Assembly (NCBI GenBank): GCA_963834535.1
Contig: CAWICC010000005.1
Coordinates: 263,743-327,742 of the forward strand
DNA: 64,000 bases
Direction of reading: 5' to 3'
DNA from: an uncultured delta proteobacterium
GTDB taxonomy: Bacteria > Desulfobacterota > Binatia > Binatales > Binataceae
Shown here: positions 1 through 64,000 of the stretch, piece after piece
Position numbering within the stretch: the first letter of the stretch is position 1
How the letters are laid out: each line of letters opens with the position of its first letter
Translations under genes and position numbers: made by a program
Notes under the pieces: model-generated
What the model saw: only the letters and a program-made list of their open reading frames with translations
Databases searched by the model: none
Told to the model about the DNA's origin: nothing

Positions 1-1
1 G

Positions 2-463
2 AGTCTGCGCGGTACGGCTCTGTTGACGCGCGCTTATCGAACGCTGCGCGATCCGGTCAGCCGCGGTCTCTATTGGCTTGAGCTCAACGGTCACAAGCTG
101 GCGGAAAACAACCAGGGCGTTCCGGTTGATCTCGCGGCGACGGTCTTCGAGGTGCACGATCAGTTGTCAGATCTGAGCGTGGCGCGCCGCACCGATGCGC
201 ACGCGGCCGCTCGGTTGCGAGCGGAGATCGACGAACGCCGCGCGGAACTGCATCGCATGATCGATGGTGCTGTGCGCGAACTTCAAAAGAATTTCGCCCG
301 CTGGGATGCGCGCGATGCTAACGATGCTTACGATCATCATGTTGACGACCAGCGCCCGGATACTCTGGTGATGGAACTTAAGGCAGTGCTCTCGAAGATT
401 GCTTATCTCAGAACCCTGATTCGCGACATCGACCGGGACCTGGATTCGGCTCAAGCCGCCTGA
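2..463 (+). CDS. hscB: Fe-S cluster co-chaperone HscB, C-terminal portion (gene starts upstream of the window)
   Basis: The frame is open from the window edge. '...AYRTLRDPVSRGLYWLEL' matches the end of the HscB J-domain and is followed by a helical C-domain. The gene lies directly upstream of hscA and iscX. Confidence 0.8.
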   Translation, partial: SLRGTALLTRAYRTLRDPVSRGLYWLELNGHKLAENNQGVPVDLAATVFEVHDQLSDLSVARRTDAHAAARLRAEIDERRAELHRMIDGAVRELQKNFARWDARDANDAYDHHVDDQRPDTLVMELKAVLSKIAYLRTLIRDIDRDLDSAQAA

Positions 464-582
464 ACGTTACAGCCCCCGGCGGACGGTCGCAGCTTAAAGG
501 GCCGTTTGCGGAAGCGATCGGCGATGCCGAGCGAACGAATTGGCGAGGCACGCTCAAATTGGATTGGTAAATAGAAGTTTCG

Positions 583-2448
583 ATGGCTCGAATTTTTGGC
601 ATAGACCTTGGCACTACCAACAGCCTGATCGCTGTGATGGAAGACGACAAGCCGCGCGTGATCGCCGATGCCTCCAGCGACAGCGCATTGTTGCCTTCAG
701 TAGTTGCGCTCGCGCCTGACGGCAGGGTTTTCGTCGGCCACGAGGCGATTGCGATGGAGCCGCACCTCAGCGTCGAGCGCGACGGCCGCGTCTCTGCGGT
801 GGATTTTCCTGGCGGCGAGACCGGTGCGGTCGTACGTTCGGTCAAGCGCTACATGGGTCTCGGCGGTACCGAACTTGCCGATGAGGATCGCCGCCGCTAC
901 ACCTTCGCCGACCTCTCCGGCCCGGTGGTGCGCTTCCAGATCGGTTCGCGCACCTATACTCCGCCCCAGATCTCGGCCGAAATCCTGCGCGCCCTTAAGG
1001 CTCGCGCGGAAGCCGCGCTGGATGGCGAAAAGGTCGATCGCGTCGTCGTCACGGTCCCGGCCTATTTCAATGACGGACAGCGCCAGGCTACGAAGGATGC
1101 CGGCCGTCTCGCCGGTCTTGAAGTCGTGCGCCTGGTCAACGAGCCGACCGCGGCGTCGCTCGCCTACGGCCTTAATCAAAAGGCTGAAGGGCGCGTCGCA
1201 GTATTCGATTTCGGCGGCGGCACTTTCGATATTTCCATCCTCAATATCAAGGGCGGCATCTTTGAGGTGCTCGCGACCAACGGCGATACTCACCTTGGCG
1301 GTGACGATCTTGATGGTCTGCTTATCGATGTGATTCTCGATGGCGTGCCTGACGCAACGCGGTCTGATCGCCACGTCTGGAATAGCGCTAGGCTCGTCGC
1401 GGAGGCCGCCAAGAGGCACCTCAGCACAGCTGATCGTGTGGAGTTGAAGCTCGATCTTGCCGATCGCAAGATTGTTCGCACGCTCACTCGCCCCGAGTTC
1501 GATCGGATGGCGGCGCCGCTCATCGATCGCACGCTCGAATGCTGCCGGCGCGCTCTTGCCGACGCCGGCTTGGCCGCGCGTGAGATCGACGCGGTCGTGC
1601 TGGTCGGCGGCTCGACGCGAATGCCGCTGGTGCGCCGTCGCGTGGGCGAGCTCTTCGGCCGTGAGCCCCTCTGCACGCTCGATCCCGACCAGGTCGTAGC
1701 CCTTGGCGCTGCCGTGCAGGCCGGCGTCCTGATGGGTACTCAGGGCGATATGCTGCTGCTTGATGTCGTCCCGCTGTCGCTCGGTATCGAAACCATGGGC
1801 GGCGTGATGGAGCGCCTAATCCATCGCAATACCACCATTCCGACCAGCGCCACCGAAGGCTTTACGACGGCGGTTGACAACCAGACGCACGTCGATGTTC
1901 ACGTGCTGCAGGGCGAGCGCGAACTGGCGCCGGACTGCCGCAGCCTCGCGCGCTTCAAGCTCGGACCGCTCGATGCGCAACCCGCGGGTATGCCTCGTAT
2001 AGAAGTCACTTTCCTCATCGACGCGAACGGAATACTCAATGTTACAGCGCGCGACGAGCGCACCGGCAGTGAGCATTCGGTCGATATCAAGCCCAGTTAC
2101 GGGCTTACGGACGACGATATCGAGCGCATGCTCGAGGAGTCGATCGATTTCGGCGAGCAGGATATCGAACAACGGCTGCTGATCGCGGCGCGCAACGATG
2201 CCGATCAGATTCTGACCGCACTCGAGAAGCAGTTGCGCGAATATGGGGATCTGGTGGACGCGGATGAGCGGCGGCGGATGGCGGATGTGGTGGCGCGTGT
2301 CGAACTCGCGCGCCAGGGCGAGGATCGCGAACTGTTGAGCAAACTCGTCGAAGAACTCAACGAAGTAACCACTCCGTTTGCTGAACGTATTATGGATGGG
2401 GCGATTAAGCTCGCCCTCAAGGAAAAGTCGATCGAGGAGCTTGCTTGA
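583..2448 (+). CDS. hscA: Fe-S cluster chaperone HscA (Hsp70 family)
   Basis: 621 aa with Hsp70 ATPase motifs '[11 protein letters not shown]', 'VTVPAYFND', 'DFGGGTFD' and 'LVGGSTRMP'. It is placed between hscB and iscX. Confidence 0.9.
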
Positions 2449-2539
2449 CAAAAATGAAGGGTGGGTGCATAATGCGCGGCCTCATCGGCAGATCTCATGC
2501 GGACCCCCTCCCGACGTTGTTTAAGGGGGTTAATTCGTA

Positions 2540-2755
2540 ATGAAATTCAAGTGGGACCAGGCGGAAGAGATTGCCGAAGTTCTGGCCGAAAATCATCCCG
2601 GCCTCAATCCGCTGCAAGCGCGATTTACGGATATTCGGCAATGGGTGATCGATCTCGATGAGTTTGGCGACGAGCCGGGCGCTTCGAGTGAAAGCAAGCT
2701 GGAGGCCATTCAGATGGCTTGGCACGAGTTGTACAAGGAAAACAGCGACGACTGA
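2540..2755 (+). CDS. iscX: Fe-S assembly protein IscX (YfhJ)
   Basis: 71-aa acidic protein. 'KWDQAEEIAEVLAENHPGLNPLQARFTDIRQWVIDLDEFGDEP' is colinear with E. coli IscX. Confidence 0.85.
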   Translation: MKFKWDQAEEIAEVLAENHPGLNPLQARFTDIRQWVIDLDEFGDEPGASSESKLEAIQMAWHELYKENSDD

Positions 2756-2798
2756 ATAGACAAAAAGTGTGGAACGTCTTAGATAAGGAGGTGGCGGG

Positions 2799-3416
2799 GT
2801 GGATGCGATGAGGATAGACCAGGGAGCGAAGATGCAGGAAAAGGAAACATTGGACGAGAGATTGCCGGCTCTGTTTGAGCCCGACACCCTTTTGCCCATT
2901 CAATATTTCGAGGCGATGCGCCGCAAGCATTTGCTTGAGGGTGAAAAGCGCCTGATTCTCAGCGTGCTCGAAGACGCGATTGAATGCTTCATGAAGTGCA
3001 TGGACTCGGCCACCAATAAGGGCCAGCGCCTGTATCGTGAGGCCGACGAATGGATTGCCCTCGAAGATAAGCATTGGGTGTTCTCTTTCGACAACGTCTG
3101 CGACATGCTCGACATTAACCCCGAGTACATGCGGCGTGGATTGCGCGACTGGAAACAGCGCAAATTGGAGGCTATACAGCGCGCCGCAGAGGCCAAAGCT
3201 GAGGCGGACGCACGCGCGGAAAGCGACGCTGCGGCCGGTATCGGAACCGAGCCGGTAACGGAGGCCGTCGAGGTGGCTAAGCCCACTGAAGCCCCGCAGC
3301 CGATCGTCGCGCCGGCAGCCAAAACTTTCGCGCCGAGGGCGGTTCAGCGCAAGGGCGTGATGACTGCGCCGGCGCGGTCGGCCTCGCGGAGCAACCTGCG
3401 TAAGGCTCGCGCTTAG
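2799..3416 (+). CDS. Hypothetical protein with a helical N-half and an Ala/Glu/Pro-rich tail
   Basis: 205-aa ORF in the sense direction after iscX, with non-antisense-like composition. I recognise no family. The start is uncertain because there are several in-frame Met codons. Confidence 0.5.
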   Translation: MDAMRIDQGAKMQEKETLDERLPALFEPDTLLPIQYFEAMRRKHLLEGEKRLILSVLEDAIECFMKCMDSATNKGQRLYREADEWIALEDKHWVFSFDNVCDMLDINPEYMRRGLRDWKQRKLEAIQRAAEAKAEADARAESDAAAGIGTEPVTEAVEVAKPTEAPQPIVAPAAKTFAPRAVQRKGVMTAPARSASRSNLRKARA

Positions 3417-3430
3417 TCAGAGCCGCTTGA

Positions 3431-3507
3431 CACCCCTGAGTGCAGGGGTGAGCCGACCATAAATCAAACTGCACGAAGGTGAGGGCGGCCTGCATGGCCG
3501 CCTTCAC
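3431..3507 (+). terminator. Two GC-rich hairpins downstream of the 2799-3416 gene (candidate terminator or RNA structure)
   Basis: Hairpin 1 is CACCCCTG-agtg-CAGGGGTG at 3431-3450. Hairpin 2 is GTGAGGGCGGCC-tgcat-GGCCGCCTTCAC at 3479-3507 with one mismatch. No clear U-tract follows. Confidence 0.35.
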
Positions 3508-3907
3508 TAATTCTGCGCGATGAAGTCACGCAGGTGCCGTCGTCTCCTTCTCCAGTGCGAGTTGGCACAGATTTACGAAGCTCACGCGCGTCGGCATGAG
3601 CCTCCAATAGCTTCGCTTTCTTCGGACCGACCCTCTTTGGGCGGGCGAGTTCGTTCGCTCCACAGTTGCTTTCATCATGGCGCAGCCCAATTTGGTATAC
3701 ACGGTTACCAATTGCGGTGCTTCTATTCCATTGCATCCCGCTTGCTACATCTCGCCTCGATAAATGCTCATCTTTTCACCAATCAAACCACGGCACGCTT
3801 GATGCTCAGTTCTCTTAGTCAGTGAGAGTCGAGGCGGATGGTAAACGTAAACGCGGTTATCTACGTCTTAATCTACAGTGGTCTTAATGAGCAGGAGGTA
3901 TCCGGTC

Positions 3908-4528
3908 GTGATTTCAAAGAAATCGATTGTAGCGTGGGTCTTCTCCGCGATTGTCAGCGTGGGGATGTTTGCGGTGCCCGGCCGGGCGCTGGCAGAGGAT
4001 TGGGGCCATGGTCACGGCTGGCACCATAGCGACGATGGCGGCGGCTGGCATGGCTGGGACAATCATCATCGGGACGATCAATGCGCACGCCCTGGCTATC
4101 GTCCTCAGGCCTATGGATATCGACGGCCTTATGCCCAAGGCTGGAATATGCCAGCGTATAATTATGGCCAGCAGGGCTATGGCTACAACTACAATCAGCC
4201 CGCGTATGGCTATAACTACAACCAGCCGGCCTATGGTTATAACAACTATCGCCCCGGCTACGGCCTCCCGGCCGATGGCCAGGGGATGATCGATCGCCGC
4301 CACCCAGGCCTGATGTGGACTTGTGACTCGGGCGGGCATCATTGCCACTGGGCGCCGCGCTTCGGCTACGGAGCGAATTCGCGCACCGGTCTGAATCCTT
4401 TCGCATACGGTGGGCTGAATAACGGTTACAATGGTGGCCGCTACTACGGTAACAACTACGCGAATGGCTACTATGGAAACTCGGGCATGGGTTCGCTGCT
4501 GGGACCGCTCTTCGGACAGCGCCCGTAG
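3908..4528 (+). CDS. Secreted low-complexity protein with a His/Trp-rich head and a Gly/Tyr/Asn-rich body
   Basis: AGGAGG at 3893-3898 lies 9 nt before GTG 3908. The signal peptide is 'ISKKSIVAWVFSAIVSVGMFAVPGRALA-ED'. The mature part contains 'WGHGHGWHHSDDGGGWHGWDNHH' followed by GYNYNQPAY repeats. The ORF track starts earlier, at 3878. Confidence 0.7.
   Translation: MISKKSIVAWVFSAIVSVGMFAVPGRALAEDWGHGHGWHHSDDGGGWHGWDNHHRDDQCARPGYRPQAYGYRRPYAQGWNMPAYNYGQQGYGYNYNQPAYGYNYNQPAYGYNNYRPGYGLPADGQGMIDRRHPGLMWTCDSGGHHCHWAPRFGYGANSRTGLNPFAYGGLNNGYNGGRYYGNNYANGYYGNSGMGSLLGPLFGQRP
4181..4261 (+). repeat. Three tandem 27-nt in-frame repeats encoding GYNYNQPAY / GYNYNQPAY / GYNNYRPGY
   Basis: The units are ggctacaactacaatcagcccgcgtat (4181-4207), ggctataactacaaccagccggcctat (4208-4234) and ggttataacaactatcgccccggctac (4235-4261). 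Confidence 0.85.
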
Positions 4529-4556
4529 TTCTCGACTGATACCTGAGCGCCAAACT

Positions 4557-4590
4557 AAAAACGCCCCGCCAACCCGGCGGGGCGTTTTCT
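4557..4590. terminator. Bidirectional rho-independent terminator between convergent genes
   Basis: AAAAA-CGCCCCGCC-aaccc-GGCGGGGCG-TTTTCTTTTC. The 9-bp GC stem is flanked by an A-run and a T-run. Confidence 0.85.
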
Positions 4591-4629
4591 TTTCTCCCTC
4601 TCAAATCGCTTGTGCGTCCTCGGTCACGC

Positions 4630-5634
4630 TCACCAATTCGATGCTAGATTTTCGATTGCCTTCAGGATGCGCGTGCGCCTCTGTGCGGAATCGGGTGCGA
4701 ACGAGGTGAACTGCAGCGTGCTGGTCGTGATGCCCGCCCGTTCGAATTCGTGCAGTCGTTTCGCTATGCGATCTGGTGAGCCGAGTACGTAAAGCGCCTC
4801 GACCATGCTCTGTGGAATCGATTGAAGCGCTTGCTTGCGATCGCCTGCGTTCCAGGCCTCCAGGGCGCCGCGGGCCTCATTCTCGAAACCGATCTCGCGA
4901 AAGAACTTGTTGTACTGCGGCACGGTGACGTAGGCGGTAAGTTCGCGCCTCAGATTCTCGCGTACGATTTCCTCTTCGGGGTCAACCGCAACCTGGATGC
5001 GGCAGCAGATGTCGATATTGTCAGTCGGCTTGCCGGCACTCCGCGCGCCCTCGCGAATATGCTCCAGCAGCGGGCCGAAGGTCTCCGGTGTGATGTAGTT
5101 GACGATCACTCCGTCGCCGATCTCACCTGCTGTACGCAGCATCAGCGGCCCCTGCGCACCGACGTATATCGGCGGCGCCGGTTCCACTGGTCCCGAAAGC
5201 CGGAACCCATTGACGTGTACGGTCTTGCCCGACGTCGTGACCTTTTGTCCCGTGAACATTGCGCGCAGCGCCTCCACCGTCTCGCGCAGGCGCGTCACCG
5301 GCATCTTGTACGGCACCCCCATCCATTGTTCGACGATGGTCGGCGTCGAGATGCCGACGCCCAGAATAAAGCGGCCGCCCGAGATCCGTTGCAAGGTCGC
5401 CGACGAGATCGCGATCAACGCCGCCGGCCGCGTGAAGACCGGCACGATCGCGGTGCCGAGGCGCATTTTTTCACTCGCTAACGCGGCGGCCCCTAGTGGT
5501 ACGAAAGCATCGCCGTGAAAGGTTTCGTAGGACCACGCGTCTGTGAAGCCGGCGCGCTCCGCATGCCGCACCAGTTCGCCGAAGTGCGGATTCTGAAAGC
5601 CGTCGAGAGGTACTGTAATTCCAAGTCGCATCAT
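4630..5634 (-). CDS. LLM-class (luciferase-like) F420/flavin-dependent oxidoreductase
   Basis: 'MMRLGITVPLDGF...FTDAWSYETFHGDAFVPL...GGRFILGVGIS' is typical of the LLM family. The start is set at the internal ATG-ATG (5634), because the upstream part of the 388-aa ORF is Arg-rich junk. Confidence 0.8.
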   Translation of the reverse strand: MMRLGITVPLDGFQNPHFGELVRHAERAGFTDAWSYETFHGDAFVPLGAAALASEKMRLGTAIVPVFTRPAALIAISSATLQRISGGRFILGVGISTPTIVEQWMGVPYKMPVTRLRETVEALRAMFTGQKVTTSGKTVHVNGFRLSGPVEPAPPIYVGAQGPLMLRTAGEIGDGVIVNYITPETFGPLLEHIREGARSAGKPTDNIDICCRIQVAVDPEEEIVRENLRRELTAYVTVPQYNKFFREIGFENEARGALEAWNAGDRKQALQSIPQSMVEALYVLGSPDRIAKRLHEFERAGITTSTLQFTSFAPDSAQRRTRILKAIENLASNW

Positions 5635-5668
5635 CGTGGGAAAAATCTCCTGCTGGTCGTCAAAGATA

Positions 5669-8548
5669 TCAACCCACCGCCACGGGTTCGAGCCTCGGCG
5701 CCGCGGGGTCGAGATTAAGCGCCTCAGCCAGGTGCAGCGGCCGGCGTCCGTCACAGAAACTCCGGATCTGCGCGCGGCACGCGAAGCCGTCGGCAATTAC
5801 GATCGTCCCGGGAGTGCTTTGGTTGATCGCCGGGATTAATACGCGTTCGCCAATTGTTCTGGATAACTCGAAGCGGCTCTCGCCATATCCGAATGCTCCA
5901 GCCATTCCGCAGCACCCGGCGTCTGGTACCGCGACTTCAAGGGTGGCGGCTTTCGCAAGAAGCGCGAGTTCGGCAGCCATTCCGACCAGTGATTTCTGAT
6001 GACAATGGCCGTGTACGATCGCGCGGCCGCGAAGTTGCGGCGGCACGAAGCCCGGGGCCTCCTGCATGAGAAACTCGTCGATCAACATCGTGCTTGCCGC
6101 GAGCGTTTGCACCGATGAGAGGCGCGGGAATAGCGCCGGCAACTCGTCGCGAAACGTGAGAATGCAGCTCGGCTCCAGGCCGACGATTTTCACGCCGCGT
6201 TCCGCATACGGCCCCAGCATCTCCAGCGCATCGAGCATCCGCATGCGCGCGCGGTCGAGCATTCCCTGATCGTAAAGCGGACGTCCGCAGCACAAATCGC
6301 GCGGCGGTAGCGCGACCCGAAAGCCGGCGCGCTCGAGCACCGCGGTCGCGGCGATCGCCACCTGCGGCTCGAAGAAGTTGTTGAAGGTGTCCGGGAACAG
6401 CAAGACTTCGGCGGCCTTGAGGATTTGGCGTTCGATGATGCTCGAACCATCGCCGGAACGGAGTCGCCGCGAAACGCGGCAATTCGCGCTCCTTATGGAC
6501 GCCGATTGCGCGCTTGATCAGTGCGCTAGCCGGGCCGCCCGCGATCGAATTTGCGAGGCGCGGCGCATACGATGCGATTCGCGCCAACTCGTGAATGTGT
6601 CCAAAGAAGTGCGCCGACAGCGGGCGCCGATGATTGACGTAGTAGTGCGTGAGGAACTCGGCCTTGTACGCCGCCATATCGACCGACGCCGGGCATTCGG
6701 TCTTGCATGCCTTGCACGAGAGGCAAAGCTCGAGCGCGTCGTGCAGCGCCCCGTCGGCGAAGCCGTCCTTGAGCAGACCGCCAGCGAGAGCCTCATGCAG
6801 CAGGCGCGCGCGTCCGCGCGTCGAATGCGTTTCGTCGCGCGTCGCCATGTACGATGGGCACATCGTCCCGCGCGTCGGTCTTGCGACACTTGCCGATGCC
6901 GACGCACTTGAGCGCCGCCCCTGCCAGACCGCCTTCTGCGCTGAAATCGAAATGTGTGTGCACCCACTGCGGATTGTAGTTGGCGCCAATCCGCAGATTC
7001 GCGTCGAGCGGTTCCGGATCGACGATCACCCCAGGGTTCATCCGATGGTCTGGGTCGAACGCGCGCTTGAACTCGCGAAACGCTCCAATTAACTCGCTGC
7101 CGAACATTTTCGGCAGCAGTTCCGATCGTGCGAGGCCATCGCCGTGCTCTCCTGAGAGCGAGCCGCCGAACTCCGCGACCAGGTCGCCAATGTCGATCAT
7201 CGCCGCGCGGAACTTCGCAACGCCGTCGCGGGTGAAGAGGTCGAAGTTGATTCGGCAATGTACGCACCCCTCGCCGAAATGTCCGTAGTAGGTTGCGGCG
7301 GCGAGATCGTAGCCGTCGAGCAGCTTGACGAAGCGGCGCAGGAAATCGCCGAGCCGCTCCGGCGGCACCGCGCAATCCTCCGCCCCTGGCCACGTCCGCG
7401 GCTGCCCGCGCACGAATGCGCCCGCGCCCAGCCCCGATTCGCGCAGCCGCCACACCGCCAGCTGATCCTCGGGATCGATCAGCATGGACACTCCCGAACA
7501 CGCCGCGATGCGCTCGGCCTGCGCCCGCAATGCCGCCGCTGCATCGCGAACTTCGGCGGCAGTTTCACCGCCGATCTCAACCAGCAGGAAGGCGCGTCCG
7601 GCGGGTAATAGCTTTACCGCCGCGATGCCCTTTTGCCGCGCGATATCGGGCAGATGATGATCGAAGCCCTCGAGCGCCTGCGGCCGATGGCCCAGCATCC
7701 ACGGCATCTGATCCGCCGCCAGGAACACGTCGTCGAACCCGAGCACCACCAATGCGAGATGCCGCGGCTTCGGCACCAGACGCACCGTCGCATTCAGAAT
7801 CGTCGCCAGGGTCCCCTCCGATCCCACCATCGCCCGCGCCAGGTTGAAGCCGTTTTCAGGTAGCAGTTCGTCGAGATTATAACCCGACACGCGCCGCGGA
7901 ATTTTTGGGAATCGCGCGCGAATCGCATCGCCGTAACTCTCAGCCAGCGCGCGCAACGTCGTGTGCAACCCTGCGATGCGATCGCTGTGCGCACCCCTTG
8001 CGCAATCGTCCCCCCGAGCGTCATCCGCGTGCCGTCGTACAGCACCACCTCCAGTCCCTCGACGTTATCGACGGTCTTGCCGTGGGCGGCCGAATGGGCG
8101 CCGCAGGAGTTGTTGCCGATCATCCCGCCGATCGTGCAGCGATCCTTCGTCGAAGGGTCGGGCGCGAAGAACAATCCATACGGCGCAGCGGCCGCGTTGA
8201 GTTGCGCCTGTACCACTCCCGGCTGCACTACCGCGATGCGCTTATCGGCGTCGATGTCGCGCGATCGCGTTCATGTACTTCGAGCAATCGATCACCAGCG
8301 CCGTATTCGCCGTCTGCCCGCCCAGCGCAGTCCCGCCGCCGCGCGGCAGCACCGCCAGTCCGCTTTTCGCGCGCGAGATCGATCGCCCGGATGACGTCGC
8401 CCTCATGCCGCGGCACCACCACCCCGATCGGCACCCGTCGGTAGTTCGAAGCGTCGGTCGAATAGATCGCCCGGCTTGCCGCGTCGAAGCGCACCTCGCC
8501 TTCGATCGAAGCCGCCAGCTTGGCTCGCAATGAGTTAATCGAAACCAT
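5669..8548 (-). pseudogene. FAD-linked oxidase (GlcD-like) fused to an Fe-S/CCG (GlcF-like) domain, disrupted by at least 5 frame changes
   Basis: Homologous sequence runs colinearly through six frame segments:
- 8548 to about 8365: 'YSTDASNYRRVPIGVVVPRHEGDV'
- about 8360-8255: 'LAVLPRGGGTALGGQTANTALVIDCSKYMN'
- about 8262-8000: 'VVQPGVVQAQLN...GGMIGNNSCGAHS'
- 7968 to about 6900: '...GEHGDGLARS...CVGIGKCRKTD'
- about 6900-6430: 'GTMCPSYMATRDE.HSTRGRA...CLSCKACKTECP'
- 6403-5669: 'CCGRPLYDQG...DAGCCGMAGAFG'. Confidence 0.8.
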
Positions 8549-8722
8549 CGGCCTGCACGATACTAATGCACATGCCCCACATATTTACAGGATATGCTTG
8601 TCGCCAAAGGTTCACGCGACCGCGACTTGCACGCGCGCGACTCGCATTCGGCAAAAATGCGACGGGCGCGAGCACCTCGAATGCTCACGCCCGTTATCGC
8701 GCTCGACCTGGTCTGCCCGCGC

Positions 8723-9769
8723 TTATGCCGCCGGTGGGACAATCGCGATCTTTCCCGCGATCGTGCTCGTTTCCATCAGGTCCTGCGCCTTTCCCAGTTC
8801 TTTCAGCGCCAGCACCTGCCCGACCACCGGCTTGATATGACCGCTCTCGACGAACCGCATCGCGTCGATCAATTCGCCCTTATTTCCCAGATGCGATCCC
8901 AGGTAGTTCTGCTGCTTGTTCCACAACAGCCGGATATCCAGATGCGCATCGAAGCCCGAGGTCGCTCCGCACGTCACGATGGTGCCGCCCCACTTGAGGC
9001 ACTGCATCGAGATCGGCCACGTCTCCGCCCCCGTATGCTCGAACACGATATCCGCCCGCCGGCCGTCGGTGATCTTCCGCACTTCCTGAAAGATGTCGTG
9101 CTTCTTGCGATGCAGCACGAACTCCGCGCCCAGCTTCTTGCACAGTTCGAGTTTGTCGTCGGCCGACGCCACCGCTATCGCACGCGCGTTGAACAGCTTT
9201 GCGATCTGGATCGCCATTACGCCGAGTCCGCCCGCCGCTCCCCAGACCAGTACGAAGTCGCCCGCCTGGATATGCGCCCGCGATACCAGCATGCGCCACA
9301 CCGTCACCAGCACCAGCGGAATCGTCGCTGCTTCCTCAAAGCTCAAATTCGGCGGTTTCGGCAGCGTGTTGACCGCCGGCACCCTGCAATACTGACCATG
9401 CGCGCCGTCCAGCGGTCCGGTCTGAAAGCCCCAAATCCGGAAGTCCGGGCAGAAGTACTCCTCGCCCCGCGTGCAGTAATAGCATTGCCGGCACGAGATT
9501 CCGCAATGGACTACCACCTCGTCGCCGACCTTGACGTTTTTTACCTCGCTGCCGATATCCACCACGATGCCCGCCGCGTCCGATCCCGAGATATGCGGCA
9601 GGATGATCTTCATCCCCGGCAGCCCGCGCCGCGCCCAGATATCGTTGAAGTTGCAGGCCGAGGCCTTCACGTTGATCACGGCATCGTTGGGGCCGGCCTT
9701 CGGTATCGGCGTATCCCGATACTGCAGAACCTCGCATCCTCCGTGCTGCTCGAAAACAATCGCCTTCAT
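8723..9769 (-). CDS. Zinc-binding MDR-superfamily dehydrogenase (alcohol dehydrogenase / enoyl-thioester reductase-like)
   Basis: 'MKAIVFEQHGG...', a structural-Zn motif 'CRQCYYCTRGEEYFC' and the Rossmann motif 'VWGAAGGLGVMAIQ'. The 'ACNFNDIW' segment resembles the Ccr-like subgroup. Confidence 0.75.
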   Translation of the reverse strand: MKAIVFEQHGGCEVLQYRDTPIPKAGPNDAVINVKASACNFNDIWARRGLPGMKIILPHISGSDAAGIVVDIGSEVKNVKVGDEVVVHCGISCRQCYYCTRGEEYFCPDFRIWGFQTGPLDGAHGQYCRVPAVNTLPKPPNLSFEEAATIPLVLVTVWRMLVSRAHIQAGDFVLVWGAAGGLGVMAIQIAKLFNARAIAVASADDKLELCKKLGAEFVLHRKKHDIFQEVRKITDGRRADIVFEHTGAETWPISMQCLKWGGTIVTCGATSGFDAHLDIRLLWNKQQNYLGSHLGNKGELIDAMRFVESGHIKPVVGQVLALKELGKAQDLMETSTIAGKIAIVPPAA

Positions 9770-10107
9770 GCAAATGCCTTCTCTTGGCCGCATTCGCATA
9801 GGCGCGAACCAGCCGGGTTAAACGAAAGAAAATTATATGTTCCTGCCAGCCTTAACAACAGTCTCATTTTTGCGCCGCTCGCGGCTTTTCCGCGCCCGGT
9901 TGACCTGCGCAACCGAATCTCGTAAATAAGCGGCAACGGTATACCCCGCTTCGTAGCTGTTCCCGCGCTCGCAACGCATCGCCATTCCGCCCGTTAATCA
10001 CGCCGCCGGATGGAGCCAGCGCGTTTCTGCCACGCACCTCAAATGCGCCTTGGCAATCGTCCGGCAGCGGCTGGCATCCGTGATTTTTCACTATCGGAGA
10101 CACTCCC

Positions 10108-11144
10108 ATGTTCGTCCTGGATAACGGTAAACGCTTCGTAATTCCGCGCACCGAGATGACCTATCCCGGGCATAGCCTCAAGCTCCACCAGAATGCCGCC
10201 GACCCGGTGAAGTCGCCGGTTGACCACGTGATGGCGGATTTTGAGGACGCCTGCCCCTACGAGTTCAAAGGCGAGAAAAGCCGCAAAATTATGGTCGAGG
10301 CCCTCAACACTCTCGACTTCGGCAAAAAGGTCGTCACGATTCGCCCCAACAACATCCATTCCCCGTTCTTCAAGGGCGATATCGAGGCCATCGTGCTCGG
10401 CGCGCCCAACCGCTTTCACGGCATCATCCTGCCCAAAACCCGCGGCCCCGAGGAGATTCGCGAAGTCTCCAGGCTGCTCGACGACCTCGAAAAGCGCGCC
10501 GGATGGAAGTCGAAGATCCAGATCGAATCGCTGATCGAAACCCCCCACGCGCTCATCAAGGCTTACGAAATCGCCACCGCCTCCGATCGCATGGCCGGGC
10601 TGATTTTCGGCATCGCCGACTATGCCGCCAACCTCGGCATCCGCGAGATCGTCGAGAATCAGAATCAGAATTTCCACTACTCCAAGCAGGCCGTGGTCGT
10701 CGCCGCCAAGGCCGCCGGCCTCCACGCGGTCGATAACGTCTACCTGCGCCTGTGGCGCAAAGAGGATTCGCCGAGCGCGTCGCCGAACTCCAGGCCGGCT
10801 TGCGCGAGAAGAACCAGGGCGCCGCGGATCTCGGCATGGACGGCACCTGGGTCATCCATCCGCAACAGGCCGAAATCTGCAATAGCTGTTACACGCCGAA
10901 TCAGACCCAGGTCGATTACGCCCGCCGCATCATCAAGCTCTACCACGAGAAGGGCGGCGGCTCGATGGCGGATCCCGCTACCGGCGAGATGATCGACGAG
11001 GCCACCATCAAGATCGGCCTGATGGATCTCGCCAAGGGCGCACAGGCCGGCATGGTCAACGCCGCCGAACTCGCCGACTGGTCCGCCAAGAGCAAGGCCA
11101 TCACCGGCTACGACATCCTCGAGTTGATGCGCCGCACCGCCTGA
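10108..11144 (+). pseudogene. HpcH/HpaI-CitE family (citryl/malyl-CoA lyase-like) gene with one frameshift near 10745-10790
   Basis: The N-part 'MADFEDACPYEFKGEKSRK...IESLIETPHAL...FGIADYAANLG' is in the frame of 10108. The C-part 'GMDGTWVIHPQQAEICNSCY...' continues in the frame of 10752. The two halves are colinear with one CitE-like protein. Confidence 0.7.
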
Positions 11145-11322
11145 CCCCGCAGTGCCTCAGATCGCTTTACGAGGGTGCCTCTCATCGCTTTCCTGAGGGC
11201 GCAGCGCGCATCTCCCAAAGGGGAATACTGAAACCTCGCGGAGGTTTCAGTATTCGTGAAAGCTTTAAAGTTCCTCGAAGTGGGGCAGCGGGGCGGGAGC
11301 GCTGCGCTCCCGCCCACTTCCC

Positions 11323-12549
11323 CTATAGCAGGTTGTACGCGCGCGCGACGTTCTCGCCCAGCACTCCGCGCCGGGCGCTCGTCGTCATCCCTTCGACCAT
11401 TCCGCGCAGCTCCTCGATATAGTCCCCCGGATGGTCCGGATGCGGATAATCCGACGCCCAGAAGAAGCGGTCCTCGCCGATTATCTTCGTCAGCGGCGCG
11501 ATCGATCGCTCGTCCGGATCGCCTGAGATGTAACACTGCCGCTTGAAGTAGAACGACGGCCGCTCCTTCAACTGGACCGTGCCGCCGAGCCCCGTGCGCC
11601 GATAGATTGCGTCGCCCCGATCGAGCCAGTAGCCGATCCAGCCCGCCCCCGATTCGAGCACCACCGTGCGCAGCCGCGGGAAGCGATCGAAGACGCCGTA
11701 CTGGAACATCGTGCCGAACGCGTGGCCCACGCCTTGCGCCGCGAACAGGTCGAAAAACCAGTCGGCCCAGTCCATGTTGTCGAACCGCTGATGCACTCCC
11801 CACGCCGGCGGCTCCAGCGTCGGATGGATCGCGAAGGGAATCCCCAGGTCCTGCGCCGCCGCGAAAACCGGGTCATGATCGACATGCCCATGCGGTTTGC
11901 GCGTGATCGTGAACGGGCACACGAACGCGCCCTTGCAGCCGTCCTTCACCGCGCGTTCCAGCTCGCGCGCCGCCGCCGCCGGATCGCCCAGCGAGATATG
12001 CGCAATCGGAATCAGCCGCCCGCCCGAGTCGCGGCAGAAATCCGCAATCCATCGATTGTATGCGCGGCAGTACGCGTCCGAGAGCTCCGCGTCGAATACT
12101 TCGGCTTCCCACAGCAGCCCGATCGTCGGATAGAGCACCGATTTCGCCATGCCCTCGGTTTCCAGCAGCGACAGCCGCTCCTTCATATCCATCGCGCCGT
12201 ACGCCGCCCCGCCCACATACGACTCGACCGTTTCGACGCCCTCGAGGCTGTCGAACACCCGATGTTTCTCGCCCGACCGCGACTTCAGCAACTCGCGCCG
12301 CGACGCATTAACATCCTCGACTTTCGCGCCCAGCTCCTGCAGCTTCTTCATCCCGCCGAGCGACGCCAGCAGCGTCGGGCTGGTCAGCGCCGATCGCTTG
12401 TTGTCGAATTCAAGATATTCGCGCTTGTCGTCGCCGACTTTGATCCGGATCGCGCGATCGCGAAATTTGGCTTCGAGGTTCTTTTCCCACAGGTCGGGCG
12501 GTTCCAGGATATGTCCGTCCGCGTCGATCAACAGCTCTTCTACGGCCAT
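11323..12549 (-). CDS. Amidohydrolase-2 family metal-dependent hydrolase/decarboxylase
   Basis: 'LIDADGHILEPPDLW' is the N-terminal metal-binding motif and '...WASDYPHPD' the C-terminal motif. The start is set at 'MAVEELLIDADGH'. Confidence 0.75.
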   Translation of the reverse strand: MAVEELLIDADGHILEPPDLWEKNLEAKFRDRAIRIKVGDDKREYLEFDNKRSALTSPTLLASLGGMKKLQELGAKVEDVNASRRELLKSRSGEKHRVFDSLEGVETVESYVGGAAYGAMDMKERLSLLETEGMAKSVLYPTIGLLWEAEVFDAELSDAYCRAYNRWIADFCRDSGGRLIPIAHISLGDPAAAARELERAVKDGCKGAFVCPFTITRKPHGHVDHDPVFAAAQDLGIPFAIHPTLEPPAWGVHQRFDNMDWADWFFDLFAAQGVGHAFGTMFQYGVFDRFPRLRTVVLESGAGWIGYWLDRGDAIYRRTGLGGTVQLKERPSFYFKRQCYISGDPDERSIAPLTKIIGEDRFFWASDYPHPDHPGDYIEELRGMVEGMTTSARRGVLGENVARAYNLL

Positions 12550-12838
12550 TTTGTCCTCCAGGCGATACTGATTTAACTTGTCGGTTTCCGCCTTTCGCGC
12601 CCTCCGGCTCGATCGGCCCACGGCTCCGCCCCCGCGGGATACCGTTGATCCCGACTATAGATTTGTCCTCGCCGCTACCGCAAACCCCACCCGCAATACC
12701 GCGCCGCCCGTTCACTGTGCAAGGATGAAGCCTGTCTAAGGTTTCACTTTTCTTTTCTCAGGTTTCTTGCCGTCGCGGTGTCTTGACAAACGCGTTCTTC
12801 GACATTACTTTCAATTCAAATGATTCGAGTTCAAAACA

Positions 12839-13366
12839 ATGTCCACGCACTTCAAAGGTAAAGCCGACCAGGTCCGCGCGCTCGACACTTACATCAAGCT
12901 GAGCCGCGCCTCCGGCACGCTCGACGCCCGCCTCGCGGCCAACCTCGCGCACCTGGGCCTGACCACCGGACAGCTCGGCGTGATGGAGGCGCTGATGCAT
13001 CTCGGTCCGCTCTCGCAGGTCGAGCTCGGCCGCAAGTTGCTGCGTAGCGGCGGTAACGTCACCACCGTTATTGATAACCTCGAACGGCGCCGGCTGGTTG
13101 CTCGTAAGCGCAATTCCCAGGATCGCCGCGTGGTCACCGTCGGACTCACCACCGCCGGCGCGCGCCTGATCGGGCGGGTCTTTCCTCTTCATGCGCGTGC
13201 GGTCGCCCTCGCGATGGAAACCCTGGCGCCCGCCGAGCAGGACGAACTGGGCCGCCTCTGCCGCAAGCTGGGGCGTGGACTGCCGCGCGACCTCGCGCAC
13301 GAACCAGCCCCGTCCGCGCGCAAGCGCGAAGTGATCCACAACGGTAAGGTCCAGGAAGGAATGTGA
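12839..13366 (+). CDS. MarR-family transcriptional regulator
   Basis: Winged-HTH segment 'LTTGQLGVMEALMHLGPLSQVELGRKLLRSGGNVTTVIDNLERRRLVARKRNSQDRRVV'. Confidence 0.85.
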   Translation: MSTHFKGKADQVRALDTYIKLSRASGTLDARLAANLAHLGLTTGQLGVMEALMHLGPLSQVELGRKLLRSGGNVTTVIDNLERRRLVARKRNSQDRRVVTVGLTTAGARLIGRVFPLHARAVALAMETLAPAEQDELGRLCRKLGRGLPRDLAHEPAPSARKREVIHNGKVQEGM

Positions 13367-13538
13367 CGATGATCGCCTGCGGCGCCACAGCCTCGCGATG
13401 GCCCGGCGGCGGCCGCCTGCCCGAGGGCGATCGAACTCAAGGCTTTCAGCAGCGCCGCGTCGCGACCCGGCCGAATCAATTCAAATCCGGCGCCGCAGAC
13501 GCCTGAACTTCTGCCATTAACACAGGAGGTAACCAACC

Positions 13539-14237
13539 ATGATTTCCGTCCGCAAAGCCGACGATCGCGGCCTCACCCACATCGATTGGCTCAAGAGCCG
13601 CCACACGTTTTCATTCGGCGAGTACTACGATCCGCAGGAACAAGGCTTTTCCACCCTGCGCGTCATCAACGAGGATTGGGTCGCGCCCGGCGCCGGCTTC
13701 CCCACGCATTCGCATCGCGACATGGAGATCGTAACCTACGTGATCGACGGTGCCGTTCAGCACAAGGACAGCATGGGCAACGGCTCGGTCATTCGGCCCG
13801 GCGACGTCCAGCGGATGAGCGCCGGCACCGGCGTCACCCATAGCGAGTACAACCCGTCGAGGTCAGACCCGCTCCATCTGCTCCAGATCTGGCTCCTGCC
13901 CGATCGCCGTGGCCACCAGCCCGGCTACGAACAGAAGACCATCGGCCAGGCCGAGAAGCGCGGGCGCCTGCGCACCATCGCGTCCCCCGACGCCCGCGAC
14001 GGCTCGGTCTCGATCCACCAGGACGCTCTCCTCTACGCGGGCATCATCGAAGCCGGCCATCCGGTCGACTTCACGATGCCTCCGGGACGGCGCGGTTATC
14101 TTCACGTCGTCAAGGGCGCGGTTGACCTTAACGGGATCGCGCTGGAGGCGGGCGACGGCGCTCGCATCGTCGCGGAAGGCGCGCTCGAGATCTCCGGCCG
14201 CTCCGAGTCCGAAGTCCTGCTGTTCGACCTCGCCTGA
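13539..14237 (+). CDS. Pirin-family bicupin protein
   Basis: 'HIDWLKSRHTFSFGEYYDP...GFPTHSHRDMEIVTYVIDGAVQHKDSMGN...MSAGTGVTHSEYN'. Confidence 0.85.
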   Translation: MISVRKADDRGLTHIDWLKSRHTFSFGEYYDPQEQGFSTLRVINEDWVAPGAGFPTHSHRDMEIVTYVIDGAVQHKDSMGNGSVIRPGDVQRMSAGTGVTHSEYNPSRSDPLHLLQIWLLPDRRGHQPGYEQKTIGQAEKRGRLRTIASPDARDGSVSIHQDALLYAGIIEAGHPVDFTMPPGRRGYLHVVKGAVDLNGIALEAGDGARIVAEGALEISGRSESEVLLFDLA

Positions 14238-14389
14238 GCAGCCTCGTGTGCCGGCACTATCCGACGGCGGCCGCGCACGTCCGTCGCCGCCGGTTGATCA
14301 AAAGAAAGCTCGCGCCGATCGCCGTTCCGGCGATCGTGCGCGACGCCCCTCAACCTAGCTGTGAGTTATGTTTTGCTACTTTCTATAGT

Positions 14390-14413
14390 ATCGATGCCTT
14401 TCTCGGCATCGAT
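14390..14413. terminator. Perfect hairpin between convergent pirin and argC (candidate terminator); a second hairpin lies at 14316-14336
   Basis: ATCGATGCC-tttctc-GGCATCGAT at 14390-14413, and CGATCGCCG-ttc-CGGCGATCG at 14316-14336. Neither has a clean U-tract. Confidence 0.35.
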
Positions 14414-14536
14414 TGCCGCCATCGCGAAATGACTTGAAGACGCCGGATTGCGCAAAACGAACCCATTTGAAAGATCTCCAACCACTCCCTGCCCAATCGC
14501 TTGCGCACCCTTGACCAGCGGGTCGCTTGCGGGATC

Positions 14537-15592
14537 TCAGGGGACCGGCGCAGCAGCCAGCAATCCCGCTGCCTCGTCAAAGCCGAGCATCAGGTTCAGG
14601 TTCTGCACCGCCTGTCCGGCCGCGCCCTTACCCAGGTTGTCGATCGCCGTCAAAACCACTAGCGTCTGCGATCTGCGGTCAAGCACGAACGCAAGCTCGC
14701 AGAAGTTGGTCGCCCGCACGTTGCGCAGCTCCGGCAATTCTCCCGCCCTCAGGATCCGTACGAAACGCGACTTCGCGAAGCTCGCCTCGAACGCCGCGCG
14801 CACGTCCTCCTCGGTGGTCCCCGCGCGCGGACGCATGAAGATCGAGCTCAGGATGCCGCGCGTGACTGGCAGCAGATGAGGTACGAACAGAATCGCCACA
14901 TCGCGTCCGAGAGCAGTGCCAATCTCCTGTTCGATTTCCGGCGTATGGCGATGATTGCCGACCTTGTACGCGCGGAAATTCTCGTTGACCTCGGCAAAAA
15001 GCTGCTCGACCGCAGCTTGTCGGCGCGCGCCGGTGGTTCCGGACTTCGCGTCGATCACGATCGAAGACGGGTCGATCAGGTCGCGGCGAATCAGCGGCAA
15101 AATTCCCAGCAGCGATCCCGTCGGATAGCATCCCGGATTTGCCACCACGCGAGCCTCGCGCAATTCCCGCCGATGAAATTCGCTCAAGCCGTACACCGCC
15201 TCCTTGAGCAGCGCCGGCGCGGGATGGTCCGCGCCGTAGGTCGCGCGATAGGCGGCGGGGTCTTTGAGCCGGAAGTCGGCCGAGACGTCAATTGCGCGCA
15301 AGCCATCGCGTACGAACTCGGCCAGCAACGGCGCGCCCACCCGTTCCGGCAGGCACGAGATGACGACTTCGGCGCGTCCCTTGATCAGATCGGGGCGCAA
15401 CTCCTCGAACGGCGGCAGATCGACGCCCAGCAGATGCCGGTAAACGTCCGCGACCTCGCGCCCGGTGTAATGCTCCGAGGTGAGCACGCTCAGCTCGACG
15501 AACGGATGCGCCGCGAGAATTCGCACCGCCTCGATGCCCGAGTAACCGGACGCTCCCAACACCGCTACTTTGATACGATCGTGCGACGCCAT
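14537..15592 (-). CDS. argC: N-acetyl-gamma-glutamyl-phosphate reductase
   Basis: 'KVAVLGASGYSGIEAVRIL' and the active-site region 'ANPGCYPT'. Length is 351 aa. Confidence 0.9.
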   Translation of the reverse strand: MASHDRIKVAVLGASGYSGIEAVRILAAHPFVELSVLTSEHYTGREVADVYRHLLGVDLPPFEELRPDLIKGRAEVVISCLPERVGAPLLAEFVRDGLRAIDVSADFRLKDPAAYRATYGADHPAPALLKEAVYGLSEFHRRELREARVVANPGCYPTGSLLGILPLIRRDLIDPSSIVIDAKSGTTGARRQAAVEQLFAEVNENFRAYKVGNHRHTPEIEQEIGTALGRDVAILFVPHLLPVTRGILSSIFMRPRAGTTEEDVRAAFEASFAKSRFVRILRAGELPELRNVRATNFCELAFVLDRRSQTLVVLTAIDNLGKGAAGQAVQNLNLMLGFDEAAGLLAAAPVP

Positions 15593-15728
15593 CTGGGATT
15601 CCTATGTATCAGCGCAAAGTTTAATGCCGATTTCATTGAAGTATCATTAAAGCGCCGCGTTCGCCAGTTGGCCGCCGCTCGCGCGCTTCAGTTTAATCAA
15701 CAGCGGCTTTCGACGTGGCCGAAAAGCG

Positions 15729-15758
15729 CGAGCCTTCCGCAATTTTGCGGAAGGCTCG
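15729..15758 (-). terminator. Rho-independent terminator after rpsI
   Basis: CGAGCCTTCCGCA-attt-TGCGGAAGGCTCG is a 13-bp perfect stem. On the minus strand it is followed by CGCTTTTCGG. Confidence 0.65.
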
Positions 15759-15862
15759 ATAAAACCAATTGTCTGTTAATCCTACTTGTCGATTTGTTTA
15801 CTCATTGCGCCTCGACGGAGCACGCGAGGCCGGCGCGCGTATTTCGCGCCACCAACTTTGCC

Positions 15863-16261
15863 TTAGCGCTTGGAGTATTGCGGCCGCTTGCGCGCCTTGT
15901 GATGGCCGTACTTCTTGCGCTCGACCTCGCGCGGATCGCGCGTCAACATGCCGTTCTTGCGCAGCGCCGGACGCAACGCCTCCGAGACCGTCACCAGCGC
16001 GCGCGAGATGGCATGGCGAACCGCGTCGGCCTGGGCGGACGAGCCGCCGCCACGCACACTCACGATCAAATCGTACTGGCCGGCGGTCTCGGTGAGCTCG
16101 AACGGCTCCAGAATGCGCATCCGCGAGGTGTCGCGCGGAAAGTACGCTTCCAGCGATCGATCGTTGACGGTAATCGTGCCCGAGCCCGCCAGCAATCTGA
16201 CACTGGCCACCGCAGTCTTGCGCCGGCCGGTGGTGCGAATCATGTTTTTGTTTTGTGCCAT
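15863..16261 (-). CDS. rpsI: 30S ribosomal protein S9
   Basis: 132 aa, ending in '...[17 protein letters not shown]'. Confidence 0.95.
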
Positions 16262-16312
16262 CGTGGCTCTGTAACCTGTTGGGTCTTTGATTTACGCAGT
16301 GACGTGCAGCGC

Positions 16313-16768
16313 TCAGACTCCCATGCTTGCGGGTTTCTGCGCGACGTGCGGATGTTCGGTGCCGCGATACACTTTCAGCTTGTTGAAGAGGCGCCGGCCC
16401 AGTCGATTCTTCGGCAACATCCCATGCACCGCCATCTCGACCATCCGCTCGGGCCGGGTCTGCAACAGCTTGCCCGCGGTGGTGCTGCGGATACCGCCGG
16501 GAAACCCGGTATGACGATGATAGACCTTGTCCGTCAGCTTCTTCCCGGTGAGTTTCACTTTGGCTGCATTGATGATGACCACGAAGTCACCCGCGTCCTG
16601 ATTCGGCGTGAAGTCCGGGCGGTGCTTGCCTCGCAGGACGCTGGCGGCGCGCGAAGCGACGCGGCCCAAGGCGCGCCCGTCGGCGTCGATTACCACCCAA
16701 TGACGTCCGCGCAGCGCGCTTTCGTGGGAGACGCTTCTAGTTTGTTCGGTCAGCTTCAAGTTCGTCAC
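16313..16768 (-). CDS. rplM: 50S ribosomal protein L13
   Basis: '[34 protein letters not shown]...VVIINAAKV'. It lies upstream of rpsI. Confidence 0.95.
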
Positions 16769-16829
16769 CCGTTCGATCTCGTCGCGAGCTGCCTGCCAGC
16801 AACGCCATCGCGTGAGAGAGTCATAAAAT

Positions 16830-16907
16830 TGGCGGGGCCGATGGGATTTGAACCCACGACTTCCGACGTGACAGGCCGGCGTTCTAACCGGGCTGAACTA
16901 CGACCCC
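16830..16907 (-). tRNA. tRNA-Asp (anticodon GTC)
   Basis: The reverse complement folds as a cloverleaf:
- acceptor stem GGGGTCG/CGGCCCC
- D-arm GTTC/GAAC
- anticodon stem CCGGC/GTCGG with loop CTGTCAC
- T-arm GTGGG-TTCAAAT-CCCAT
- discriminator G followed by an encoded CCA. Confidence 0.9.
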
Positions 16908-17390
16908 GCCCGAAACATTCATTTGTACATGGCGCCCCAGATGGACACAAGCCTGCGGCACGCTTGGATAGCCGGGGCGGCAGACTAATTGTGCCAGCGC
17001 CGTTCCCGCCGACGATCGGATCGATTACTTTCGGTGAGAAGGCCAGTTGCCTCAATTGACGTTGCGGGGGTGAGTGTGGTCTCGAACGGATTCAGCCCGT
17101 CGCGCGAGTCATCATAATGATACGTGAAAACGCCGGCAAACCCCCGGGCGGGCGGCTTTTTTGTCACCGCGGCGCGGACGGCTGCCGAAGCGGTCGGAAT
17201 CAAGAGAAGAGCGAGTAGAATCGGTCGCTGCGGCGAATCTGCCACTCGCCGGACAAATCCAGGGTTGAACAATATGGTCGAGCAACCCATCGGGGTCATT
17301 TTGTTTGCAGCAATAATACATAGTGTGAAGTCGGCAATGATCAGATTTTCGACGCTGCGACGGCTTTAGGAATTGCGCACCGCGAGAAAG

Positions 17391-17888
17391 ATGAGCGGAA
17401 GCCCGGCGCCAAAGCGGCAACGCGAACGGCTGCGCGGAATTGGCGGCGCTATTTCCCAATGGATCCCCGCGATGGTGTGGGCTGTCCTCATACTGGCGCT
17501 CGGGACCTCGATTTTTTCGATCGCGCGCACCCGCGCGATGTTCGACCCGCTGCTGGCGCGAATTTCACCCGGACTTGGCCCGCACGGACTTTATAATCTC
17601 CAGGTGTTTCTGCGTCGCAGTGCGCATTTTACCGAATATGCGGTTCTGTTCGTGTTTCTGAATATCGGGCCGCTGCGCGGACGCCCGATAATCGCGCTGA
17701 TAGCGGCGATCGGATGCGGCGCATTGGATGAGACCCGCCAACTGTTTACGCCCGGGCGCAGCGGCACGATATCCGACGTCGCGCTCGACGCCAGCGGTGC
17801 GGCCGCGATACTCATCGTCGCGATGCCGTATTGGGATCGGCTGCGTCACCAGCGGGAGTCACTGGTGGAGCGAAGTGAAACGACCTGA
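17391..17888 (+). CDS. VanZ-family membrane protein
   Basis: Four hydrophobic helices, plus 'HFTEYAVLFVFL' and 'DETRQLFTPGRSGTISDVALDASGAA'. Confidence 0.65.
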   Translation: MSGSPAPKRQRERLRGIGGAISQWIPAMVWAVLILALGTSIFSIARTRAMFDPLLARISPGLGPHGLYNLQVFLRRSAHFTEYAVLFVFLNIGPLRGRPIIALIAAIGCGALDETRQLFTPGRSGTISDVALDASGAAAILIVAMPYWDRLRHQRESLVERSETT

Positions 17889-18091
17889 CCTGGCGAGCTT
17901 GCGAGCCGCGCTCGCGGGCGTGCCAGGTGCGCATAGGAATTCGAATCTGCGATCTGCGCGTCTGAAGTTGATCGTCGAGGCGCGCGAAAACAGAGAATCT
18001 GAGACGCCGGGTCTCGCGGCGTTTCGTCGAGACCCTTGGTGTTGGCACGCGCTGCGAAAGCGAATTCGCGATGCCACGCCCTCCTCGAACG

Positions 18092-19315
18092 CTACCGCGG
18101 ACCGCTATGCAGGATGCCGGCCGTCTCGAGTTGCTTTATCCGCTCCTCGGAATAGCCCAGCCGGTTGCGCAGGATCTCGCCGTTATGCTCGCCCAGGGTT
18201 GGCGCGTCCAGTTCCAACTGGCCGGGGAATTTGGAGAAGCGCAGCGGAAAGCCCGGTATGTCGAAATCCTCCATGAACCGATCGTGCACCGTCCGAATCG
18301 TACCGCGCTCGCGCATGTGCGGATGGTTGATCACCTCTTCGACCGTGAGCACCGGAGCGTACGGGATGCGATGCTCTTCGAGCCGGCGATAAGCCTCTTC
18401 GTCATTCCCGAGAGAGTCGAGCCATCCCTGCACGATGTCGTTGAGGGCTGCCGAGTTCTGCGCGCGGCTCGGAATATCGATAAAGCGCGAGTCCTCGATT
18501 AGCTGAGGCTTACCCATCGCACGGCAGAACTCAGGCCATTGATGCGGCAGGCCGCCGACGACGAAGATGTAGTGATCCTTGCCCTTGTAGATTCCGACCG
18601 GTGCTACCAGGTAGTGAAACGATCCCGCCCGCTTGGGCCGCATCGCACCCTTGCTCGCGCTCAGCACCTGCACATTCACCTCGTGGTAGCTGGTGTAACA
18701 GTCCAGTAGCGAGGTCTCGACGAACTGACCCTCGCCGGTCCGCTCGCGATAGAGCAGCGCCGAAGTGATCGCACTGAGCGCGGCGATGCCCGTGCTCACA
18801 TCGCCGATACCGAGTTGCGGAAAGACGGGAGCCTTGTCGGGGTCGCCGATCATGTCGAGCACTCCCGCGTAGGCCGCGCCGATATAGTCGAAGCCGGGAC
18901 GATTAGCGAGCGGGCCGCTCTGCCCCATTGCGGAAATCGAGCACATCACGATGCGCGGGTTGAGTGCGTTGACGGTCGCGTAGTCCAGTCCGATCCGTCC
19001 GATCACGCCCGGTGAGAAGTTCTCGACCAGCACGTCAACCGTGCCCACCAGGTCCTTCAGGATTTCGAGTCCGCCCGGTTTCTTGACGTCGATACAGAGG
19101 CTCTTCTTGCCGCGATTTTGCTGGATGTAATACGCGCTGCGCCCGTCGTGCATAAAGGGCAGGCCGCGCGAGAAATCGCCGATCGGCGCTATTTCGACCT
19201 TGATAATCTCCGCACCCATTTCGGCCATCATCCGAGTGACTGTGGGCCCCGCCAGAAATTGCGTAAAATCGAGTACTTTGTAGCCGTCGAGAACGTGCCG
19301 CATCTTGTCCGCCAT
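18092..19315 (-). CDS. Family III CoA-transferase (CaiB/BaiF type)
   Basis: 'LDGYKVLDFTQFLAGPTVTRMMAEMGAEIIKVE' and '...VENFSPGVIGRIGLDY'. It is a paralog of 54546-55772. Confidence 0.85.
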   Translation of the reverse strand: MADKMRHVLDGYKVLDFTQFLAGPTVTRMMAEMGAEIIKVEIAPIGDFSRGLPFMHDGRSAYYIQQNRGKKSLCIDVKKPGGLEILKDLVGTVDVLVENFSPGVIGRIGLDYATVNALNPRIVMCSISAMGQSGPLANRPGFDYIGAAYAGVLDMIGDPDKAPVFPQLGIGDVSTGIAALSAITSALLYRERTGEGQFVETSLLDCYTSYHEVNVQVLSASKGAMRPKRAGSFHYLVAPVGIYKGKDHYIFVVGGLPHQWPEFCRAMGKPQLIEDSRFIDIPSRAQNSAALNDIVQGWLDSLGNDEEAYRRLEEHRIPYAPVLTVEEVINHPHMRERGTIRTVHDRFMEDFDIPGFPLRFSKFPGQLELDAPTLGEHNGEILRNRLGYSEERIKQLETAGILHSGPR

Positions 19316-19466
19316 CGCATGCGCCTCCCCAGGCGCTATCGCCACATTTCACATTGTCGTCTCATGATCGCAAGCGAAATCGCCAATCCGCCGCATCCGA
19401 GCTTGATAAAGTCCCACGCGTTGTGGTGCAATCGCCGCTCATTCGCCTGAATCTACGGAGAATACG

Positions 19467-21140
19467 ATGGCTGAGAATCTCAGAAGCAAACTTATTACTC
19501 AGGGCGTGCAGCGTTCGCCCAACCGCTCGATGTTGCGCGCGGTGGGCTTCGGCGACGGCGATTTCGAAAAGGCGATCATCGGCGTGGCGAACGCCTACAG
19601 TACGATTACGCCGTGCAACCTGGGCCTGAACATTCTCGCCAATCGCGCCGAAGCTGCTATCAAGGAAGCCGGCGCGATGCCGCAGACCTTCGGCACGATC
19701 ACCGTCAGCGACGGTATTTCGATGGGCACCGAGGGCATGAAGTATTCGCTGGTTTCGCGCGAGGTTATCGCCGATTCAATCGAGACCGCCTGCAGCGCTC
19801 AGAGCATGGATGGCGTGGTCGTCGTTGGCGGCTGCGACAAGAATATGCCGGGCGCGATGATCGCGATCGCGCGCATGAACATCCCTTCGATCTTCGTTTA
19901 TGGCGGCACTATCAAGCCGGGTCATCTCAACGGCCGCGACCTGACCATCGTGAGCGCATTCGAGGCGGTCGGCCAGTTCAGTGCGCACAAGATCGACGAG
20001 AAGGAACTGATGGATGTCGAGCGCCATGCCTGTCCGGGCGCCGGTTCGTGCGGGGGCATGTACACGGCCAACACGATGTCGTCGGCGATCGAGGCGATGG
20101 GCATGAGCCTGCCGTTTTCGTCCACCATGGCAGCGGAGGACGCCGAGAAGGCCGACAGTGCGGCTAAGTCAGCGCAGGCGGTTGTGAACGCCGTCCATCA
20201 CCAGTTGCTGCCGCGACAGATTTTGACGCGAAAGGCTTTCGAGAATGCGATCGCCGTCGTGATGGCGGTCGGTGGTTCGACCAACGCGGTGCTCCATCTG
20301 CTCGCGATCGCGCACGCGGCAGAAGTGCCGCTCAATATTGATGACTTCGAGACGATCCGGCAGCGCGTCCCGGTGCTATGCGATATGAAACCCTCGGGAC
20401 AGTTTGTGGCGACCGACCTGCATCGCGTCGGCGGCATCCCGCAGGTGATGAAGATGCTGCTCGTGCACGGCTTGATCGATGGTGATGCACTAACGATCAC
20501 TGGCCGTACGGTGGCCGAAAACCTCGCCGAAATTCCCGAGGCGCCGCGCAAGGACCAGCCGGTCATTCGTCAATGGGACTCGCCAATGTATGCGCAGGGC
20601 CATCTCGCGATCTTGAAGGGGAACCTTGCACCCGAGGGCTGCGTCGCGAAAGTCACCGGCATTAAGCATCATGAGATCACGGGGCCGGCGCGCGTATTCG
20701 AGCGCGAAGAGGAGAGCCTCGACGCGATCCTCGCGGGGAAGATCAAGGCGGGCGACATCCTGGTGATTCGCTACGAGGGGCCGAAGGGCGGACCGGGGAT
20801 GCGCGAAATGCTGTCGCCGACTTCGGCGATTATCGGCGCCGGACTGGGTGATTCGGTTGGGCTTATCACGGACGGCCGCTTCTCGGGCGGGACCTATGGG
20901 CTGGTTGTCGGCCACGTCGCGCCTGAAGCGCAGGTCGGGGGGCTGATCGCGCTGGTTCAGGAGGGTGACTCGATCACAATCGACGCCGACAAGCGGGTGC
21001 TCAATCTGAACGTGCCGGAGGCGGAAATCGCGCGCCGCCGCGCCGCTTGGACGCCGCCGAAGCCGCGCTACACTCGCGGGGTGCTCGCGAAATACGCGGC
21101 GCAAGTCTCGACCAGCAGCCTCGGCGCGGTCACCGACTGA
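19467..21140 (+). CDS. ilvD: Dihydroxy-acid dehydratase
   Basis: 557 aa with 'CDKNMPG', '[15 protein letters not shown]' and '[11 protein letters not shown]'. Confidence 0.95.
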
Positions 21141-21160
21141 TCGGCAACGACGAATTCGCG

Positions 21161-21201
21161 GCGACGGCCATGCAAATCTCAGCGGTCTGCATGGCCGTCG
21201 T
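21161..21201 (+). terminator. Hairpin downstream of ilvD (candidate terminator)
   Basis: GACGGCCATGCA-(13 nt)-TGCATGGCCGTC is a 12-bp perfect stem. No U-tract follows. Confidence 0.35.
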
Positions 21202-21449
21202 CAACTCAGCAATAATAGCTTGCTCTCGCTCGCCAACGGCTTATCTCATTCGGAGGTATCGCCGCCTCCATCTGGATCGATAGCCGCGCCAACCAACAAC
21301 CCGCTTGAACCGTAACGGAAGTCCAGGACTTCGCGAGGATTCGGCCTAAGCCAAAGTTTCGGTGCTCCTCTTCGACTCTCTGCGGCGGCAGGCTGCCATC
21401 GCCTTAATATAGTTGTAATATTGGATTGCACCCCGCGCATGCTGGCTGG

Positions 21450-23534
21450 ATGCGAAAGAGGGCGGGTGACGTGAAAGCGGGCGCAGACTTTTACAACCTG
21501 TACAATCACGACTTCGCGCGCGTCGCGGTCGGCATACCGAACGTGCGCGTAGCGGACCCCGCCTACAACGCGGAGCAGACGATCGCCTTGATGCGCGAGG
21601 CGGTCGAGCGCAAAGCGATCGTCGCGCTGTTCCCGGAACTGGGGCTGTCGGCCTACACCTGCGACGATTTATTTCATCAACGGGCTTTGCTCGACGGTTG
21701 CCGAGAGGCGCTCGCGAAAATCCTGACGGCGTCCGTCTCATGGCCGATCGTGGTGGCGGTCGGGATGCCGCTCGAAGTTGACCATCTCCTTTACAACTGC
21801 GCTGTGATCGTAAATCGCGGACGGGTATTGGGCGTGGTGCCGAAGACCTATCCGCCCAACTATCGCGAATTTTACGAGTTGCGGCAGTTCCAGCCGGGCG
21901 ACAATACGATTCGCACCGAGATTGAGATTGCCGGTCAATCGAAGATTCCATTCGGCAACCGGATTCTCTTCCAGGCCGACGATATTCCCGCGCTGACGAT
22001 TCACGCCGAAATCTGCGAGGATCTGTGGGTGCCGATTCCGCCGTCTTCTCATGCGGCCCTCGCGGGTGCGACGGTGCTGCTGAATCTGTCCGCGTCGAAT
22101 ATCACCGTCGGCAAGGCCGACTATCGGCGCGATTTGGTGGCGAGCCAATCCGCGCGATGCCTCGCCGCGTACTTGTACTCGGCGGCAGGTTCGGGTGAAT
22201 CGACGACCGATCTGGCGTGGGATGGTCATGCTCTGATCTGCGAGAACGGGAATCTGATCGGCGAGTCTGAGCGGTTCCGTTCGGGACCGCAGTTGATTTG
22301 TTCCGAAATCGATCTCGAACGGCTGGCGCAGGAGCGCATGCGCCAGACCAGCTTTGGCTACTCGGTGCGCAATGAAAAGGCCGCGCTCGCTGAGTTTCGC
22401 ACGGTCACGTTCGCGGCGCATCCGCCGCGCCGCGGTCGCCTGCCGCTGGAACGCCGGTACGAACGGTTTCCGTATGTGCCGGCGGATCCGGCGCGGCGCG
22501 GCGAACGCTGTGCCGAGGTTTATGAGATCCAGGTGCAGGGGCTGGCGAGCCGGCTGAAGGCGTCGAAAATCGAGCGGGTCGTGATCGGAATTTCGGGCGG
22601 AATCGATTCGACTCATGCGCTGCTGGTGTGCGCGCAAGCACTCGATCGGCTCGGCTATCCGCGGCGCAATCTGCTCGCCTACACGATGCCGGGATTCGCG
22701 ACGAGTGCGCGCACCCTGGCCCAGGCGCGCCGGCTGATGGCCGCAATCGAATGCGAGGCGCGCGAACTCGATATTCGTCCGAGCGCGCTGCAGATGTTGA
22801 AAGACATCGGGCATCCGTACTCGGAGGGGCGCGAACAGTTCGACATCACCTTCGAGAACGTGCAGGCGGGCGAGCGCACCAGTCACCTGTTCCGCCTGGC
22901 CAACCTCAACAACGCGATTGTGGTCGGCACGGGCGACTTGAGCGAGTTGGCACTCGGTTGGTGCACTTACGGGGTGGGCGACCACATGTCGCATTACGCA
23001 GTCAATGCGAGCGTGCCAAAGACGCTGATTCAGCACGTCATCCGGTGGGTCGCGGACACCCATCGGTTTGGCGCGGAGGCGAGTGCAACGCTGATCGAGA
23101 TTCTGGCGACGCAAATCAGTCCCGAACTGGTGCCGACGCGGCCGGGTGAGCCCGATCAGGAAACCGAGGCGATAGTGGGCCCGTACGAATTGCAGGACTT
23201 CAATCTTTACTTTACCTTGCGGTTCGGCTACCCGCCGCCGAAGATTGCGTTTCTGGCGTGGTCGGCGTGGCACGATCGGGATCTCGGGGCGTGGCCGGAT
23301 ATCCCGGTGGACAAGCGCAATCAATACGACCTCGCACAGATCAAAGGGCATCTGCGCACGTTTCTCTATCGGTTCTTCCAAGTCAGCCAGTTCAAGCGTA
23401 GCTGCATTCCGAACGCGCCTAAGGTGGGTTCAGGCGGATCGCTATCGCCGCGCGGCGACTATCGTGCGCCGAGCGACGGCGAGGCGGCGGCGTGGCTCGC
23501 GGAACTCGATCTGATTCCCGATGCCGGCGCCTAG
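21450..23534 (+). CDS. nadE: Glutamine-dependent NAD+ synthetase (long form, nitrilase domain plus synthetase domain)
   Basis: 'FYNLYNHDFARVAVGIPNVRVADP...FPELGLSAYTCDDLF' is colinear with long NadE, and the PP-loop is 'IGISGGIDST'. The start is uncertain: 21426 TTG, 21450 ATG or 21471 GTG. Confidence 0.85.
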   Translation: MRKRAGDVKAGADFYNLYNHDFARVAVGIPNVRVADPAYNAEQTIALMREAVERKAIVALFPELGLSAYTCDDLFHQRALLDGCREALAKILTASVSWPIVVAVGMPLEVDHLLYNCAVIVNRGRVLGVVPKTYPPNYREFYELRQFQPGDNTIRTEIEIAGQSKIPFGNRILFQADDIPALTIHAEICEDLWVPIPPSSHAALAGATVLLNLSASNITVGKADYRRDLVASQSARCLAAYLYSAAGSGESTTDLAWDGHALICENGNLIGESERFRSGPQLICSEIDLERLAQERMRQTSFGYSVRNEKAALAEFRTVTFAAHPPRRGRLPLERRYERFPYVPADPARRGERCAEVYEIQVQGLASRLKASKIERVVIGISGGIDSTHALLVCAQALDRLGYPRRNLLAYTMPGFATSARTLAQARRLMAAIECEARELDIRPSALQMLKDIGHPYSEGREQFDITFENVQAGERTSHLFRLANLNNAIVVGTGDLSELALGWCTYGVGDHMSHYAVNASVPKTLIQHVIRWVADTHRFGAEASATLIEILATQISPELVPTRPGEPDQETEAIVGPYELQDFNLYFTLRFGYPPPKIAFLAWSAWHDRDLGAWPDIPVDKRNQYDLAQIKGHLRTFLYRFFQVSQFKRSCIPNAPKVGSGGSLSPRGDYRAPSDGEAAAWLAELDLIPDAGA

Positions 23535-23608
23535 ACCCGATTCCACGCGAGCAAGGACGCTCCTGGACTGAGGCGCGTGCGCGTGGAGCGATCGGGAATT
23601 GGGTTGTA

Positions 23609-24250
23609 TCAACCTGCAGCGCGGGTCTGGCGCTGCTGATTCAATTCGATGACGGCGTCGGCAAGCTGCTTGCTGAGGTCGCTCAAATCGGCACTCAGCG
23701 CGGCCGCAGAACTTTCCATGCCAGCGCCGGCGTTCTCTGCGAAATCGGCCTGCTGCGACATGAGCATCTGATTGCTGCGGCCGTCGCGGATCACCCAATC
23801 GGCGACCAATTGCGTGCCCCCGGCGCCGTCGCGTTCGAAGCGCGCGACACTCACTTCAATCTTGTAGTCGAGGGGCGTCGAAAGGTCCCACGGAAACGGC
23901 AGCACCTGATCGGTGCCGAGGAGCATGCCAAGATTGAGCGCGAGTACGCGGCGAAAGCTCTCGTCGAGAGGTTCGGCCCAGCGATCGGTCGATGACAGAT
24001 CGAGACGATTGGAAGCGACCCGCGTAACGACCTCGGGATGATCGAGATAGGCCGGGAGCTTGACCGGTCCGAGTCCGATCGCGAGACGCCTGGTGACGCC
24101 GGTTGTCGCGGTCGCCGAGTCTGGAGCTGGCATTGCGGTCAGCACATAGAATTGCGTCGGATCGGGACGCGGCGACAAGATCGACGCACATCCGGTGGCG
24201 AAGACGATTGACGATAAAGCGATCAGCCCGAGGTAATTTAACCGCCTCAT
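23609..24250 (-). CDS. PqiC-like ABC-transport auxiliary lipoprotein
   Basis: Lipobox 'VFATGC'. It is the last gene of the Mla/Mce operon and overlaps the MlaD stop by 4 nt. Confidence 0.65.
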   Translation of the reverse strand: MRRLNYLGLIALSSIVFATGCASILSPRPDPTQFYVLTAMPAPDSATATTGVTRRLAIGLGPVKLPAYLDHPEVVTRVASNRLDLSSTDRWAEPLDESFRRVLALNLGMLLGTDQVLPFPWDLSTPLDYKIEVSVARFERDGAGGTQLVADWVIRDGRSNQMLMSQQADFAENAGAGMESSAAALSADLSDLSKQLADAVIELNQQRQTRAAG

Positions 24251-25230
24251 CGGGCGTCCTTGTCGAAGGAGCGTCCGCGCACGAGGGCATCGGGGTTGCG
24301 GTCGAGATAATCGGCGAGCTGGCGAATCGAGCGGGCGGCCTCGGAGAGATCGACGAGCGTATGGTTGGCTTGATAGACCAGCGGCGCGTCGGGGCGGAGG
24401 GCATCGTCAAGCCGGCCGATCATCGCCTGGGTCTTCTGCAAAGTTTCGTCGGCACTACGGGCCGTTTGCTGCACGCTCGTGCTCATGGGACCGATCTGCT
24501 GGTCGAGATCCATCGTCATCTTGCGGAGGGTTTGAGAGGTTTCGTCGAGGCTCTGTCCCGTTTTCTTCATCGAAACGAGGGCGGCCTTCAAATCCGAGGA
24601 ATCGGCAAGGTCCCGGAAGGCGGCCATGGTTTGAGTTGCGGTGACGACCAACTGGTCGAGGCGGACCTTATCGAGCTGATCGATCAGTTTGAGCGCAACC
24701 GATTGCGCCTGTTCGAAGGGATTGGGCAAAGTCGGAATTTCCATATAAGTGGCGTTCTGATCGGTTGCATAATGGGCGGGGCTGCCGGGATGCATATCGA
24801 GGTCAATATAGAGGAGGCCGGTAAGCAGGCTTTCTGTGGCCAATTGCGCGCGCAGTCCGCGAGCGATCGCCAGGCGCATGCCGGCGGGATTGCCGACGTT
24901 GATATTGGCGGAGCCGCGTTTCAAGATGCGGCCCTCGTCGAGCTGAATGACGACGGGAATTTTGATCACGCTGGTATTGCCCACGGTCTCGGGTCCGCTC
25001 GTCGCATTGAGGCTGAGCAGAACCTGCTTGACTTCGCCAATTTCGACGCCTTTGAATTTGACCGCGGCGCCAATACGCAGGCCGTTGACGTTGCCGTCGA
25101 AAAAGCAGACGAACTCGTGCGTCTGGCGAAACAGATTGCCCGACCCCAGGAGCGCGATCGCCGCCACCGCGAGTACCACCGCACCGATCACGAAAGCTCC
25201 CACTGAAGCGGGATTCGCTCGTTTAGCCAT
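24247..25230 (-). CDS. MCE/MlaD-family substrate-binding protein
   Basis: An N-terminal anchor is followed by the MCE domain 'GLRIGAAVKFKGVEIGEVKQV'. Confidence 0.8.
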   Translation of the reverse strand: MAKRANPASVGAFVIGAVVLAVAAIALLGSGNLFRQTHEFVCFFDGNVNGLRIGAAVKFKGVEIGEVKQVLLSLNATSGPETVGNTSVIKIPVVIQLDEGRILKRGSANINVGNPAGMRLAIARGLRAQLATESLLTGLLYIDLDMHPGSPAHYATDQNATYMEIPTLPNPFEQAQSVALKLIDQLDKVRLDQLVVTATQTMAAFRDLADSSDLKAALVSMKKTGQSLDETSQTLRKMTMDLDQQIGPMSTSVQQTARSADETLQKTQAMIGRLDDALRPDAPLVYQANHTLVDLSEAARSIRQLADYLDRNPDALVRGRSFDKDAR

Positions 25231-26098
25231 CTGCCTTCTCCGAGGTTTCCCCTGGTTTGCCGCGCGTCAGGAACTCTTGCACCAACGGTTCAGTCGAATG
25301 GGCCAGCAGGTCGTGCGGGTTACCATTGGCGATGATGGTGTGGGTAACCGCATCGAGATACACGCTGTTGTCGGCGATTGCAAAAATACTCGGCAACTCG
25401 TGGCTAACGACGACGACGGTCGCACCCAAGCTGTCGCGCAGGGCCAGGATGAGTTCGTCGAGGAGCCGTGAGCTGACCGGATCGAGACCCGCCGACGGCT
25501 CATCGAAAAACAGGATCGCGGGGTCGAGAGCGATAGCCCGGGCGAGGCCGGCGCGCTTTTGCATGCCGCCGCTAATCTGGCTCGGGTAATATTCTTCGAA
25601 GCCTTTCAGTCCGACCAACGCGAGCTTGAGGGCTGCAACCTCTTTGATCTCGCTGGCACTTAGATCGGTGAACTGGCCGAGCGGCAGGCCGACGTTCTCC
25701 GCGAGCGTCATCGAACTCCATAACGCGCCGGATTGGTAAAGGACGCCGAAGCGGCGCAACATGGCTTCACGTTCTTCCGGCGTGGCTTGAGTAAAACTGA
25801 CACCGTCATAGAAGATTTCGCCGATGGTCGGTTCGAGAAGTCCGATCAAGTAGCGCAGTAACGTACTCTTGCCGCTGCCCGAAGCCCCCATGATAGCGAA
25901 GATTTCGCGGTGACCGACCTTAAAATTAAGGTCGTGCATCACGACGAAGTCGCCATAGGCCATCGTGAGGTTGCGCACTTCGATATGCGCTCCGCGCGCC
26001 TCGTCAGACGCTCCGCGATCACCATCAGGGGCCGCCTGGCCATCGGCCGCAACTTTCTCCTCTACCCCGCTCCTCCCCCCGGTATCTCGCGTTGCCAA
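25223..26098 (-). CDS. ABC transporter ATP-binding protein (MlaF-like)
   Basis: Walker A 'GASGSGKST', signature 'ISGGMQKR' and Walker B 'ILFFDEP'. Confidence 0.9.
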   Translation of the reverse strand: MATRDTGGRSGVEEKVAADGQAAPDGDRGASDEARGAHIEVRNLTMAYGDFVVMHDLNFKVGHREIFAIMGASGSGKSTLLRYLIGLLEPTIGEIFYDGVSFTQATPEEREAMLRRFGVLYQSGALWSSMTLAENVGLPLGQFTDLSASEIKEVAALKLALVGLKGFEEYYPSQISGGMQKRAGLARAIALDPAILFFDEPSAGLDPVSSRLLDELILALRDSLGATVVVVSHELPSIFAIADNSVYLDAVTHTIIANGNPHDLLAHSTEPLVQEFLTRGKPGETSEKADG

Positions 26099-26175
26099 TC
26101 TAATCGGGCCCTCGTCTTCGCATGTATCTATAGGATAGCGCCATCGTCGAAGTGGTGACTACGATCGAATTTGGC

Positions 26176-27360
26176 CTAGATTCCCAGGATGTTAAACAGC
26201 ACGGCGAACATGCCGCAGGCGACCACGATCATCACGATTGAACTGACGACCGCAGCGGTGGTGGCGCGACCAACCGCGAGCGAGCTGTTGCCGCATTCGA
26301 AGCCCTGATAACAGCCGGCGAGCGCGATCAGGACGCCGTAAACCGCGCTTTTGACGAGACCGCCGGTGAGCGCGACCACCGTGATCGCGTGAAGCGTTTC
26401 GTGCCAATAGGTGCGAAACGACAGTCCCAGGACGGCGACTCCGACGGTAGCCCCGCCGAGAATTCCGACGAAGTCGGAATAGAGGCAGAGGAGGGGCATC
26501 ATCAGGATGAGCGCAATCATCCTCGGCAGGACGAGGAATTCCATCGGCGAGATGCCCATGGTGGTGAGGGCATCGATTTCCTGAGTCACCTTCATGGTGC
26601 CAAGCTCGGCGGCAAAGGCGGCGCCGGTGCGGCCGGCCATGATGATCGCAGTCATCATCGCGCCCATCTCGCGGACGAGCCCGATGCCGACGAGGGCGGC
26701 GACGTAGATCGCGGCACCGAACTGCTGCAGTTGGACCGCTCCCATGAAGGCGAGGATCACGCCGACCATGTAGCTGATCAGAGAGACGATCCCGAGGGCG
26801 TTGGCGCCGCACTGCTGGATTATTTCGAGGAGATCCGAGCGGCGGTAGCGCGATCGTCCGCGGACAAAATTGGCGAAGGCCAGGGCCACCATACCGATAA
26901 ACTCGACGAACCTGACAGCGTCGTCGATCTGGCGCATATAGGCGGCGCCGAGGCGGGCGACGAAGGGATCATTGTCGCTCTTGAGCTCTGCGCCTTTGTT
27001 TTCGGGGACGGTTTCGGCGAGCTCGATCAGGCGGGTCAGTCCAGTGGGCAGGCCGCTGCGTTCGAAGGCGATCTTGCGTTGGCGGCAGATGTCGTCGAGG
27101 CCCACGAGAAAGCTGATGAGGCTGCTGTCCCACTCCTTGAGGTCATGGGTGTCAACGGAGACCCGATGGGGACGGGGACCAGAGGTGAGGGCCGCGCCGA
27201 CGGAGGAGGGGGTGGGCATCCCGTGCCGCATGTGCCAGTCGCCCGAGATGCGGACGACGACGTTGCCGGCGTCGCCGCGAACGAGATCGACCTGACGGCG
27301 GTCGGGGGTCGCGGCGAGCGGCGTTTGTTGGCCGGCGCTGGCATCGCGAGTAGCGCTCAT
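26176..27360 (-). CDS. MlaE-family ABC permease with an N-terminal STAS-like extension
   Basis: The C-terminal 260 aa are polytopic and MlaE-like ('QLGAAIYVAALVGIGLVREMGAMMTAIIMAGRTGAAFAAELGTMKVTQEIDAL'). They are preceded by a soluble domain of about 120 aa. Confidence 0.8.
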   Translation of the reverse strand: MSATRDASAGQQTPLAATPDRRQVDLVRGDAGNVVVRISGDWHMRHGMPTPSSVGAALTSGPRPHRVSVDTHDLKEWDSSLISFLVGLDDICRQRKIAFERSGLPTGLTRLIELAETVPENKGAELKSDNDPFVARLGAAYMRQIDDAVRFVEFIGMVALAFANFVRGRSRYRRSDLLEIIQQCGANALGIVSLISYMVGVILAFMGAVQLQQFGAAIYVAALVGIGLVREMGAMMTAIIMAGRTGAAFAAELGTMKVTQEIDALTTMGISPMEFLVLPRMIALILMMPLLCLYSDFVGILGGATVGVAVLGLSFRTYWHETLHAITVVALTGGLVKSAVYGVLIALAGCYQGFECGNSSLAVGRATTAAVVSSIVMIVVACGMFAVLFNILGI

Positions 27361-27381
27361 GCTTGGCGCATTTTCCGAAGC

Positions 27382-28089
27382 TTATCCCGCGACATCGCCT
27401 TCGTAATGCCATTGCGCAAGCCGCGCGGTCAGCGTCTCGGCCCAGTAATCGATAGCGGCGTGCGCATCACCCCATTGCCATTCTGCGGGAATCTTGAGCG
27501 AACCGCCTCCGACTCGGCGGTCAATCCAAGCCAGCAGGCGCGCCCCGGTAACCGAGTCGGTTACTTCGCCCTCACTCTCTGCCGCTCCAGTAAAGGAATA
27601 AGCTCCATTCGATAGTTGCGTGACGACCTGCTGCAGACCGGCTGGCGCCGAGGTTGCGGAGACCGTATCCATGCCCGTTGGAGCCTGCGCCAGATCGATG
27701 ACCGTGATCCGCAGGCGCATCACCCCAGGCCCCGGTCGATCAACGATAGTGAAATCATGGCCGAGGTGCTGCTTGAGCACCTGGTACATATACTGGCTCA
27801 GGACGAATTGGTCCTCGGGCGAAATATCGAGCGTCATGTCGCCGCACCACAGCCTGACTGGCTCGATGATGATGCTGCCGTAGCGCGATGATTCCGCATC
27901 GACATTCTGGTAGTAGAGCAGTTCGCTGCCCGCGGGTCCTTCTTTCATCTGCGGACGGTCGGCAAGAATTCGCGGCGGCGGATGCATGACCTCGGACTGA
28001 TTGGGGACGAGGGGTTCGTTCGCGGCGCAGCCCATCATCGCCATCGCGAGGGCCGTCAACGCCAGCAGTCCACTCGACCGTTTTTCCAT
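27382..28089 (-). CDS. Lipoprotein (DUF3313-like), first gene of the Mla/Mce operon
   Basis: Lipobox 'AMMGCA'. The family call is tentative. Confidence 0.55.
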   Translation of the reverse strand: MEKRSSGLLALTALAMAMMGCAANEPLVPNQSEVMHPPPRILADRPQMKEGPAGSELLYYQNVDAESSRYGSIIIEPVRLWCGDMTLDISPEDQFVLSQYMYQVLKQHLGHDFTIVDRPGPGVMRLRITVIDLAQAPTGMDTVSATSAPAGLQQVVTQLSNGAYSFTGAAESEGEVTDSVTGARLLAWIDRRVGGGSLKIPAEWQWGDAHAAIDYWAETLTARLAQWHYEGDVAG

Positions 28090-28194
28090 GCTCCTATCCG
28101 GAATCGCCTGTTATACGCCGCACACTCAGACCAACGGTTATGCCTCACTTGAAACCGGCTGCCAACCAATCGGCGCGCGGTTTCCCCATTCAAT

Positions 28195-29385
28195 TCAGGC
28201 GGCGCGCGATTCCGGTGCCTCCGCGGACTTTGTTCCTGCCGGCGGGGTGAAGCCGAGTTGACTGCGCAGCATGACGAAGTGGGCGATCGCCGATCGCGTG
28301 ATGAGACCCGTCAGGCGGTCCTGGTCCATGACCAGGAGGCGTCCGCTGTCGCTCTGCGACATTTGCCGCAGCGCGTTGGACACCGGCACGTCGGTGTTGA
28401 TGACGATGGCAGGATCGATTGGGCGCATGACGTCGCTGATGCGTTTCGTGGCCCGCTCTTCGACCGGGCATTCGCGCACCTGGCTCAGCGCAATCAGGCC
28501 AACTACGTGGCCGTCGCTCATCACGGGATACCCGCCATGGCCGTGGCGCATGAAGTGCTGATCGACGGCGTCGGCGACCGTGGTCGCGCCGTCGATCGTG
28601 ATTGGCTCGCGCACCATCAGATCGCGCACGCGAACGCTACCGAGAACCTGTTCCATGACCAGGCTCTGATAGCTGGACGAGGCGGCGCCCTTAAGGAACA
28701 GGGCAATGAAGATCAGCCACAGGCCACCGATTAGAGATCCCGTGAAGATTTCGAGCGCACCAAGGAAAATCAGCCCGTAGGCGACTCCCTGTCCCCATTC
28801 GGAGGCGCGCGCCGTCGCCTGGCGGAAATCGCCTGAACGCGCCCAGAACATTGCTCTGAGGATACGGCCGCCGTCGAGCGGGAAACCGGGCAGCAGGTTG
28901 AAAAGGCCGAGCGCAAAATTGATAAAGCCTAGATAATCGAAGACCGAGGCCCACATCGGATACGGTCCATAGAGCTTCAGCACGTGCGGGAGTGCGGCGA
29001 AGAATCCGCCCAATACGAAGCTGGTTAAGGGGCCGGCGGCGGCGATCTTTATCTCATCGCGTGCACTGGTGGGCTCGTGACCAAGATGCGCCATGCCGCC
29101 GAATATGAACAACGAAATGCGGTCGATAGGTTGTCCGAGTCCATTGGCAACGATCGCGTGCGCGAGTTCGTGAGTGACGATCGAGGCAAAGAACAAGATG
29201 GTTGCGGCTGCGCCGACCAGCCAGTACTCCGAGCGTGGATAGCCGGGGTGCAATTCGGGGAAGTATCCCGCGGAAAGACTCCAGAGCACCAGGACAAAGA
29301 TGATTATCCAGGAAAAGTCGATCGCGATCTGGACGCCGGCGACCTTGAAGAGATCGAATTCCTTGCGCGATTTTGGTTCGTTCAT
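28195..29385 (-). CDS. Site-2 protease (M50) family metalloprotease with tandem CBS domains
   Basis: 'HELAHAIVA' (HExxH) lies within a TM helix, with 'NLLPGFPLDGGR' further on. The C-terminal CBS pair includes 'GYPVMSDGHVVGLI'. Confidence 0.85.
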   Translation of the reverse strand: MNEPKSRKEFDLFKVAGVQIAIDFSWIIIFVLVLWSLSAGYFPELHPGYPRSEYWLVGAAATILFFASIVTHELAHAIVANGLGQPIDRISLFIFGGMAHLGHEPTSARDEIKIAAAGPLTSFVLGGFFAALPHVLKLYGPYPMWASVFDYLGFINFALGLFNLLPGFPLDGGRILRAMFWARSGDFRQATARASEWGQGVAYGLIFLGALEIFTGSLIGGLWLIFIALFLKGAASSSYQSLVMEQVLGSVRVRDLMVREPITIDGATTVADAVDQHFMRHGHGGYPVMSDGHVVGLIALSQVRECPVEERATKRISDVMRPIDPAIVINTDVPVSNALRQMSQSDSGRLLVMDQDRLTGLITRSAIAHFVMLRSQLGFTPPAGTKSAEAPESRAA

Positions 29386-29717
29386 TGATGCTCCATCGAT
29401 GCAGCAGACGTATAGCGGTTCGTAAGGCTGTTCATCCGACGAGCCATCTTATCATCGTTGCCGTGCTTCAATCACTTGCATTGAATGTCGCGGCGATCTG
29501 CCGTTCCGGGCAAGCGCGCGCAGCGGCTAACCAGCATCCGCGACGGGTCCAATGTAGCGTACACCCGTCAGCCCTTCGCAAAAATAATGAATGATCAGGT
29601 GCGTCCGGCGCGACCGTTCGATCCGAAGGAATCTCCCGACGCCGGTTGGGCCACGGGTTGCGCCGCGTCGTGACGCCAGGCGGCGGTGTGGTCGGCGCGG
29701 ACGATTCTTAAGGCGTC

Positions 29718-46967: not shown

Positions 46968-49900
46968 ATGGATAGATTTGTATCTGCTCGTTCTTCAGGC
47001 CTCATATCCGCCACAATTTTCGTTCTCACGGCGGCTACGGCGTGCATCGTCCTTGTCGGTGACCGCGGTCGCGAACCTATCTCTCAGGCGCCTGCGTCGT
47101 TAACGACTCAGCGCAGCCAGGTGCTCAACACCTTCGCGCAAATGCCGCTCAGCTTCGAGCCGAACCAGGGCCAGACCGATGGCCGGGTAAAGTTCCTCTC
47201 GCGACGATCCAACTTCACCATCTATCTGACCAGCGACGGTGCGACACTATCCATGCGAAGCACCAGGCCGGGATTGGGCAGCGTCGGCAGCAGTCTCAAT
47301 CTCCGCCAGGCACTCCGACAGGTCGGCAGCGAAAGGAGCGCGCCTTCCGAAGACGTCAGCTTCAAGTTCAAGGGTGCGAATCCGGCACCCAGGATTAGGA
47401 GCGCTGGGAAGCTGCAAACCGTTACCAACTATCTCATTGGTAATGACCCTGCCAACTGGCATAGCTCGATTCCGAACTATACGCGCGTCAAGTATGAATC
47501 AATTTACCCGGGCGTTGACGTCATATTTTATGGAAATTACGGACGCCTCGAGTATGACATTGACGTTGCGCCAGGCGTCGATCCGCATGTTATCCAAATG
47601 GAATTCGACGATGCCCAGGGCGTCAGGCTCGATCACGCCGGAAATCTTCTGCTGCACGCGGGCAACAAAGACATCGCTCTGGGGCGACCCATCGCTTATC
47701 AGGAGGTGGACGGCGCCCGCCGCCCGGTGAGCGCAAACTATGTCATCAAAGGAACCTCTCAGGTAGCAATCGCAGTAGGCGCTTACAATCGCAGCATACC
47801 GCTCATAATCGATCCTGTAATTATGTATTCGACCTATCTGGGCGGAACCATGGCTGAGGCCCAGGCGGTTGCGGTCGATGCCGCCGGCGAGGCTTTTATC
47901 TCCGGATGGACGTGTTGCGCGAATGACTTTCCGACGACCGGAGCCTATCAAGGTAGTCTCAGCGGAATTCACAATGCGTTCGTTGCCAAGTTCAGCGCCG
48001 ATGGCAAGAGCCTCCTTTATTCGACCTACCTGGGCGGCAGCGGCACAGATATCTCCACTGGCGTGGGAGTTGACTCCAAGGGCGATGCGTACGTTACCGG
48101 ATTGACCAACTCCACTGACTTTCCAACTATGCCGTCGCACCATACTGCGCTGGCCGGCGGCTTCGATGCGTTCGTCACGGAGCTCAATCCGAGCGGAAAT
48201 GCATTGCTATATTCGCGCTACTTCGGCGGTTCGCAAGACGATGTTGCCTCCGGAATCGCAGTCGATACAAATGGCCTCGCGTATGTGGCGGGGCAGACTT
48301 TCTCGGTTGATTTTCCAACTACCCCGTCGGCGTATCAGCCAACCAATCCGAGCGGTGGTTCAGTCAGTGAAGGGTTCTTAGCCAGGATCGATCCTCCTGC
48401 CAGTCCCGGCAACGATCCCAATGTCTATTACGCCACCTATTTCGGCGGACCGGCTCCTAACGGTAACGTGGTGCTGACCGGCGCCGCTAATGGTGGTCCT
48501 GCGGGAGACGTTTACGTCGTCGGAGGCGCCGGCGGTGGCGTCCCGGTCACAACAGGGCTGGGCTTTGGCGGAACCTTTGACGCCGTAGTTGCCAATTTCG
48601 ATACGAACCAGAATGGATCGTCGTCGGTGATTTCTTCTGAATTCGTCGGTGGCAGCGGCTTCGATTTCGGTACAGCGATAGCTACACAGTCCGCTTGTAC
48701 GGTTAACTGTCCCGCCTTCATTACCGGCTACACCTTCTCTGCCGACCTTAACCTGATTGGAGCTCGATCATTGTTCGGAGGTCTCGATGACGCATTCATA
48801 GCCGAGCTCGATTCGCATGGCGGGCTGAGCTACTTGAATTACGTAGGCGGGTCCAGCTTCGACGAAGGCACGGGATCGGGCGTTGATTCGAAGGGCGATC
48901 AGATAATCGCCGGAGTCTCCTTTCGATCGGCGGATCTAAAGGGACCCATAACTGAGACACTGCAGCCGCAACCCAGCAGCTATGGAGCACTCTTCACCAG
49001 TAATGATGACGGCGCCAGTTTCGCGCCCGCCAACTGGCCCAGCGCCCAGGCCGGTTCGATCAGTTTCGGCGGCATCGCTATCGATAAGTCAGTAACTCCG
49101 TCAATCATTTACGTAGGGACCAATCAGAACGGACTCTGGGAGAGCGTCGACGGCGGACTGACTTTCTACCAGGTCGCGTTCGCGGGAACTCAAGTCTCGG
49201 CCGTTGGAGTCCAGACCGGTATCGGTACCGGACCCAAGCTGCTGTTCCTGACAACTCCCGCGGGGATTTTCGTCAGTGCGGATGCCGGAGGTTCTTTCAT
49301 ACCGCGCGGATCGATTCCTATCGCTGGGCCGGCGAACGTCTATTTCCTCGGATCCGAAGAACCGGTTCCAGGTAGTAACAACACGGACTTCTTCGTCTTC
49401 GCCGGTACCGATCATGGACTATTTGTCAGTACCGACGATGGTAACAGCTTTACCGCGGCTACCGGGTTAGCGACCGGCAACCAGAGAACACAGGTCTTTT
49501 CGGGCGTGCGTGACACCACTTCAGGCACATACTATGTCGGCACCGACAAAGGAGTATTCCAGAGCACCAACAATGGTACTTCGTTCACTCCAACGAGTCT
49601 GAATTCCAGCGCGGTGCTCTCGATGGCCGCGGATACCTCTACGACTCCGTCAACCGTGTACGCTGCAACCTATGGCGGCGGAGTAGTCGCGAGCACAGAC
49701 GGATTCAATAGCAATCTTACCGTCGGCGAGACTGCCCCCTCTTCAAATTTGAACTACGTTGCGGTTGACGACGCGACTTCGAATCCGGCGACGGTTTACG
49801 TGGGATCGGGCGATAATCTTTCGGTTGGGACCGCGTGGAGTAGTACAGATGCCGGCCATACTTACACGCAACTCGATCCGGCCAATTTCGATCAACCCTG

Positions 49901-50582
49901 CTGCATCTTCCCGCTCGCCGTTAACGCCGGCGAAATCTTCGCCGGTAACTATCTCGAAGCCGATGCGTTCGTCGCCAAAATGACGCCGGCCGGCTCCTTT
50001 ATTTCAGGTATGGGTGCTCTCGGTGGCTCCAATCACGATCGCCCGGTCGGTCTCGCCATCGATTCTTCCGACAATGCTTACGCAGCCGGCCTCACCTATT
50101 CTTCTGACTTCCCGATGGTAAATCCCGAGCAGGCAAAGCTAGGTGGTGGCAGTGGGGTGGTCAACGCCTTTTTAACCAAGATCGGCTACTCTAGCCCAGC
50201 GAAACTCACGATTACGCCACAGATCGATTTCGGCACGCAGATACTAAGGACTCCGAGCAAACCGAAAACCGCTATAGTCACAAACAAGAGCAAGACCGAA
50301 ACTGTGTCTCTCGGATACATTCGAGTTTCGGGTAGTCAGGTAAACGATTTTCAAATTATTAGTGGCGCTACTCCTCTTACGGCAACGAAATCCAAGATTC
50401 CACCCTGCGGGATATCGCTGGCGCCGAAAAGTAAATGTTCTGTGACAATAGTATTTACTCCCTTGGCATTGGGTCCCGTGTCGATCGCGCTCCTGGTGCC
50501 GAACAATGGAGCGATTAATCCCAAAATCGGCACCAGTACTCTGCCAACTCTTTTAGTCGGCAACTCCAAGCGCTTACACTAA
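46968..50582 (+). CDS. Giant surface protein: N-anchor, SBBP beta-propeller repeats, Asp-box (BNR) propeller and choice-of-anchor-D-like C-terminal domain
   Basis: GGAGAG lies 6 nt before the ATG, 44 nt after the FapF-like stop. Domain evidence:
- N-domain 'PLSFEPNQGQTDGRVKFLSR'.
- SBBP units such as 'DAFVAKFSADGKSLLYSTYLGGSGTDISTGVGVDSKGDAYVTGLTNSTDFPT'.
- Asp-boxes 'SNDDGASF', 'SVDGGLTF', 'SADAGGSF', 'STDDGNSF', 'STNNGTSF' and 'STDAGHTY' (about 48999-49866).
- C-terminal '...IDFGTQILRTPSKPKTAIVTNKS...CSVTIVFTP'. Confidence 0.8.
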   Translation: MDRFVSARSSGLISATIFVLTAATACIVLVGDRGREPISQAPASLTTQRSQVLNTFAQMPLSFEPNQGQTDGRVKFLSRRSNFTIYLTSDGATLSMRSTRPGLGSVGSSLNLRQALRQVGSERSAPSEDVSFKFKGANPAPRIRSAGKLQTVTNYLIGNDPANWHSSIPNYTRVKYESIYPGVDVIFYGNYGRLEYDIDVAPGVDPHVIQMEFDDAQGVRLDHAGNLLLHAGNKDIALGRPIAYQEVDGARRPVSANYVIKGTSQVAIAVGAYNRSIPLIIDPVIMYSTYLGGTMAEAQAVAVDAAGEAFISGWTCCANDFPTTGAYQGSLSGIHNAFVAKFSADGKSLLYSTYLGGSGTDISTGVGVDSKGDAYVTGLTNSTDFPTMPSHHTALAGGFDAFVTELNPSGNALLYSRYFGGSQDDVASGIAVDTNGLAYVAGQTFSVDFPTTPSAYQPTNPSGGSVSEGFLARIDPPASPGNDPNVYYATYFGGPAPNGNVVLTGAANGGPAGDVYVVGGAGGGVPVTTGLGFGGTFDAVVANFDTNQNGSSSVISSEFVGGSGFDFGTAIATQSACTVNCPAFITGYTFSADLNLIGARSLFGGLDDAFIAELDSHGGLSYLNYVGGSSFDEGTGSGVDSKGDQIIAGVSFRSADLKGPITETLQPQPSSYGALFTSNDDGASFAPANWPSAQAGSISFGGIAIDKSVTPSIIYVGTNQNGLWESVDGGLTFYQVAFAGTQVSAVGVQTGIGTGPKLLFLTTPAGIFVSADAGGSFIPRGSIPIAGPANVYFLGSEEPVPGSNNTDFFVFAGTDHGLFVSTDDGNSFTAATGLATGNQRTQVFSGVRDTTSGTYYVGTDKGVFQSTNNGTSFTPTSLNSSAVLSMAADTSTTPSTVYAATYGGGVVASTDGFNSNLTVGETAPSSNLNYVAVDDATSNPATVYVGSGDNLSVGTAWSSTDAGHTYTQLDPANFDQPCCIFPLAVNAGEIFAGNYLEADAFVAKMTPAGSFISGMGALGGSNHDRPVGLAIDSSDNAYAAGLTYSSDFPMVNPEQAKLGGGSGVVNAFLTKIGYSSPAKLTITPQIDFGTQILRTPSKPKTAIVTNKSKTETVSLGYIRVSGSQVNDFQIISGATPLTATKSKIPPCGISLAPKSKCSVTIVFTPLALGPVSIALLVPNNGAINPKIGTSTLPTLLVGNSKRLH

Positions 50583-50843
50583 AGCCCTCAAGCGCTAATC
50601 AATCTCCGTTCCGCGCGGAAGCTTCTCGAAGGCGAACGAAGCTAACGAGGCCTTACAGGGTCTAATCGCTCATCAGCCTGGTGGCGGCTCAAAGCGCTGC
50701 GGGCATCCCTTTTTCGCCGGCCATGAATCGCTCGAGTGCGCGCTCGACAGCTACGTCTTTCCCGCGGTCTTATGCCGGATCCTACATCGAAGAAGTGCGC
50801 TCTATTGATGTGAAACTGGCGGCAATGCGCGGCGCAAAAGGAA

Positions 50844-50872
50844 AGGCCGGTCGTCACAGAGACGACCGGCCT
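50844..50872 (-). terminator. Rho-independent terminator of the minus-strand beta-helix gene
   Basis: AGGCCGGTCGTC-acaga-GACGACCGGCCT is a 12-bp perfect stem. On the minus strand it is followed by TTTCCTTTTGCGCC. Confidence 0.7.
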
Positions 50873-50915
50873 TGTTCGATCCGATCAGAGGCGCGTTATA
50901 TCGCCAGCTGAATTT

Positions 50916-51980
50916 TTAGTCCTGATCAACGTCGGTGCTAGGATCGAAGCACCCTGGATAGACATCGGTGTTCAAGTAGTTCGGCATCGCGATCGTCATT
51001 GGAATGTGATTCACGTGAAAGCCGGCGCCTGCCGTGACTTGAAAATCGCAGACAACAGCTCCATTAACGGTGTTATTCGGCCCAAAGCTGCAACCATACT
51101 CACCGTGAACCTCACCATTGATCGTCACACCACTACCAGTAATCACCTTCGACTTGGACTTGCTGGTGGCGCCAGGGTCAAAGCTGAAGCCCGGCGGGGT
51201 GGTGGCGGTGATGAGAACGCTGTCGGCCGTTAGGCCTCCCGCCAGAACGATCTTCGAATTCGGCCCAAGGTTTATCGCGCCAGGCGTCTCCAGTATCACC
51301 TGGTCGGACGACGAACCTTTGAGCGTCAGCGTACCCAGCGAACCAACAGTGATATTAGGAGCGACGAAGACATTAAGCCCCGAAGTGGTAGTACTGAGAG
51401 TTAATTTCCCGGCCGGTGGGATATTTATCACCGTGCTTGTCGGCGGTTGGCAAAGCACGTCGCCATCAACGCATTCTTCCTGGTTGACTGCGATGCCGAT
51501 TTCGCCCGGAGGGTTAGTCGTTACATATGAGTTCGTGCCCGAGGTGTCGGAGCCACCGGCGCACTCGCCGGCCGGTGAGATTTTTCCACCGTCAGTCGCG
51601 CACAATCCATGAACTTCGGTCCTCGCCCCTAACTGAATAGTGGCCGTTGGAGGAGCCTGATCGAACGTGCTGGCCGCAACGTCTCCGCTGATTGCAGAAA
51701 GAGCGCCTAACGCGATGTCTGAGTAGGCCCCTCCAATCGTGCCGGCCGAACCGGTCACTGAGGTTTTGCTTCCGAGGCTTAGCGTGTTCGGCCTGAGATT
51801 TGGCAATGGACCGTCCAGAAGGATTGCGAAGTCTGCGCCCTCGCCGATCGTGATAGGAGGCCCGACTGGGGTCGAAGAGCACAACGGGGTCAATTGAGCC
51901 GCCGCCGTAGTCGCCCAAAATAGACCCACCCCCAATGGTATGGCTAATGCCAAGGACATCTTATTCGTGTGCTTATGCAT
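50916..51980 (-). CDS. Secreted Cys-containing protein, probably beta-helical (tentative DUF3494/ice-binding-like resemblance)
   Basis: AGGAGGAG lies before ATG 51980 and the signal peptide ends in '...LFWATTAAA-QL'. 'GEGADFAILL' is followed by Gly/Thr/Ser-rich short-strand repeats. The family call is weak. Confidence 0.55.
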   Translation of the reverse strand: MHKHTNKMSLALAIPLGVGLFWATTAAAQLTPLCSSTPVGPPITIGEGADFAILLDGPLPNLRPNTLSLGSKTSVTGSAGTIGGAYSDIALGALSAISGDVAASTFDQAPPTATIQLGARTEVHGLCATDGGKISPAGECAGGSDTSGTNSYVTTNPPGEIGIAVNQEECVDGDVLCQPPTSTVINIPPAGKLTLSTTTSGLNVFVAPNITVGSLGTLTLKGSSSDQVILETPGAINLGPNSKIVLAGGLTADSVLITATTPPGFSFDPGATSKSKSKVITGSGVTINGEVHGEYGCSFGPNNTVNGAVVCDFQVTAGAGFHVNHIPMTIAMPNYLNTDVYPGCFDPSTDVDQD

Positions 51981-52555
51981 TTCTCCTCCTATCAATGCAT
52001 CACAATAGTTTAGATATAGTTCTGCCGCACACGCAATATAGCTGGAACACGCGCCAAGTCAAGTCAAACGATTCATGCGCTGGTCAGCCGCTACGACTCC
52101 AGATAGGCTCATTTGAGGCGACTTGCGCAGCCTCATTCGGTTGGATTTCCACTTCGGCCTTTTAGAGCGAAATGCAAGAAAATCGGCCTCAAATCCTTCA
52201 ATTTCCGAGAGCGACATCCCTCTTCGGGTGGCGCGCAATGCTGGTGAAAGCTTCTCTCAAAAACAGGCACGTTATCATATTGGAATAGAACGTTGTCTCT
52301 CAATGTTGCCTGGTCCGCCACGGGCCCAGCCCAATCATCGATCCCGCGACCATCCAATCCCAAGCGGCGCGTATCGAAACTCCGAATCTCCCGTCGATCA
52401 TGCCAACAAAGGTCAATGTAGACGAGATCCAGGGCGATGCTTTGCGTCCTCAGCGAGCGCATGTATTCCTTTGATCATCCAACTGAAGGGTTTCACGCAC
52501 GCGGCGTTTTTCTGCGTCGCGCGGGAGTGCAATAAATGACGATGGGAATAACAGC

Positions 52556-53863
52556 TTGAGCGCTTGGCGACGCGCTCTCGCCGTTTACGCGGACCGCCGC
52601 GTACTGATGATCCTCCCGCTTGGGTTTGCCAGCGGCCTGCCACTGCTGCTGACCGCCTCGACGCTGTCAGCGTGGCTTGCGACTACCGGCGTCAGTCGCG
52701 CTGCGATTGGCGCCTTCGCCTTAATCGGAACTCCCTACGCACTCAAATTTATCTGGGCCCCCATAATCGATCGACTGCCGCCGCCGCTGCGTTTTGGCCG
52801 CCGCCGCGGCTGGGGTCTTGCGATTCAGCTCGCTCTCATTGCAGCAACGCTCGCAATGGGCTCATGCGATCCGCGCCACCACCTCGCGTTGATGGGTGCG
52901 CTGGCGCTGCTCGTCGCGTTTCTCTCCGCCAGTCAGGATATCGTCATCGACGCTTACCGCGTTGAGCTGCTGGATCCAGATCAGCAAGGGCCAGGCGCCG
53001 CGATGATTCAGACCGGCTACCGGATCGCGATGCTGGCCTCCGGCGCCGGCGCCCTCATCATCGCGGATCGCGCCGGATGGTTCGCCGCTTACGCGACCAT
53101 CGCGGCGCTACTGGCAGTTGGTATGCTCGTATTCCTGATCGGCCCGGAGCCCAAAACTGCGGCCGAGGTGATGCGCGGGATTCGATCCGGCGAAGGTCAG
53201 GGCGTGCGGCATTGGCTGGCGACGGCGGTGGTCGCGCCGTTCGCCGACTTCATGGAGAGGCCCCTGTGGCTCGCGATTCTGGTCTTCGTCGTCGGCTATA
53301 AGCTCGGCGAGGCGATGGCGGGCGTGATGGCGATGCCGCTCTACGTCTCGCTCGGCTACTCCCTTCGCGAGATCGCGGCGATCTCTAAAGTGTTTGGATT
53401 TTTTGCGACCATTATCGGTGCCTTTATTGGCGGATCGATGACCGTGCGCTTTGGTGTGATGCGGGCGCTGATAATCTGCGGCCTGCTCCAATCCGCGGGC
53501 AACCTGTTCTATGTACTGCAGGCTGGCGCGGGCCATCGGCTCGACTATCTCGCGCTCTGCGTCGCCGCCGAAAACCTCACGAGTGCGATGGCGGGCGCGG
53601 CCCTGGTAGCCTATCTCTCCGACCTGTGCTCGCCTGCCTTTACTGCCACCCAGTACGCTTTGCTCTCGTCCCTCGCCGCGGTCGGCCGCACCCTGGTCGC
53701 ATCGATCGGCGGAGTGATGGCGACGCGCTACGGATGGGTGGATTTCTTTCTCGTCAGTACGGTCGTTACGCTGCCCGCGTTGCTGTTGCTCATTTGGATT
53801 ATGTGGCGCAGTCCGGACCTGTCCAACCGCCGGCCGCCCGCGAGTGCATTAGCGAACCGATAA
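52556..53863 (+). CDS. ampG: AmpG-family muropeptide MFS permease
   Basis: 'ILPLGFASGLPLLLTASTLSAWL...LIGTPYALKFIWAPIIDR' is colinear with the E. coli AmpG N-terminus. It has a TTG start and is polytopic. Confidence 0.8.
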   Translation: MSAWRRALAVYADRRVLMILPLGFASGLPLLLTASTLSAWLATTGVSRAAIGAFALIGTPYALKFIWAPIIDRLPPPLRFGRRRGWGLAIQLALIAATLAMGSCDPRHHLALMGALALLVAFLSASQDIVIDAYRVELLDPDQQGPGAAMIQTGYRIAMLASGAGALIIADRAGWFAAYATIAALLAVGMLVFLIGPEPKTAAEVMRGIRSGEGQGVRHWLATAVVAPFADFMERPLWLAILVFVVGYKLGEAMAGVMAMPLYVSLGYSLREIAAISKVFGFFATIIGAFIGGSMTVRFGVMRALIICGLLQSAGNLFYVLQAGAGHRLDYLALCVAAENLTSAMAGAALVAYLSDLCSPAFTATQYALLSSLAAVGRTLVASIGGVMATRYGWVDFFLVSTVVTLPALLLLIWIMWRSPDLSNRRPPASALANR

Positions 53864-53978
53864 GCGTTGTTAGCACCATCTCCTGGGGCCTGGGGTCGTC
53901 AGTTAATTGCATGACCTGTTTTCGTGCGGATGTGCTATTTCTCCACCTTCAAAACTTGCCGCTGGAGGAAATGCCGCC

Positions 53979-54434
53979 ATGATCAAGTCAGTCTTTCACG
54001 TCAACATAAATGTGACGGATTTCGATCGCTCGCTCGCATTCTACAAAATGGTTGGATTCAAGGTGGTGCTCGATATCGGCGAGGGTCCCAATGAAGGTAA
54101 TGACGTTGGCTTGAACATTCCTAATAGCGTTGCGCGCGCCGCTCTGTTGTCTTTGAGCGACGATCCGCGCGCGACCCGCATCGATCTGATCGAGTGGAAG
54201 AAACCCCGCACCGAGGGCCACGCTCATCCGCACCTGTACCACACCGGAATCGCCCGCATCGCACTGTTCACCAAGAACATCGACGAGGAATATCAACGGC
54301 TGAAAGCGGCCGGCGTCGCGATGGTTTCAGAGCCGGTGGTAATCAAGTTCCGCAACAAGGCGGGCGCAAAGTTCTTCTGCTTCAAGGATCCGGACGGCAC
54401 CTTTCTCGAATTGATCGAGCCGTTCAACGGCTAG
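53979..54434 (+). CDS. VOC-family (glyoxalase/dioxygenase-fold) protein
   Basis: 'HVNINVTDFDRSLAFYKMVGF' and '...FKDPDGTFLELIE'. Confidence 0.75.
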   Translation: MIKSVFHVNINVTDFDRSLAFYKMVGFKVVLDIGEGPNEGNDVGLNIPNSVARAALLSLSDDPRATRIDLIEWKKPRTEGHAHPHLYHTGIARIALFTKNIDEEYQRLKAAGVAMVSEPVVIKFRNKAGAKFFCFKDPDGTFLELIEPFNG

Positions 54435-54545
54435 CTCCTCCGCATCGCAGGTTTCGACGTATGGTCTGTAAGGGAAAACACTCATAAAGGCGCAAAACGA
54501 AATAGGGGCGAGATCGTAAGTCGCGCCGTAATCGAGGGTAAATCG

Positions 54546-55772
54546 ATGGCCTCAGATAACCCGAAGCATGTGCTCGACGGGTATAAGGTGCTGGACTTCA
54601 GCCAGGTGGTCGCGGGACCGACTGCCACCCTGATGATGGCGGAAATGGGCGCCGAGGTGATCAAGGTGGAACTCACACCGGCGGGCGATCCCAGCCGCCT
54701 CGGACCTTTCAAGGTGGGTGAGCGCAGCGGTTACTTCGTGCAGCATAACCGCGGAAAGAAAGACCTGTGCATCGACGCTAAACATCCCGAGGGACTCGCG
54801 ATTCTGAAGGATCTGGTCGCCAGGGTTGACGTCCTCCTGCAGAACTTTGCGCCGGGTGTGATTCAACGGCTCGGACTCGATTATGCAACGGTCAGCGCCA
54901 TCAATCCAAAAATTGTCATGTGCTCGATGTCCGCCTTCGGCCAATCCGGTCCGCTGGCACAGGAGCCCGGGTTCGATTATCTCGGCGCAGCTTACGCCGG
55001 AGTGACGTCCATGGGCGGCGAACCAGGCGGCGCGCCGTACTTCCCGATGATTGCGTTCGGCGACGTCAGCACCGGCGTGCATGCGATGGGCGCGATCTGC
55101 GCGGCCCTCCTGTATCGCGAACGCACCGGGCGCGGTCAGCATCTCGATATATCCCTGCTCGATAGCTACTTCCACTACCACGAGGCAGGTGTCGAGGCGC
55201 TCAGCCTGAGTAAGGGCGCATTCAAACCGACCCGGTCGGGACGCCATTCCTGGTATGCGGTCCCGTGCGGCGTGTTCAAGGGCAAGGAACGCTACATACT
55301 AATCATTGCTCCGCTCGAACAGCATTGGATAAAGCTCTGTGCTGCCATGGGACAGCCGGGCCTTGCGCGGGATCCGCGATTCACCGATAACGCCGCGCGC
55401 TTGAAGAATCTCACGGATTTGGTCGCCTTGATCGAACAATGGATACAATCGATGCCGAGCGACGACGCGGCAGTCGACGCGATGAAAGAACATCGCGTGC
55501 CGATGGCGCCGATACTATCGGTCGAGGAAGCCGTACGCCATCCTCACCTGCGCCAGCGTGGCACTGTGCGCACCATTCACGATCGTATCCTGGGCGATTT
55601 CGACGTGCCCGGATTCGCCTTGCGCTTTTCCGATTTTCCCGATCGGCTCGAACTCGACGCGCCGCTGCTGGGCGAGCACAATGAGGAGATACTCACCAAA
55701 ATGCTTGGCTATACCCCCGCGCGCGTACGTGAGCTCGAGAGCCTCGGCGTCCTTGGCAGCGCGCCGTACTGA
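54546..55772 (+). CDS. Family III CoA-transferase (CaiB/BaiF type)
   Basis: 'LDGYKVLDFSQVVAGPTATLMMAEMGAEVIKVE'. It aligns end to end with the 18092-19315 product. Confidence 0.85.
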   Translation: MASDNPKHVLDGYKVLDFSQVVAGPTATLMMAEMGAEVIKVELTPAGDPSRLGPFKVGERSGYFVQHNRGKKDLCIDAKHPEGLAILKDLVARVDVLLQNFAPGVIQRLGLDYATVSAINPKIVMCSMSAFGQSGPLAQEPGFDYLGAAYAGVTSMGGEPGGAPYFPMIAFGDVSTGVHAMGAICAALLYRERTGRGQHLDISLLDSYFHYHEAGVEALSLSKGAFKPTRSGRHSWYAVPCGVFKGKERYILIIAPLEQHWIKLCAAMGQPGLARDPRFTDNAARLKNLTDLVALIEQWIQSMPSDDAAVDAMKEHRVPMAPILSVEEAVRHPHLRQRGTVRTIHDRILGDFDVPGFALRFSDFPDRLELDAPLLGEHNEEILTKMLGYTPARVRELESLGVLGSAPY

Positions 55773-55800
55773 CAAGCTCCGCAACCGAATCCGTTCTGCG

Positions 55801-56763
55801 CTAGAGGCCGATTTCCTCCAGGAACGGCTCGAGCGCCTCGAGCAGTGCGCGCGGATTGTCGCCCTGGATAGTGTGGCCCGCGTTCTCGACGCGCTGCCAG
55901 CGGCCGTTCGGCACCGAGGCCGAGAATTCCTCCGCGCTCTCGTCGGTGAGAACATCGCTGCGCGAGCCACGCAAAACCAGCGTAGGGCATACGATGCTCT
56001 GCGCATTTTCCATGATCATGGTCTTGCGCTCGTCGCGCTCGTTCTCGAAATCCTTCGGCATCCGGTTGGGGTCGTGCTTCCAGGCCCATCTGCCGCTCGG
56101 GAGCTGGCGCAGGTTGTGCAACAGGCTGCGTCGTAGGAGTTCGCGATTTCGCATCGGATTGAACTTCAGCGCGCGCTCGACGAAGTCTTCGACCGAATCC
56201 ATTTCGCGATCCATCCTGATGAAATCGCGAATCTTCAGCGAGCCCTTCATGCTGATTTCCGGCGCGATATCGACCAGCACGAGGCCCGCCATCGAGGCGG
56301 CGTGGCGAATCGCGTAGCCCATCGCGGCAAACCCACCCATCGAATGACCGACCAGCAGCGGACGCTCGAGCTTGAGCTTTTCGATGAACCCTTCGACGTC
56401 CGCCACCTGCGCGTCGAAGCGATAGTCGGCGGTCGGCTCCCATTCGCTGTCGCCATGACCGCGTTGATCCATGGCGAGGCAGTGATAGCGTTGGCGCAGC
56501 ATGAGGCAGACGAGGTCCCACGTATGCGCGTTCAGGCCTCCACCATGCAGAAATAGGATCGGATGCCGCCCCTTCGCGCCCCAATCCAAATAATGCAGCC
56601 GCATCCGGCCGACGACGAGATGATGTGATTCCGGCAACTCCACTGCGGGCAACTCGAGCCCCGCGTGCTTGGCCGAAAGCTTCAGGTGATCGATCTGTTC
56701 AGTGTTGCTCAGCACAATACGCGCTCCTGGTCTGTTCCTTTGGGATAACAGCCGTCCGAACAA
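55801..56763 (-). CDS. Alpha/beta-fold hydrolase
   Basis: 'ILFLHGGGLNAHTWD' and the nucleophile elbow 'GHSMGG'. The C-terminal His is in 'NAGHTIQGDNP'. Confidence 0.8.
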   Translation of the reverse strand: MFGRLLSQRNRPGARIVLSNTEQIDHLKLSAKHAGLELPAVELPESHHLVVGRMRLHYLDWGAKGRHPILFLHGGGLNAHTWDLVCLMLRQRYHCLAMDQRGHGDSEWEPTADYRFDAQVADVEGFIEKLKLERPLLVGHSMGGFAAMGYAIRHAASMAGLVLVDIAPEISMKGSLKIRDFIRMDREMDSVEDFVERALKFNPMRNRELLRRSLLHNLRQLPSGRWAWKHDPNRMPKDFENERDERKTMIMENAQSIVCPTLVLRGSRSDVLTDESAEEFSASVPNGRWQRVENAGHTIQGDNPRALLEALEPFLEEIGL

Positions 56764-57042
56764 CTAGAGCTATAGCAAATGGGGGAAAAGCGTCGCAAAT
56801 TTAATTTACTCGTTGAACCTCGGCCTCTGCTTCAGCACCGGCGACGGCAACCACTCCACCGATTGTTTCGGCTGGGCTGGTGCCCCATCTATGATGCAGG
56901 GAGAGCCGACGTGCCGACCGCGGATAAAGTCAAACTTCGGCACGCTATTCTTCAACGATCGCCCGATGCGCCGCGAAGGAAAATTTGAAGCCGCGGAGGG
57001 AGCAGAATAATCCTGCCCCGTCCGCGCTCTAATTACATGCGC

Positions 57043-57420
57043 TTACCAGCGGCCGCCGCCACCACCTCCGCCACGGCGATCGCGTCCACCACCACCGCCC
57101 CCACCTCCGCCGCGAGGACCACCATAGCCGCCACCACCGCCGCCGCCGCGAGGACCACCACCACCGCCGCCTTCGCGGGGACGCGCCTCGTTGACGCGGA
57201 TGTTGCGGCCCTTGAGTTCGGTTTCGTTGAACTCCTCGATCGCTCGTGCGGCGTCGTTCGAGTCAGCCATCTCGACGAATCCGAAGCCGCGCGACTGTCC
57301 CGAAAACTTGTCGACTACGACCACCGCGCTGTCAACCTTGCCGGCCTGGGAGAATAATCCTTCCAGGTCTTCGTTGGTCACCGAGTAGGCCAAATTGCCT
57401 ACGTACAATTTAGTGGGCAT
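57043..57420 (-). CDS. RRM-type RNA-binding protein with a Gly/Arg-rich tail
   Basis: RNP2 is 'LYVGNL' and RNP1 is 'RGFGFVEM'. The 45-aa tail is almost pure Gly with RGG units. Confidence 0.9.
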   Translation of the reverse strand: MPTKLYVGNLAYSVTNEDLEGLFSQAGKVDSAVVVVDKFSGQSRGFGFVEMADSNDAARAIEEFNETELKGRNIRVNEARPREGGGGGGPRGGGGGGGYGGPRGGGGGGGGGRDRRGGGGGGGRW

Positions 57421-57924
57421 TCAGTGCCCCTCCTTGCATCAATGCCATAGATCGCGCGAGCCAGAAAAACCCGTTGGGGTTTAAATGAAAGGTGCGTCCG
57501 GGCGGTTACAACTCCTATCTATAACTTGCAAATCTCAAAGTCCACACTACGTAGATCTAATCCCCCGCCCGTTCTGCCGCGTCAAGCCCGAAGCCATTGA
57601 TGAACGCAGTCCCCGCATGCCTGGTGCTTTGCACCTCAATCCGGGCGCGATCAAATTCCACGTAGCGTCTGACCAGCGCGAGACCGGCACTGGCGCCCTC
57701 ATGAAGCCGGCGGTATAGCTTCGCTCCAGGCTCGAACAAGCTCGCCAGGCCGGCCTCAGCCGTCGCGCAACCTCAATGATCAAAAGGAGCCCGCTTCCGT
57801 CGAAATCTGAACCCTTTATCAGCGCCGCTTGCTCACCGCCCGGGCCAAAACCTTCGCCGATTACGTGGCGCCACTCAGTAGTCCTAAGCCGCCCGTACCT
57901 TCGTCATAACTAGACCGCCTGCGA

Positions 57925-59541
57925 TTGACATATGAGACCATGCAGGGTTCACTCGGAGTTGTGTCGAACCCTCCGGTGAGCGAAAAGATCCCACCGTGGT
58001 TGCTATGGCAACGCCTGAACCGGTCGGAAGTCTTCGAGAGCTTTAGCGACGACCAGCGCGACGCGTTTCTGAAAGCTTATGAAAATGAGCCGGGCATGCG
58101 TATGCGCGCCTTCAAAACCGGCGCTACGATTTGCCGCCAGGGCGAGTACGAATTGGACTTGTGTTTTATCCTGAGCGGCGCGGTCAACCTGATAGACCAC
58201 CTGGGCGAAGACGACCAGGCCTTCGTGGTCGCCCTCGAAGCCGGCGACATCTATGGTGAGCTTGGTGCGATCGGTGGCCTGCCGCGTTCGGTGGATATCG
58301 TCGCCCGCACCGATGCGGAAATCTTTTATGTTCCCCGTCACGCGCTCAAATATATCGAAGTCAACAACGGGGCGCGTGAGATCCTCGCCCGGCGCTATCG
58401 CGAACGCGCCGTGCGCCTTATAGCAAGTCACGTCGAGTTGTTCCGCGGCGTCCCGCGAACCTTCGTCGATGAGCTGATTCCGAAATGTGAGATTCTGCGC
58501 TACGAGTTGCGCGGTATTCCATTGGTAACGCAAGGGGAACCTGGTGACGCCCTCTACATCGTGCGCGATGGCTTCGTTCAAGTCGCGCGCGAGGAGCCCG
58601 ACGGCAGCCGTCGCGTACTCGCCTATCTCCGCGCCGGCGAATATTTCGGCGAAATGGCCTTGTTCGAGACCGGGTTGCGCTGGGCCAGCGTATTGACCGC
58701 CGGCAAGTGCGAGCTGATCAAGATCATGCGCGACGACTTTCTCGACTTATGCCGTCAGTATCCGCAGATCGAAGCCTCCGCGCGCAAGGTTATCAAACTG
58801 CGCTTTGAGCAGGAGCGCACCGTTACCCCCGAAATCTCCGAACTACTCGAACGCAGCGGACAACTCGGTGTCATTCAGGCTGACGCGCTGCTGGTGATGG
58901 ACCTTGACCTTTGTATCAAGTGCGACGAATGCGTTAAGGCGTGTGAGTCGCTGCACGGTGAGAGCCGCCTCATCCGCAACGGTATCCAGCTCGGCAAATA
59001 TCTCGTCCCGAGTGCGTGTCGCCATTGTGACGATCCCAAATGCATGAACAGTTGCCCCACCGGAGCAATCAAGCGCCGCCCGGAAGGTGAGATCTATTTC
59101 CAGTACGACATGTGCATCGGCTGCGGCAACTGCGCGATCGCATGCCCTTACGACAACATCGCGATGATCGACACTCCCACCTTCGACCAGGCGCAGGCGC
59201 GCAAGTCGCACGCGATGAACGACGCGACCTTCTTTCGACCCTATCCGCTCGCCGCGCACGATGTCGCTGAGACCGGATTGTGGAAACGGCTGTTTAATCC
59301 GGGCGGCGGGCACGCGCGGCCGCAGGGTCCGACCGGCTCCCCGGAGGCGCACGATTACGAACACATCCCCGCGGCTTTTCCGATCAAGTGCGATTTATGT
59401 GACGGACTGCCGTTCATGGGTTGTGTGCATAACTGCCCCACCGGCGCCGCGATCAGGATCGATCCCGCAAAATTGTTCGCCGAGACTGGCGCGGTCAGTG
59501 CCGGTTCGCGCGTGCGCAAGGCGCGCGGTGGCAGTGATTAG
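57925..59541 (+). CDS. Cytoplasmic protein with two cyclic-nucleotide-binding domains and a four-cluster [4Fe-4S] ferredoxin domain
   Basis: The cNMP-like segments are '...GDIYGELGAIGGLPRSVDIVA' and '...GEYFGEMALFETGLRWASVLTA'. The Cys motifs are CIKCDECVKAC, CRHCDDPKCMNSCP, CIGCGNCAIACP and CDLC..(8)..CVHNCP. There is no signal peptide. The start is TTG 57925 or ATG 57940. Confidence 0.8.
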   Translation: MTYETMQGSLGVVSNPPVSEKIPPWLLWQRLNRSEVFESFSDDQRDAFLKAYENEPGMRMRAFKTGATICRQGEYELDLCFILSGAVNLIDHLGEDDQAFVVALEAGDIYGELGAIGGLPRSVDIVARTDAEIFYVPRHALKYIEVNNGAREILARRYRERAVRLIASHVELFRGVPRTFVDELIPKCEILRYELRGIPLVTQGEPGDALYIVRDGFVQVAREEPDGSRRVLAYLRAGEYFGEMALFETGLRWASVLTAGKCELIKIMRDDFLDLCRQYPQIEASARKVIKLRFEQERTVTPEISELLERSGQLGVIQADALLVMDLDLCIKCDECVKACESLHGESRLIRNGIQLGKYLVPSACRHCDDPKCMNSCPTGAIKRRPEGEIYFQYDMCIGCGNCAIACPYDNIAMIDTPTFDQAQARKSHAMNDATFFRPYPLAAHDVAETGLWKRLFNPGGGHARPQGPTGSPEAHDYEHIPAAFPIKCDLCDGLPFMGCVHNCPTGAAIRIDPAKLFAETGAVSAGSRVRKARGGSD

Positions 59542-59732
59542 AGCGTCGCGGGCAAGACTGGGCGGAGATAGGCGTGCTCGTCGCGGAAATCTCGACAAAC
59601 ATCTTCGATGATGGTTTGGTTCGTCAATCTTCCGCCAGGAGGGCGGCAATGGGAGTGTGGCACTGCGGGGTAACGGTCGCGCTAATTCAGCAGCTCGGCC
59701 TGATCGACCTGGCTTGACCAGATGATACGCGG

Positions 59733-60632
59733 GTGAGAGAGCAGATAGGCGACGCCTCTGACCGGCGTCATACAGCGCCGATCGCGTCGGTGACATTGTG
59801 GGTGGTGATCTGCGGTGCGGTGGTCCTTGCCATACACGCCGCCACCGCCATTATTCCAGCGCGCCTCGGCTCATATCGCACTGGCATCATCACTCTTCTC
59901 ACCTTCCTGCTGGCTGCGATTTACAGCGTTCGCAAGCATACTCTATGGCTCTCCGTGCGATGGCTCCGTCTGGCCTCACGCCTGCCGCGTTCATTTGCTC
60001 GCCGGCTGGTTCTGATGGATCGCCTCGAGACCTGGCGCACCCTCCACATCACGATCGGAATGCTGGCGCTATTGCCGTTCTGGTGGCACGTCGATGCGGG
60101 CCGCGCGACCATCTTGGAACGCGCGCTCGAAAGCACCGTTATCCTCGTCATTCTGAGCGGCTTCTGCGGTGTGTTAATTCACGATTTGCTGCCCCGCGCC
60201 ATGCGCGTTCGGCCCAATCAGGAGGTTCGGCTCGAGGATGTAGAGGCGGCCTACCATCAGCTTTACTTCGAGGCCGAGGAAGCGATCCTTGGACATTCGG
60301 AGGCTTTGGTTAAGGCCTACCTGAAAAACGTCCGGCCGCTGCTGATCGGGGAGCAGCCAGCAGCCCGTTTGGCGTGGGCTACGCTTCGCGGGAGCGATCC
60401 GTCGCCGCGGGCTTGCCGGACGGCGTTGCGTGATGCCACCTCGGTCGGGAGCGACGAACCGATCTACCGCGATCTGGTCGAGGTCGCCGCGCGCAAGGTG
60501 CGGCTGGAACTCAATCAATTTAATCTGCGACTCGGTACCGTCTGGCTCAAATTTCACATCGCGCTCGTCATGATCATGGGTATCGAGATCCTCTTTCATG
60601 TCACTGGCGTGCTTTATTTCGTGGGCTTTTGA
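59733..60632 (+). CDS. Five-TM membrane protein with two H-x13-H helices (putative di-heme cytochrome b)
   Basis: TM3 is 'LH105ITIGMLALLPFWWH119' and TM5 is 'FH275IALVMIMGIEILFH289', each with exactly 13 residues between the His residues. Its stop overlaps the next start (ATGA at 60629-60632). The start codon is uncertain. Confidence 0.6.
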   Translation: MREQIGDASDRRHTAPIASVTLWVVICGAVVLAIHAATAIIPARLGSYRTGIITLLTFLLAAIYSVRKHTLWLSVRWLRLASRLPRSFARRLVLMDRLETWRTLHITIGMLALLPFWWHVDAGRATILERALESTVILVILSGFCGVLIHDLLPRAMRVRPNQEVRLEDVEAAYHQLYFEAEEAILGHSEALVKAYLKNVRPLLIGEQPAARLAWATLRGSDPSPRACRTALRDATSVGSDEPIYRDLVEVAARKVRLELNQFNLRLGTVWLKFHIALVMIMGIEILFHVTGVLYFVGF

Positions 60633-62908
60633 TGCGGCGCAGCGCCTTCATACTGGCCGGCGTCGTGATCGTGCTCGCGGTGTTCGTGCTCGCGCGCCGC
60701 CAGAGCTATCAACCCGGCGAACTGATGGCTGCTCACGATAACCTCCGCGGACAGTGCGCCGATTGTCATCAGCCGTGGCACGGTCCAGCGACTGATCGCT
60801 GCGTTGCCTGCCATGGCGACATCGCCGACGTCAATCCTCATGGCGGCTACGATGTAACCAACGACAGTGGACTGATCGCCGGCCGCACGCTCCACTTCCT
60901 CACCCGCGACAACGAAATCACTTGCCTCAGTTGCCATACCGAACATCGCGGCCGCGTGGTCGATCTGAACACCACGGCGACTTTCAATTGCGCGTGGTGC
61001 CATCAGCATCCCTCGATCCAAGGCGTCGACGAGCACAACGCTCCGATTATGAAGCGCGGCGTTACCGCGCGCACCGCGTTCGTACAGCAGTTCAATCACT
61101 TCGAGCACAAGTTGCTGATCGAATCGCGCTACCCGGCCTATCCCGGCGGGTTCAAGTGCGAATCATGCCACAACCTGCCCCCAACGTCGTCGCAGAATCC
61201 CGATCGGATGAGTTTTCGCTGGTCCGGATGTGCGGGCAGCGGATGTCATCTGGCGCCCCAGGATTCCTTCATGCAGTTGCCGGCCGCGGTCGGGCCGTCG
61301 CCGAAGTTGATTGCGTACACGGCGACGGTTCTTCACATGAACACCGTCTTCGCGCATTCGGCCGGCCATCTCCAGACGCCTTGCGAAACCTGTCACTTTT
61401 CGACGCCGGCCAGCAAGGCTCCCAACGATGCCGCCTCGAAGCAGGTCGAGAATTGTTTCAAATGCCACGCCCATCAGGCGGCCCCGCCTGTTAGCGCGAA
61501 TCCGAGCGTGCGGGCGACTTTGAACTGGATCGGGACGGGAACTGCCTTTGCGGCTGCGCCCATCGCCAGCGGCAGGAGTGTTACCGCCTGCGGTGAATGT
61601 CATCTGTTCCACCTTCACGGACCGTTGATGAAGAACGACTTTGTCGGGACGGCGCCCGAAGCATTGCCCAACGCCAAACCTCATCTGACATGGACCGTCT
61701 TTATGCCAACGATCGACCGCGCGCGCGGCGTCGGTCTCCGCCCAATGCGGATTTCGCCCTGGCTGCTCGGATGGTTCGGCTTGCTCGCCGCCGGCCTCTG
61801 CGGCTTCGGCCTGGTGCGCCTGATGCCATCCAAGGTGGCTGATCGCGAAGTAGTCGCCGGGGTTGCCCCGCAGCGCACCCATGAAATTCCTCTGATCGAC
61901 GACACCTATCAGACCAGCGTGCGCCACCTTTACATCATCGGCGAAGCCTCCGGCACCGCGTCGATCAACCTCGCGATGCGTTCCGGCCGCCAGGTGATTG
62001 AGGCCATAGTCGCCGAATTGAAGCACTCTCGCCCGCCGGTCGACCCAGCCGTGTACGACGTCGTAATCGTCGGCTGCGGTCCCGCCGGCCTCGGCGCCAC
62101 CGCGACGGCGCGAGCCGCCGGGCTCAATTACGTGACGCTGGAAAGAATGACGCCGGCGTCCACGCTGCGCGCCTATCCACGTGCGAAGTTCGTCCAGGCC
62201 ACGCCTATCGACATTGCCGAATACGGATCGTTCTTTTTGGAGGGCGACAACTCCCGCGAGGACCTCATCCATGAGTGGGAGCGGATCATCGCCACCCTGG
62301 GACTCAAGATTAACGATCGCGAGGAAGTCGTTGGCGTATCGCGTGACGACGATATTCTGACAGTCGAGACCGCGCGCGGTAACCGCTACAGAACGCGATC
62401 GGTGGTGCTCGCAATCGGCGTGCGCGGAAATGCCCGTCATCTCAATCTTCCCGGCGAGCAAGCCGGCCGCGTCTTCTATACCCTTATCGAACCCTCCGAA
62501 TTCCAGAATCGAAAGATCCTGGTTGTTGGCGGCGGCAACGCCGGCGCAGAAGTCGCTCAAGCGCTCGCCGCCGCGGCCCTGGGCAACCAGGTTAGCTATT
62601 CTTTCCGCGCCCCGGTGCTGTCCAGCATCACGCGCGAAAATGCCGAGAAAATCAGCGACCTGCAGCGCTCCGGACTGCTTACCCTCTATCCAGGCACGAT
62701 GCTCAAGGAGATCATGCCGGGCCGGGTCGTGCTCGATCCGGCGAACGATACCGGCGTCAAATCGACTTCCCCGCGTGACGCTCCGGAAGGCCCTGTCGAG
62801 ATCGACAACGAGATCATCTTTGCGATGATCGGCGCCGAACTGCCGACCGCGTTTCTCCGGCAGATCGGCGTTAAGCTGGTGAGCAAGGGCCGTCTTGGCT
62901 TGAGCTGA
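60629..62908 (+). CDS. Fusion protein: N-anchor, periplasmic multiheme cytochrome c, TM helix and cytoplasmic FAD/NAD(P)-dependent oxidoreductase
   Basis: There are eight CxxCH motifs (CADCH, CVACH, CLSCH, CAWCH, CESCH, CETCH, CFKCH, CGECH) and one CAGSGCH. The TM helix is 'WLLGWFGLLAAGLCGFGLV'. The dinucleotide folds are 'VVIVGCGPAGLGA' and 'ILVVGGGNAGAEVA'. Confidence 0.8.
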   Translation: MMRRSAFILAGVVIVLAVFVLARRQSYQPGELMAAHDNLRGQCADCHQPWHGPATDRCVACHGDIADVNPHGGYDVTNDSGLIAGRTLHFLTRDNEITCLSCHTEHRGRVVDLNTTATFNCAWCHQHPSIQGVDEHNAPIMKRGVTARTAFVQQFNHFEHKLLIESRYPAYPGGFKCESCHNLPPTSSQNPDRMSFRWSGCAGSGCHLAPQDSFMQLPAAVGPSPKLIAYTATVLHMNTVFAHSAGHLQTPCETCHFSTPASKAPNDAASKQVENCFKCHAHQAAPPVSANPSVRATLNWIGTGTAFAAAPIASGRSVTACGECHLFHLHGPLMKNDFVGTAPEALPNAKPHLTWTVFMPTIDRARGVGLRPMRISPWLLGWFGLLAAGLCGFGLVRLMPSKVADREVVAGVAPQRTHEIPLIDDTYQTSVRHLYIIGEASGTASINLAMRSGRQVIEAIVAELKHSRPPVDPAVYDVVIVGCGPAGLGATATARAAGLNYVTLERMTPASTLRAYPRAKFVQATPIDIAEYGSFFLEGDNSREDLIHEWERIIATLGLKINDREEVVGVSRDDDILTVETARGNRYRTRSVVLAIGVRGNARHLNLPGEQAGRVFYTLIEPSEFQNRKILVVGGGNAGAEVAQALAAAALGNQVSYSFRAPVLSSITRENAEKISDLQRSGLLTLYPGTMLKEIMPGRVVLDPANDTGVKSTSPRDAPEGPVEIDNEIIFAMIGAELPTAFLRQIGVKLVSKGRLGLS

Positions 62909-63095
62909 TTTACAGCGCATTCCTGTCAACTGGTCCGGCCGTCGCTGCTGTTGGCCCCGCGTCTCCCTGTGCTACTGATGCGCAATGCCGCGCTTGTGGC
63001 GATCGCGATTTTCCGCCCGCGCGGAGTTCGCTCGCTTGAGCCCGGCACACCCTTAGCCGGCCGCGCCAGCGCCGGCCGTCTCGGAGGTTTCCGTC

Positions 63096-63968
63096 GTGCC
63101 TTACATTGCCTGCTCGGATCACATCAAGCTCTACTATGAGGAGACCGGCGCCGGCTTCCCGATCATCTTCGTGCATGAGTTCGCCGGCGACCATCGCAGC
63201 TATGAGTCGCAAATGCGTCATTTTGGCCGGCGCTATCGATGCGTTGCCTACAACGCTCGCGGCTATCCCCCGTCCGATGTTCCCACTAACCCCGCAAGTT
63301 ACTCGCAAGACCGGGCCCGCGACGACATTCTTGCGATCCTCGACGGCCTGAACTTGCCGCAGGCTCATATAGTGGGCATCTCGATGGGTGGCTTCGCGAC
63401 CTTGCACTTCGGCATCTATCACGCCGCGCGCGCGCGATCTCTCGTCGTGGCCGGATGTGGCTACGGCGCCGCGCCGGATCGCCGCTCGCAATTTCAGGAA
63501 GAGGCCGAAGCCGCCGCGCGGCGCTTCGAAACTATCCCTATGGCTCGTTCCGCGGACGCCTACGCCCTGGGTCCAACGCGCGTCCAATTGCAGAACAAGG
63601 ACCCGCGCGGTTGGGAGGAGTTTCGCGCCATGCTCGCCGATCACTCGCCGCTCGGCTCGGCCTTGACGCTGCGCGGCGTGCAGAAGTCGCGCCCCTCGCT
63701 GTTCGATCTGACCGCTGACCTGCGCCAGATCACGGTGCCGGCCCTCATCATGGCCGGCGACGAAGACGATCCGTGTCTCGAAGCGTCCCTCATGATGAAG
63801 CGAACGATTCCCTCCGCCGCGCTCGTGGTCCTGCCGCGCACCGGTCACGCCCTCAATCTGGAGGAACCGGCGCTGTTCAACGCTCATCTCGACGATTTCT
63901 TCCATCAGGTCGAGTCCGATCGTTGGACCTCTCGGGACCCGCGCTCCCTCAGCGGCTCGATCCTTTGA
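63096..63968 (+). CDS. Alpha/beta-fold hydrolase
   Basis: 'IIFVHEFAGDHRSY' and the nucleophile elbow 'GISMGG'. The C-terminal His is in 'RTGHALNLEEP'. It has a GTG start. Confidence 0.8.
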   Translation: MPYIACSDHIKLYYEETGAGFPIIFVHEFAGDHRSYESQMRHFGRRYRCVAYNARGYPPSDVPTNPASYSQDRARDDILAILDGLNLPQAHIVGISMGGFATLHFGIYHAARARSLVVAGCGYGAAPDRRSQFQEEAEAAARRFETIPMARSADAYALGPTRVQLQNKDPRGWEEFRAMLADHSPLGSALTLRGVQKSRPSLFDLTADLRQITVPALIMAGDEDDPCLEASLMMKRTIPSAALVVLPRTGHALNLEEPALFNAHLDDFFHQVESDRWTSRDPRSLSGSIL

Positions 63969-64000
63969 TCCACCCCAAAAATGCTCCTTTCGTTGCCGCT

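Follow-up and report, generated by a model that had tools for sequence, protein, structure and literature searches.

The closest described counterpart of the locus analyzed here is ptdABCDEFG, a putative porin-cytochrome cluster that was described at the gene level in a 2023-24 preprint, with its function called "completely unknown" (bioRxiv 10.1101/2023.11.21.568154). Among its parts are an oxidoreductase that binds FAD/NAD(P), a 4Fe-4S protein with cNMP binding, a cytoplasmic-membrane protein resembling ferric reductases, and multihemes located in the periplasm, and ptd-like clusters have been reported in nitrite oxidizers (10.1101/2023.11.21.568154). We found the same component types in three neighboring genes from an uncultured soil-dwelling member of the Binataceae, within a 64-kb stretch of DNA analyzed as a whole (the window). 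This preprint alone lists a comparable set of genes, but it makes "undescribed," the term applied to the trio in an initial sequence-only reading of the window, too strong.

Several other systems share parts of this composition. In NOX enzymes, histidine pairs with a 13-residue spacing lie on transmembrane (TM) helices TM3 and TM5. In bacteria, MsrQ and Fre constitute a NOX-like system of two components that supplies periplasmic MsrP. The Tmc/Hmc complexes of sulfate reducers and the CbcL/Cbc systems of Geobacter combine Fe-S proteins with multiheme c in the periplasm and di-heme b in the membrane.

The ORF list of the window places the trio, as three co-directional ORFs, exactly where it was originally read; the features are as follows.

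57925..59541, + strand: gene 1, 538 aa, cytoplasmic and PtdE-like, with two cNMP-binding-like domains and a four-cluster [4Fe-4S] ferredoxin (ORF, Pfam)
58102..58410, + strand: gene 1 cNMP-binding-like domain A, approximately residues 60 to 162, cassette YGELGAIGGLPRSVDIVA (PDB matches)
58459..58809, + strand: gene 1 cNMP-binding-like domain B, approximately residues 179 to 295, cassette FGEMALFETGLRWASVLTA (Pfam, CRP-family matches)
58888..59469, + strand: gene 1 four-cluster ferredoxin domain, residues 322 to 515, Cys groups at 330, 365, 397, and 489 (motifs)
59733..60632, + strand: gene 2, 299 aa, PtdF-like, a predicted di-heme b protein of the membrane with five TM helices and four invariant His (ORF, alignments)
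60024..60098, + strand: gene 2 TM3, with H105 (60045-60047, cytoplasmic side) and H119 (60087-60089, periplasmic side) (H-x13-H)
60183..60527, + strand: gene 2 cytoplasmic helical domain, residues 151 to 265 (AlphaFold model)
60534..60620, + strand: gene 2 TM5, with H275 (60555-60557) and H289 (60597-60599) (H-x13-H)
60629..62908, + strand: gene 3, with TM anchor, nonaheme c, TM, and a circularly permuted FAD/NAD(P)H flavoprotein (ORF, Pfam, homologs, alignment)
60734..61612, + strand: gene 3 periplasmic multiheme c domain, residues 36 to 328, eight CxxCH and one CxxxxCH (motifs, Cytochrom_c3_2, Cytochrome_C7)
61751..61816, + strand: gene 3 second TM helix, residues 375 to 396 (378 to 396 in the scan), taking the chain back to the cytoplasm (hydropathy scan)
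61886..62008, + strand: gene 3 displaced C-terminal FAD-binding element, residues 420 to 460, YIIGEASG…INLAMRSGRQVIEAI (alignment to L118)
62054..62893, + strand: gene 3 FAD and NAD(P)H Rossmann domains, residues 476 to 755, YpdA/TrxR-like (Pyr_redox_3, YpdA TIGR04018, PDB)

Translational coupling of genes 2 and 3 had been proposed from an ATGA overlap at 60629-60632. The coupling stands but the quoted bases do not: these positions read TTGA, and the TGA stop codon of gene 2 is 60630-60632. A TTG start at 60629 yields a 759-aa product and a four-base overlap, and an ATG start at 60632 yields 758 aa and a one-base overlap (TGATG); since either start overlaps the gene 2 stop, coupling is retained. 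The ATG is more likely, given that a database protein 99% identical to gene 3 (P0121) has 758 aa and that the relatives L012 and L013 show a one-base overlap at this junction. Gene 3 is the sole ORF in the window with at least two CxxCH motifs, and every motif of the trio is kept in alignments with relatives; their occurrence is not due to chance.

Pfam searches, a motif scan, and reading of the sequence bear out the initial description of gene 1 as two cNMP-binding-like domains joined to four [4Fe-4S] Cys motifs, with no Tat or Sec-like N terminus seen in the sequence. The Pfam cNMP_binding profile matches in two stretches (E = 7.5e-38). Domain A has PDB matches to PKA/PKG regulatory domains across residues 58 to 162, and domain B has its best Pfam stretch at residues 197 to 279 and CRP-family matches across residues 158 to 296. 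The phosphate-binding cassettes are noncanonical in gene 1 (PRSVD and LRWAS) but canonical in ptd-like relatives; that of domain A retains Gly-Glu and Arg-Ser, after which Val-Asp replaces Ala-Thr, and the domain B site in relatives is PRAAT or PRTAT. Gene 1 may bind a cyclic nucleotide; no nucleotide cyclase gene was found within the 64-kb window, and this and the deviating cassettes weigh against the regulated conduit favored below. The four Cys groups (C330, C365, C397, and C489 in the motif scan) are of the DmsB/Fer4_11 type by Pfam and NCBIfam, and all 16 cysteines are invariant across nine diverse relatives. This ferredoxin part matches Pfam Fer4_7/Fer4_11 and, below threshold, the NCBIfam models of DmsB, DsrO, HybA, and NrfC. 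Gene 1 shares the four Cys groups, their spacing pattern, and the Fer4_11 match with the CISM ferredoxins (DmsB, NrfC, HybA, NarH); it differs from them in equivalog scores far below cutoff (e.g., 66 bits versus 214 for DmsB), in having neither a molybdoenzyme partner nor a Tat signal, and in its N-terminal cNMP domains, which are unique to the gene 1 family.

A hydropathy scan and an AlphaFold model (pLDDT 91.5) agree with the five helices first read in gene 2, and a motif scan places the two H-x13-H pairs at 105/119 on TM3 and 275/289 on TM5. These four histidines are invariant across 96 to 97 relatives with a median identity of 22%, reaching down to ~17%: the TM3 pair is present in 97/97 sequences and the TM5 residues in 96/97 and 95/97, the remainder being gaps, with the 13/13 spacing kept in 95/97. 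On TM3, W101 and G109 are nearly invariant; W271 on TM5 occurs in 96/97 sequences; and G143/G146, with the four histidines, are invariant in 96. The invariant residues of the family are limited to the four histidines, two glycines, and a tryptophan. Profile searches assigned gene 2 to no Pfam or NCBIfam family, the sole Pfam match of the window protein being DUF4079 (E = 0.03). Its relatives show subthreshold matches to DUF4405 (38/96; best E-value, 2e-6), cytochrome b561 (22/96), Ferric_reduct (15/96), and DUF4079 (8/96), with every other Pfam family matched by four relatives or fewer. The weak matches are thus almost confined to di-heme cytochrome b families, which makes the original "NOX-like" comparison apt. 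A Foldseek search with the AlphaFold model recovered no PDB fold neighbor (best E-value, 1.6; TM-scores of ≤0.31), and hhalign comparison of the family with single E. coli MsrQ and YodB sequences was not significant, although the stretch aligned with MsrQ (E = 0.18) is the His-bearing helix. The assignment of gene 2 to a di-heme b superfamily therefore rests on the subthreshold matches, and we infer that the protein binds heme b. The model (helices at 127-158, 167-185, 190-205, 210-219, and 229-296) also reveals that TM4 and TM5 are separated by a large helical insert on the cytoplasmic side, peculiar to this family, which is likely to be a docking platform for the ferredoxin.

The likeness to NOX2, NOX5, SpNOX, and Fre/FRO lies in the proposed path, NAD(P)H to FAD to two bis-His b hemes across the membrane to the outside, and in the 13-residue spacing of the His pairs on TM3 and TM5; NOX5 and DUOX also carry regulatory domains, as does the trio. 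Gene 2, however, has five TM helices rather than six and neither an above-threshold Pfam match nor a Foldseek match; the flavoprotein is of the TrxR/YpdA type and supplied in trans, whereas in NOX an FNR-type domain is part of the same protein; flavin and heme are separated by an Fe-S wire of four clusters; and the acceptor is a c-heme chain instead of O2 or Fe(III). MsrQ (YedZ) with Fre is likewise split, with an NAD(P)H flavoprotein in the cytoplasm and a heme b protein in the membrane supplying electrons to a periplasmic redox partner, but MsrQ has six TM helices, a soluble Mo enzyme as its partner, no Fe-S protein, and no c hemes. DUF4405, the commonest weak Pfam match of the gene 2 relatives, and PepSY-like proteins (FoxB) resemble gene 2 in their four central, most-conserved histidines, and one DUF4405 protein has been experimentally shown to bind heme b (PMC11334425). 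DUF4405 proteins differ in having six TM helices, an association with ApbE-flavinylated extracytosolic proteins, and no counterpart of the TM4-TM5 insert, and the window protein itself lacks a DUF4405 match. Tmc/Hmc and CbcL/Cbc use multiheme c, di-heme b, and Fe-S components for transmembrane or membrane-level electron transfer, but they link to quinones or DsrC, lack an NAD(P)H flavoprotein and cNMP domains, and have membrane subunits of other families (NarI/HdrE, NrfD, HybB).

Motif and hydropathy scans also recover the architecture first read for gene 3: an N-terminal anchor (TM 4-22), eight CxxCH (residues 43, 58, 99, 121, 177, 252, 276, and 321) and one CxxxxCH (residue 201), a second TM helix whose position is conserved in the alignment, and GxGxxG motifs at 482 and 634. 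Pfam detects Pyr_redox_3 (8e-27) and Cytochrom_c3_2 (4e-8), and the first four hemes are homologous to multihemes adjoining gene-2-like genes in other cluster types. Residues 420 to 460 align to residues 281 to 321 of the normal-order flavoprotein of the ptd-like locus L118 (E = 3e-5), with G438, E439, G442, N447, S452, and G453 invariant, and the flavoprotein is circularly permuted. It matches YpdA (TIGR04018) with 107.9 bits over profile positions 1 to 263 of 316. The Rossmann domains contain no redox-active CxxC, the single Cys being C483. YpdA/Bdr (7a76, 7a7b) and TrxR-type ferredoxin-NADP reductases (2zbw, 3ab1, 5twb) are the best PDB matches and share the two dinucleotide-binding domains without a CxxC disulfide; the gene 3 flavoprotein probably uses NAD(P)H and departs from them in its circular permutation, membrane tether, and fusion to a multiheme cytochrome, and its YpdA equivalog score is 108 against a cutoff of 340. 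The CxxCH region lies between the two TM helices and, as proposed, outside the cytoplasm. The flavoprotein side is placed in the cytoplasm because relatives fuse the flavoprotein to the cytoplasmic ferredoxin, and the C terminus of gene 2 is placed outside because in locus L063 it runs straight into an 8-CxxCH domain in the same protein.

The trio is syntenic elsewhere, with its order kept in 35/35 assessable Binatia-type genome loci. In other phyla the same modules are shuffled and fused in every pairing. Gene 1 and gene 2 homologs are fused in P0246, P0247, P0249, and P0345; flavoprotein and cNMP-ferredoxin are fused in ~59/80 metagenome loci, with L118 as the example examined by Pfam; and the heme c-flavoprotein fusion is gene 3 of the window. 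Latescibacterota, Planctomycetota, Hyphomicrobiaceae, and a deltaproteobacterial MAG also carry a fusion of 2×[4Fe-4S] with the flavoprotein, next to multihemes and a gene-2-like gene. Of 75 assessable metagenome loci, 56 have a gene-2-like gene either immediately after the gene-1-like gene or fused to it, and about one-quarter lack such a neighbor. The order kept in Binatia, together with pairwise fusions of every module elsewhere, argues strongly that the three products would form one complex.

The in silico checks suggested by the sequence-only reading, covering synteny, histidines, and topology, all came out in favor of an electron conduit. We consider it reasonably probable that the trio encodes a regulated cytoplasmic-membrane complex running from NAD(P)H through FAD, four [4Fe-4S] clusters, two b hemes, and nine c hemes while bypassing quinones. 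NAD(P)H would reduce FAD in the C-terminal domain of gene 3, which, being TrxR/YpdA-type without a redox disulfide, would act like the TrxR-type ferredoxin:NADP reductases. Single electrons would then enter the ~40-Å chain of four clusters in gene 1, docked on the helical domain that gene 2 has in the cytoplasm, and cross the membrane over two stacked b hemes, with H105 and H275 as the predicted cytoplasmic-side ligands and H119 and H289 as the periplasmic-side ones. The outer b heme would pass them to the anchored nine-heme domain and thence to some periplasmic or extracellular acceptor. By established bioenergetics, transfer from -320 mV to c-type hemes, out of a cell that is negative inside, takes the electron downhill in both redox and membrane potential, which favors the outward direction.

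Gene 2 could instead be a quinone-reactive cytochrome b like FdnI, NarI, CybH, or CbcL, with the flavoprotein and ferredoxin acting as an NAD(P)H:quinone reductase, with quinol reducing the heme c domain, or with both; the trio would then be a respiratory dehydrogenase or quinol:cytochrome c module rather than a direct transmembrane wire. Ni_hydr_CYTB, the prokaryotic cytochrome b561 family weakly matched by 22/96 gene 2 relatives, has quinone-binding members, and CISM-type four-cluster ferredoxins, to which gene 1 has its NCBIfam similarities, are normally paired with quinone-reactive anchors; a quinone site in gene 2 is conceivable. We nevertheless regard this reading as unlikely: no polar quinone-site signature is conserved among the invariant residues, the strongest weak matches are to through-membrane wires (DUF4405 and Ferric_reduct), and in all cluster types the gene-2-like domain has a specific, conserved tetraheme c module fused to it or beside it, suggesting direct heme b-to-heme c transfer.

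Inward flow, from periplasmic or extracellular donors over the c hemes to cytoplasmic NAD(P)+ or another flavoprotein substrate, has a precedent that counts against export, as Hmc/Tmc-type b/c-heme/Fe-S assemblies can also move electrons inward. The ferredoxin:NADP reductase chemistry of the PDB relatives is reversible, and nitrite oxidizers, in which the preprint reports ptd-like clusters, need reverse electron flow. Such flow would be opposed by the membrane potential and, with NAD(P)+ at -320 mV, would require donors below about -450 mV, whereas the trio neighborhood contains no hydrogenase or formate dehydrogenase, so we judge it very unlikely. The slimmest chance goes to a sensor without bulk flux, in which the cell would learn of periplasmic redox state or cNMP level through the Fe-S, heme, and cNMP/FHA domains. 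Signaling domains are indeed enriched, with two cNMP domains in gene 1, FHA in relatives, a CHASE2-cyclase near L005, and histidine kinase and GGDEF-EAL genes near L118. Yet by Pfam none of the trio proteins carries an output domain (HTH, kinase, or cyclase), the 13 to 14 wire-like cofactors and NAD(P)H site far exceed what a sensor needs, and related clusters have porins and large multihemes as partners, which indicates flux.

The genes of the trio are homologous to ptd-like metagenome loci such as L118: the flavoprotein (29% identity, E = 4e-26) and gene 1 (31% identity, E = 2e-58, against the cNMP-ferredoxin part of the fusion) both align with L118, gene 2 matches at the profile level, and the heme module matches at 5e-5. 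Unlike ptd, it has no pentaheme, porin, or separate decaheme; its nine-heme c domain is fused to a membrane-anchored and circularly permuted flavoprotein; its ferredoxin is separate, whereas most ptd-like loci fuse ferredoxin to flavoprotein; and its host is a soil Binatia member, as opposed to the marine or saline hosts of ptd. Relatives of the trio are widespread, and the Binatia form appears to be a porin-less, rearranged variant of ptd with a circularly permuted flavoprotein. In the electron-exporting complex that we favor, the two cNMP-type domains of gene 1, and FHA domains in some relatives, would gate the flow, since export left uncontrolled would cost the cell reductant as well as membrane potential.

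Three co-directional ORFs occupy positions 57925 to 62908 of the window, where the sequence-only reading had placed them. The features of the locus are as follows.

Features of the gene trio and its upstream flank (window coordinates)
57043-57420, divergent, upstream of gene 1: glycine-rich RRM RNA-binding protein gene
57925-59541, co-directional with genes 2 and 3: gene 1, cNMP-binding ferredoxin
59542-59732: untranslated gap of 191 nt between genes 1 and 2, in contrast to the overlap of genes 2 and 3
59733-60632, co-directional with genes 1 and 3: gene 2, four-His membrane protein
60629-62908, co-directional with genes 1 and 2: gene 3, multiheme cytochrome c/flavoprotein

The overlap of genes 2 and 3 stands, but the bases read TTGATG rather than the ATGA reported earlier, such that the TGA that ends gene 2 (60630-60632) shares four bases with a TTG start or one base with an ATG start. 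The ATG is favored as the start of gene 3 on the basis of a 99%-identical database protein of 758 aa and the one-base overlaps seen in relatives. Scans for related loci, seeded with gene 3 and gene 1 alignments, showed that the three genes co-occur in the same order in 35 of 35 Binatia-type loci (one genome per species); the order also holds in loci at only 53 to 56% identity. The genes downstream of the trio differ among relatives, and the unit thus comprises three genes. Its flanks code for hydrolases, a CoA-transferase, and the RRM protein; the 500-nt intergenic region between the RRM gene and gene 1 is part of an arrangement kept in the Binatia loci L001 to L004. Rfam, promoter, and terminator scans of the 56.8- to 64-kb region, including the 191-nt gap, retrieved no RNA family, promoter, or terminator-like site, and neither a class III cyclase nor extra copies of the modules were found within the window. 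Elsewhere in the window, positions 34001 to 36000 have a G+C content of 0.51 versus about 0.60 in the remainder and may be a foreign insert.

The 538-aa product of gene 1 matches the Pfam cNMP_binding model (PF00027) in two stretches (E = 7.5e-38; 128.8 bits; cut-off, 27.5), as well as several models for 4Fe-4S diclusters, among them Fer4_11 of the DmsB type. Its cluster Cys residues fall into four groups (CxxCxxCxxxC at 330 and 397, CxxCx4CxxxC at 365, and CxxCx8CxxxC at 489), and all 16 are invariant in an alignment of relatives. It has no signal peptide, in line with the architecture originally read from the sequence, of which the two cNMP-like domains and four Cys motifs are borne out by Pfam and motif scans. 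Gene 1 shares the four [4Fe-4S] Cys groups of the CISM ferredoxins (DmsB/NrfC/HybA/NarH) but differs from them in having neither an equivalog-level score nor a Mo-bisPGD catalytic partner: its NCBIfam likeness to DmsB, DsrO, HybA, NrfC, and CRP is sub-threshold throughout (the best DmsB score is 66.2 bits versus a cut-off of 214.1), and a molybdoenzyme gene is absent from every neighborhood inspected.

The canonical phosphate-binding cassette has the form G-E-x-A-L…R-[AST]-A-[ST]. The cassettes of domain A (GEL…PRSVD) and domain B (GEM…LRWAS) of gene 1 both retain the Gly-Glu and Arg residues, with unusual residues at the positions beside them, while the related loci L011 and L118 (the latter a ptd-like metagenome locus discussed below) carry canonical versions (PRAAT, RRAAT, or PRTAT). 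Given these canonical cassettes in relatives and the deviating ones in the window protein, the family as a whole probably binds a cyclic nucleotide, and for this gene 1 itself such binding is uncertain. One relative, L005, encodes a CHASE2-guanylate/adenylate cyclase (3111-5279) 5 kb upstream of its fused gene 1-gene 2 system. FHA (phosphothreonine-binding) domains are found repeatedly on homologs of gene 1 and on decahemes (e.g., L009 5794-8004; L040 2800-5007; L118 11310-13007; L104 5878-9498), where they occupy the N terminus of cNMP-ferredoxins or the cytoplasmic N terminus of a decaheme or are found four times on a heme/flavoprotein fusion. This recurrence points to an additional, phospho-dependent control of the system.

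The 299-aa product of gene 2 belongs to no family in Pfam or NCBIfam. Its five hydrophobic helices, two of which carry H-x13-H (105/119 on TM3 and 275/289 on TM5), were recovered by motif and hydropathy scans and in an AlphaFold model. In an alignment of 96 relatives, most of them only 17 to 25% identical to the window protein, the four His residues are invariant, as the sequence-only reading needed them to be, and the only other invariant columns are G143, G146, and W271. Among 97 unique sequences from the loci, each His is present in 95 to 97 (the exceptions are gaps), and 95 sequences have a spacing of exactly 13 in both His pairs. A first model built from 27 close sequences (pLDDT 70.7) gave an uninformative Foldseek search of the PDB, while a deep-alignment model reached a pLDDT of 91.5 and a pTM of 0.85. 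It displays five TM helices and, on the cytoplasmic side, both an amphipathic stretch rich in Arg between TM2 and TM3 and a helical domain (residues 151 to 265) that is continuous with TM5 as a single 68-residue helix. The N-in, C-out topology is fixed by the positive-inside rule, together with fusions to gene 1, which have a cytoplasmic N terminus, and a fusion in L063 with a periplasmic C terminus; TM3 and TM5 are therefore parallel. This topology places H105/H275 at the inner leaflet and H119/H289 at the outer one, which is the geometry of a stacked pair of bis-His b hemes. The four His residues were also considered for a role in metal transport, which was rejected, as pairs about 20 Å apart on parallel helices would represent a heme geometry and not a single metal site.

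A global Foldseek search of the PDB with the pLDDT 91.5 model returned a best E value of 1.6 and TM-scores of at most 0.31, with no cytochrome b among the matches; thus, a NOX/MsrQ fold is not confirmed for gene 2. A profile search against PDB sequences yielded only noise, and hhalign comparisons of the family with Escherichia coli MsrQ (E = 0.18 over the His helix) and YodB (E = 0.75) were not significant. When each of the 96 relatives was scanned against Pfam, sub-threshold matches were obtained to DUF4405 (38/96), prokaryotic cytochrome b561 (22/96), Ferric_reduct (15/96; best, 3.4e-6), and DUF4079 (8/96), with no other family matched by more than four. One purified DUF4405 protein binds heme b (PMC11334425). 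Like the ferric reductase/NOX proteins, gene 2 has two predicted bis-His sites formed by His pairs on TM3 and TM5, its spacing of 13 lying within the 12 to 14 residues typical of that superfamily, and like the DUF4405, MsrQ-like, and PepSY-like cytochromes b, it has four central His residues among its most conserved positions. However, it has five TM helices instead of six, does not itself match Ferric_reduct, and shows no fold likeness to the solved NOX, STEAP, and MsrQ-like structures in the global search. Further, in contrast to NOX proper, it ends after TM5 without a fused FNR-type FAD/NADPH domain, the flavoprotein of the trio being of the Pyr_redox type and residing on gene 3. We conclude that gene 2 is predicted to belong to the di-heme transmembrane cytochrome b group, as a branch that is divergent and structurally novel.

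Gene 3 (759 aa from the TTG) has a TM anchor at residues 4 to 22, eight CxxCH motifs and one CxxxxCH at residues 43 to 325, a second TM helix at 378 to 396, and a flavoprotein region with GxGxxG at 482 and 634; the motif and hydropathy scans agree with the initial description in each of these elements. It thus has the many CxxCH motifs in a predicted exported domain that define a multiheme cytochrome c, and it is the sole ORF in the 64-kb window with at least two of them. Pfam matches were obtained to Pyr_redox_3 (8e-27), Cytochrom_c3_2 (33.9 bits; cut-off, 25), and Cytochrome_C7 (27.8 bits; cut-off, 24.8). The closest PDB relatives of the flavoprotein are YpdA/Bdr and the TrxR-type ferredoxin-NADP reductases. 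The "thioredoxin reductase" label given to it by JGI is a misnomer: residues 400 to 759 contain a single Cys, C483, in a GCGPAG motif, and no redox-active CxxC. Nor does it fall within the YpdA/Bdr family, as TIGR04018 (YpdA) scores 107.9 bits against a cut-off of 339.9 and covers profile positions 1 to 263 of 316. Alignments show that the flavoprotein (window 61886-62893) is circularly permuted. Residues 476 to 752 align with 6 to 275 of the normal-order L118 flavoprotein (29% identity; E = 4e-26), and residues 420 to 460, ahead of the first GxGxxG, align with 281 to 321 of L118 (E = 3e-5), the terminal FAD-binding element that appears in gene 3 as the β-α element YIIGEASG…SGRQVIEAI. This permutation explains why the YpdA and Pyr_redox_3 profiles end short of the C terminus. 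The second Rossmann strand is followed by a conserved Arg (SFR), which suggests that NADPH is the substrate.

Outside the Binatia-type loci, the same modules recur in different combinations. A Binataceae-only gene 2 profile searched against 1.8 billion representative proteins recovered 434 relatives, among which Pfam analysis identified the members of about 800 aa as gene 1-gene 2 fusions; it also retrieved a family of about 270 aa encoded beside cNMP-ferredoxins (E = 1e-12 to 1e-7). In L005 and L006, a heme c/flavoprotein gene comes after the gene 1-gene 2 fusion, and in L009, an FHA×2-cNMP-ferredoxin is followed by the membrane protein and a tetraheme-TM-flavoprotein. In L047, L048, L054, and L063 (from Latescibacterota, Planctomycetota, a deltaproteobacterial MAG, and Hyphomicrobiaceae), the gene-2-like protein adjoins a 435- to 450-aa protein combining a TM segment, 2×[4Fe-4S], and the same flavoprotein, and close by are separate multihemes that carry 9 to 20 hemes; L063 additionally has a gene-2-like domain followed by eight CxxCH motifs in one polypeptide. 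A metagenome scan seeded with the gene 1 family added 80 loci, the main type of which codes, in order, for an approximately 800-aa flavoprotein-cNMP×2-ferredoxin fusion, an approximately 290-aa gene-2-like protein, and an approximately 570-aa decaheme, often preceded by pentahemes. In 56 of the 75 assessable metagenome loci, a gene-2-like gene lies next to the gene-1-like one or is fused to it, and multihemes of all cluster types show homology to the first four hemes in gene 3 (E = 1.6e-13 to 1e-3). Hence, four modules, namely, the flavoprotein, the Fe-S ferredoxin, the four-His membrane protein, and the anchored multiheme c, travel together, and each pair of them is fused somewhere, which constitutes Rosetta-stone evidence for a single complex. 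Chance adjacency of the trio is ruled out by this record of fusions and synteny.

Some loci depart from this pattern. Seven (L101, L105, L110, L115, L122, L132, and L135) have, in this order, a decaheme of 1,230 to 1,900 aa, a pentaheme, and the flavoprotein-cNMP-ferredoxin fusion; no gene-2-like gene was detected nearby, and no hidden hydrophobic H-x13-H was found in their large decahemes. One contig (L147 1748-5143 and 8883-12266) carries two copies, in opposite orientations, of the flavoprotein-ferredoxin fusion and gene-2-like pair. Separately, about 40 genomes of Acidobacteriota, Verrucomicrobiota, Calditrichia, Planctomycetota, Myxococcota, Latescibacterota, and others (L049 to L089; e.g., L064 5857-8244) code for a fusion of about 770 aa between this permuted flavoprotein and a polytopic Fe-S membrane domain of the NapH/CcoG-like (Fer4_5) type, which is predicted to be another uncharacterized NAD(P)H-to-membrane module.

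The closest described counterpart is the ptdABCDEFG cluster of marine Alpha- and Gammaproteobacteria, Nitrospirales, and Planctomycetes, which comprises a pentaheme (PtdA), a porin (PtdB), an FAD/NAD(P) oxidoreductase, a tetraheme, a cNMP-binding 4Fe-4S protein (PtdE), a ferric-reductase-like membrane protein (PtdF), and a decaheme (PtdG) and whose function its authors call "completely unknown" (10.1101/2023.11.21.568154). Our comparison with it runs through this published component list and the metagenome locus L118, which matches the ptd composition, including the following candidate porin gene, situated between pentaheme genes.

L118 3432-5093: candidate porin (PtdB-like), 553 aa, with a signal peptide, no Cys, a C-terminal Phe, and no Pfam family

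Gene 1, which carries two cNMP_binding domains together with Fer4 domains, resembles PtdE and is homologous to its L118 counterpart (E = 2e-58); the gene 3 flavoprotein resembles that of L118 at the level of identity noted for the permuted alignment; and gene 2 is linked to PtdF by the profile-level match to the family beside cNMP-ferredoxins, pairwise BLAST of gene 2 against the L118 protein not being significant. In contrast to ptd, the window has no pentaheme PtdA, porin PtdB, or separate decaheme PtdG. The trio hence appears to be a rearranged, porin-less Binatia variant of the ptd-type inner-membrane core. The view that the system is undescribed requires amendment to this extent: it is of an uncharacterized kind, but the ptd cluster has already been listed at the gene level (10.1101/2023.11.21.568154), and our literature search found no description of such a system beyond that preprint.

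The electron path proposed in the sequence-only reading is the best-supported one and fits every in silico test available: electrons would pass from NAD(P)H to FAD, through the four [4Fe-4S] clusters to the inner and then the outer heme b, and along the nine c hemes to an acceptor. This mechanism resembles those of NOX and MsrQ-Fre, yet the trio departs from both in several of their defining features. The inside-negative membrane potential drives electrons outward, and the redox span pushes them the same way; an outward direction is therefore favored, and inward flow through the complex is improbable. A sensor role for the complex, to which the cNMP domains could be accommodated, is similarly improbable beside its full complement of electron-carrying modules. 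We consider a quinone-coupled role for gene 2 unlikely, though less so than the other two. To our knowledge, the known extracellular and periplasmic electron routes begin at the quinone pool (CymA, ImcH, CbcL, and NapC) or at flavinylated proteins. As for the acceptor under the outward reading, the window contains no porin and no further cytochrome besides gene 3, so that in Binatia an extracellular partner and a periplasmic one, such as a soluble cytochrome c that passes electrons on to an oxidase, are equally plausible.

The trio is a variant of a barely described, uncharacterized kind of system. We suggest that it may be the minimal porin-less core of a widespread, biochemically untouched class of second-messenger-gated NAD(P)H:multiheme-cytochrome oxidoreductases, found from Binatia to Planctomycetota, Latescibacterota, Nitrospirota, and marine Proteobacteria. 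Members of this class would wire cytoplasmic pyridine nucleotides directly to periplasmic or extracellular acceptors, without recourse to quinones, via Fe-S clusters and a five-TM di-heme cytochrome b of new fold. It could then be regarded as a bacterial "NOX with an iron-sulfur extension and a c-heme nozzle." The analysis corrects a widespread misannotation, in which gene 3 is a "thioredoxin reductase" and gene 2 a "hypothetical protein" in databases, and the family supplies a compact three-gene version suited to heterologous expression. The system bears on two questions: whether the five-TM four-His protein is a new transmembrane cytochrome b and whether cyclic nucleotides switch an electron-transport chain at the protein level. 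A direct, regulated NAD(P)H-to-multiheme link, if true, would be an entry point different from the quinone pool and flavinylated proteins and, for many uncultured lineages of soils and the sea, would change models of redox balancing, of metal reduction, and of "overflow" respiration.

Follow-up and report, generated by a model that had tools for sequence, protein, structure and literature searches.

The known bacterial routes of electron export (Mtr/CymA, CbcL/ImcH and the Gram-positive flavin-based pathway) begin at the quinone pool, and enzymes of the NOX type directly reduce O2 or iron. The three-gene cassette described here probably encodes something else: an NAD(P)H-driven, nucleotide-gated transmembrane electron conduit. 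NOX/FRE/SpNOX and the Fre-MsrQ-MsrP system share with this proposed conduit a cytoplasmic NAD(P)H-flavin unit, two hemes b stacked across the membrane on histidine pairs from two helices, and an acceptor on the outside. In contrast to NOX and Fre-MsrQ, however, the dehydrogenase of the cassette is a permuted YpdA/TrxR-like protein of two Rossmann domains rather than a plant-type FNR fold, a four-cluster ferredoxin is interposed, and the output is a nine-heme cytochrome c instead of O2, Fe(III) or MsrP.

The Tmc, Hmc and Nhc complexes of sulfate reducers are built, as the proposed complex would be, from a multiheme cytochrome c in the periplasm, a b-type cytochrome in the membrane and an iron-sulfur protein on the cytoplasmic side, and the pairing of a cytoplasmic four-cluster protein with a putative five-TM di-heme b subunit recalls NarH on NarI. 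Unlike both, the cassette has no HdrD/CCG-type, NrfD-type or molybdoenzyme among its Pfam matches; and unlike Tmc, Hmc and Nhc, it possesses cNMP domains, a covalent link between the cytochrome and an NAD(P)H flavoprotein, and a membrane subunit outside known families. Fusion of a multiheme cytochrome c to another redox module also has precedents, in Geobacter CbcL (where hemes are fused to a b-type membrane domain and electrons come from quinol) and in FccA (a soluble protein with a fumarate-reductase flavin domain); the partner module here differs from theirs in being a cytoplasmic NAD(P)H flavoprotein that lies beyond one helix. The nearest relatives of that flavoprotein are the bacillithiol-disulfide reductase YpdA/Bdr and the TrxR-like ferredoxin-NADP+ reductases (7a76, 7a7b, 2zbw, 6gar, 3ab1), which likewise have both dinucleotide motifs and no CxxC, but which are neither permuted (in the cassette the last FAD element sits at the N-terminus of the domain) nor membrane-tethered; the cassette protein also lacks the YpdA Cys. 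The literature that was searched contains no description of the cassette's architecture, and such absence is not proof of absence. Finally, the DUF4405 membrane cytochromes bind heme b via four central histidines (bioRxiv 10.1101/2024.03.13.584918), and the cassette differs from them in having no apbE or flavinylation context.

The cassette lies on the + strand of a 64,000-nucleotide stretch of DNA from an uncultured delta proteobacterium (here ‘the window’). The source is a soil bacterium of the family Binataceae. The third gene of the cassette (60629..62908, +) encodes a 759-aa cytochrome c/flavoprotein fusion, recognised by its open reading frame, Pfam matches, heme motifs and homologs; the likely start is the ATG at 60632, which shares a TGATG with the TGA stop of gene 2. 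The product starts with an N-terminal helix, continues with nine heme motifs (eight CxxCH and one CxxxxCH) and a further hydrophobic helix, and ends in a flavoprotein of the FAD/NAD(P)H kind. This is the domain order that a sequence-only reading had proposed for the protein, and the reading frame, heme motifs, hydropathy and Pfam matches bear it out.

The periplasmic nine-heme cytochrome c domain (residues 36-330; 60734..61618, +) contains CxxCH motifs at residues 43, 58, 99, 121, 177, 252, 276 and 321, a sixth heme site (in order) of the form CAGSGCH (residues 201-207; 61229..61249, +), and 11 further invariant histidines; it matches Pfam Cytochrom_c3_2 at 33.9 bits (cut-off 25), as a class III-type multiheme cytochrome c. 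The heme motifs exceed what chance would give, since each of the nine is retained by 98-100% of the 121 sequences aligned and only four open reading frames in the 4.2-Mb genome, gene 3 included, carry at least five CxxCH motifs. The nine hemes would be mostly bis-His. A PDB sequence search with this domain returned no significant match. The four-residue spacer of CAGSGCH had raised the expectation of a dedicated heme lyase or of unusual ligation, which the alignments do not support: the Cys and His are invariant, and the column reads CxGxGCH in most orthologs, plain CxxCH in 10 of 121, and is lost in some distant relatives. The three-gene cassette contains no heme lyase gene, and a dedicated lyase was rejected on the further ground that the genome possesses an ordinary Ccm system, none of whose genes is near the cassette; its single cluster (CcmE, CcmF, CcmC) is located on the same contig about 200 kb away, and one further PF01578 gene is found on another contig, again away from the cassette.

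Gene 1 (57925..59541, +) encodes a 538-aa cytoplasmic protein in which two cyclic-nucleotide-binding domains (cNMP_binding, 128.8 bits in two stretches) are followed by a four-cluster [4Fe-4S] ferredoxin domain, with no Tat or Sec signal visible at the N-terminus. The ferredoxin part (residues 323-525; 58891..59499, +) is recognised by NCBIfam local matches. Fer4_7 scores above its cut-off and Fer4_11 reaches 40.9 bits (cut-off 26.2), as in four-cluster ferredoxins of the DmsB/NrfC/NarH type, and the cysteines fall into four groups of the C-x2-C-x2-C-x3-C type (residues 330-340, 365-377, 397-407 and 489-504), the third and fourth of which are separated by an 80-residue linker. The local matches are to DmsB, DsrO, HybA and NrfC-type subunits; because all of these NCBIfam equivalog models score below cut-off, gene 1 belongs to no named enzyme's subunit family. 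This protein, which the sequence-only reading had left out of its account, is present in 42 of the 42 loci compared and is a third obligatory part of the system.

Gene 2 (59733..60632, +) encodes a 299-aa membrane protein with about five TM helices by hydropathy and a cytoplasmic helical insert of about 110 residues. Its only invariant histidines, in 44 close and 20 diverse sequences, are H105 and H119 in TM3 (60045..60089, +) and H275 and H289 in TM5 (60555..60599, +), which form two H-x13-H pairs on helices predicted to run parallel in direction. Two pairs of histidines, 13 residues apart on two helices, are the arrangement found in cytochrome b, NarI and NOX. The protein has 232 homologs and matches no Pfam or NCBIfam family, and searches of PDB sequences with membrane-protein profiles gave no significant match; a single-sequence AlphaFold model was poor (pLDDT 50). 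DUF4405 (PF14358) was considered and set aside for gene 2, which does not match it: the best relative reaches 25.7 bits (cut-off 26.7), weak matches below cut-off occur in 6 of 20 cassette membrane proteins, and hhalign against real DUF4405 proteins gives a Prob of 22% over 23 columns, confined to the TM3 His helix. Matches to DUF4079 are also sub-threshold. Ferric_reduct (PF01794), the ferric reductase/NOX domain, was not adopted as a family assignment either: two His pairs on two TM helices, which that domain calls for, are present and invariant in gene 2, and the Pfam match is seen in relatives only (E 0.0016-0.0055), below its 28-bit cut-off. A clear homology does exist to the C-terminal TM domain of Fer4-flavoprotein fusions of about 750 aa (hhalign Prob 97.3, E 2.4e-11); all four histidines align with that domain, and both pairs are in register with the fused classes and with L048. 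Gene 2 is a candidate for a new family of membrane b-type cytochromes, and would bind heme b and act as a di-heme transmembrane wire. The earlier argument that the fusion needs a bridging partner, for which the upstream H-x13-H protein is the best candidate, has gained strength: the two genes are always adjacent, the four histidines are invariant, and a homologous domain is fused to the flavoprotein module elsewhere.

The order iron-sulfur gene, membrane gene, fusion gene is the same in every complete locus, down to a fusion identity of 31-38%, and a search of other genomes for the same fusion and its neighbours found it always behind the same two genes. Neighbouring genes were rejected as parts of the system (an RRM protein, a CoA-transferase and alpha/beta hydrolases) on the ground that their synteny extends to close relatives only, as was a 22-codon open reading frame ahead of gene 2 (59649-59717), which is not conserved and is replaced in relatives by stops or a gap of 34-37 nt. 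Among the relatives, the parts themselves have been rearranged in several ways: in the proteins of about 750 aa, the dehydrogenase and the His-bearing TM domain share one polypeptide; in others of about 970 aa, the flavoprotein is inserted exactly between Cys groups III and IV of a gene 1 homolog; others have Fer4 between TM2 and the flavoprotein; and some carry FHA domains ahead of TM1, a class that retains the same gene order with 4-nt overlaps. The heme count among relatives is 0, 4, 7-11 or 20.

We propose that the three genes, which are translationally coupled, encode one transmembrane electron-transfer complex, whose subunits would presumably be physically associated. In this scheme, the C-terminal FAD domain of the fusion would oxidise cytoplasmic NAD(P)H (its specificity for NAD(P)H is itself presumed) and pass electrons to the cNMP-binding ferredoxin and its four [4Fe-4S] clusters; the electrons would cross the membrane via two b-type hemes on the two H-x13-H pairs of gene 2, and then reach the fusion's nine periplasmic c hemes and, beyond them, an acceptor in the periplasm or outside the cell. 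Neither of the fusion's single helices would conduct; both would serve as tethers that keep the modules for electron entry and exit at the b-heme subunit, and the cNMP domains (FHA in some relatives) may gate the flow. In eight distant loci, a secreted 4- or 8-heme cytochrome is encoded beside the cassette; in this genome no acceptor or outer-membrane partner was found near it, and there are just three other multiheme open reading frames genome-wide. No RNA runs containing the sequence were found.

The outward direction of flow is proposed on thermodynamic reasoning. The same complex might work inward, with the periplasmic cytochrome taking electrons from a donor outside the cell or in the periplasm, or the b-heme subunit receiving them from quinol, and the FAD reducing NAD(P)+. 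Ferredoxin reductases of the TrxR-like kind can run in both directions, the set of parts is symmetric, and no result presented here fixes the direction; but c hemes with bis-His ligation usually lie at potentials far above that of NAD(P)+, the membrane potential opposes such a flow, and the cassette has no coupling ion-pump subunit. We therefore regard inward flow as unlikely, while allowing it more weight than the remaining alternatives.

Another alternative treats the assembly as a redox sensor, in which the periplasmic hemes report the redox state of the outside and the flavoprotein/iron-sulfur/cNMP module signals in the cytoplasm. Regulatory domains are indeed attached (the two cNMP domains, and FHA in relatives), and a histidine kinase is encoded upstream in two loci. 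Against this, the cassette has no conserved output domain (kinase, cyclase or DNA-binding); nine hemes, four clusters and two putative b hemes far exceed the needs of sensing; and the variation from 0 to 20 hemes across relatives is what would be expected of an exchangeable output wire. Sensing as the main function is accordingly improbable, and the conduit reading remains the preferred one.

For the flavoprotein module, the earlier proposal that such a domain follows the helix was correct, although it begins earlier than the first Rossmann motif, at about residue 407-419 directly behind TM2. Residues 473-755 (62045..62893, +) form the Rossmann domains for FAD and NAD(P)H, identified by Pfam (Pyr_redox_3, 94.7 bits, and Pyr_redox_2, 78.3 bits, over residues 476-755), by Foldseek and by conserved motifs: GxGxxG (residues 482-487) and GGGxxGxE (residues 634-641) do not vary across 97 module sequences, 95% of which also retain R660, so that the FAD/NAD(P) residues, the loss of which would have spoken against a pyridine-nucleotide flavoprotein, are conserved. 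The best Foldseek matches are YpdA/Bdr 7a76 (E 8.5e-18, probability 1.00), TrxR-B3, 2zbw, IruO and TrxR-like FNRs. Ahead of the Rossmann domains is a relocated C-terminal FAD-binding element with a GD/GE motif (residues 419-468; 61883..62032, +), identified by conservation, de-permuted alignment and the model; within the wider flavoprotein module, G438 occurs in 99% of sequences and E439 in 74%, and pLDDT across the element stays mostly at about 84-91 and drops near residues 441-450. When this segment is shifted to the C-terminus, the domain aligns end-to-end with YpdA 7a76 (6-326 to 6-317) and the score rises from 65.8 to 73.8 bits. The flavoprotein of gene 3 has the YpdA/thioredoxin-reductase-like fold in circularly permuted form, with the FAD GxGxxG, the NAD(P)H motif, the GD-type third motif and the fold match that the two-dinucleotide-binding family requires.

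The label ‘thioredoxin-reductase-like’ thus holds for the fold and fails beyond it, because the domain is permuted and has no CxxC: cysteine occurs only twice past residue 324, as C391 within the TM helix and as C483. The absence of a redox-active CxxC means that the protein is not a thioredoxin reductase, and TIGR01292 (thioredoxin-disulfide reductase) scores 54 bits against a cut-off of 343. It could still be supposed that the domain is a YpdA-like thiol/disulfide reductase acting through Cys483, with a separate role for the cytochrome; YpdA/Bdr provide the best sequence and fold matches, and Cys483 is invariant among the Binataceae fusions. However, the Cys of the YpdA GGGPCG motif aligns with Ala486, Cys483 is itself Ala in 67 of 97 module relatives, TIGR04018 (YpdA/Bdr) reaches 107.9 bits against a cut-off of 339.9, with the order of elements permuted, and the regular fusion of the module to Fer4 domains points to one-electron transfer. 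A role as a TrxR-like ferredoxin-NADP+ reductase, a family that reduces a ferredoxin or flavodoxin and stacks an aromatic residue on the flavin, may fit the context, in which Fer4 domains are fused or adjacent. Thiol reduction is therefore very unlikely, and a link in an electron-transfer chain is the preferred role for this module.

The fusion has two hydrophobic stretches (residues 1-27 and about 375-399). The first contains TM1, a signal-anchor helix (residues 5-23; 60641..60697, +; helix 2-21 in the AlphaFold model), and the second TM2 (residues 375-398; 61751..61822, +; helix 377-398), which connects the periplasmic and cytoplasmic halves, includes the invariant W378, and reads WLLGWFGLLAAGLCGFGLV over residues 378-396. 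The model was used for the flavoprotein and helices only; its heme domain is of low confidence, as expected when the hemes are absent from it. Heme c is covalently attached on the outer side of the membrane and NAD(P)H occurs on the inner side, which fixes the topology as N-in/C-in and upholds the earlier placement of the two redox halves on opposite sides. In FHA-bearing relatives, the helix equivalent to TM1 comes after cytoplasmic FHA domains and so must span the membrane there. A wholly periplasmic flavocytochrome like Shewanella FccA, with the middle hydrophobic stretch buried rather than spanning, would have its precedent in the soluble periplasmic flavocytochromes c, yet it is highly improbable: the middle helix, a hydrophobic stretch of about 22 residues, is conserved; the domain behind it is of the NAD(P)H two-Rossmann (Pyr_redox) and not the fumarate-reductase type, with no FAD_binding_2 match above cut-off, so that membership of the flavocytochrome c3/FccA family was rejected; and relatives have [4Fe-4S] behind the helix and FHA before TM1, cytoplasmic modules that could not reside with the hemes in the compartment reached by Sec export. 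That two genes were joined artificially by assembly or a frameshift, a reading for which no supporting point was found, is refuted: 262 full-length homologs come from independent assemblies, and in every full-length match, across dozens of genomes, one alignment covers both halves. The orthologs are fused as well, and the fusion, for which the sequence-only reading had named a sequencing-derived join as a refuting outcome, is, as judged from these comparisons, both real and old.

Its distribution is patchy. Of 151 Binataceae genomes, 51 (about a third) carry the fusion, which occurs in 12 of 30 genera and in all 13 genomes of the window's own genus, and a wider sample of the phylum yielded the cassette in 2 of 301 genomes. 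The flavoprotein module itself extends much further, to thousands of unannotated proteins, some of them in cultured Myxococcus, so that one biochemical characterisation would assign a function to many entries now named ‘NAD(P)-binding domain-containing protein’. The fusion further brings a circular permutation into the fold family of thioredoxin reductases, and gene 2 a new candidate family of b-type membrane cytochromes. It is possible, at a likelihood that we place a little short of even, that the cassette is the multiheme-output form of a large, undescribed bacterial class of NAD(P)H-driven exporters, built from a permuted YpdA-like dehydrogenase, [4Fe-4S] relays, a new di-heme b domain and gating by cyclic nucleotides or FHA-phosphorylation, and that in Binataceae it provides these aerobic soil bacteria with a direct, quinone-independent route from NAD(P)H to the periplasm or the extracellular space. 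If the conduit reading is true, a regulated complex leading from NAD(P)H to a periplasmic multiheme wire would represent a different design from the quinone-pool routes, and the cell could discharge reducing power, or drive reductions in the periplasm or outside the cell, without involving the respiratory chain.

The open reading frame at 60629-62908 (+), spanning 759 open codons, was correctly described by the sequence-only reading as a multiheme cytochrome c joined to a flavoprotein: CxxCH motifs fall at residues 43, 58, 99, 121, 177, 252, 276 and 321, with CAGSGCH at 201-207; hydrophobic stretches occupy residues 1-27 and 375-399; and Pfam recognises Cytochrom_c3_2 at a score exceeding the family cut-off, as well as Pyr_redox_3 and Pyr_redox_2 across residues 476-755. 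Past residue 324 the only cysteines are C391 and C483. The gene overlaps the stop codon of the preceding membrane protein gene (TGA, 60630-60632; junction sequence TTTTGATGCGG); of its two possible start codons, TTG 60629 and ATG 60632, the second is the likelier and lies in a TGATG overlap, a common sign of translational coupling.

When the same fusion was sought elsewhere, a search of 5.8 billion proteins found 262 homologs; among the 120 matches listed, nearly all are 730-830 aa long with query coverage of 96-100%, and the named proteins come from Binataceae metagenome-assembled genomes. The nine heme motifs are all retained in 98-100% of aligned sequences (n = 121). Whole-genome searches located the fused gene in 51 of 151 Binataceae genomes (12 of 30 genera), in every one of the 13 genomes from the window's genus, and in two of 301 genomes sampled phylum-wide (both from the window's genus, one being the window genome itself). 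An origin of the fusion in sequencing error is ruled out by the single alignment that covers both halves in every full-length genome match; split rows are confined to fragmented contigs, and a few matches are interrupted by one internal stop codon each. The gene is thus real and conserved, with a patchy distribution. Some Binataceae genomes (G368 and G305) encode two diverged full-length copies, those of G368 being, for example, 71% and 55% identical to the window protein.

Comparison of its neighbours across 40 species representatives and three further assemblies (fusion identity down to 31-38%) demonstrated that the same two genes precede the fusion in every complete locus; the gene order also recurs, with 4-nt overlaps, in a locus of the FHA-bearing class, and no further universally linked gene was found among the compared loci. 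The first gene (57925-59541, +) encodes an FeS protein that combines a pair of cNMP-binding domains with the four Cys groups typical of four-cluster ferredoxins; inspection of its N-terminus revealed no export signal. The 190-nt gap before the membrane protein gene harbors a 22-codon ORF (59649-59717, +) with a good Shine-Dalgarno sequence, which was rejected as a conserved gene: close relatives have stops in frame and distant ones a gap of 34-37 nt. Farther upstream, a small protein (57043-57420, -) combines an RRM domain with a poly-Gly/Arg tail; it is unusually conserved (90-100% identity across Binataceae loci where the neighbouring cassette is 53-83% identical), and its synteny with the cassette is limited to closer relatives.

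Hemes c are attached covalently on the outer side of the cytoplasmic membrane, and NAD(P)H is cytoplasmic. Because two hydrophobic helices flank the heme domain, that domain is predicted to be a periplasmic loop between two membrane passes, with the flavoprotein in the cytoplasm. The assignment is strengthened by relatives of ~1000 aa (such as P0153, which aligns with the window fusion over residues 6-677) that carry cytoplasmic FHA domains before the first helix and a [4Fe-4S] domain after the second. The placement of the two redox halves on opposite sides of the membrane, as originally proposed, is therefore supported.

The second gene (59733-60632, +) encodes a membrane protein of approximately five transmembrane helices with no Pfam or NCBIfam family. 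Its sole invariant histidines (44 close and 20 diverse sequences) are H105 and H119 in TM3 and H275 and H289 in TM5, each pair spaced by 13 residues. By the positive-inside rule both helices would run from the cytoplasm outward, with H105 and H275 towards the cytoplasmic surface and H119 and H289 towards the opposite one; cytochrome b, NarI and NOX hold their two stacked b hemes in this way. Sub-threshold Pfam matches in the family include DUF4405 (6 of 20 sequences; best score 25.7 bits, cut-off 26.7), DUF4079 (5 of 20) and Ferric_reduct, and purified DUF4405 proteins bind heme b via four central histidines (bioRxiv 10.1101/2024.03.13.584918). Membership in DUF4405 was rejected, since profile comparison with genomic DUF4405 proteins aligns only the TM3 histidine helix (Prob 22%); the protein is therefore treated as representing a separate family that bears a heme-b-like signature, and we infer that it binds heme b. 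Its database copy (P0274, 280 aa) begins 19 codons downstream of GTG 59733 (59733-59790); the 299-aa form seems correct, because relatives at 86% identity align from its residue 1.

A search for the flavoprotein module among 1.84 billion representative proteins uncovered many architectures: TM-Fer4-flavoprotein (~440 aa); this arrangement extended by a C-terminal multi-TM domain (~750 aa); cNMP-Fer4-flavoprotein-Fer4'-multi-TM (~970 aa); FHA-TM-(7-11 hemes)-TM-Fer4-flavoprotein; flavoprotein, multi-TM domain and two Fer4 domains with a NapH-like Fer4_5 match; and, in one protein, a flavoprotein followed by 20 hemes. In the 750-aa class the C-terminal TM domain is a homolog of the window's membrane protein (hhalign Prob 97.3, E 2.4e-11, 218 columns), and the 970-aa class gives a weaker match (Prob 74); the four histidines of the membrane protein are in register in both, as they are in a 220-aa membrane protein at locus L048 (Prob 88.9). 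In the 970-aa class the matches to the FeS protein form two segments on either side of the flavoprotein, which sits exactly between Cys groups III and IV. Because homologs of both neighbours are fused to the flavoprotein module in these classes, the three window proteins are, judged by homology, a split version of modules that form single chains elsewhere. In answer to the topological puzzle raised by the sequence-only reading, the helix of the fusion would be a tether and the neighbouring protein the wire. The proposal that the upstream H-x13-H protein bridges the two redox halves is accordingly supported by its constant position, its four invariant histidines and the fusion of a homologous domain to the flavoprotein.

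The thioredoxin-reductase-like double Rossmann assignment holds for the fold of the flavoprotein. Its nearest solved structure is YpdA/Bdr (7a76; sequence E 4.4e-17, Foldseek E 8.5e-18), followed in Foldseek by TrxR-B3, the Thermus TrxR-like protein 2zbw, IruO and TrxR-like ferredoxin-NADP+ reductases. Membership in the YpdA family itself fails (107.9 bits against a cut-off of 339.9, with Ala486 at the YpdA cysteine position), and identity as a thioredoxin reductase fails as well (no CxxC; 54 bits against 343). Cys483, invariant among Binataceae fusions, is unlikely to be catalytic, because 67 of 97 module relatives have Ala there. The recurring module starts at residue 407-419, right after TM2, and its leading piece bears the GD/GE-type FAD motif that ordinarily closes the fold. 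When residues 419-470 were shifted to the C-terminus and the sequence realigned, the match extended over the whole of YpdA (6-326 to 6-317), its score increasing from 65.8 to 73.8 bits (and from 55.1 to 66.6 against the S. aureus protein); these alignments identify the domain as a circularly permuted YpdA/TrxR-like fold. The relocated FAD piece is modelled with pLDDT mostly ~84-91. Alignment confirmed the FAD/NAD(P) residues, both Rossmann motifs being invariant; R660, the Arg after the NAD(P)H motif, is present in 95% of the wider module, and we infer a preference for NADPH. A loop of the FAD domain (residues 509-541; 62153-62251) is nearly invariant (R514, P517, R518, K520, F521, Q523-I527, E531-G533, L537-D540), yet is modelled at pLDDT <50; it may be where the FeS protein or membrane subunit docks.

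In the heme domain, the Cys and His of the CxxxxCH site are invariant (121 aligned orthologs), most orthologs having CxGxGCH; the site is absent from some distant relatives. The suggestion that such four-residue spacers often need a dedicated heme lyase finds no support here: plain CxxCH occupies the same column in 10 of the 121 orthologs, the genome's Ccm system (CcmE, CcmF, CcmC; ~200 kb from the cassette) is ordinary, and no Ccm-type or CcsA/CcmC-family gene lies within the cassette, one extra CcsA/CcmC-family gene being found on another contig. CxxxxCH sites also occur in tetraheme cytochromes c3, matured by general systems. Since 11 non-motif histidines are invariant for nine hemes, most hemes are probably bis-His; they probably serve electron transfer rather than catalysis.

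In the proposed route, electrons from NAD(P)H would enter at FAD, move through four [4Fe-4S] clusters and across two b hemes, and leave by way of nine c hemes to an acceptor. Outward flow is favoured because NAD(P)H is the chain's most reducing member, because membrane potential aids outward electron movement and because an energy-coupling subunit is absent. The cNMP domains (and FHA domains in relatives) suggest gated flow, a sensible precaution where the NAD(P)H pool could be drained. Besides the fusion, the window genome contains just three multiheme ORFs, none of them an obvious outer-membrane conduit: an eight-heme protein whose long C-terminal region is rich in alanine and leucine (C5:573087-575531, -), a six-heme 917-aa secreted protein (C6:132129-134879, -), and a short five-heme protein (C4:198362-198886, -) that may be the pentaheme subunit of alternative complex III. 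Eight distant loci encode a secreted multiheme cytochrome c immediately adjoining the cassette, and this protein may be an onward periplasmic electron carrier; it is either tetraheme (~220 aa; L031:8529-9182 (-), also L032, L033, L037 and L043) or eight-heme (~600 aa; L039:7126-8919 (-), L040:8163-9911 (+), L041:8123-9976 (-)), the latter with two four-heme parts joined by a long Ala/Glu/Lys-rich linker. No close homolog was found in the window genome.

The cassette resembles NOX/FRE and Fre-MsrQ in logic (NAD(P)H, flavin, two b hemes, an outside acceptor), and Tmc/Hmc-type complexes and the NarH-NarI pair in composition. It differs from all of these in its permuted YpdA-like dehydrogenase, in the covalent linkage of entry and exit modules across two tether helices, in its proposed cNMP gating and in a membrane subunit of no known family. 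Database entries label these proteins simply as ‘thioredoxin reductase’ or ‘NAD(P)-binding domain-containing protein’, and a full-text literature search found no published description of the architecture; we rate the cassette a probable, uncharacterised transmembrane electron-transfer complex. The ~750-aa class (P0250, P0423 and ~7,700 database proteins), very large and unnamed, combines a TM anchor, Fer4, the permuted flavoprotein and a His-bearing TM domain in a single-chain NOX-like design that appears to be uncharacterised; its hosts include Myxococcota (among them cultured Myxococcus), Anaeromyxobacteraceae and Acidithiobacillales. The relatives in cultured Myxococcus (P0423) offer a tractable experimental route.
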